From a virus (Duplodnaviria; Caudoviricetes), in IMG/VR virus record IMGVR_UViG_3300020599_000169, positions 1 to 31,520 of that record: a stretch of DNA of 31,520 nt. One strand, written 5' to 3'. Below the pieces are notes generated by a model. The model was not told the DNA's origin, made no database searches, and was given only the letters and a program-made list of their open reading frames with translations. A program made the translations under genes and the position numbers. Positions 1 through 31,520 of this stretch are shown in pieces. Every line of letters begins with the position of its first letter. Within the stretch, counting starts at the first letter, position 1.

Positions 1-423
1 CTATTTAAAGGGTAAAAATTTTTTGATCATTTTTTCGGGGATACCATACTCATTTACAGCTGTATCAATAGAAATAGATTCTTCGCTTTCATGTGAGAAG
101 AGAAGGGTTACTGCAAATGTGTTGGCTTCTATTTCAATATGATCAGTAGAAAACAATGTATGTTTTTTTAAAAAAGAGGTATTGAATTCAGGATGACAAA
201 TAGCATGTCCTAACTCATGAGCACAAATGAATTTTCTTTGACTATCAGTGGCATTTTGATTTATATGTATTACTTTAATTCTAAAGTGACTACTATAATA
301 TCCAAGTGTATTTCCGAGTTCTTCAAAAACAATCTGAATACCTAGTAACTTCGCAATCTCAAATGGACAACTGGTACCATATTTATTTAGTAATGACTGA
401 ACCTTTTTAACGACTGAATCCAC
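1..423 (-). CDS. immA: ImmA/IrrE-family Zn metallopeptidase (anti-repressor protease)
   Basis: HELGH (HExxH) motif plus downstream E-x-E-A-N-x-F-A; directly downstream of the repressor; GTG start with AGGTG RBS. Confidence 0.92.
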   Translation of the reverse strand: MDSVVKKVQSLLNKYGTSCPFEIAKLLGIQIVFEELGNTLGYYSSHFRIKVIHINQNATDSQRKFICAHELGHAICHPEFNTSFLKKHTLFSTDHIEIEANTFAVTLLFSHESEESISIDTAVNEYGIPEKMIKKFLPFK

Positions 424-433
424 AAAAAAGCAC

Positions 434-889
434 CTACTTACGATATTTTTTTGGAGTGAATTTTTGTTTTGATAATCTTTTTGCTAAACGTAAAGAATTT
501 TCTAAACTTGCTATTAGTAATTCTCTATCTTCCTCATCCATCTCATCTAAGGTTTGTCCATCAAATGCTGCATAACCATTCTCTGAATTTAATCCCTTAA
601 TCATTTTTTCGAGTTCTTTTTGGATATTGCGCTCGTCTTTTTCATTAAGTTCTGGGAGTTTTTCTTCTTTTTTTATATCTTCTCCTGCAGCCATTTTCTC
701 TAATTCATCAGTTGTAATACCTAACCCTTTACAAACTTTGATCACATTATCTACAGAAGCTTTTCCTACACCTCGTTGAAGCATAGATCTCAATGTAGTA
801 GGTGGTAATCCTATTTGTTCAGCAAATGCTTTTTTGCTTAAACCAGTATCAGTTATTAATTTATCTAAAATCTCCGTTCTTTTATCCAA
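434..889 (-). CDS. XRE-family HTH prophage repressor (ImmR/CI-like)
   Basis: N-terminal HTH (LSKKAFAEQIGLPPTTLRSML) and C-terminal KFTPKKYRK typical of ImmA-paired repressors; start reassigned to TTG at 889 behind AAGGAG, because the longer ORF runs through the operator region. Confidence 0.88.
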   Translation of the reverse strand: MDKRTEILDKLITDTGLSKKAFAEQIGLPPTTLRSMLQRGVGKASVDNVIKVCKGLGITTDELEKMAAGEDIKKEEKLPELNEKDERNIQKELEKMIKGLNSENGYAAFDGQTLDEMDEEDRELLIASLENSLRLAKRLSKQKFTPKKYRK

Positions 890-920
890 TTCAATATACT
901 CCTTTGTACAAAATTCATAT

Positions 921-1070
921 ACGAAATTTCGTTCATAACTAAATAATACAATATCAAATTGTCTGTGTAAATAAGAAAGTGGACGAAATTTCGTTTTTAA
1001 ATTGGTTTTTGTTGTTGACAATGAACGAAATTGCGTTTATATTCGAATTATCGAGTGAACGCAATTTCGT
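921..1070. promoter_or_regulatory. Four palindromic operators of the genetic switch, consensus ACGAAATTTCGT
   Basis: ACGAAATTTCGT 921-932 and 983-994, ACGAAATTGCGT 1025-1036, ACGCAATTTCGT 1059-1070, between the divergent repressor and cro genes. Confidence 0.88.
1015..1043 (+). promoter_or_regulatory. SigA-type early lytic promoter
   Basis: TTGACA (1015-1020), 17 bp spacer, TATATT (1038-1043); one operator lies in the spacer. Confidence 0.82.
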
Positions 1071-1097
1071 TCATTTTGAGGGGGGGTGATCCAAAAC

Positions 1098-1310
1098 ATG
1101 CATAAAAACCTTCGTGCGGAAATGGACCGTAAAGGCATCACTCTAATTGATATATCAAAGCTTTTAGGTCTCCGCTACGGTACTGTGGTCGATAAAGTGA
1201 ATGGAAAATATAGGTTCTATTACAATGAAGCCCTCGAAATAAAACGTCACTTTTTCCCAGACCACGATATTGAGTACTTATTTGAAAGTGAAAAAAATCA
1301 GCCCGCATAA
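1098..1310 (+). CDS. Cro-like HTH regulator
   Basis: 70-aa XRE HTH (NLRAEMDRKGITLIDISKLLG...IEYLF), divergent from the repressor; ATG 1098 after GAGGGGGG. Confidence 0.85.
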   Translation: MHKNLRAEMDRKGITLIDISKLLGLRYGTVVDKVNGKYRFYYNEALEIKRHFFPDHDIEYLFESEKNQPA

Positions 1311-1329
1311 ATGAAAGGTGGTGAATTTT

Positions 1330-1602
1330 TTGCAAATTGCGGAAGTTACTGTGAATGTAAATCAAAACGAAATTAAAGAGTACGTAAACAAAAAACTCGA
1401 TGAATCAATTCAGGAAGTACTCTTTATATGGGACATTGAACAAATGTCAAAGAGAACATGTATGAGTAAATCATTCTTGGAGAACGAGTTCCTTCGTGAT
1501 CCAAGAATGAAAATACTAGAAAGACGTAAGGAAAAAGGTAAACGCTTTTGGTTCTATGAAGAATCAAAAAGAGTTATTAAAGAAATTATGGACGAATGGT
1601 AA
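1330..1602 (+). CDS. Small DNA-binding phage protein (possibly excisionase-like winged helix)
   Basis: [18 protein letters not shown]...KRFW pattern; position after cro; TTG start behind AAAGGTGGTG. Confidence 0.55.
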
Positions 1603-1648
1603 TAAACTGCGTGGACAGACGCATTTGATTAGGGAGAGGAGGGCACAT

Positions 1649-2482
1649 ATGCAAATATTTAAGAATGATCTATTTGAAGTTGCAGCAAAAGTTGAAAATG
1701 ATCAGATTTTATTTGACGTTGAACAAGTAGCTTTGTGCTTGGGTTTTTTTGAAATAAAGAACAATAAGAAATACGTTATGTGGAGAAGGATAAACAGTTA
1801 TATTAAACCTTTCGGCACAAGTGCCGAAGAAAATACAAATTCTCCACAAGTGGGGAAAGGAGATTTAATTCCAGAACCGCTTGTTTATAAATTAGCTTTT
1901 AAAGCATCCAATGAAGTAGCTGAAAAATTTCAAGATTGGTTAGCGATAGATGTTATTCCATCTATCCGAAAACATGGTGCATATGCTACACCTCAAACAA
2001 TTGATCTTATATTAAACGATCCTGACTTTGGGATTAAGTTGTTAACTACTTTAAAGCAAGAACGGGATGAAAAAGCAGCTCTATTAATTGAGAGTAAAGC
2101 AAAAGACGAAGTTATTAAAGATCTTAAACCAAAAGCAGATTACACTGAAATGATTCTGAAAAATAAAGGTTTAGTTACTGTAAATCAAATCGCTAAAGAT
2201 TATGGTATGTCCGCAAGAGAAATGAATAAGTTGCTACATAGCTTAAAGGTTCAGTACAAACAGGGAAATCAGTGGCTCTTATACAGAAAATACGATAGTA
2301 GCGGATATGTTCATTCCGAGACTATTCAAATTACTCGGAGTGATGGAAGACCAGATATTGCAATGAATACTAAATGGACTCAAAAGGGTCGCCTGTTCAT
2401 TTATAACCTCTTGAAAGGTGAAGGTATTTTACCAGTAATTGAGAGGGTGTATCCGGTCAAAGATTCGAAAGGGGCTATTTAA
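1649..2482 (+). CDS. Phage antirepressor (Bro-N plus KilA-C/ANT domains)
   Basis: AEKFQDWLAIDVIPSIRKHGAY (Bro-N) and KPKADY...VTVNQIAKDYGMSA...TKWTQKGRLFIY (KilAC); ATG behind GAGGAGG. Confidence 0.92.
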   Translation: MQIFKNDLFEVAAKVENDQILFDVEQVALCLGFFEIKNNKKYVMWRRINSYIKPFGTSAEENTNSPQVGKGDLIPEPLVYKLAFKASNEVAEKFQDWLAIDVIPSIRKHGAYATPQTIDLILNDPDFGIKLLTTLKQERDEKAALLIESKAKDEVIKDLKPKADYTEMILKNKGLVTVNQIAKDYGMSAREMNKLLHSLKVQYKQGNQWLLYRKYDSSGYVHSETIQITRSDGRPDIAMNTKWTQKGRLFIYNLLKGEGILPVIERVYPVKDSKGAI

Positions 2483-2568
2483 TGGGGTACCTATTCTTTG
2501 GGGGAATTTTGTTCACTTTAATTCTAATTTTCATTTTATTATCTGCCGCTACTGGTTATATGGATTAG
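2482..2568 (+). CDS. 28-aa single-pass membrane peptide (not in ORF track)
   Basis: MGYLFFGGILFTLILIFILLSAATGYMD; TAATG coupling to the antirepressor stop; AAAGGGG upstream. Confidence 0.55.
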   Translation: MGYLFFGGILFTLILIFILLSAATGYMD

Positions 2569-2607
2569 TTTGCTTTCGATGGAAAAAGCGAAGGAGAGGA
2601 AAAGATT

Positions 2608-2910
2608 ATGAAATTTTATTTTGAATTTAACGAACATGAATACTATGGATTAATTACTGTATCAGTTGATGATAACGATTTTGTTACAAAACCACACAAA
2701 AAAGCAGCCGAAATATATGCCGAAGTTATTGCGGGCGAAAACGCCATTCAAGTACTAGATGAAGCTCTACCGCATGAACGAACCGAACATTATGCACTAG
2801 CTACATTTGTTAGGGGCATACATGAAAACAACCCTACTATAAGGGATTTATTAAAACAATTTGATGAAACCGAAAATGATGTTTTGTTAATTGATAGTTC
2901 TTTTAAGTAA
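2608..2910 (+). CDS. Hypothetical phage protein
   Basis: 100-aa ORF with AAGGAGAGG RBS. Confidence 0.75.
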   Translation: MKFYFEFNEHEYYGLITVSVDDNDFVTKPHKKAAEIYAEVIAGENAIQVLDEALPHERTEHYALATFVRGIHENNPTIRDLLKQFDETENDVLLIDSSFK

Positions 2911-2942
2911 TTCATTTTTAGCTTAAATAATTGATTTTAATC

Positions 2943-2974
2943 AAAAAAATAAGCAAGTGCTACAACACCTGCTT
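2943..2974 (-). terminator. Minus-strand intrinsic terminator
   Basis: AAGCAGGUG/CACUUGCUU stem (G-U pair valid only on minus strand) followed by a U7 tract. Confidence 0.55.
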
Positions 2975-3111
2975 AAGAACGAAACATTGAAATTTGATTA
3001 AACAATAACATGGATTAATTCTTTTAGCAAGTAAAGGGAAGTTTTGTTCCTTCCTTTTACTTCAATTTATGCAGTGATTAGGACAAGTATTCCAAGAAGG
3101 GATAACATTTC

Positions 3112-3303
3112 ATGAAAGTAATTGAAGTTATTATACCTCACTGTTATTTATGGATGACTGAACACATCCAGGATAGAGATAAAAGGGCAGAATTATTCAA
3201 TAAATATGTTGAAGGATATGTGATGCTACATTATCACGATCTAAATTTTGTTCGAGTTGAAAATATGAAAGCAATATGTGAGAGGAAGGATATGCATGGC
3301 TAA
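3112..3303 (+). CDS. Hypothetical phage protein
   Basis: 63-aa ORF, AAGGGA RBS, overlaps the start of the initiator gene. Confidence 0.7.
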   Translation: MKVIEVIIPHCYLWMTEHIQDRDKRAELFNKYVEGYVMLHYHDLNFVRVENMKAICERKDMHG

Positions 3304-4279
3304 ATTCAGGATGGTTCATACAGAGTTTTGGAACGATCCGAAGGTAGTGGAAGAAATGACACCTGAAGACAAATACTTCTTCCTTTATCTTTTAACAAAC
3401 TCTAATACTACACAAATTGGAATATACCAAATTACTAAAAAGCAAATGGCCTTTGATATTGGACATTCAATTGAAGCGGTAAATGCTGTACTAGATAGAT
3501 TTATTAGGCACCATAATCTTGTTCGTTACAATGATCAAACTCGAGAAATAGCAATCAAGAATTGGGGTAAATACAACTTCAATCGAGGTGGTAAACCTGT
3601 CTTAGATTGTGTGCAATCCGAGCTAAAACAAGTAAAAGATATTTCATTAATTCAATTTGTCGGTGAACGTGTCGAGAAGGAAGAAATCAAAAAACTTTAC
3701 GAGTCGTATTACGTTACGTATGACGATACGTCAGAAGATGAAGAATCCAATGATATCAATGGTTTAGACGATTCGCCTACGATACGTGGACAAGAAGAAG
3801 AAAAAGAAGAAGAAAAAGAAGAAGAAGAAGAAGCAGAAGTAAATAAAACCGCTCAACCTACTGCTTCTGAATTCTTCCAACAAAATTTTGGATTAATAAA
3901 TCCATTCATTGGTGAAAACATTTTGTACTGGGAAAAAGATTTAGGTACCGAACTTGTGATTGAAGCAATGAAACGAGCTCTAAAACAGAATCAAAGAAAA
4001 TGGAGCTATGCAGAGGGCATTTTAAAAGACTGGTTAACCAACAATGTTCGAACCATTCAAGATGTACTTGCCCACGATAAAGAATTCGAAAACAGAATTT
4101 CAAGGCAAAGGAGAAATAACGCTCCTGTCCGTACTGAACAAATACCTGAATTTTTAAAGGGTGAAGAAGCTCCGAAAGAAAATAAACAACCAACACCTGA
4201 AGAAATCGAAGCCTTCGAAAGAGAAAAGGCGAAATTATTTGGACGTATTCAGAAATACAAGGCATCACAAAGTGGTTGA
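3296..4279 (+). CDS. Phage replication initiator (N-terminal winged-helix region, C-terminal DnaD/DnaB_2 domain)
   Basis: FRMVHTEFWNDPKV...YLLTN N-terminus; ELVIEAMKRA...WSYAEGILKDW DnaD motif; acidic linker. Confidence 0.9.
   Translation: MAKFRMVHTEFWNDPKVVEEMTPEDKYFFLYLLTNSNTTQIGIYQITKKQMAFDIGHSIEAVNAVLDRFIRHHNLVRYNDQTREIAIKNWGKYNFNRGGKPVLDCVQSELKQVKDISLIQFVGERVEKEEIKKLYESYYVTYDDTSEDEESNDINGLDDSPTIRGQEEEKEEEKEEEEEAEVNKTAQPTASEFFQQNFGLINPFIGENILYWEKDLGTELVIEAMKRALKQNQRKWSYAEGILKDWLTNNVRTIQDVLAHDKEFENRISRQRRNNAPVRTEQIPEFLKGEEAPKENKQPTPEEIEAFEREKAKLFGRIQKYKASQSG
3699..3840. repeat. Putative replication origin: five ACG-N3-CG(T/C) iterons followed by a purine (GAA) tract
   Basis: ACGAGTCGT 3699, ACGTTACGT 3711, ACGATACGT 3723, ACGATTCGC 3768, ACGATACGT 3779; then (GAA)n from about 3794 to 3839, inside the initiator gene. 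Confidence 0.55.
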
Positions 4280-4283
4280 TTAA

Positions 4284-4499
4284 ATGGGTGATATCTATAT
4301 TGCTCTTTTACATTGCGATCTAGACTGGACAGAAAAAGAAGTGGCCTTTGTCGAGAAAATGTGGAAAGGCGGTTATTCAATAACTGATATTGCTAAAAAG
4401 GTTAGGAGACCAATAAAAGATGTGTTCGTGTTGATCTATGACCGTGCTGAACTAGGGTACCTTAAGCCGAGAAAGGGGAGTGTGTTTGGTGATATGTGA
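4284..4499 (+). CDS. Small HTH-domain protein
   Basis: MWKGGYSITDIAKKVRR HTH-like pattern. Confidence 0.7.
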   Translation: MGDIYIALLHCDLDWTEKEVAFVEKMWKGGYSITDIAKKVRRPIKDVFVLIYDRAELGYLKPRKGSVFGDM

Positions 4500-4854
4500 G
4501 AAACGATTAAAGAGTCTTCAAAGAACTCATGAATTATTTATAAACAACTGTGAAGGTTGTAAGAAAAATAAAGGATCAAGTGTTGCTGCATGTAAGAAGT
4601 GTCCTGTTGGAAAAGAAATGAAGGCGATCGGAAATAGTTTAATGTCTCGAAAAAGAAAGATTGATGAAGTATTAGCTAAAGGACCAGATATGACTAAAAG
4701 TGATATTAAATTTCTTCTAGAAAACGATATTCGTAGAGTTGATATCAGAAGAGCAGTTGGGATGTACCAGGCAGAATTCCAAGAATTATTGTGCAATTGG
4801 GGATTGTTAAAAAAGCAGGAAATTGCAGAAAAGAAAATGGAGGGCATTTTATGA
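4489..4854 (+). CDS. Zinc-finger domain phage protein (DUF2602-like)
   Basis: CEGC...CKKCPVGKEMKAIG; GTG start behind AAAGGGGAG. Confidence 0.7.
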   Translation: MICEKRLKSLQRTHELFINNCEGCKKNKGSSVAACKKCPVGKEMKAIGNSLMSRKRKIDEVLAKGPDMTKSDIKFLLENDIRRVDIRRAVGMYQAEFQELLCNWGLLKKQEIAEKKMEGIL

Positions 4855-5348
4855 GTTATGCCAATAGAGGAAAGGCCCTTCAAATCTTAGTTGAACATAC
4901 CAACAACACGTATAAGCACAAGGGTTGGGCTGTTGTGGATGAGGTACCAATCCCAATAACAATTACCGAAGATCGAGGTAGATATATAAAGGGATTTAAG
5001 AAAGGCAAAAGCACCGTTGATTATGTTGGTATATCACAAGGTCGAGGAATTGCATTTGATGCGAAAAGCACGAAAGAAACTAGTAGGTTCCCTTTAGACA
5101 ATGTTCACGATCATCAAGTTGAATATTTAAAGAAATTTAAAGACCAAGGCGGTATAGCATTCTTATTAATCGAGTTTGAGAAATTAAAAGAATTCTATTT
5201 TGTCCCTATCGATTTCTTTCATGAGTATTGGGAAGCAGCAAAGAACGGTGGTCGAAAATCTATCCCATACACGGATATTCAGTTGAACTGTGAACGTATC
5301 AAAACTGAAAGGGGTGTTGCTCTCGATTATCTAGCCCATTGCAATTAA
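4851..5348 (+). CDS. recU: Holliday junction resolvase RecU
   Basis: MSYANRG..., KSTVDYVG, IAFDAKST, NVHDHQVEYL, GGRKSIP motifs. Confidence 0.93.
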   Translation: MSYANRGKALQILVEHTNNTYKHKGWAVVDEVPIPITITEDRGRYIKGFKKGKSTVDYVGISQGRGIAFDAKSTKETSRFPLDNVHDHQVEYLKKFKDQGGIAFLLIEFEKLKEFYFVPIDFFHEYWEAAKNGGRKSIPYTDIQLNCERIKTERGVALDYLAHCN

Positions 5349-5371
5349 CCAAAATTTGAGGAGGAATCATT

Positions 5372-5761
5372 GTGGAACAAAAAATTATTGATCTTAATAC
5401 TTTTGCAGATGGAGCGGTATCTGAACGCTTTAACTTGGAACTTCAAAGAGTTCTTGAAAACTTTGCGGACTTAAACACGGATCCTAAAGCAAAAAGACAA
5501 ATTAATTTGGTTGTTACGTTACATGGTGATGAAGCAAGGGATGTAATTTTAGCTGATGTACAAGCAAAGACAAAACTTGCTCCAGCTAAGAAGTTAGAAG
5601 CAAAAATCATCATGGACTATGACGAAACGGGCAAAGTAACGGGATCAGAGCTAAAGTCAGGAATTAAGGGGCAAACATACTTAGATGTTGAAACAGAGGA
5701 GATCCAAGAGGATAACGGTACAAAAGTTTATAGTTTTAGAAAACAAGAGGAGGCTAACTAA
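5372..5761 (+). CDS. Conserved phage protein (family often labelled 'replication terminator protein')
   Basis: FADGAVSERF...NTDPKAKRQI...KTKLAP; GAGGAGG RBS; typically paired with the next gene. Confidence 0.6.
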   Translation: MEQKIIDLNTFADGAVSERFNLELQRVLENFADLNTDPKAKRQINLVVTLHGDEARDVILADVQAKTKLAPAKKLEAKIIMDYDETGKVTGSELKSGIKGQTYLDVETEEIQEDNGTKVYSFRKQEEAN

Positions 5762-5763
5762 TT

Positions 5764-6474
5764 ATGTTAAGTAGAGAAGCGATTGAATATATTGTAGGTC
5801 TTGGAGTAACTGATATTTACGAGGAAAATGGACAACATTATTCCACAAATAAATTGCACTTGTTAGAAGAGCCTAGAGCAGCACAATTGGAAGTTCATAG
5901 CTTATCTGGAATTGTAGAATACTTGAAATCTAAATTTGATGGTGAATTCGCTATGATGGTTCACGTAGAATCACCTACAGAAGTAACCGTATTTACTCAG
6001 TTAAACAACGATAGAAAACGAGAATACTTGGTTAGAGCCACCGCAATGTTGCCAAGTTTCCGCTTTGAGAATTGGTACGATCCAGAAACCTTTAACATCA
6101 AATTACAATCCGCTTTTGTGCAAAATGTTGATCGTGATGTGGTCTTAAAAGTTGTAGGCAACATCAAAGAGGAAGACGTAAAGACATATGGTGATAACGG
6201 AGTAACCCAAACTGTTACTGCAAAAGTAGGTGTTGCTCAAGTGGGACAAGTTGAGGTTCCTAATCCGGTATCATTGGCACCATACAGAACGTTTGTAGAA
6301 GTAGAACAACCACCAAGTAATTTTGTATTCAGAATGAAAAATGGACCAACTGCAGCTCTGTTTGAAGCGGATGGTGGAGCTTGGAAATTAGAAGCAATGA
6401 AGAATATTAAAACATACTTAGAAGAACAACTTGCTGAAGAGTTAGAAGTCGGAAAAATCACAATTATAGCATAA
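5764..6474 (+). CDS. Conserved phage protein (possibly YfdQ/DUF2303-like)
   Basis: DNGVTQTV...VPNPVSLAPYRTFVEVEQP...ALFEADGGAWK conserved phage motif. Confidence 0.6.
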   Translation: MLSREAIEYIVGLGVTDIYEENGQHYSTNKLHLLEEPRAAQLEVHSLSGIVEYLKSKFDGEFAMMVHVESPTEVTVFTQLNNDRKREYLVRATAMLPSFRFENWYDPETFNIKLQSAFVQNVDRDVVLKVVGNIKEEDVKTYGDNGVTQTVTAKVGVAQVGQVEVPNPVSLAPYRTFVEVEQPPSNFVFRMKNGPTAALFEADGGAWKLEAMKNIKTYLEEQLAEELEVGKITIIA

Positions 6475-6647
6475 TGAAAGTTCTTATTGCAGATGACCGG
6501 CCGGATTGGATGAAGAGAGAAGATGAGGTAATGGCGTGTATGACACGCTGTTCCTCCTTCAAAAGATGTTCATCAAGGATTGGAGCAGAATGCAAAAGAT
6601 TAGGTGGAAATCAAATACCTAAGATTAATAACTTTCAAAAGAGGTGA
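6474..6647 (+). CDS. 57-aa Cys-rich hypothetical protein (not in ORF track)
   Basis: MKVLIADDRPDWMKREDEVMACMTRCSSFKRCSSRIGAECKRLGGNQIPK...; TAATG coupling; fills the gap between neighbours. Confidence 0.7.
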   Translation: MKVLIADDRPDWMKREDEVMACMTRCSSFKRCSSRIGAECKRLGGNQIPKINNFQKR

Positions 6648-6653
6648 TCCGCT

Positions 6654-6920
6654 TTGAGTAAGTTACTTAGAAAGATTAGTAGGAACATAGGGAAAGAAGA
6701 TCATGCTGTTATCCATTCCAAAATGCTTGAAGCATATAACCTAGGTAAAGATATGGGTCGTGTGCAAGGACAAGAACTTGGAGCAAAGAGACAACAGGAG
6801 CAAGATAACGAGCTTTTAAACAAATGGTTTGACCAGTTAAAAACTGTACCTGGTGTTGGTGAAAAGTTATCTGAAAGAATCCTAGATAATTTCAACAAAT
6901 TCTTAGGAGGCAAAGGATGA
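6654..6920 (+). CDS. Hypothetical protein with a C-terminal helix-hairpin-helix-like motif
   Basis: LKTVPGVGEKLSERIL; GAGGTGA RBS. Confidence 0.7.
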   Translation: MSKLLRKISRNIGKEDHAVIHSKMLEAYNLGKDMGRVQGQELGAKRQQEQDNELLNKWFDQLKTVPGVGEKLSERILDNFNKFLGGKG

Positions 6921-7435
6921 ATCTAGATAAGATATTCGAGCTTCAAAGGAATCTCGATAAACATATTGAACTTGAGCATCCATATCAAGAGGGAGAGGAT
7001 CGGTTCGAAAAGAAGATCCTTGCACTAATGGTTGAAGTAGCAGAACTAGCAAATGAAACCAGATGTTTTAAGTACTGGAGTAATAAAGCACCAGCTGAAA
7101 AAGGAAGAATCCTAGAAGAGTACGTAGATGGCATTCACTTTTTTATTAGCTTAGCAATAGACTTTGGCATTAAACCTAATGAGCTCGTTGTAACCTGTGA
7201 CTATACAGAGGAAACAATTGAGAAATCATTTAATACATTGTTTCATTGGATTAGTGACATATCGCAAGTATTAAAGTTTCAGGTGCCTTTTAGATTGGAG
7301 ACAGAGCTATTAGTTTCATTCTCTTTATATATCAATATAGCAGAGAAATTTCTTGATTTCACATGGGAAGAGATCGAGCAAGCCTATATTAATAAAAACA
7401 AAATCAACCATGAACGACAGGAGAGCGGTTATTAA
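6917..7435 (+). CDS. dut: Dimeric (all-alpha) dUTPase
   Basis: ALMVEVAELANETRCFKYWS, LEEYVDGIHF, KNKINHERQESGY. Confidence 0.92.
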   Translation: MNLDKIFELQRNLDKHIELEHPYQEGEDRFEKKILALMVEVAELANETRCFKYWSNKAPAEKGRILEEYVDGIHFFISLAIDFGIKPNELVVTCDYTEETIEKSFNTLFHWISDISQVLKFQVPFRLETELLVSFSLYINIAEKFLDFTWEEIEQAYINKNKINHERQESGY

Positions 7436-7605
7436 TGTATATCGTAAATGTTAGAAAAATGCCTTTTGGTGGGTATGAAACTAAAAAATTTGAAATGCTT
7501 GATGAAGCTCAGGAGTTAGTAAGAGAACTTTTTGCAGCTGGTTATCAGGATGTAATTCTTTCACAAGAAATTCCTATGAAGGTAACAGTTAGTGTTGAAT
7601 TTTAA
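7435..7605 (+). CDS. 56-aa hypothetical protein (not in ORF track)
   Basis: MYIVNVRKMPFGGYETKKFEMLDEAQELVRELFAAGYQDVILSQEIPMKVTVSVEF; TAATG coupling. Confidence 0.7.
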   Translation: MYIVNVRKMPFGGYETKKFEMLDEAQELVRELFAAGYQDVILSQEIPMKVTVSVEF

Positions 7606-7619
7606 AGGAGCGGATAAAT

Positions 7620-7736
7620 ATGAAGAATAAATTTGTTAGCTGCAGTGTTTGTTTCTCAATGGTATCAATTAAAGAATCGGCTATTGTTGATAAAAAGCGT
7701 GTTTGCCTTAAGTGTCGGGGCAAAGCAAAACATTAA
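7620..7736 (+). CDS. 38-aa C4 zinc-finger peptide (not in ORF track)
   Basis: MKNKFVSCSVCFSMVSIKESAIVDKKRVCLKCRGKAKH; AAGGAG RBS. Confidence 0.7.
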   Translation: MKNKFVSCSVCFSMVSIKESAIVDKKRVCLKCRGKAKH

Positions 7737-7737
7737 G

Positions 7738-7950
7738 ATGCAGCAACTATCAATCTTTGATGTTATCGAAAGTGTCCCTCAAGCTGGTGATCGGATCGAA
7801 ACCAAGCAAGGAATAATTAGGATTATAGGTACTCGAAAAGCTTGGAATTCAAATACAGAGTTAATTTTATTTGCAGATCCAAAGAAAACGTTAATGGGAA
7901 TGACGCTTAATGAATTGAAAAAATACATTGAAGGTGGAGAAATAAGCTAG
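7738..7950 (+). CDS. Hypothetical protein with an N-terminal QLSIF motif
   Basis: ATG immediately after the previous stop; MQQLSIFDVIES... Confidence 0.65.
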   Translation: MQQLSIFDVIESVPQAGDRIETKQGIIRIIGTRKAWNSNTELILFADPKKTLMGMTLNELKKYIEGGEIS

Positions 7951-7983
7951 GGAATCGATGGAAATTATCAAGGAGGATAATCA

Positions 7984-8208
7984 ATGAGCGAAGATAGAAG
8001 TTTATGGGTCACAAAAGAACAATTAGATACACCATTATGCGATATTTTCTCAGGAACAAAAACAAATGGTACAGCCAGAATCTATGTGAGTACTGCTGAA
8101 GCCCTTCTTGGACTAAAGCCAGTTGTTTTAGAGGAAATGAGCTACGAGGAAATGAACAGATATATTGATTGTTTAGACCTTCGAATCGCTAAGTTAGCTG
8201 AAGATTGA
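7984..8208 (+). CDS. Hypothetical protein
   Basis: 74 aa, AAGGAGG RBS. Confidence 0.75.
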   Translation: MSEDRSLWVTKEQLDTPLCDIFSGTKTNGTARIYVSTAEALLGLKPVVLEEMSYEEMNRYIDCLDLRIAKLAED

Positions 8209-8213
8209 CCTAA

Positions 8214-8336
8214 AAAGCGACACAATTCTTGTTAGATCGTGACATAAAGGTTAGCGATGCAGAGAATCTTTCAGAATTAGTTAAAGAGATCCATGCAGCC
8301 AAGAATCGTATTCAACAATCAATAAACAATCTCTAA
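8214..8336 (+). pseudogene. Headless 3' gene fragment
   Basis: Open frame KATQFLLDRDIKVSDAENLSELVKEIHAAKNRIQQSINNL* looks helical and coding-like but has no RBS-supported start and is preceded by an in-frame TAA. Confidence 0.35.
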
Positions 8337-8418
8337 GGTATTTTTATCCACAACTTAGTGTTAATAAACTAAATAAATGTGTATATATTCATGTATTCAT
8401 ATAAGGGAGCGGAGCATA

Positions 8419-8592
8419 TTGAAAAAAGATTTCCTTTTCTTTTGTCATAATTGTGGACTGCCTCAGAGAATAACAAGCTATGTGATAAATAAATATTTTA
8501 AAAGCTATGGAGTTAAAGGATTCTATTGTTCCAACTGTTGTAGTTACAACGAATTAACAGATAAAGAGAAAACGGTGTTGTTAGAGGATTAG
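8419..8592 (+). CDS. Small zinc-ribbon protein
   Basis: CHNC...CSNC; TTG start behind AAGGGAGCGGAG. Confidence 0.65.
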   Translation: MKKDFLFFCHNCGLPQRITSYVINKYFKSYGVKGFYCSNCCSYNELTDKEKTVLLED

Positions 8593-8604
8593 GGGTGGAG
8601 TGTA

Positions 8605-8736
8605 ATGGCAAATAAAAAGAAATATAGAAAGCGCCTTGGAAAGGTAATAAACAAGAGGGTTAAAGAAGCAGAAAAGAAAAGGCTCGAGAATAACTGGAGA
8701 AACATCTTTGTTAAATCAGGCTTTCTTAATAAATAA
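8605..8736 (+). CDS. 43-aa basic phage protein (DUF3983-like; not in ORF track)
   Basis: MANKKKYRKRLGK...NNWRNIFVKSGFLNK; WRNIFV motif; GGGGTGGAG RBS. Confidence 0.75.
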   Translation: MANKKKYRKRLGKVINKRVKEAEKKRLENNWRNIFVKSGFLNK

Positions 8737-8760
8737 AAAAAGCCAGGATCACTCCCAGCT
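8735..8760 (-). terminator. Minus-strand intrinsic terminator
   Basis: AGCUGGGA-GUGA-UCCUGGCU then a U tract; two G-U pairs valid only on the minus strand; GNRA loop. Confidence 0.6.
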
Positions 8761-8805
8761 GAAAATATAAAAACCTAAATACATTATAACATGGTGGTGA
8801 TCTGG

Positions 8806-9360
8806 TTGCAGACTGGTTTAACCTTTAAAGAGATAAATGAAATGTTACTAGACTACAAGATTGCCTTAAGTGATGCAAAAAGACGATATGAATTAGCTTC
8901 CGATGATAAACAAGATAATGAAACCCGTTCAGATAAGGAAATCATTAAGGACATGATCACCGATATAGAATATGCAATTGAATGGATGGAAACAGGAAGA
9001 AGACCAGGTAATAAGAGAGGGATTGAACGCAGAGCTGCATATCAAAGAGAAAGAGCATTTGATCCGCTTCTAATGCAAAAATTCTTTAGAAGTGCAGATG
9101 ATCTTGATTATGAATGGGACAAGTCTGATAAGGAAGATCTAATTAGTGAATGGGACCAGGAGCGGATTGAAGATGCTTTATCTGTACTTACTGAAAGAGA
9201 AAAAGAAATTTATCTAATGTCACGTGGGTATTGTATTAGATACAAGGATATTGCTAGGTATTTAGATGTTTCGGTTAGTACCGTTAAGACAAATATCAAA
9301 AGAGCGGAATCTAAAATAAGTAAACGAATTACAGAAAGCCTCTTCTGCATGTGCAGTTAG
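8806..9360 (+). CDS. Positive control factor / late-gene activator (Xpf-like, sigma70 region 4)
   Basis: MITDIEYAIEWMETGRRPGNKRGIERRAAYQRE and a C-terminal region-4 HTH (LTEREKEIYLMSRG...IARYLDVSVSTVKTNIKRA); last early gene before packaging. Confidence 0.88.
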   Translation: MQTGLTFKEINEMLLDYKIALSDAKRRYELASDDKQDNETRSDKEIIKDMITDIEYAIEWMETGRRPGNKRGIERRAAYQRERAFDPLLMQKFFRSADDLDYEWDKSDKEDLISEWDQERIEDALSVLTEREKEIYLMSRGYCIRYKDIARYLDVSVSTVKTNIKRAESKISKRITESLFCMCS

Positions 9361-9371
9361 AGGCTTTCTGT
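9331..9371. terminator. Hairpin/terminator at the end of the late activator gene
   Basis: ACAGAAAGCCTCT...AGAGGCTTTCTGT 13-bp inverted repeat. Confidence 0.6.
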
Positions 9372-9458
9372 CTTCTGTATATTTGATTAGTTTATCTTTG
9401 TTCAAAAGAATTAGAGAGAAGGTACTCTAATCCAATTGAACAAGGAAACTTAATATTG

Positions 9459-9623
9459 TTAAATGAAAAACCTTAAATACAATATGGTTGCTAGTGTTAC
9501 CAATAGTTCTTTGGTTAAGTGAAGCTCATATAGTTGTTTCTCAAAGTCAAACAAAATTTTTAAGTAACTCGGTATCTCTAACTTTAATCGCTTATTACTT
9601 AATGAAAATTTAATAAGAAACAC
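9459..9623 (-). CDS. Putative 51-54 aa peptide with a hydrophobic C-terminus
   Basis: (VFL)IKFSLSNKRLKLEIPSYLKILFDFEKQLYELHLTKELLVTLATILYLRFFI; AAGAGGGTG precedes an ATT codon; flanked by inverted repeats. Confidence 0.4.
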   Translation of the reverse strand: MFLIKFSLSNKRLKLEIPSYLKILFDFEKQLYELHLTKELLVTLATILYLRFFI

Positions 9624-9779
9624 CCTCTTTTCAAGTTAAGTGTTTCCTTGTTCATTAGCTATGTCTTTATAATGATATGTATTTTAAATTATTTTTATGC
9701 ACAAATAAATATTGTATGTAATATGAGCATCATCTATGTAGTAATAGTTTAATTTACTTATAAAGAAATCGATTAAATG

Positions 9780-9801
9780 GTCATCCAAATGCCACCTATA
9801 G
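9780..9801 (+). promoter_or_regulatory. Putative Xpf-dependent late promoter
   Basis: GTCATCCAAATGCCACCTATAG immediately upstream of the late operon; resembles the TGCCACCTATA motif I recall downstream of Xpf-like genes. Confidence 0.45.
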
Positions 9802-9838
9802 ATAAATAAATATATTTATTTATGTGGGGTGTGATTGG

Positions 9839-10027
9839 ATGAGGGTAGCGGAGCATTTAAATAAAACTCAAATAAATAAACTTGATAAGTTAAAGAAATG
9901 TAATCCATCCAAGAAGAAACAATCACCTAAGAGGAAACAGGAAGAACGTGTTGATTGGATAGACATCATGGGTACGAATAGACAAACTCTCAAACGTGGT
10001 AAAGGTGGAGCAATGAGAAGAAATTGA
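9839..10027 (+). CDS. Small basic phage protein
   Basis: Lys/Arg-rich, ...DIMGTNRQTLKRGKGGAMRRN; GGGGTG RBS. Confidence 0.7.
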   Translation: MRVAEHLNKTQINKLDKLKKCNPSKKKQSPKRKQEERVDWIDIMGTNRQTLKRGKGGAMRRN

Positions 10028-10031
10028 AAAC

Positions 10032-10055
10032 AGGAAATTATCTCCTTTTGTCGAA
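10032..10055 (+). promoter_or_regulatory. SigH-like promoter overlapping a Spo0A-box heptamer
   Basis: AGGAAAT...TGTCGAA upstream of the 10084 gene; same architecture at 27696-27719 and 27837-27861. Confidence 0.55.
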
Positions 10056-10083
10056 ATATAAGGCATAAGGAGGTGCAAAAATT

Positions 10084-10401
10084 ATGGGAAGAAAAGGTTT
10101 TAAAGGTTTTGAAAATGAAATAAAAAAGCTGCAAAAAAAAGTAGAAGATGCAAGTAAGCCAGAATCAGTAAGTTTTAATGTTCTTTTTCATGAAGATTTT
10201 ATGAGGAAAAACACAAACTTCACTTCGATTGATGACTTCTTTGATCAAAGTCCTTTTCAAGTAGAAACAGAAGAGGATTTCGAAGCATTGGATCAAACGG
10301 AACTGGACAAGTATGTTGCAGAACATACACAATTCGAAGACTGGGATGATATGTTATCTACAGCAGGACAGGAACATATCGCAAAGAAATTGGGATTTTA
10401 G
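10084..10401 (+). CDS. Acidic hypothetical protein, moron-like
   Basis: AAGGAGGTG RBS, own promoter motif and downstream terminator. Confidence 0.8.
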   Translation: MGRKGFKGFENEIKKLQKKVEDASKPESVSFNVLFHEDFMRKNTNFTSIDDFFDQSPFQVETEEDFEALDQTELDKYVAEHTQFEDWDDMLSTAGQEHIAKKLGF

Positions 10402-10412
10402 TCATAAGTAGT

Positions 10413-10435
10413 AGCATCCTTCGGGGTGCTTTTTT
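10413..10435 (+). terminator. Intrinsic terminator
   Basis: AGCATCC-TTCG-GGGTGCT followed by a T tract. Confidence 0.8.
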
Positions 10436-10454
10436 AATTGTGTGAGGTGATCTC

Positions 10455-10832
10455 TTGAATGAATACAAAACCAAACAACAGAAGTATATGAATAAACATC
10501 AAAGGTATGACAAATACAACCGCAATAAGGAAGCACGAGCATTCTATAAGAGTGCAGCATGGCAGAAGTGTAGGCAGTTGGTATTACAAAGAGATAACTA
10601 CTTATGTCAAAATTGTTTAAAGAACAATCGAATAATACCAGCTGATATGGTTCATCACATTGTTGAACTACTTGATGATTGGGATAAAGCTTTAGACATG
10701 GACAACTTAGAAAGTCTTTGTAATAGTTGTCACAATAAAGAGCATCCTGACAGAGGAATGAGAAGAACCAAAAAGAAAGAGAAAAGCAAAATAAAAGTAG
10801 TGAAGGCGAAAGCAAATAAGGAAATCATATAG
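10455..10832 (+). CDS. HNH endonuclease (packaging-associated, HK97 gp74-like)
   Basis: RDNYLCQNC...VHHI...NLESLCNSCHNKEH; directly upstream of terS. Confidence 0.93.
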   Translation: MNEYKTKQQKYMNKHQRYDKYNRNKEARAFYKSAAWQKCRQLVLQRDNYLCQNCLKNNRIIPADMVHHIVELLDDWDKALDMDNLESLCNSCHNKEHPDRGMRRTKKKEKSKIKVVKAKANKEII

Positions 10833-10924
10833 CCCCCCTGCATTTAAAATAATTTTATTATTGCTATGGGACCGGGGAGGGCACCTTCGTTTGCAACGCG
10901 GATTGATTTTCACATGAGGGGGGG
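10831..10924. other. Probable cos-site region
   Basis: GC-rich island GGGACCGGGGAGGG near 10868-10881, flanked by CCCCCC and GGGGGG runs, between HNH and terS as in Firmicute cos phages; the exact cut cannot be determined. Confidence 0.5.
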
Positions 10925-10931
10925 TATTGAG

Positions 10932-11282
10932 ATGGCGAAAATGAGTAAAAAGAAGCAAAATGAATTAATTGAACAGGAAATAAATCGACTTTTGGAATTA
11001 ATTCAAGAATTGCCAGAGGAAAAAATACAAGCAGCTAAAAGATTAATTGAACGTGCGGCTTTTATGAAAATTACTCTTGAAATACTCGAAGAAAATATCA
11101 AAACGAAAGGTCCCACGTATTTATTCGTAAATGGGTCCCAAAGGATGCAAGTCGAAAATCCTGCTCAAAAATCTTATAATACTATGATAAATCGTTATAC
11201 TACAGCATGTGAAAAGATTTTTAACTTGCTACCAAAGGATAAAGTAGAAGTAGTTGATGATGATGATTTCGACAACTTCTAA
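10932..11282 (+). CDS. terS: Terminase small subunit
   Basis: LIERAAFM...ENPAQKSYNTMI...DDDFDNF; position; GAGGGGGG RBS. Confidence 0.85.
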   Translation: MAKMSKKKQNELIEQEINRLLELIQELPEEKIQAAKRLIERAAFMKITLEILEENIKTKGPTYLFVNGSQRMQVENPAQKSYNTMINRYTTACEKIFNLLPKDKVEVVDDDDFDNF

Positions 11283-13035
11283 AGATGGAAATATTGTATT
11301 AACAAAACCATCACCTATACTTTTAACAACCTGGTATGCTGAACAAGTTATTGAAGAAAATATTGTTGCAAGTAAAAATGTTATTTTGGCAGCAAAGAGA
11401 CATATTAATGATCTGAAAAAATCTAAACTAAAGGTTCTAAGAGAAGAATTCCCTTGGGAATTTGATGAGGATTTAGGACATAGACCTATTAGATTTATAG
11501 AAAAATATTGCAAACCATCAAAAGGTAATTTTAAAAGACTTATTGCTCAAGCTTGGCAGCATTTTACTTTAGGAAATCTTTTCGGCTGGGTTCATAAAGA
11601 AACAAAGTTAAGGCGCTTCAAAGAAGGGCTTATTTTTGTTGCGCGTAAAAATGGAAAAACAACTAAAATTTCAGGTGTTTCCCTTTATGGTGTAAGTAAA
11701 GATGGTGAAAATGGAGCAGATATACCATTATTAGCTAACTCAATGAAACAAGCTAGACTTTTATTTGATGAAGCTAAGGCAATGGTAAAAGCTTCTCCAA
11801 AGTTAAGCAAAAGATTTCGACCTTTAAGAGATGCTATTCATTTTGACAAAACCTTTTCAAAGATTGAGCCACAAGCTTCAGATTCTGAAAAACTAGATGG
11901 TTTGAACACTCATATAGGTGTATTTGATGAGATTCATGAGTTTAAAGACTATAAATTAATCAATGTCATCAAAAACTCTCGTGGTTCAAGGGAACAACCA
12001 CTACTTATTTACATCACAACAGCTGGATACCAATTAGATGGCCCACTTGTTAACTACTATGAGCAAGGTGTTGATGTTCTTAAAGGTGTAATTAATGACG
12101 AAAGAACATTTTATTACCTAGCAGAACTCGACGATCCAAGCGAATTTGATAAACCGGAGATGTGGATTAAAGCAAATCCTAATCTCGGGGTGTCTATTAA
12201 GCTATCTGATATGGTTGAGGATTGGGAGAAAGCAAAACGTACTCCTGCTGAAAGAAATGATTTTATTACCAAACGTTTTAATATATTTGTACAATCTGAT
12301 GAACAATCATTCTTAGATTATGAAGTAATTAAACGTAATAAAAAATCATTAAAACTGTCTATTTTACAAAAAAAATCATGTGTTGGAGGATTTGACCTTT
12401 CTCAAACTGAAGACTTTACTAGTGCATGTCTAGAATTCCCATTAGAAACTGGTGAGGTTTTCACACTTTCTCATTCATGGATTCCAGAAAAGAAAGTATT
12501 AAGTGATAATGAAAAGATTCCTTACAGAGAGTGGGAAAAAGAGGGATTACTTACAATTTGTAAGGGAGATTATGTAGATTATCGCTTAATTTATGATTGG
12601 TTCGTAGAAAAATCCAATCATTATAATATTGAATTAATTACTTATGACCCTGCTAACGCTTATCGACTAGTTGAAGATTTAAAAGCATATGGTTTTAATA
12701 CCCTTGCAGTAAGACAAGGATATATAACTTTAAGTCCTGCATTAAAAGATGCTAAGGAATTATTTCTAGATGGAAAAGTGATATTTAGTGAAGAAGTGAT
12801 CGAGAACGGTGAAAATAAAATAAAAATGAACGTACTTTTTCGTTGGTACCTCAATAACGTAAAGCTTGTGGAAGATAGAAACGGCAACTGGTTGCCAACA
12901 AAACAAGGTCGATACCGTAAAATAGACGGGTTTGCGGCTTTTTTAAATGCTCATACAGAGGTTATGAAGAAGATGGTTGCTCCACAAGGGGATGGAAATA
13001 TTGAATTTGTCTCTGTAAGTGATTTATTTAAATAA
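11254..13035 (+). CDS. terL: Terminase large subunit
   Basis: Walker A VARKNGKT, Walker B VFDEIHE, ITTAG, nuclease GFDLS...D and KIDG; start uncertain among 11254-11263. Confidence 0.97.
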   Translation: MMMMISTTSKDGNIVLTKPSPILLTTWYAEQVIEENIVASKNVILAAKRHINDLKKSKLKVLREEFPWEFDEDLGHRPIRFIEKYCKPSKGNFKRLIAQAWQHFTLGNLFGWVHKETKLRRFKEGLIFVARKNGKTTKISGVSLYGVSKDGENGADIPLLANSMKQARLLFDEAKAMVKASPKLSKRFRPLRDAIHFDKTFSKIEPQASDSEKLDGLNTHIGVFDEIHEFKDYKLINVIKNSRGSREQPLLIYITTAGYQLDGPLVNYYEQGVDVLKGVINDERTFYYLAELDDPSEFDKPEMWIKANPNLGVSIKLSDMVEDWEKAKRTPAERNDFITKRFNIFVQSDEQSFLDYEVIKRNKKSLKLSILQKKSCVGGFDLSQTEDFTSACLEFPLETGEVFTLSHSWIPEKKVLSDNEKIPYREWEKEGLLTICKGDYVDYRLIYDWFVEKSNHYNIELITYDPANAYRLVEDLKAYGFNTLAVRQGYITLSPALKDAKELFLDGKVIFSEEVIENGENKIKMNVLFRWYLNNVKLVEDRNGNWLPTKQGRYRKIDGFAAFLNAHTEVMKKMVAPQGDGNIEFVSVSDLFK

Positions 13036-13052
13036 TTGAAGGAGGTGAGATT

Positions 13053-14273
13053 TTGAAATGGTACGCACGCTTTAAGAATGCGGTCAAAATGGCTTTGGCT
13101 GGATGGAGCGGACAAGGTTTTGACTTTACCAGTTGGTCAGGTCGTACATTTTGGGGTGTTGATAACGGGAAATTAGCCACAAATGAGACTATTTTTAGTG
13201 TAATAAGCCGTTTAGCTAACACATTATCATCATTACCAATTAAACTTTATCAAAATTATGATGTGAAGATGACTAAAGCATCTGATGTCGTTATTAATGA
13301 TCCTAATCCTAATATGACGAGTTTTGAGTGTTTTAACAAAATTGAAGTATCAAGAAATGAAACTGGAAATGGTTATGCTGTCATTATGAGGGACATTCGA
13401 ATGCAACCGGAACAACTTTTACCCATTGATTCAAGCTATATAACCCCATTTTTGAACAAAGATGATGGAGAATTGTGGTATCAAGTGCTTGGGAATGACG
13501 GTACTTATTACATCCATAACATGAATATGTTTCATGTTAAGCATGTAACCGGTTCTAGTAGGTGGTCTGGAATTAGTCCATTAAACGTTCTGAAAAACAC
13601 GCTAGAATATGATAAAGCAGTTCAAGAATTTAGCTTGTCTGAAATGCAGAAGAAAGATAGTTTCACTCTCGCATACCAAGCGAACGTTGATAAAGATAAA
13701 AGGCAACAAATTATCGATGATTTCAGACGTTTTTATCAAGAGAATGGAGGTATTTTGTTTAAAGAACCAGGAGTTGAAATTGATCCAATCGAACGAAAAT
13801 ACTTTGCATCTGATACTTTAGCTTCAGAAAAGATCACTCGTTCACGAGTTGCAAATGTGTTTAATGTACCTGTCTCATTTCTTAATGATGCAGAAGGACA
13901 AGGGTTTTCTAGTAATGAACAAATGATGATCCAATTTGTTCAAATGACCTTAACACCAATTGTTAGGCAGTATGAACAAGAATTGAATAGAAAATTACTA
14001 ACACCAGCTGATAGAAAGGCTGGTTTTTATTTTAAATTCAACCTTGGAGGCTTGCTTAGAGGGGATACTTCAGCAAGAACGAATTTTTATCAAGCAATGA
14101 TTCGTTCAGGTGGAATGTCTCAAGATGAAGTTAGAATGCTGGAGGATTTACCACCTAAAGGCGGTAATGCATCTAAACTTTGGGTAAGTGGAGACTTATA
14201 TCCAATCGATATGGACCCAGCCCAACGTAAAGGAGGTGAGAAATCAAATGGGGAAGCAGAAAAAACAGAATAA
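13053..14273 (+). CDS. HK97-family portal protein
   Basis: LSSLPIKLY, PNPNMT, GNGYAVI, GISPL, VANVFNVP, LLRGD, DEVRMLEDLPP. Confidence 0.96.
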   Translation: MKWYARFKNAVKMALAGWSGQGFDFTSWSGRTFWGVDNGKLATNETIFSVISRLANTLSSLPIKLYQNYDVKMTKASDVVINDPNPNMTSFECFNKIEVSRNETGNGYAVIMRDIRMQPEQLLPIDSSYITPFLNKDDGELWYQVLGNDGTYYIHNMNMFHVKHVTGSSRWSGISPLNVLKNTLEYDKAVQEFSLSEMQKKDSFTLAYQANVDKDKRQQIIDDFRRFYQENGGILFKEPGVEIDPIERKYFASDTLASEKITRSRVANVFNVPVSFLNDAEGQGFSSNEQMMIQFVQMTLTPIVRQYEQELNRKLLTPADRKAGFYFKFNLGGLLRGDTSARTNFYQAMIRSGGMSQDEVRMLEDLPPKGGNASKLWVSGDLYPIDMDPAQRKGGEKSNGEAEKTE

Positions 14274-15009
14274 ATTCTGGGAAATGAAGATGTCTGCTGA
14301 CAATAAGTCTGCGGATATTTTTGTTTATGGAGAAGTTACAAAATATGCATGGGAAGAATATGGCGAAGTTTCAGCGCAGGCTTTTAAGAAAGAGCTTGAT
14401 GACCTAGGAGATGTTGATACCATAAATCTTCACATTAACTCTCCAGGAGGAAGCGTCTTTGAAGGGTTAAATATCTATAATATGCTTAAAATGCACAAGG
14501 CACATATAAATGTTTATATTGACGCATTAGGAGCTTCAATTGCTTCTGTAATTGCTATGTGTGCTAGCCCAAATTCTTTGTATATGCACAAAAACTCCAT
14601 GTTGATGATACATCATGCTTGGACTTATGCTTCAGGTAACGCTAAACAACTGAGGAAAGCAGCCGATGACATAGAAAAAATCAGTAAAACAAGTTGTCAA
14701 ACGTACTTGGATCGAGCAGGAGACAAATTAACAGAGGAAAAATTACAAGAGCTTCTTGATGCGGAGGCATGGCTTACTGCGGAAGAGGCTTTTTCTTATG
14801 GGCTTTGTGATGTTGTTTTAGAAGAAAATCAAGCAGTTGCTTGTATAAGCGATGAACTATTTAAATCATATAAAAATGTTCCAAAACAACTGATTAATCA
14901 GTCTGAAAACAAAATTTCAGCTGAAGAAATGGCTCAAAGACAACGTATTGCAGAAGAATCAAAAGCAAATTCAGCTTATATTAATACAATTCTAGGAGGA
15001 ATCATTTAA
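14248..15009 (+). CDS. ClpP-type head maturation protease
   Basis: INSPGGSVFEG, GASIASVIAM, LMIHHAW, WLTAEEAFSYGLCD; ATG behind AAGGAGGTG. Confidence 0.95.
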   Translation: MGKQKKQNKFWEMKMSADNKSADIFVYGEVTKYAWEEYGEVSAQAFKKELDDLGDVDTINLHINSPGGSVFEGLNIYNMLKMHKAHINVYIDALGASIASVIAMCASPNSLYMHKNSMLMIHHAWTYASGNAKQLRKAADDIEKISKTSCQTYLDRAGDKLTEEKLQELLDAEAWLTAEEAFSYGLCDVVLEENQAVACISDELFKSYKNVPKQLINQSENKISAEEMAQRQRIAEESKANSAYINTILGGII

Positions 15010-16220
15010 TGAAAAATCAATTAAAATTAAACTTACAATTTTTCGGTGGAAGCAGCACATTATTTGAATTAAAACAAAACATGGCCACTATTGGTCAACA
15101 ATTACAAAAAGTTGAAAATGAACTTTCCCAAAAAGCAATTGATACAACTGCTTCAATGGATGATATTAAGGCGCTTCAAACTTCAAAATCTGATTTACAA
15201 ATGCGCTTTAATGTCATCAAAGACCAACATGATCAAATGGAAGCAGAGCAAAAAGCGAAATTCTCTCAAAATCAGGGCATTCAAGGTGTGGAAGATCCTA
15301 AGCAACGTGTTATTGAAGCAAAAGCAGAATTAGTTCGTGCGACAATGACTGGAAAACCTTTATCAAATGAAGTTCTTCAAGTATTAGGTGATAACACAAC
15401 ACCTGCAACAGGTGGAGAAAAGTTATTACCTAAAACTGTATCAGATACACTTTTACATGAACCATTTGTGAAAAATCCATTACGTAACATATCTGCCTTT
15501 ACTCAAGAAACTAATTTAGAAATTCCAAAAATCAGTTTCCAATTAAATGATGATTCTTTCATTGGGGATACTGAAACAGCGAAAGAAATTGCAGCAACTG
15601 GTGACACTGTTGCATTCGGACGTCATAAATTCAAAGTGTTTGTGCCAATCTCTGAAACAGTACTAAATGGAACAAATACAAATCTAGTTGCAACTGTAGA
15701 TCGTGCACTTGAATCAGGTTTAGCAGCGAAAGAAAAGAAAGTTGCGTTTGCTACTACTCCAGTTACTGGTGAAGAGCATATGTCTTTCTACTCTACTCAA
15801 AATAACATTAAGAAAGTTCAAGGAGAAAATAAGTATAAAGCAATTAAAAATGCAATTGCTGATCTACATGAAGATTTCCGAGAAAATGCTAAAATCGTTA
15901 TGAGTTACAAGGATTACTCAGACATTATCGAGTTCCTAGCTAACGGTAATGCAACACTATACAGCGCTCAACCTGAGCAAGTTCTTGGTAAACCAGTTGA
16001 ATTTGTAGATGCAGCGATTAACCCAGTAGTTGGAGATTTCCAATACTCTCACTACAACTACGATTTAGCAATGCTTCGTGATCGTGATAAAGATGTAAAA
16101 ACTGGTATTGAATTGTTTGTATTAACAGCTTGGATGGATCACCAAATCAAGTTGAAATCAGCATTCCGTATTGCTGAAGTATCTGGTACAACAACTACAA
16201 CAACTACAGCTGGAGTATAA
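15009..16220 (+). CDS. Major capsid protein (HK97 fold) with N-terminal LKLNLQFF motif and C-terminal poly-Thr tail
   Basis: Coiled-coil delta domain, GGEKLLPKT, LGKPVEF...VVGDF, SAFRIAEV; ends SGTTTTTTTAGV. Confidence 0.95.
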   Translation: MKNQLKLNLQFFGGSSTLFELKQNMATIGQQLQKVENELSQKAIDTTASMDDIKALQTSKSDLQMRFNVIKDQHDQMEAEQKAKFSQNQGIQGVEDPKQRVIEAKAELVRATMTGKPLSNEVLQVLGDNTTPATGGEKLLPKTVSDTLLHEPFVKNPLRNISAFTQETNLEIPKISFQLNDDSFIGDTETAKEIAATGDTVAFGRHKFKVFVPISETVLNGTNTNLVATVDRALESGLAAKEKKVAFATTPVTGEEHMSFYSTQNNIKKVQGENKYKAIKNAIADLHEDFRENAKIVMSYKDYSDIIEFLANGNATLYSAQPEQVLGKPVEFVDAAINPVVGDFQYSHYNYDLAMLRDRDKDVKTGIELFVLTAWMDHQIKLKSAFRIAEVSGTTTTTTTAGV

Positions 16221-16250
16221 TTGAAATTAAAAGCGAGCGGTGATGAATAA

Positions 16251-16535
16251 ATGCTCACACTTGAAAATTTTCCTGAATTAAAAACTGCATTACGTATAGA
16301 TGGGAGCGAGGATGACAAAGTCCTTGCTCTTCTTTTAAATGCTGCGAAAACATATTTAAAAGGTGCAGGAGTTCCAGAAGAAAAAATCACTATTGACACC
16401 TTAGATTTATATAAACAAGCTATTATTCTTTATCTAGGGTTCGATTATGAGTATGAAGAACGGAAAATAACTAAGCTTGAAAGAGCCTTTCAACGAATAT
16501 TATTACAGTTAAGGGCAGGGATTACTATTGAGTAA
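16251..16535 (+). CDS. Head-tail connector (gp6-like)
   Basis: ELKTALRIDGSEDDKVLALLLNAAKTYL...ILLQLR. Confidence 0.88.
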   Translation: MLTLENFPELKTALRIDGSEDDKVLALLLNAAKTYLKGAGVPEEKITIDTLDLYKQAIILYLGFDYEYEERKITKLERAFQRILLQLRAGITIE

Positions 16536-16866
16536 AGGAATATTAAACACTCGAGTAACCTTTTATGAGGATGTAGCAAAATACGGTCCTGAGCCTGGAG
16601 AAGATAATTCAAAAACTTTATATAATGCTTGGGCAAAAATAGATGAGGTTTGGCTAAAAGACATTGAAATAGCAAAATCAAATGGAACTTTATCTGATGT
16701 AACTATAACAATTCGTGATCCTAGAAGGGATTACCAGCCAAACAACAAACATTCCTTATCTATTGATTCACAGTATTATAGAGGAAAAAAATATAATATT
16801 AAACATGTACAACCCGATTTACAAAATAAACGTTATATTAGAATTGTTGCGGAGCTAACACAATGA
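16528..16866 (+). CDS. Head closure / head-tail adaptor
   Basis: LNTRVTFY...AWAKI...TITIR...YNIKHV; position. Confidence 0.8.
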   Translation: MSKGILNTRVTFYEDVAKYGPEPGEDNSKTLYNAWAKIDEVWLKDIEIAKSNGTLSDVTITIRDPRRDYQPNNKHSLSIDSQYYRGKKYNIKHVQPDLQNKRYIRIVAELTQ

Positions 16867-17255
16867 GTGTAAATGTAACTGGTTTAAATAAATTGTTGGC
16901 AGATTTAGAAAAACGTTTAGGTAAATCTAAAATGCAAACGATTAGTGATGATGCTCTTAAAAAGGGTGCAAAGGTATTTGTCCAAGAATTAAAAAGTCAA
17001 TTTGAATACTTTAAAGATACGGGTGCATCTATAGATGAAATAACTATTTCTGACCCAACGTGGATAGGAGGTATCCGAACGATAAAGATTCACTGGCGAG
17101 GTCCACATGATCGTTATCGTATTATCCATCTAAATGAGTGGGGAACCGTAAAAAATCCTAATCCAAAAGGTAAAGGTGCAATTGCAAGGGCAATGCGTAA
17201 TAGTGAAAAAGCATACCTGAAAGCTGTAGAAGATGCAGTAAGGAGAGGATTTTAA
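16863..17255 (+). CDS. HK97 gp10-like tail/neck component
   Basis: VTGLNKLL...KDTG...IHLNEWGT; position. Confidence 0.75.
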   Translation: MSVNVTGLNKLLADLEKRLGKSKMQTISDDALKKGAKVFVQELKSQFEYFKDTGASIDEITISDPTWIGGIRTIKIHWRGPHDRYRIIHLNEWGTVKNPNPKGKGAIARAMRNSEKAYLKAVEDAVRRGF

Positions 17256-17629
17256 TGCTTTATAAAATATATGATGCTTTTAAAGCCGATCCTCTTATTC
17301 AAGAAAAAGTTGGAGAAAGAATCAAGTTTTATGAATATCCTCTTACCGGTGATGTGACAGGTCCGTATATCATTATAGATCCATTAAGTTCACCTATACC
17401 AGGAGATTATGCGGATAACGAACAGTTAACAGATGAATATATGTACCAAATCGAAGTTTGGTCTAAAAATTTATCTGATACTGAAAGTATTGCAAAACAG
17501 ATCCGTACAGTCTTAAGGAAAGAAATTGGTTTTGCCCAATACGGAACTGGTATTGATGAGTGGGATAAAGATTTAGGAATTTACCGGGATGCTAGAAGAT
17601 ATAGAGGTAAAGAGTATGTGGATGCCTAA
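17255..17629 (+). CDS. Tail terminator/completion protein
   Basis: IKFYEYP...YADN...YQIEVW...YRDARRYRG; precedes the tail tube gene. Confidence 0.75.
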   Translation: MLYKIYDAFKADPLIQEKVGERIKFYEYPLTGDVTGPYIIIDPLSSPIPGDYADNEQLTDEYMYQIEVWSKNLSDTESIAKQIRTVLRKEIGFAQYGTGIDEWDKDLGIYRDARRYRGKEYVDA

Positions 17630-17648
17630 TTCGGCATCCTTTTTATTT
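17620..17648 (+). terminator. Terminator-like hairpin before the tail tube gene
   Basis: GGATGCC-TAATTC-GGCATCC followed by TTTTTATTT. Confidence 0.6.
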
Positions 17649-17670
17649 GTGAAAAATAGGAGGAATAAGT

Positions 17671-18297
17671 ATGGATAAAAAATATAAATCTTCAACAGGT
17701 GTAGATGAGTTTTATTATGCGAAGCTTGATGAAACTGGTGCTGCAGTAATAGTTGGAGCTCCAGAACGTATTAAGTTTTTACAAAATATTAATATTGAAA
17801 TGCCTCAAGAAGCTGTTCGTGCTTATGGAGATAACCAAACAGCAGAAATCGCAGTATCATCAGGAAATATTACCGTAACATCTGCGTTTCATAAATTACC
17901 TGATGAAGATAAAGCTGTATTATTTGGTCTAGAAAAAACAGCTGGCGGACTATATGCATATGGATCTAGTGATACACCTCCATATGTAGCTTGTGTATTT
18001 GCAAAAACATATGAGGACGGTAGCAAAGAATGGGTTGGTTTAACAAAAGGTATTTTCATGCGTCCAAATAATACAGGTCAAACTAAACAAGATAGTGTGG
18101 AGTTTTCAACTGAAGAAATTTCTGCTGAGTTTATGGACCGAGAAGTTAATGGATTTACAGAAGAGAAATCAGTTGTGTTTGGTCGGGATGAAAAAGGTGC
18201 AAGTGTTCAGCGTGATGCTCTTTTCCAAGCTATTTTTGGACAAGCTTATCCAAGCACTTCCACAACTACAACTACAACCACTACTAGTGGAGTTTAA
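17671..18297 (+). CDS. Major tail (tube) protein, phi13-like, with C-terminal poly-Thr tail
   Basis: TGVDEFYY, AYGDN, PPYVACVF, WVGLTKGIF, TKQDSVEFS; ends PSTSTTTTTTTTSGV. Confidence 0.92.
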   Translation: MDKKYKSSTGVDEFYYAKLDETGAAVIVGAPERIKFLQNINIEMPQEAVRAYGDNQTAEIAVSSGNITVTSAFHKLPDEDKAVLFGLEKTAGGLYAYGSSDTPPYVACVFAKTYEDGSKEWVGLTKGIFMRPNNTGQTKQDSVEFSTEEISAEFMDREVNGFTEEKSVVFGRDEKGASVQRDALFQAIFGQAYPSTSTTTTTTTTSGV

Positions 18298-18308
18298 TAC
18301 TTTAACTC

Positions 18309-19379
18309 ATGAAGTTCATACTTTGTCAGCCGGCAATCAAACGTTTTGAATGGGAACTAGAAGTTTGTTTAACTCGTTTGAAAAAACTTGGTATTCAAGA
18401 TATTGTCCTACTGTTTGCTCAGTGGGACAATTCTGTTCCTAAGTATTTACAAGAAAAATATAATGTTGAAGTTCATGTGTATGATGATACTCATAGGAAT
18501 AAAAGTTATATACCTTCTGTAAAACCATATTTGTGGATGCAGTACTTATCAGAAGATCGATCTAGAGAAAAGGAATCTTATTTTTATTTAGATAGTGATG
18601 TCTTGATAAGGGAAGTCCCTGAAGTACTGCCTACTGAAAATATATGGTTTGCTTCTGATTGCAAAAGCTACATCGGTATTGATTACATCGATAGCAAAGG
18701 TTCAGATCTATTAGAGCGTATGTGCGATGTTATAAATATTGATGCTTCAATGATAAGAAAATATAATCCTACTGGTGGAGCCCAATGGGTAATAAAAAAT
18801 CCAACATTTGAATATTGGAAAAAGGTTTATGAAGATTCTGTGAAGCTCTTTAAGTTTCTTTCATCAGTTGAAAATGAATATGTACGTAAGAATGGTTCGG
18901 ATTATACACCAATTCAAAAGTGGACTGCAGAAATGTGGGCTCAATTATGGAATGTTTATCATATTGGTAGGACTGTTCAAGTTGAAAATGAGCTTGATTT
19001 TTGTTGGCCTACAGATGATGTAGAAAAATATTATTCCACAAAGATTTATCATAACGCTGGAGTATTAGACGATAATCAGAAATTATTTTTTAAAGGTAAA
19101 TATACAAATAGTACACCATTCAATGATGATTTAAGTGGAATAGATCAAAGCAAAGCATCCATTGAATATGTTAAAGCGATTTATGATGTAAAAGAGGTGA
19201 AAACAATGAGATATGAAGTTATTCATCCCTTCCACGATTTACAGGATAAAAATAAAGTATATGGAATAGGTGACACTTTCCCTAAGCCAGCAAGTAAAAG
19301 AGTTTCAAAAAAACGCATAGAAGAATTATTATCAAGCGATAACAAGCTTGGAAAACCAGTGATAAAAGAAATTGAGTAG
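18309..19379 (+). CDS. GT-A glycosyltransferase (putative protein Ser/Thr O-glycosyltransferase) fused to a small phage domain
   Basis: YFYLDSDV DxD motif; YIPSVKPY, GGAQW, KWTAEMWA, IYHNAG; the last 57 aa resemble a stand-alone phage morphogenesis-region protein. Confidence 0.8.
   Translation: MKFILCQPAIKRFEWELEVCLTRLKKLGIQDIVLLFAQWDNSVPKYLQEKYNVEVHVYDDTHRNKSYIPSVKPYLWMQYLSEDRSREKESYFYLDSDVLIREVPEVLPTENIWFASDCKSYIGIDYIDSKGSDLLERMCDVINIDASMIRKYNPTGGAQWVIKNPTFEYWKKVYEDSVKLFKFLSSVENEYVRKNGSDYTPIQKWTAEMWAQLWNVYHIGRTVQVENELDFCWPTDDVEKYYSTKIYHNAGVLDDNQKLFFKGKYTNSTPFNDDLSGIDQSKASIEYVKAIYDVKEVKTMRYEVIHPFHDLQDKNKVYGIGDTFPKPASKRVSKKRIEELLSSDNKLGKPVIKEIE
19206..19379 (+). CDS. Nested in-frame 57-aa phage protein (C-terminal domain of the GT)
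   Basis: AAAGAGGTGA at 19191-19200, then in-frame ATG 19206: MRYEVIHPFHDLQDKNKVYGIGDTFP...RIEELLSSDNKLGKPVIKEIE. Confidence 0.6.
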   Translation: MRYEVIHPFHDLQDKNKVYGIGDTFPKPASKRVSKKRIEELLSSDNKLGKPVIKEIE

Positions 19380-19399
19380 GTAATTGCCTACTCTTTTTT
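19374..19399 (+). terminator. Intrinsic terminator after the GT gene
   Basis: GAGTAGGT-AATT-GCCTACTC followed by TTTTTT. Confidence 0.75.
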
Positions 19400-19433
19400 A
19401 ATGTTAAAAATAAAAAAAGTGAGGTTTTCTAAA

Positions 19434-19784
19434 ATGGCAAATTTAAAACGAAATATGATTGAGATTGTAAAAAAAGTGAAGGAAGGCGAAATTGTCACTG
19501 AAAAATATTTAACCCCAGTATTTATTCCTCTATCTGTTGTCTACCAAGCTATCGATTTAACTGCTGATATGGAAAAAGGAACTAAGGAAAATGAGAGGTC
19601 ATTGATTGATAAGTTGATTGATTTTGTAGTGAATGATCTATACAAGAATCAATTTACAAAAGAGGATCTTTTAAACGGCTTACACGCACCAGATGCAATG
19701 GGGACCTTAACTGAACAACTTTTATTTGTGGCTAGGGGGTACCAATCGAATGAAACAAAAAAGTACCTGGCGAAGAAGGATTGA
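19434..19784 (+). CDS. Tail assembly chaperone (gpG)
   Basis: Position between tail tube and TMP; MANLKRN...QFTKEDLLNGLHAPD; slippery site near the end. Confidence 0.85.
   Translation: MANLKRNMIEIVKKVKEGEIVTEKYLTPVFIPLSVVYQAIDLTADMEKGTKENERSLIDKLIDFVVNDLYKNQFTKEDLLNGLHAPDAMGTLTEQLLFVARGYQSNETKKYLAKKD
19757..19763 (+). other. Programmed -1 frameshift site A AAA AAG (gpG/gpGT)
   Basis: In-frame A_AAA_AAG; the -1 frame is open (KVPGEEGLSDADF...) through 19969. Confidence 0.85.
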
Positions 19785-19969
19785 GTGATGCCGATTTTAC
19801 AGCTGAAAAGCAAAAGGAGTATTTAGATAAATTAATATTGTCTTTTGTGGAAAGCGGAAAAGACATTAATGAAGTTTTAGCAATGCCATATCATTTTGTC
19901 TTAGAAATTTTAAGTGAACGAAATAAACCAAAAGTAGAGAAATCCCTTATTGCTGCATTTGGAGGTTAA
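19781..19969 (+). CDS. Tail assembly chaperone gpGT C-terminal part (-1 frame)
   Basis: GKDINEVLAMPYHF...SLIAAFGG, in the -1 frame relative to gpG. Confidence 0.8.
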   Translation: MSDADFTAEKQKEYLDKLILSFVESGKDINEVLAMPYHFVLEILSERNKPKVEKSLIAAFGG

Positions 19970-19992
19970 CTCTAAAGAAGGGAGGTAAAATA

Positions 19993-22900
19993 ATGGCTGA
20001 TCGGATAGAAGGTTTATCGATAGGTTTGGATTTAGACGCTTTGGCACTAGATCGCGGACTAACTGGCTTAAAGGATAGACTTAAAACGGTTAATAGCGAA
20101 ATGAAAGCAAATTTATCAGCTTTTGATCGAGCTGATAAGTCTGTTGAAAAATATGAGACTCGTTTGAATGGGCTCAACAGAAAATTAGAAGTACAAAAGC
20201 GTGTTGTGGTTGCAGCTGCGAGCGAATATGAAAAGATGGTCGCTGAATATGGGAAAGGATCTAAGGAAGCTGAAAAAGCGAACCGAGAGCTTAATAACCA
20301 GGTTTCTTCTTTAAACAATTTACAGCGAAATATTGAGCGTACTACAGACGATTTAAAAGAATTAAAGAAATCACAACAGCAAGCTTCAAGTGGTTGGGCG
20401 AAGTTTAATGATGCTGCGAAGAAAACAGAATCCACCTTAACTAATATTGGAGAAGTCGGTAAAAATGTTGGTCAAACTCTGACTGCTTCCTTAACTGTAC
20501 CTTTAACTGGATTTGCTCTAATGGCAGGGAAATCAGCTTTGGAATTTGAAGCTGCACAAGGAAAAATCCAGGCACAATTAGGATTAACTGCAAAAGAAGC
20601 TGAAAATCTTTCAGAGGTCGCTCAAGATGTTTGGGAAAATGGGTTTGGAGAAAGTATTGACGAAGTATCTAACGCATTAGCAAAAGCAGAACAAAACATG
20701 GGTGCATTCGGTTGGGCAAGTAAACAAGAACTCCAAGAGATTGGAGAAAGTGCCCTAATGTTGTCCAAAACATTCGAAGCAGATGTAAATGATACAACAA
20801 AAACTGCAAACCAGTTAATCACTCAATTTGGACTAAGTTCAAAAGAAGCTTTTGACATGTTAACTTGGGGATTTCAAAACGGTCTCAATTATAGTGATGA
20901 CTTTTTAGATACAGTTAATGAATATTCTGTACAGTTTGCCACAATGGGCATGAGCGCTGAAGAAATGTTCTCCATTTTTGAACAAGGTGCAATTTCGGGC
21001 GCTTTTAACATGGACAAAGTCGGTGACGCTGTTAAAGAATTCAACATTCGTATAAAAGATGGTTCTAAAACCACATCAGATGCCATGGGAGAGTTAAGCA
21101 AAGGAACTCAACAAGTGTGGAAGGACTTCGAACGTGGTGAAAAGACCGGAAAAGAAGTTATGCAAGCTATTATCAAAGAATTATCTAGTATGGATGATCA
21201 GGTAAAGGCCAATCAAATTGCAGTTGGTGTTTTCGGTACGCAATGGGAAGATCTTGAGAGTGATGCTGTTTATGCCATGGGAAATGTTAGTAATGAACTT
21301 TCTGGAGTTGAAGGAGCGACCAAAAAGGCTGGTGATGCCCTTAATGATAATCTAGGGGTAAGAGCTCAAAAACTTTGGAGAAATTTCCTTACTGATATGC
21401 AGCCAGTTGGAGAAGTATTGGTTGATCTTGCAGAAGATATCCTACCAGAAGTAGCAAAAACAATCGGATACGTAACTGATGCATTTACTAGCTTGTCTCC
21501 AGAAGGACAAAAAACAACTTTATTGATTGGTGGACTTGTTACAGCGGTAGGTCCGTTAGTAACGATTCTTGGGTTCGCTACAACAGGTGTAGGTTCTTTT
21601 ATGGGAGTGTTAGGTCTTTTAACGGGTCCAGTCGGAATTACAGTCGGAATTTTAGCTGCACTAGGTGCAGGATTTGTTGCTCTTGATAAAGCGATGGATA
21701 AGCCAGTTATCAAGTCTGATATTTTCGCAGGAGAAATTTCTGAAGCGACTCAAGCAGCTGTGGGAGCTTATATGGATTTAGATTCTGATGCTACAGCTGA
21801 ATTAAATAATTTATCTATTACCTCTCAAACAATTACTGATAAAATGGCAGATTATATGATTTCTAAATATGCTGAGATGGGGGACACAATCCTTCAAAAT
21901 ATGAAGGAAAATCATACAAAGCAACTCGAAGAACAAAGGTTGTTATTCGAACAAAGTGCTGTTTTAACAGAGGAAGAAGAAGCGAAAAGGTTAGCTAAAT
22001 TAAAAGCAGACCAATTAGCTGAAGAAGAAGCGCATAATGCAAACCAAGCTAGAATAAAAGAAATTTGGACTATTGCTGCAGAGGAAAAAAGAGGAATTAC
22101 CGATGCAGAAGCGAAAGAAATTGCTCAAATCCAAAACAACATGAGATTAAAAGCAGTCGAGGAACTATCAGCAAGTAAACAAGAACAAGAAACTATTCTC
22201 CGTAACTTGAAACAAAACAAAAGTATTATTGAAGCTGAAACTGCTGCTAATACAGTTAGGAAATCAGCTGAGACTAGAGATAAAGTAATAAAAGAAGCGA
22301 ACCAACAATATTCCCAAACGGTTTCTAGCGCTGAATCCGCTCGTGACGAACTTGGAATTATTTCAACAGCTGAAGCAGCAAAAATTATTAAAGAAGCTGA
22401 ACGAAAGAAAAATGAATCTGTTGCTAATGCTCAAGATACACATTCGCTTGTTGTAACAGAAGCACAAAAACAAGCACAAGATCATGTTGATGAAGTGAAT
22501 TGGGAAACAGGCGGAGTCTTATCTGGTTGGGATAGCATGTATAACGGTGTTTTAGATGCTGTTAACTGGGTTCGAGGTTTATTTGGTAAAGAACCATTAG
22601 CTAAAAGAGGTAGCGTAAAAGAAAATGGTCGACAAAGATTAAAAAGGCAAAATGCTAAGTTTAGTGCTTATGCTGATGGAACTCCCTCAAGTGGACATCC
22701 TGGAGGACCTGCTATTGTTGGTGAAGAAGGTATAGAACTTGCTCACATACCAGGTCAAGGAGTAACTATTTTAGGGACAAAAGGACCCGAATTTCTTAGC
22801 AATCTACCTCGCGGATCTTCTGTATTACCAAATAAACAAACTGAAAGGTTATTAAAATCTTACGGTTTCCCTGGATATGCCGAAGGGATCGGAGATTATT

Positions 22901-23796
22901 TTGATTTATTTCTTAAAGGGTCTAGTTCTGTTTGGGACATGGTCAAAGGAAAATTTAATCTCTCTGATAGTGTGATTCCATCATGGTTAAACAATCATAC
23001 AGGTAGTCCATTAACGTATATAAAGGATATGGCAACATCATGGATAAAAGGATTATGGGATAATTGGTTCGGTGATATGGGTAATGTGACAGGTGGTTCT
23101 GGTGTCCAAAGATGGTCTGGAATCGCCACTCGCGCTCTTATGATGACAGGGCAATTTACCAAGGCTAACTTAGACAGATTATTATATCAAATGCAAACTG
23201 AGTCTGGTGGGAATCCTCGAGCTATAAACCTGTGGGATATTAACGCTAAACGAGGAATCCCATCAAAAGGATTAATGCAAGTAATAGATCCAACATTCAG
23301 GGCATATGCGCACCCAGGATTTAATAATAACATCTATGATCCATTATCAAATATTTTAGCTTCTATTCGATATGCAGTATCTCGTTACGGTAGCCTTGCA
23401 AGAGCGTATAGAGGTGTTGGTTATAAGTCAGGCGGATTAATTAATAATCAAGGTTTGTATGAACTTGCAGAAGGTGGATGGCCAGAATGGGTTATTCCTA
23501 CAGATCCAAGTCGTAGAACGGATGCTATGAAGCTTTTAGCTCTAGCTGGTAAGGAGATACAAGGTAATAAGCGTCCACATCAATTACCTAACATCAGTGG
23601 TAATTCAACTAGTGATGACAGCCTTTTACAAGCAGTGTTAGAGCAAAACAGAATACTTATGGCTTTATTACAAAGCAGTAAAAATATCGAGAAAAAACCA
23701 ATAATATCTCAATATGATATTGGCAGAGCAGCAGAAAAATATGATTCTCAGCAATCTATAAATCATGCAATATTCACAGGGAGGGCTGCATTATAA
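19993..23796 (+). CDS. Tape measure protein with a C-terminal lytic transglycosylase domain
   Basis: 1267 aa, helical; TMP core (DTVNEYS...DKVGDAVKEF); QTESGGNPRAINLWD...SKGLMQ SLT motif. Confidence 0.95.
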   Translation: MADRIEGLSIGLDLDALALDRGLTGLKDRLKTVNSEMKANLSAFDRADKSVEKYETRLNGLNRKLEVQKRVVVAAASEYEKMVAEYGKGSKEAEKANRELNNQVSSLNNLQRNIERTTDDLKELKKSQQQASSGWAKFNDAAKKTESTLTNIGEVGKNVGQTLTASLTVPLTGFALMAGKSALEFEAAQGKIQAQLGLTAKEAENLSEVAQDVWENGFGESIDEVSNALAKAEQNMGAFGWASKQELQEIGESALMLSKTFEADVNDTTKTANQLITQFGLSSKEAFDMLTWGFQNGLNYSDDFLDTVNEYSVQFATMGMSAEEMFSIFEQGAISGAFNMDKVGDAVKEFNIRIKDGSKTTSDAMGELSKGTQQVWKDFERGEKTGKEVMQAIIKELSSMDDQVKANQIAVGVFGTQWEDLESDAVYAMGNVSNELSGVEGATKKAGDALNDNLGVRAQKLWRNFLTDMQPVGEVLVDLAEDILPEVAKTIGYVTDAFTSLSPEGQKTTLLIGGLVTAVGPLVTILGFATTGVGSFMGVLGLLTGPVGITVGILAALGAGFVALDKAMDKPVIKSDIFAGEISEATQAAVGAYMDLDSDATAELNNLSITSQTITDKMADYMISKYAEMGDTILQNMKENHTKQLEEQRLLFEQSAVLTEEEEAKRLAKLKADQLAEEEAHNANQARIKEIWTIAAEEKRGITDAEAKEIAQIQNNMRLKAVEELSASKQEQETILRNLKQNKSIIEAETAANTVRKSAETRDKVIKEANQQYSQTVSSAESARDELGIISTAEAAKIIKEAERKKNESVANAQDTHSLVVTEAQKQAQDHVDEVNWETGGVLSGWDSMYNGVLDAVNWVRGLFGKEPLAKRGSVKENGRQRLKRQNAKFSAYADGTPSSGHPGGPAIVGEEGIELAHIPGQGVTILGTKGPEFLSNLPRGSSVLPNKQTERLLKSYGFPGYAEGIGDYFDLFLKGSSSVWDMVKGKFNLSDSVIPSWLNNHTGSPLTYIKDMATSWIKGLWDNWFGDMGNVTGGSGVQRWSGIATRALMMTGQFTKANLDRLLYQMQTESGGNPRAINLWDINAKRGIPSKGLMQVIDPTFRAYAHPGFNNNIYDPLSNILASIRYAVSRYGSLARAYRGVGYKSGGLINNQGLYELAEGGWPEWVIPTDPSRRTDAMKLLALAGKEIQGNKRPHQLPNISGNSTSDDSLLQAVLEQNRILMALLQSSKNIEKKPIISQYDIGRAAEKYDSQQSINHAIFTGRAAL

Positions 23797-24674
23797 TGTT
23801 TAATATCTATGATGAACAATTCAATCCTATCGCCCTTCCTGTTGACGATTTAGGATATGGATTAACAGACCTAGATTTACAGATTTCGTCCACAACCCAA
23901 GAAGTAACGGAGCACTCTATACCAGGTTTACCAGGTAACATCATTACTGGTTTTCGGGATAGCGATAGAGATATGAATATTCATGTAATGTTAAAAGCAA
24001 AAGACGCAATAGACTTTCGATTAAAAAGGGATCGAGTCTTTGCGTTTTTTAAACGTTTAGGGACATTTTTTATTACGGAAAAACAACAAGGAAACAAGTT
24101 GATGAAGGTAAGAGTTGTAGAATCGTATAGGTTTGATCGTCCAGAGAACAACCGAACATTCTCAACTGTGGACATACCTCTTAAGATCGTTGGACAACCT
24201 TATTGGATTAGTCGTTATAAAAGTATGGACTTGCATAATAGTGGTGGAGTTCCATTTAATGGCCATTGGTCCTTTGGAATGGGATTAGATGTTGATCCTT
24301 CAAAGTTATTATATAAATTTACTAATCAATCGTCTTTTAATGTATTTAACGCTGGTACGGTCCCAATTAAAACAATTCAAGAAGTTGAAAACTGTGTGAT
24401 TACCATTGAGATCAATCAATCTGTTACGAGTTTTAGATTATATGATGAGACCGGCCGTTATTTTGAATATAACCCAACAAAAGAACCTAGTTGGGCTTTA
24501 GTAAGCGGAAATAAGATCGTATTAAACGGTCAATATATGAAGATGAATGAAACACCTATTTTAGGTAGAACAAATCGTTATTACTTATGTTTATTGCCAG
24601 GGGAAAACAGGCTTACGATGGACGGATTATCAAACTACACCATAAGCTTTGATTTTCGCTTTAAGTACGATTAA
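23796..24674 (+). CDS. Distal tail protein (Dit)
   Basis: Follows TMP by TAATG; ...VFNAGTVPI...LLPGENRL...FDFRFKY. Confidence 0.85.
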   Translation: MFNIYDEQFNPIALPVDDLGYGLTDLDLQISSTTQEVTEHSIPGLPGNIITGFRDSDRDMNIHVMLKAKDAIDFRLKRDRVFAFFKRLGTFFITEKQQGNKLMKVRVVESYRFDRPENNRTFSTVDIPLKIVGQPYWISRYKSMDLHNSGGVPFNGHWSFGMGLDVDPSKLLYKFTNQSSFNVFNAGTVPIKTIQEVENCVITIEINQSVTSFRLYDETGRYFEYNPTKEPSWALVSGNKIVLNGQYMKMNETPILGRTNRYYLCLLPGENRLTMDGLSNYTISFDFRFKYD

Positions 24675-24688
24675 GAGAGGTGAGAACA

Positions 24689-26623
24689 TTGACAATTTAT
24701 TCTATTGATAATCCATTGAGTGATGATGGAAGAAATAAAATAAATAAAAACTTTGAGAATACAGATAAAAAAATTAACGATCAAAAAACACGTGTAGACG
24801 ATCTAATAAAGAATACACCACAACCATCAGAAGTTGTAGATGCTCGTGGAGGAGCTCCAGTTTTACGTGATCGATTGGATAAAGTTGATGCGGAATTGGC
24901 ACAAAATGCGAATCAAATAACATCTATTTCAGCGGATGTTGATGATTACAAAGTTTTGAGAAGAAAAAACAATATTATTCCGAGGCATGTTAAAACATAC
25001 AGTATGCTTAGACAAAATGTCCCATTAAGTGCTTTTATAGCAGGAGATAGTATTGCACAAGGTTCAGGAGCAACTAGCGGTAATTCATGGAGTGCGAAAT
25101 TGGGCGCATCACTAAAAAATGCATTAGGTTTATCTAGCGATTGGACTGTAAAAAATGTGGCGGTTGGTGGAAGAACCATAACGAATGTTGTAAATCAAAT
25201 ATCATTTGATTTAGAGAAAAATGATCGTGCTTATGTTACTAAAAAGTCTTACCCATATAACTATCCAATTTGGATTATCATGACAGGTAGAAATGATTTT
25301 GCAGTACTATCAAAAAAAGACTTTGAATATTACTACCGTTTAGTAATTAGAATGGCTAAATCCTACGGAATAGACGTAGTTTTATGTTCAGAACCAGCAA
25401 GGGTTAACACTTCAACAGGTGACATAGTAGATGGTGTTGGAGGGAATAACTATCCAGAATATGTAGAAATTATTAAGTATTTAGCTGAATCTGAGGGTTG
25501 TTCCTTTTTAGATATATATCAGGAATGGGTTGATATGAAGAATTCGGATGGTGTGGACTTGACAACACTTACTAGTGATGGTGTACACCCTAACGATTCT
25601 GGACACAGTATTATTTGCGATATGATGACAGAATTAATAACTTCAATACCGAAAGAACTTTCAAATGTAAAGCCTAATATTCAATACCCTTACAATCTTG
25701 TGCCACAAATATTAATTGATGGTGCAACAACAGGGACTTATACGCAAGAATCTATAGTAACGCAAGCAGAAACTTCCTATAAATCAAGAACAGGTAATAA
25801 TTACGCTTATAAGGTACTAGCTGGTAACGACATATATTTTCCTATTCACCAAATAAAGGCAGATTATATATTCGTTAACGTTATTATTACTGCAACGACA
25901 GGTAAAATAACCGTTCAATGTCCGACTGGTTATACTTTAACTGAAATTAATCCAGAAACAGGATTAACAGTAGAAAAAACATATATATTAAAAACGAATG
26001 ACGTTACAATTGGTAAAGGCGGCATTTACCTATATGTAAGTGGGGGAGATGCTTATATTACAGGTGTTGGTGTTATACAACCTACATGTAACGTTTGGCA
26101 CAACGGAATCAACGGAACAAAAACAGGTACATGGTCTCCGGTTACTTATGAAAGTACAAGAGACTTTTTCATCGAAAGTAATACTGCCGGCAACACTATA
26201 GAAATAGAATGGTACGGTGTGGAATTACTAATTAATTATGCTAGAAGTAATTCCTTTGGTAAATTCTCTATTTCTACAGACGGAGGAGGAGCTGCAATTG
26301 TCGATTGCTATCAGAATTTAACCTATGTTTTCGGAGGAGTTTATGTATCTACAGGTAGATTTAATTTTGGCAAACATAAAACCGTAATTACGGTGTTGAA
26401 TGAAAAAAACACCTCTTCTTCAGGGTATAAAGTAGGGATTGGAAGAGGGTACATTTTTGATGTAATGCATAATGATGGGAAAATCATAGCTAATGTTGGT
26501 GACAAGATTAAAGTAAATATAAATAATAATGCCAATTATATCAGGGCAACAGCTCCTTACACTTTAACTAATGGAGTATTAGAAAGTACTGTAACAGGTA
26601 TGATTGAAACAGATGTAATTTAG
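24689..26623 (+). CDS. Tail-associated protein: phage anchor domain, SGNH/GDSL hydrolase and beta-rich C-terminal domains
   Basis: N-terminal QPSEVVDARGG...LRDRLD; SGNH blocks GDSIAQG, NVAVGG, GRND, DGVHPN; TTG start behind GAGAGGTGA. Confidence 0.82.
   Translation: MTIYSIDNPLSDDGRNKINKNFENTDKKINDQKTRVDDLIKNTPQPSEVVDARGGAPVLRDRLDKVDAELAQNANQITSISADVDDYKVLRRKNNIIPRHVKTYSMLRQNVPLSAFIAGDSIAQGSGATSGNSWSAKLGASLKNALGLSSDWTVKNVAVGGRTITNVVNQISFDLEKNDRAYVTKKSYPYNYPIWIIMTGRNDFAVLSKKDFEYYYRLVIRMAKSYGIDVVLCSEPARVNTSTGDIVDGVGGNNYPEYVEIIKYLAESEGCSFLDIYQEWVDMKNSDGVDLTTLTSDGVHPNDSGHSIICDMMTELITSIPKELSNVKPNIQYPYNLVPQILIDGATTGTYTQESIVTQAETSYKSRTGNNYAYKVLAGNDIYFPIHQIKADYIFVNVIITATTGKITVQCPTGYTLTEINPETGLTVEKTYILKTNDVTIGKGGIYLYVSGGDAYITGVGVIQPTCNVWHNGINGTKTGTWSPVTYESTRDFFIESNTAGNTIEIEWYGVELLINYARSNSFGKFSISTDGGGAAIVDCYQNLTYVFGGVYVSTGRFNFGKHKTVITVLNEKNTSSSGYKVGIGRGYIFDVMHNDGKIIANVGDKIKVNINNNANYIRATAPYTLTNGVLESTVTGMIETDVI
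24896..24913 (+). repeat. Putative recombination site 1 (TTGG-N7-TGCG), in frame within the SGNH gene
   Basis: TTGGCACAAAATGCGAAT; aligns with sites 2 and 3; lies at the anchor/payload junction. Confidence 0.4.
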
Positions 26624-26710
26624 TGGGTAAATTTCAGAGAAAATAATTTATTTCCACATTATTACATGGTAATATAATACACAAGAATATTATCTGGTAG
26701 GTGTGTTATA

Positions 26711-26881
26711 TTGGCGATAATAACCAAATTGAAGCATATATTCAAATCTAAACGTAAAAAAAAAGTAACTATCTGTCCTAATTGTAACGGTGCAGCAGTT
26801 GAAGAATTATTTGATCATTGTTATTACTGTGAAGGATCAGCTGTTGTCACTGAGACTAAAGCTAAGAAATATACAGGATAG
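26711..26881 (+). CDS. 56-aa protein with a CxxCxG...CxxCxG zinc finger (not in ORF track)
   Basis: MAIITKLKHIFKSKRKKKVTICPNCNGAAVEELFDHCYYCEGSAVV...; GGTAGGTG RBS; TATAAT at 26673. Confidence 0.7.
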   Translation: MAIITKLKHIFKSKRKKKVTICPNCNGAAVEELFDHCYYCEGSAVVTETKAKKYTG

Positions 26882-26938
26882 TTTCAAAATAAAGTCTCAT
26901 CGAGTCTTTTTATTTATGGAAGCATATTTGATAATGAA

Positions 26939-26960
26939 CTTTTGGATAAAATTCCGACAC
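26939..26960 (+). repeat. Putative recombination site 2
   Basis: CTTTTGGA-TAAAAT-TCCGACAC, intergenic, after an imperfect terminator hairpin. Confidence 0.45.
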
Positions 26961-27044
26961 ACTTATAAGTATTAATAAGTACAAATGTGTATTGATATTT
27001 ACTTGTAGATGTCAGACAATTATTACCAAGTGAGGTGATGTTGT

Positions 27045-27218
27045 TTGGCAACTAAAAGAGTGAACATCACGGTCGATCCAGTAATGCTCGATGAGTTTTA
27101 CAGACTGGCAGCTAAGAAAGGAATTAAATTTTCTACTTGGGTACAAGTCAAAATGGAAGAATTCATTGAGGAAGAGAAAATGATTGAAGAATATCGAAGG
27201 AAGAAGTACTCTGAATAG
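27045..27218 (+). CDS. Ribbon-helix-helix (CopG/Arc-like) DNA-binding protein (not in ORF track)
   Basis: MATKRVNITVDPVMLDEFYRLAAKKGIKFSTWVQVKMEEFI; GAGGTGA RBS; hairpin terminator 27204-27229. Confidence 0.8.
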   Translation: MATKRVNITVDPVMLDEFYRLAAKKGIKFSTWVQVKMEEFIEEEKMIEEYRRKKYSE

Positions 27219-27248
27219 GGTGCTTTTTTCTATGGGAGGAATATAAAA

Positions 27249-27398
27249 ATGACTCATGAACAAATTGAAAATGCAATCGTTGAAGCTAGACGAGAAGATG
27301 GAACATTTGATTATGAATTTGTAAAACAGATGAATGAGAAAGGTATTTGGTTTTCTTTTTTAGATTCAGGTGTTAGATGGAGTTATACTCCTTTTTAA
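27249..27398 (+). CDS. 49-aa hypothetical protein (not in ORF track)
   Basis: MTHEQIENAIVEARREDGTFDYEFVKQMNEKGIWFSFLDSGVRWSYTPF; GGGAGGA RBS. Confidence 0.7.
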   Translation: MTHEQIENAIVEARREDGTFDYEFVKQMNEKGIWFSFLDSGVRWSYTPF

Positions 27399-27432
27399 TT
27401 AATAAAGACTCACAAAAGTGAGCCTTGCGAAA

Positions 27433-27648
27433 TTAAGTATCTGTTCCACGAAATCCTCCTTCATCGGAACGAACACGCATGTTTTCCTTATTACAACCAG
27501 TCATTGTACGGCACTTAGGACATTGAACTGTATTACCAATCAATGTTGAAGTGTCAAAGGAATTCATGTCTCCGAAGAATATAGGAGAAGGAAACCAAGT
27601 GTTACAATTTTTATTAGTACATTTGATTTCAACACTTTTAGTTGACAT
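27433..27648 (-). CDS. Small zinc-ribbon protein
   Basis: CTNKNC...CPKC; AAAGGTGGTG RBS; convergent hairpin at 27404-27426. Confidence 0.75.
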   Translation of the reverse strand: MSTKSVEIKCTNKNCNTWFPSPIFFGDMNSFDTSTLIGNTVQCPKCRTMTGCNKENMRVRSDEGGFRGTDT

Positions 27649-27695
27649 ACTTACACCACCTTTACAAATATTAGGAACTATTCCCTTTTAGGACT

Positions 27696-27719
27696 TTCGA
27701 CATAACATGATTAATTCCT
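27696..27719 (-). promoter_or_regulatory. SigH-like promoter with TGTCGAA box
   Basis: Minus strand AGGAATTAATCATGTTATGTCGAA upstream of the 27648 gene. Confidence 0.55.
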
Positions 27720-27802
27720 TTATTTTTATGTCGCAATTGTAAGTATTAATGTTTAAAAGTGTTTATAAATGCTGATATACCAGTATTTGTGTCAATGCAA
27801 AG

Positions 27803-27824
27803 ACTGTGGAGAAAATTCCGCAGT
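27803..27824 (+). repeat. Putative recombination site 3 (imperfect palindrome)
   Basis: ACTGTGGA-GAAAAT-TCCGCAGT: 8-bp arms with one mismatch and an asymmetric 6-bp spacer. Confidence 0.5.
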
Positions 27825-27836
27825 AAATAAATTTAA

Positions 27837-27861
27837 AGGATATCACCTTAAGTATGTCGAA
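27837..27861 (+). promoter_or_regulatory. SigH-like promoter with TGTCGAA box
   Basis: AGGATATCACCTTAAGTATGTCGAA(T) upstream of the 27889 gene. Confidence 0.55.
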
Positions 27862-27888
27862 TAATGGATAATATTGGAGGTGATATTT

Positions 27889-28089
27889 TTGGTTATTGTA
27901 CATGGAACTATTCAAAATCGACCAAATCGCAATTCACTCGATTTTGAAATCGAGTTAAATGTAGAAAGTATTTCTGAAAAGGATATGCCTATACCGGAAT
28001 CAACAAAATTAATTGTAGATGCAATTAATAAAAAATATAAGGTTAATTATCCTTATTCAAGTTTTATCAACCCATTATTAATTAAATAA
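27889..28089 (+). CDS. Hypothetical protein
   Basis: TTG start behind GGAGGTGA; 66 aa. Confidence 0.7.
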   Translation: MVIVHGTIQNRPNRNSLDFEIELNVESISEKDMPIPESTKLIVDAINKKYKVNYPYSSFINPLLIK

Positions 28090-28094
28090 AACGT

Positions 28095-28133
28095 AAAAAA
28101 AGAGCATTCAGAATTAATCTGTTTGCTCTTTTT
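28095..28133. terminator. Bidirectional terminator
   Basis: AAAAGAGCA..CAGA-ATTAA-TCTG..TGCTCTTTT between convergent genes. Confidence 0.65.
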
Positions 28134-28332
28134 CTATTACAAGAAGATCTCCCGGGGTTACATTAAGGTATGTACAAAGTTTATTTAATAACTCTCTAGG
28201 GAATGTCTTACTTTCATCATTATAAAGTTGTCTAACTGACTCATATCTATAACCAATATCCTTCGAAACCTTTAATACAGATAATTCCCTTTCATCAAGG
28301 ATATTTTGAAGATTGGATTTAATCTTAACCAT
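28114..28332 (-). CDS. Cro/C1-type HTH regulator (YozG-like)
   Basis: MVKIKSNLQNILDERELSVLKVSKDIG...LNKLCTYLNVTPGDLL; ATG at 28332 behind AGGAGG. Confidence 0.88.
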   Translation of the reverse strand: MVKIKSNLQNILDERELSVLKVSKDIGYRYESVRQLYNDESKTFPRELLNKLCTYLNVTPGDLLVIEKEQTD

Positions 28333-28353
28333 ATCATCCCTCCTGATAAGATT

Positions 28354-28433
28354 ATACACGAAATTAGTGTAATTAGTCCTATTTACTCGAAAAAAGTGTA
28401 ATGATAACATAAAATTACACGAATTGCGAGTAA
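28354..28433. promoter_or_regulatory. Three 19-bp operators TTACAC-N7-GTGTAA and the recombinase promoter
   Basis: ATACACGAAATTAGTGTAA 28354, TTACTCGAAAAAAGTGTAA 28383, TTACACGAATTGCGAGTAA 28415; TTTACT, 17 bp, TAACAT with TG extension (28382-28410). Confidence 0.75.
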
Positions 28434-28447
28434 TCAAGGAGGGTAAT

Positions 28448-29440
28448 ATGATAAACGATACTGCTAGATTTATGAACGATTTAGAAGTTGTTGTTAGTAC
28501 ACTTGCCCCGGAGACAGAACAGGACAAGCTCTCTATACGATTAGAAGAGGTGTTGAGTAATTATGACATCCACAGAAAAACATTAAAAGATATTGAACTT
28601 GATCTCCAAGATAAAATTGAATTATTTCTATCTTCTAGAAAAATTGAGGGATTAACTCAAAAAACACTAGATGGATATAAGATTGAACTAGACCTTTTTG
28701 CAAAATTTGTTCAAAAACCTGTTGTACAAATAAATACATCTGATATCAGGAAGTACCTTGGCCATAACAATAAATTAATGATAAGTACAATAGATCGTAA
28801 GTTATCTGTTATAAAAACCTTCTTTGGATGGTTGGTGAGAGAGGAATTGTTATTACGGGATCCCTCCTTAAAGATTAAGGCTCCTAAAAAGCCTAAACGT
28901 TTACCAAAGAGCTTATCAATTGAAGAATTAGAGATTGTGAGAGAATCATGTATCACATTAAGAGAAAGAGCATTAATGGAGGTGATGTACTCCACTGGAT
29001 GCAGACTTTCTGAAATTCAAAATATGAAGATATCTGACATTAATACTCAAGAATTGAATCTTCATGTAATAGGTAAGGGAGACAAGGAAAGAGTTGTTTA
29101 TTTATCGATTAAAGCTCTACATCATTTAAGAAAATACTTGAATAGTAGAAATGATGATTGCGAGTATCTCTTTGTAACAGAGCGAAGGCCATTTAGAAAA
29201 ATGTCTAGTCGAAATATTGAGCGCATAATCGATATGATTGAGGAAAGAGCCAAGATATCAAAGAAACTAACTCCTCACACATTCAGACATACATTTGCAA
29301 CACTTGCAATGGAAAATGGTGCAGATCTAGCAGACGTTCAGCAATTATTAGGACACGAGGATCCAGCTACAACACTAGTTTATTCTCATGTATCAGAAGA
29401 GAGAAAGAAACAAGCACATAAAAAGTATCACGTACTTTAA
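28448..29440 (+). CDS. Tyrosine recombinase (XerD-like, with core-binding domain)
   Basis: YSTGCRLSE, VIGKGDKER, TPHTFRHTFAT, LLGHEDPATTLVY give the full R-K-H-R-H-Y set; AAGGAGG RBS. Confidence 0.95.
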   Translation: MINDTARFMNDLEVVVSTLAPETEQDKLSIRLEEVLSNYDIHRKTLKDIELDLQDKIELFLSSRKIEGLTQKTLDGYKIELDLFAKFVQKPVVQINTSDIRKYLGHNNKLMISTIDRKLSVIKTFFGWLVREELLLRDPSLKIKAPKKPKRLPKSLSIEELEIVRESCITLRERALMEVMYSTGCRLSEIQNMKISDINTQELNLHVIGKGDKERVVYLSIKALHHLRKYLNSRNDDCEYLFVTERRPFRKMSSRNIERIIDMIEERAKISKKLTPHTFRHTFATLAMENGADLADVQQLLGHEDPATTLVYSHVSEERKKQAHKKYHVL

Positions 29441-29466
29441 GTCCTCGTTGAGGGCTTATTTATTTT
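29438..29466 (+). terminator. Intrinsic terminator after the recombinase
   Basis: TAAGTCCTC-GTT-GAGGGCTTA followed by TTTATTTT. Confidence 0.7.
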
Positions 29467-29483
29467 ATAGTGGAGGTGAATAT

Positions 29484-31520
29484 ATGACTTTAAAATATAA
29501 CGAAGGTCAGACAGCAGTTTTTCTAAGAGATTTAACAGGTCAAGAATATCCTGCAATAGCAGTATTGAACAGAAAAAGAAGAGTAAACGGACAACGGGAA
29601 ATAACGTTGTCTTTTTTATATACAGATATAAATAAAGATTTTATGGACAAACTCGAATTTGGCTGGAAAGTATTATTCAAAAATGAAGAATACACCATCA
29701 CTAATCCTGGCATTAAAACAGATGGAGATTATTTTAGTGTTGGTGTAACAGCCATATTAAGTTTCTTTGTGGATTTAAACGGATATTATTTGCAAGATAA
29801 GGCAGAAGATAAATCCACGATAGCAACTGAGTTTTTTCATCAGATATTTGATGGAACTCCATTTTCATTTGTGCTAGTTGATAATTTCGCAGCAACTACA
29901 TTGACATACCAGGATAACCAAAGTCGAACAGAAAGGTTCTTGTATGGTATTGATCGTTATAATTGCGAATACAAAGTCCAAGGAAAAAATGTCTATCTAT
30001 ACAGTTTAGTAGGTTATGACAAAGATGTTATTTTACATGAAGATTTAAACATTAATGAAGTTAGTATTGAGATAGATGCAAGTGGATTCCATACCTGGGC
30101 AAAAGGGTTTGGTGATTTACCAGACGATGATACAAATGGGAACTATCAAATAGAAGTTGAATATCGTTCTCCTCTCATTGAAAAATATGGAGCAATTGAA
30201 GGTCCAGCTATTAAGGATGGTAACTATAAGGTAGCTGCAAATTTAACTAACGCAGTCAAAGAGCAAGTAGAAAATAGTTACAAGATGTCAACCACAATCA
30301 ATGCTGTGGACTTAACAAACAACGGCTATCCAGAAATGGTTTTAGAAGAAGGAGACCGTATATGGTTGTATGTCGATCGTCTTAATTTGAATCAACAAGT
30401 AAGAGTAATGGATATTGATGAGACCTTTGATTGGGAAGGGAATATCATCGATACCAATTATACTATTGGAAATGAGGGTATCGCTACTCGTTATAAAACC
30501 CAACAATATAATACATTAAAGGATTTCCAAGACATCTTATCCGGACGTAAACCAATTGCTTATAATTGGCTACCTCAAGAAGTAAAACGAGCATCGGATA
30601 TTATTAATGGTAATCAAGATAGCCTATTTAAGTATCTACCTGGTGAAATCATTGGTATTAATCAGAGTAATCCAAATGGATACATGAGATTCAATACAGA
30701 TGGATTGGGATTTAGTCGTGATGGAGGTAAAACATATCAAACAGCTATGACCTACGAAGGTATTGTAGCAGATGCAATTTTTACCGGTACTTTAAATGCT
30801 GCGCTTGTTCGAATATTAACTGGATTAACAAATGCTCGTATTGAAATGGACGGAGATGGATTCAGACAATATGATGTAAATGGGCGAGAGGTTATTAATT
30901 TTGATCCTGCATCTGAGTTTCCTACTTTCTTCGGTACTTTAGTTAAGGTGATTGCTGATAATGCTCTAGATTTAAATGGTATACAAATAGAAAACCCTTT
31001 TATCGGTGTAGACAGTCGTTTCGTTGCCCGTACTGATCCTGTTTTGGGTGAAGTTTCACAGATTGAAAGCTTCCAAAATGGCGTATACACTAATCCAATG
31101 CCAATTCATTTTAGAGCAAATTACATCGATATGTTCACGAGCGTTATAGCTGAAGTGAATATGAGAAGATTGTTTATCAAGGGCGGTTCCGATGCCTTAA
31201 CTATTGAAGCTAATAACGGTAATGGTTATATTGCCTTCCACAATGGGACCAATCGAACAGGCGAGATCGGTAATAAAGATACTACTACAAATGATATTTT
31301 AGTAGCTGCTATTACAACAGGAGCAAAGTTAGTGTTATTTGCTCAAGGTGGAATTATAGCCTTTACTGAAAGTGGCACCAATGGTCAACACATCAACACT
31401 GTGGATGACAATGCAAGGTGGAAGCAGTCAGTTAATAATCACATTACACAATTTACGAGTGGAAATGTTGAAATCTTTAAAAATGGTTTAATGCTCTTTA
31501 GGTTTAATTCCACAACTGAT
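29484..31520 (+). CDS. Tal / tail spike (prophage tail endopeptidase-like), truncated by the window end (not in ORF track)
   Basis: GGAGGTGA RBS; MTLKYNEG...RRVNGQREITLSF...TWAKGFG...EYRSPLIEKYG...GLGFSRDGGKTYQTAMTYEGIVAD; same frame at both ends, no stop noticed (not every codon checked). Confidence 0.85.
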   Translation, partial: MTLKYNEGQTAVFLRDLTGQEYPAIAVLNRKRRVNGQREITLSFLYTDINKDFMDKLEFGWKVLFKNEEYTITNPGIKTDGDYFSVGVTAILSFFVDLNGYYLQDKAEDKSTIATEFFHQIFDGTPFSFVLVDNFAATTLTYQDNQSRTERFLYGIDRYNCEYKVQGKNVYLYSLVGYDKDVILHEDLNINEVSIEIDASGFHTWAKGFGDLPDDDTNGNYQIEVEYRSPLIEKYGAIEGPAIKDGNYKVAANLTNAVKEQVENSYKMSTTINAVDLTNNGYPEMVLEEGDRIWLYVDRLNLNQQVRVMDIDETFDWEGNIIDTNYTIGNEGIATRYKTQQYNTLKDFQDILSGRKPIAYNWLPQEVKRASDIINGNQDSLFKYLPGEIIGINQSNPNGYMRFNTDGLGFSRDGGKTYQTAMTYEGIVADAIFTGTLNAALVRILTGLTNARIEMDGDGFRQYDVNGREVINFDPASEFPTFFGTLVKVIADNALDLNGIQIENPFIGVDSRFVARTDPVLGEVSQIESFQNGVYTNPMPIHFRANYIDMFTSVIAEVNMRRLFIKGGSDALTIEANNGNGYIAFHNGTNRTGEIGNKDTTTNDILVAAITTGAKLVLFAQGGIIAFTESGTNGQHINTVDDNARWKQSVNNHITQFTSGNVEIFKNGLMLFRFNSTTD

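Follow-up and report, generated by a model that had tools for sequence, protein, structure and literature searches.

We analyzed a 31,520-nucleotide window of prophage DNA from soil. In the interval between the tail genes for Dit (23796-24674) and Tal (from 29484), short matching sites bracket a few small genes together with the enzyme-encoding half of a tail gene, and a recombinase gene adjoins them. The tail gene follows the Dit gene on the + strand and begins with a constant N-terminal anchor of ~70 amino acids (24689-24897; QPSEVVDARGG). Site 1 (24888-24913, +; class A), the top match to our site profile, overlaps the end of the anchor and is in frame at L-A-Q-N-A, as the initial annotation had read it. 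It consists of a left arm, ATGCGGAATT, a spacer, GGCACA, and a right arm, AAATGCGAAT. The remainder of the gene encodes a variable payload (24898-26623, +) with an SGNH/GDSL esterase domain (Pfam PF13472 over residues 122-310) and a C-terminal half without assignment. The payload also matched tail-fibre families in PHROG and PDB 7ddy, and we predict that it is a host-surface enzyme or receptor-binding part. A CE2_N match (score 0.86) is a lead only, and an atlas search with the C-terminal half stayed below 0.9.

Two further sites lie downstream. The unit between sites 1 and 2 includes a 56-amino acid cargo open reading frame (ORF) with two CxxC motifs (26711-26881, +) and weak PHROG matches only. 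Site 2 (26934-26959, +; class B) is intergenic, with left arm ATGAACTTTT, spacer GGATAA and right arm AATTCCGACA, and was assigned from its score of 18.8 bits and a breakpoint with a related locus, L008 (below). Between sites 2 and 3 there are three small ORFs. The 57-amino acid product of the first (27045-27218, +), part of a module common to the window and L008, resembles a ribbon-helix-helix (RHH) protein by eye; since a Pfam search gave no match, this fold is at most putative. The other two are cargo ORFs of 49 amino acids (27249-27398, +) and 71 amino acids (27433-27648, -; two Cys pairs), for which no Pfam or PHROG family was found. Site 3 (27798-27823, +; terminal class B) has a degenerate left arm, CAAAGACTGT, spacer GGAGAA and right arm AATTCCGCAG. 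It is followed by a 71-amino acid ORF (27874-28089, +) that is missing in close relatives (homology to L006 resumes 290 bp after site 3) and by a gene for a Cro/C1-type helix-turn-helix (HTH) regulator (28114-28332, -; PF13443, E = 2.7e-15). This regulator, overlooked in the initial annotation, is divergent from the recombinase gene, and many relatives have an HTH or RHH protein at the same position.

The recombinase gene (28448-29440, +; ATG at 28448) encodes a Xer-like tyrosine recombinase of 330 amino acids with intact catalytic residues (R186, K213, H277-x-x-R280, H303 and Y312). It is located in the tail module and distant from the lysogeny module, as first described; the repressor region is at the left end of the window. 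Its best family score above cut-off was to archaeal XerA (NF040815; 228 bits, cut-off 220), and it scored under the cut-offs for the XerC and XerD families. The best fold match of an AlphaFold model was archaeal XerA 5hxy, with 4a8e also among the XerA matches. The likeness to archaeal XerA thus covers family score and fold, and extends to the use of a single enzyme and a symmetric site (NF040815; PDB 5hxy, 4a8e). In contrast to XerA, with which it shares ~31% identity, the phage protein has a helical N-terminal extension of ~50 amino acids, forming two helices in the model, and is found in a phage tail context rather than one of chromosome dimer resolution. We rejected identity as an integron integrase because the protein reached only 117 bits with TIGR02249, where the cut-off is 265, and 74 with NF011946, where it is 435. 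We also rejected identity as a lysogeny integrase, given the Dit-Tal position, the two-helix N-terminus in place of an arm-binding domain, and the separate integrase annotated in phage TPELB_ph1. Members of this family adjoin a tail or fibre gene at any genomic place: in the Dit-Tal interval, before the holin gene, or convergent. In the isolated phages phiCp-D and TPELB_ph1, too, a member is beside a tail or fibre gene.

The three related sequences from which this work started are present as written, at 24896, 26942 and 27806. With a profile built from 15 in-gene junctions at other loci, the window excluded, the first two scored 27.7 and 11.5 bits and ranked 1 and 2 on the + strand of the window. 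Conservation across loci is limited to about 26-28 bp, in a 10+6+10 register: a left arm (-8 to +1), a 6-bp spacer starting with GG, and a right arm. This register is centred 3 bp to the left of the 8+6+8 palindrome previously proposed at site 3, which we therefore rejected. With the window sites held out of training, site 1 scored 29.0 bits (A profile), site 2 18.8 bits (B profile) and the right half of site 3 18.4 bits; such scores occurred ~0, 0.01 and 0.01 times, respectively, per simulated sequence (100 Markov-simulated sequences of 31.5 kb). As a whole, site 3 reached 8.0 bits (rank 7), a score for which ~3 matches are expected by chance, because its left arm is degenerate. Its right half gave the best right-half score in the window, and the reverse complement of its right arm is the same as the site 1 left arm at 9 of 10 positions. 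The early concern about chance matches therefore holds for site 3 taken whole and not for sites 1 and 2 or the right half of site 3; that half, along with comparative breakpoints, supports site 3 as a putative terminal site. A profile scan found no - strand sites within 24896-29440 besides the mirror of site 1. Rfam at gathering score gave no matches in the window or four loci, and a conserved leader gave chance matches only.

The sites are also enriched near related recombinases. There were 58 profile matches of at least 10 bits on the + strand in 298 kb upstream of recombinases, compared to 12 on the - strand, and 20 in 317 kb downstream. A genome scan with a single protein gave only five loci. 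Among 19 new genome loci, there were 17 upstream + strand matches (13 outside training) versus one on the - strand; three of the 12 tail-module loci in this set had no site at 14 bits. Duplicates were removed before counting (L004, L007, L167, L168, L021 and L026, as well as L236, a duplicate of L235).

We found that 30 proteins have a common anchor and diverge directly after L-A-[QED], confirming that the same anchor carries different payloads after this motif. The Leu codon of site 1 is TTG in homologous junctions. Two sets of loci were built without reference to the site or the recombinase. Among loci found by the anchor (24, of which three did not match the search expression, leaving 21), the LA[QED] junction was present in 10, and its Leu codon was TTG in 10 of 10, compared to 107 of 658 for other Leu codons. 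Among loci found by Dit, six of six had the in-gene site. A pattern scan that yielded 23 loci had selected on TTG and was left out of the codon statistics. An anchor search in viral contigs gave one weak locus only, the same search in seven genomes gave none, and phage records contained no blastn match to the tail gene.

Homology between phages breaks at the sites, as had been anticipated for a system of exchange. The window and L008 are 87% identical over 306 bp beginning at the TT (position 0) of site 2. L176 and L182 have different anchors and share the start of the payload (93%), with homology from -7, and homology between L002 and L170 begins at -1. A phage contig from sequencing run X3, of the same sample as the window, carries the end of the anchor and a match to site 3, and the 1,933 bases that separate them are not those of the window. 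L234, a complete 61-kb genome, has letters identical to this contig at both junctions; its downstream spacer is that of site 3 and its in-gene spacer differs from that of site 1 by one base. Downstream sites are noncoding and placed at the payload stop or the cargo end. No near-identical pair of phages differing solely between the sites was found. Two contigs from run X4 touch the sites: one ends at 26949, the final base of the site-2 spacer, and the other (208 bp, depth 2.7) joins another anchor end to 24886-24916. Both are weak hints and were not counted.

Comparison of the arms within genomes revealed a long-range relationship. The left arm of the in-gene site and the right arm of that genome's terminal site mirrored each other at an average of 5.36 of 8 positions, compared to 4.09 for permuted pairs (42 pairs, which are not fully independent because the loci are related; 0 of 20,000 permutations), and 11 held-out pairs gave p = 0.0017 in the same test. 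The remaining three arm pairings were equal to permuted values. The A and B spacers of one genome were identical in none of the 42 pairs, with two to five of six positions alike (mode 3). In-gene spacers are mostly GGC and downstream spacers GGA or GAC; the uniformity of class A is partly by construction, and in-gene GGA or GAA spacers exist (L222, L261, L068).

In related phages the same sites enclose unrelated enzyme halves, so the predicted host-recognition part is likely exchanged among phages by means of the recombinase. The explanation that we favor, with modest confidence, is that the adjacent Xer-like recombinase exchanges the payload-cargo unit when two phage genomes occupy one cell, through a pair of crossovers that each join like with like. 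Site 1 would recombine with the in-gene site of another phage to give a cointegrate, which would be resolved at a pair of downstream sites, or the downstream crossover would come first. A phage would keep its anchor, along with the left arm of site 1 and the terminal site's right arm, while its payload and cargo would change. The observed inheritance of arms is predicted equally by exchange and by excision. In-gene spacers differ among phages at positions 4-5, so partners would often be mismatched at one or two bases; the difference between in-gene and downstream spacers would disfavor deletion between them. Resolution at a degenerate look-alike farther downstream would bring in extra cargo and so account for the second unit of the window, bounded by sites 2 and 3.

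Many phages keep the sites without a recombinase in cis. The gene was nearby in only 2 of 23 pattern-found, 1 of 24 anchor-found and 0 of 5 Dit-found viral loci, and the complete genome L234 has no recombinase match. The cis-only picture of the initial annotation does not cover these phages, which under like-with-like exchange would rely on the enzyme of a co-resident phage. The data directly show the sites, their geometry, the breakpoints and the inheritance of arms; that this recombinase acts on the sites, the route of exchange, help in trans and a payload role in host recognition are inferred.

Alternatively, the recombinase could act as in an integron, joining site 1 with site 2 or 3 despite the spacer mismatch to release a start-less payload circle and an empty anchor that is refilled by another circle, with tandem integration building arrays. 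Every site is in direct orientation, and the in-gene left arm and the terminal right arm would together make one near-palindrome. An empty anchor would terminate cleanly in 36 of 42 pairs, since codon 0 or 6 of the downstream site is an in-frame stop. There are tandem downstream sites in the window, L008 and L237, two A-B units in L018, and several direct sites between genes in chromosomal relatives such as L228. However, the A and B spacers of one genome differ at about half of their positions, and complementarity of the cassette-side arms is at the level of permuted pairs (3.07 versus 2.99), which is not what a proper circle site would show. No empty anchor was seen in one strict pattern scan, a weak test with 10 matches (three ordinary filled loci of the system and seven unrelated), or among the other mapped loci. 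Neither a deletion joint between site 1 and site 2 or 3 nor a strand-change (inversion) joint was found in contigs of four runs, which can show the presence of a joint and not its absence. In addition, direct pairs of xrs sites gave no excision (PMC11705084). We consider this explanation unlikely. Because the two spacers were never identical, and no empty site or deletion joint was seen, like-with-like exchange is favored over integron-type excision. The earlier cassette reading thus survives in that the sites are real, conserved points of exchange; its circle excision and re-integration are less favored.

It is less probable still, and on balance doubtful, that the sites belong to a different enzyme (a lysogeny integrase, or XerC/XerD homologues of the host), with the neighboring recombinase a passenger or active elsewhere. 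The dif-like geometry of the sites and the scarcity of the gene in cis, even in the complete L234, would fit such an enzyme, as would the weak covariation between arms and recombinase (Mantel r of 0.12-0.17 for three arms and -0.04 for the fourth, 28 loci). On the other hand, the recombinase gene usually starts 100-400 bp past the terminal site and follows the fibre gene between genomic positions, and a Mantel test, weak and confounded by linkage, relates the downstream spacer to the recombinase (r = 0.41). The window arms match those of B. subtilis dif (PMC3025954) at only 2-3 of 11 positions by eye, and the dif of the true host may differ.

That there is no site-specific system, and that payloads are exchanged by homologous or illegitimate recombination at a conserved linker with the motifs due to protein constraint or chance, would fit the short motifs, the chance-level score of whole site 3 and the common modular exchange of tail genes behind a conserved N-terminus (e.g., the accessible part of PMC10674732), but is very improbable and already largely refuted by the fixed TTG codon, the noncoding downstream sites, the 17-to-1 strand bias, the long-range arm complementarity and the breakpoints at position 0 or -1 of intergenic sites.

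We found no description of this system in the literature searched (subscription papers and supplements aside), and it is neither an integron nor a shufflon. Integrons have an integrase, IntI, an attI site, and attC sites that are long imperfect palindromes folding as single strands. As in integrons, a tyrosine recombinase is beside direct sites that bound gene units, and small cargo genes accumulate. Unlike integrons, the window has an enzyme that scores under the integrase cut-offs and dyads of ~26 bp instead of long attC hairpins, phage loci have no long array, and the in-frame fusion site has no integron counterpart. The Rin shufflon of Bifidobacterium prophages, as presented in the available part of PMC6109161, has an arm-less tyrosine recombinase adjoining a receptor-binding gene, two or three inverted sites with several silent Rv ends in the locus, and inversion at an asymmetric 11-bp repeat. 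Within that description, Rin and the window share a recombinase beside a receptor-binding gene, an in-gene site with a direct site past the 3' end, and a constant N-terminus with a variable C-terminus; in contrast, the window has direct sites only, which are dyad-shaped and have differing spacers, and cargo genes ride along. We rejected an invertible shufflon for the window, since no inverted site besides the mirror of site 1 was found in 24896-29440, new loci have one minus match versus 17 plus, and only small ORFs lie between sites 2 and 3. Without a silent store of payloads in the window, new ends must come from other genomes. In Acinetobacter, xrs cassettes were not excised even in direct repeat, cointegrates of plasmids arose at sites whose central regions are closely related, and gene exchange of these xrs (pdif) modules through cointegrates was proposed (PMC11705084, in the part available). 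As far as that part goes, xrs modules and the window share units flanked by two arms around a 6-bp central region, with divergent flanking central regions. The xrs modules depend on host XerC and XerD and comprise whole genes on plasmids; the window has a single phage-encoded XerA-like candidate, and one of its sites is in frame inside a virion gene, which produces domain fusions.

We also propose, tentatively and as possible rather than probable, that this is a community-wide programmed exchange of phage host-recognition domains in Bacillota. Unrelated sipho- and myophages with different anchors would have compatible sites, a recombinase-carrying minority would serve the rest in trans, and payloads would travel with surface-modifying cargo. 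Chromosomal islands with recombinases of this family and several direct sites, such as L228, may be a second branch that builds arrays and could take up new genes. Known phage host-range switches (inversion by Gin, Cin, Min and Rin, and diversity-generating retroelements) reshuffle or mutate the content of their own genome. The anatomy of the window suggests that whole receptor-binding enzyme domains are imported from other phages, by a dedicated enzyme and at fixed in-frame sites. If this is true, the long-noted mosaicism of tail proteins in phages of Gram-positive bacteria would shift from assumed random recombination to a defined, testable reaction, the second "integrase" annotated in many tail modules would be explained, and there would be a new heterospecific site pair for cassette exchange.

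The window carries most of a siphophage or prophage, judged by family searches of its predicted proteins. Repressor and antirepressor genes stand at its left end, followed by those for replication, packaging, head and tail. Because the closest named relatives of its recombinase (93%) are from Metabacillus, we infer a host among the Bacillaceae. Apart from the recombinase, the interval between Dit (23796-24674) and Tal (starting at 29484) contains a tail gene of 644 aa, four small ORFs and another one, and an HTH gene in divergent orientation. Sequence comparisons indicate that this locus is a genuine cassette system for tail domains, conserved and bracketed by sites, with a candidate recombinase alongside. 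The window was present in four soil-metagenome runs from two samples. In all four, the long contigs on the left had a depth of 16-38 against about 6 for those on the right, and the change, from 26950-28500 onward, fell at differing places between runs; prophage replication in place is possibly the cause of this unevenness.

Each conserved site unit consists of two 10-bp arms separated by a 6-bp spacer. Using a profile from the in-gene junctions of other loci alone, we found that site 1 (24888..24913), in frame in the tail gene, and site 2 (26934..26959) were the best two + strand matches in the window. Site 3 (27798..27823, +), the terminal downstream site, had a low whole-site score, yet the top right half in the window. 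Downstream sites are found where the payload stops or the cargo ends, usually 100-400 bp 5' of the recombinase. With the profile frozen, 19 new genome loci gave 17 upstream matches on the + strand (13 absent from training) versus 1 on the - strand. Tail loci among them had at least one site in 9 of 12 cases and both classes in 6 of 12, the in-gene class having originally been defined by its GGC spacer. A 356-aa moron (18309-19379) between the tail tube and chaperone genes, matching phrog_4417 and bearing an Arc-like repressor end, contains a weak downstream-like match at 18423 (13.9 bits).

TTG-GCN occurs at the L-A-[QEDH] junction in the 15 other loci taken as junctions (tail genes upstream of relatives), and L-[AS]-[QEDH] motifs away from the junction mostly use other Leu codons. 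In two sets assembled without reference to the sites, the junction was present in 10 of 21 anchor-found loci, with TTG in 10 of 10 (107 of 658 at other Leu codons), and the in-gene site in 6 of 6 Dit-found loci. The initial annotation had suggested testing whether one anchor, the constant N-terminus, carries different payloads; 30 proteins with the window anchor diverge directly after LA[QED], into SGNH, pectate-lyase, beta-helix or deacetylase domains. It had also suggested testing whether homology breakpoints fall at the sites; at site 2 the window and locus L008 are 87% identical over 306 bp beginning at the site's first base. In run X3, a contig matches first the end of the anchor and, after 1,933 other letters, window 27807-27830. 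Its letters at both junctions equal those of L234, a genome complete at 61 kb that lacks this recombinase; from 27807 onward L234 agrees with site 3 at 18 of 19 bases and has an identical spacer there, and its in-gene spacer is one base from that of site 1. Assemblies break just 5' of the terminal site in genomes G001 (L262, end of G001:C4; L002, start of G001:C41) and G444 (L212, start of G444:C10); the G001 break lies between in-gene and terminal sites whose outer arms match at 9/10.

Within a genome, the in-gene left arm and the terminal right arm were complementary at 5.36 of 8 positions, versus 4.09 when permuted (42 pairs, from loci related to one another). This recurred in 11 held-out pairs (p=0.0017) after the 31 first pairs; in the window, site 1 left and site 3 right arms are 9/10 complementary. 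In the same pairs, neither the two arms of a single site nor the two payload-side arms were complementary above permutation. The match between the outer arms implies that a phage keeps these arms and that the DNA they enclose is replaced. In agreement, L176 and L182 have different anchors but the same payload start (93%, from -7), and loci with common anchors lose similarity at +5 to +20.

Such inheritance is expected both under excision-integration and under like-with-like exchange between two phage genomes (in-gene with in-gene, downstream with downstream). We lean towards like-with-like exchange, because own in-gene and downstream spacers differ (identical in 0/42 pairs, mode 3 of 6) and most tyrosine recombinases require spacer identity; some transposon integrases work without it. 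It is also favoured because no empty anchor appeared in one strict pattern scan, a weak test, and no deletion joint in contigs of the four runs, which show presence rather than absence. There is an experimental precedent in Acinetobacter xrs cassettes: even as direct repeats they did not excise, but cointegrates arose where the central regions of the sites were closely related, in one case with a one-base mismatch (PMC11705084). Integron-like release of a cassette between in-gene and downstream sites, followed by re-integration, would fit the in-frame stop found in the downstream site at codon 0 or 6 (36/42 pairs), tandem downstream sites and the downstream-like spacers of some in-gene sites, but the spacer, scan, contig and xrs results all count against it and we consider it unlikely. 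Under like-with-like exchange, the site 2-site 3 unit would be donor backbone captured up to a degenerate look-alike site.

The recombinase is intact, as first annotated, with every catalytic residue present. It scores above the NCBIfam cut-off only for the XerA type and below those of XerC, XerD and integron integrase; its predicted structure is closest to archaeal XerA, with an N-terminal extension of two helices. The family comprises 3,648 proteins at E<=0.001 and, at E<=1e-80, was found in 16/401 genomes sampled from the order. In phage loci the gene usually lies 3' of a fibre or spike gene, be it in the Dit-Tal interval or ahead of the holin, and is often accompanied by a divergent HTH or RHH gene. 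The isolated phages phiCp-D and TPELB_ph1 share this gene order, and TPELB_ph1 has another integrase elsewhere. Recombinases without the divergent gene follow a conserved, apparently structured leader of ~110 nt (L003, about 9880-10009; also L008, L009, L088, L090 and L035), for which Rfam gave no match. In L018, L020, L025 and L074 the recombinase and the tail module are convergent, and L018 has two tail genes, each with its own in-gene/downstream site unit. A chromosomal subfamily lies outside tail modules (L227, L228, L229, L230, L232), once after groEL; L228 (G123:C30), with eight direct downstream-like sites of at least 10 bits between genes, some paired 62 bp apart, may be an array-building island.

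Few site-bearing loci have the recombinase nearby (2/23 pattern-found, 1/24 anchor-found, 0/5 Dit-found viral), and ten site-bearing records searched whole had distant tyrosine recombinases only, or none. It must therefore be assumed that in phages without the gene the recombinase would act in trans, or that the gene was lost. Covariation between site arms and recombinase is weak.

As far as the accessible parts of the sources go, the system resembles the Rin locus in anatomy but lacks its defining inverted store (PMC6109161), and resembles xrs modules in proposed route, whereas those are defined by use of host XerCD (PMC11705084). It differs from integrons in enzyme and site type. Assignment to Rin, integrons or xrs was rejected, each on at least one defining feature. 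We found no description of this tail-domain cassette system in openly readable main texts; it is a variation on known kinds, with Rin-like anatomy and an xrs-like proposed route.

From its position, PHROG hits and domain content, the tail protein is predicted to be in the virion and to bind or modify the host surface. By eye, many of the cargo genes between sites encode either long membrane proteins or enzymes of sugar modification (acetyltransferase-like, deacetylase-like or nucleotide-sugar dehydrogenase-like; L173, L191, L259, L260, L208, L010, L011, L014), which suggests that receptor modification moves together with the payload.
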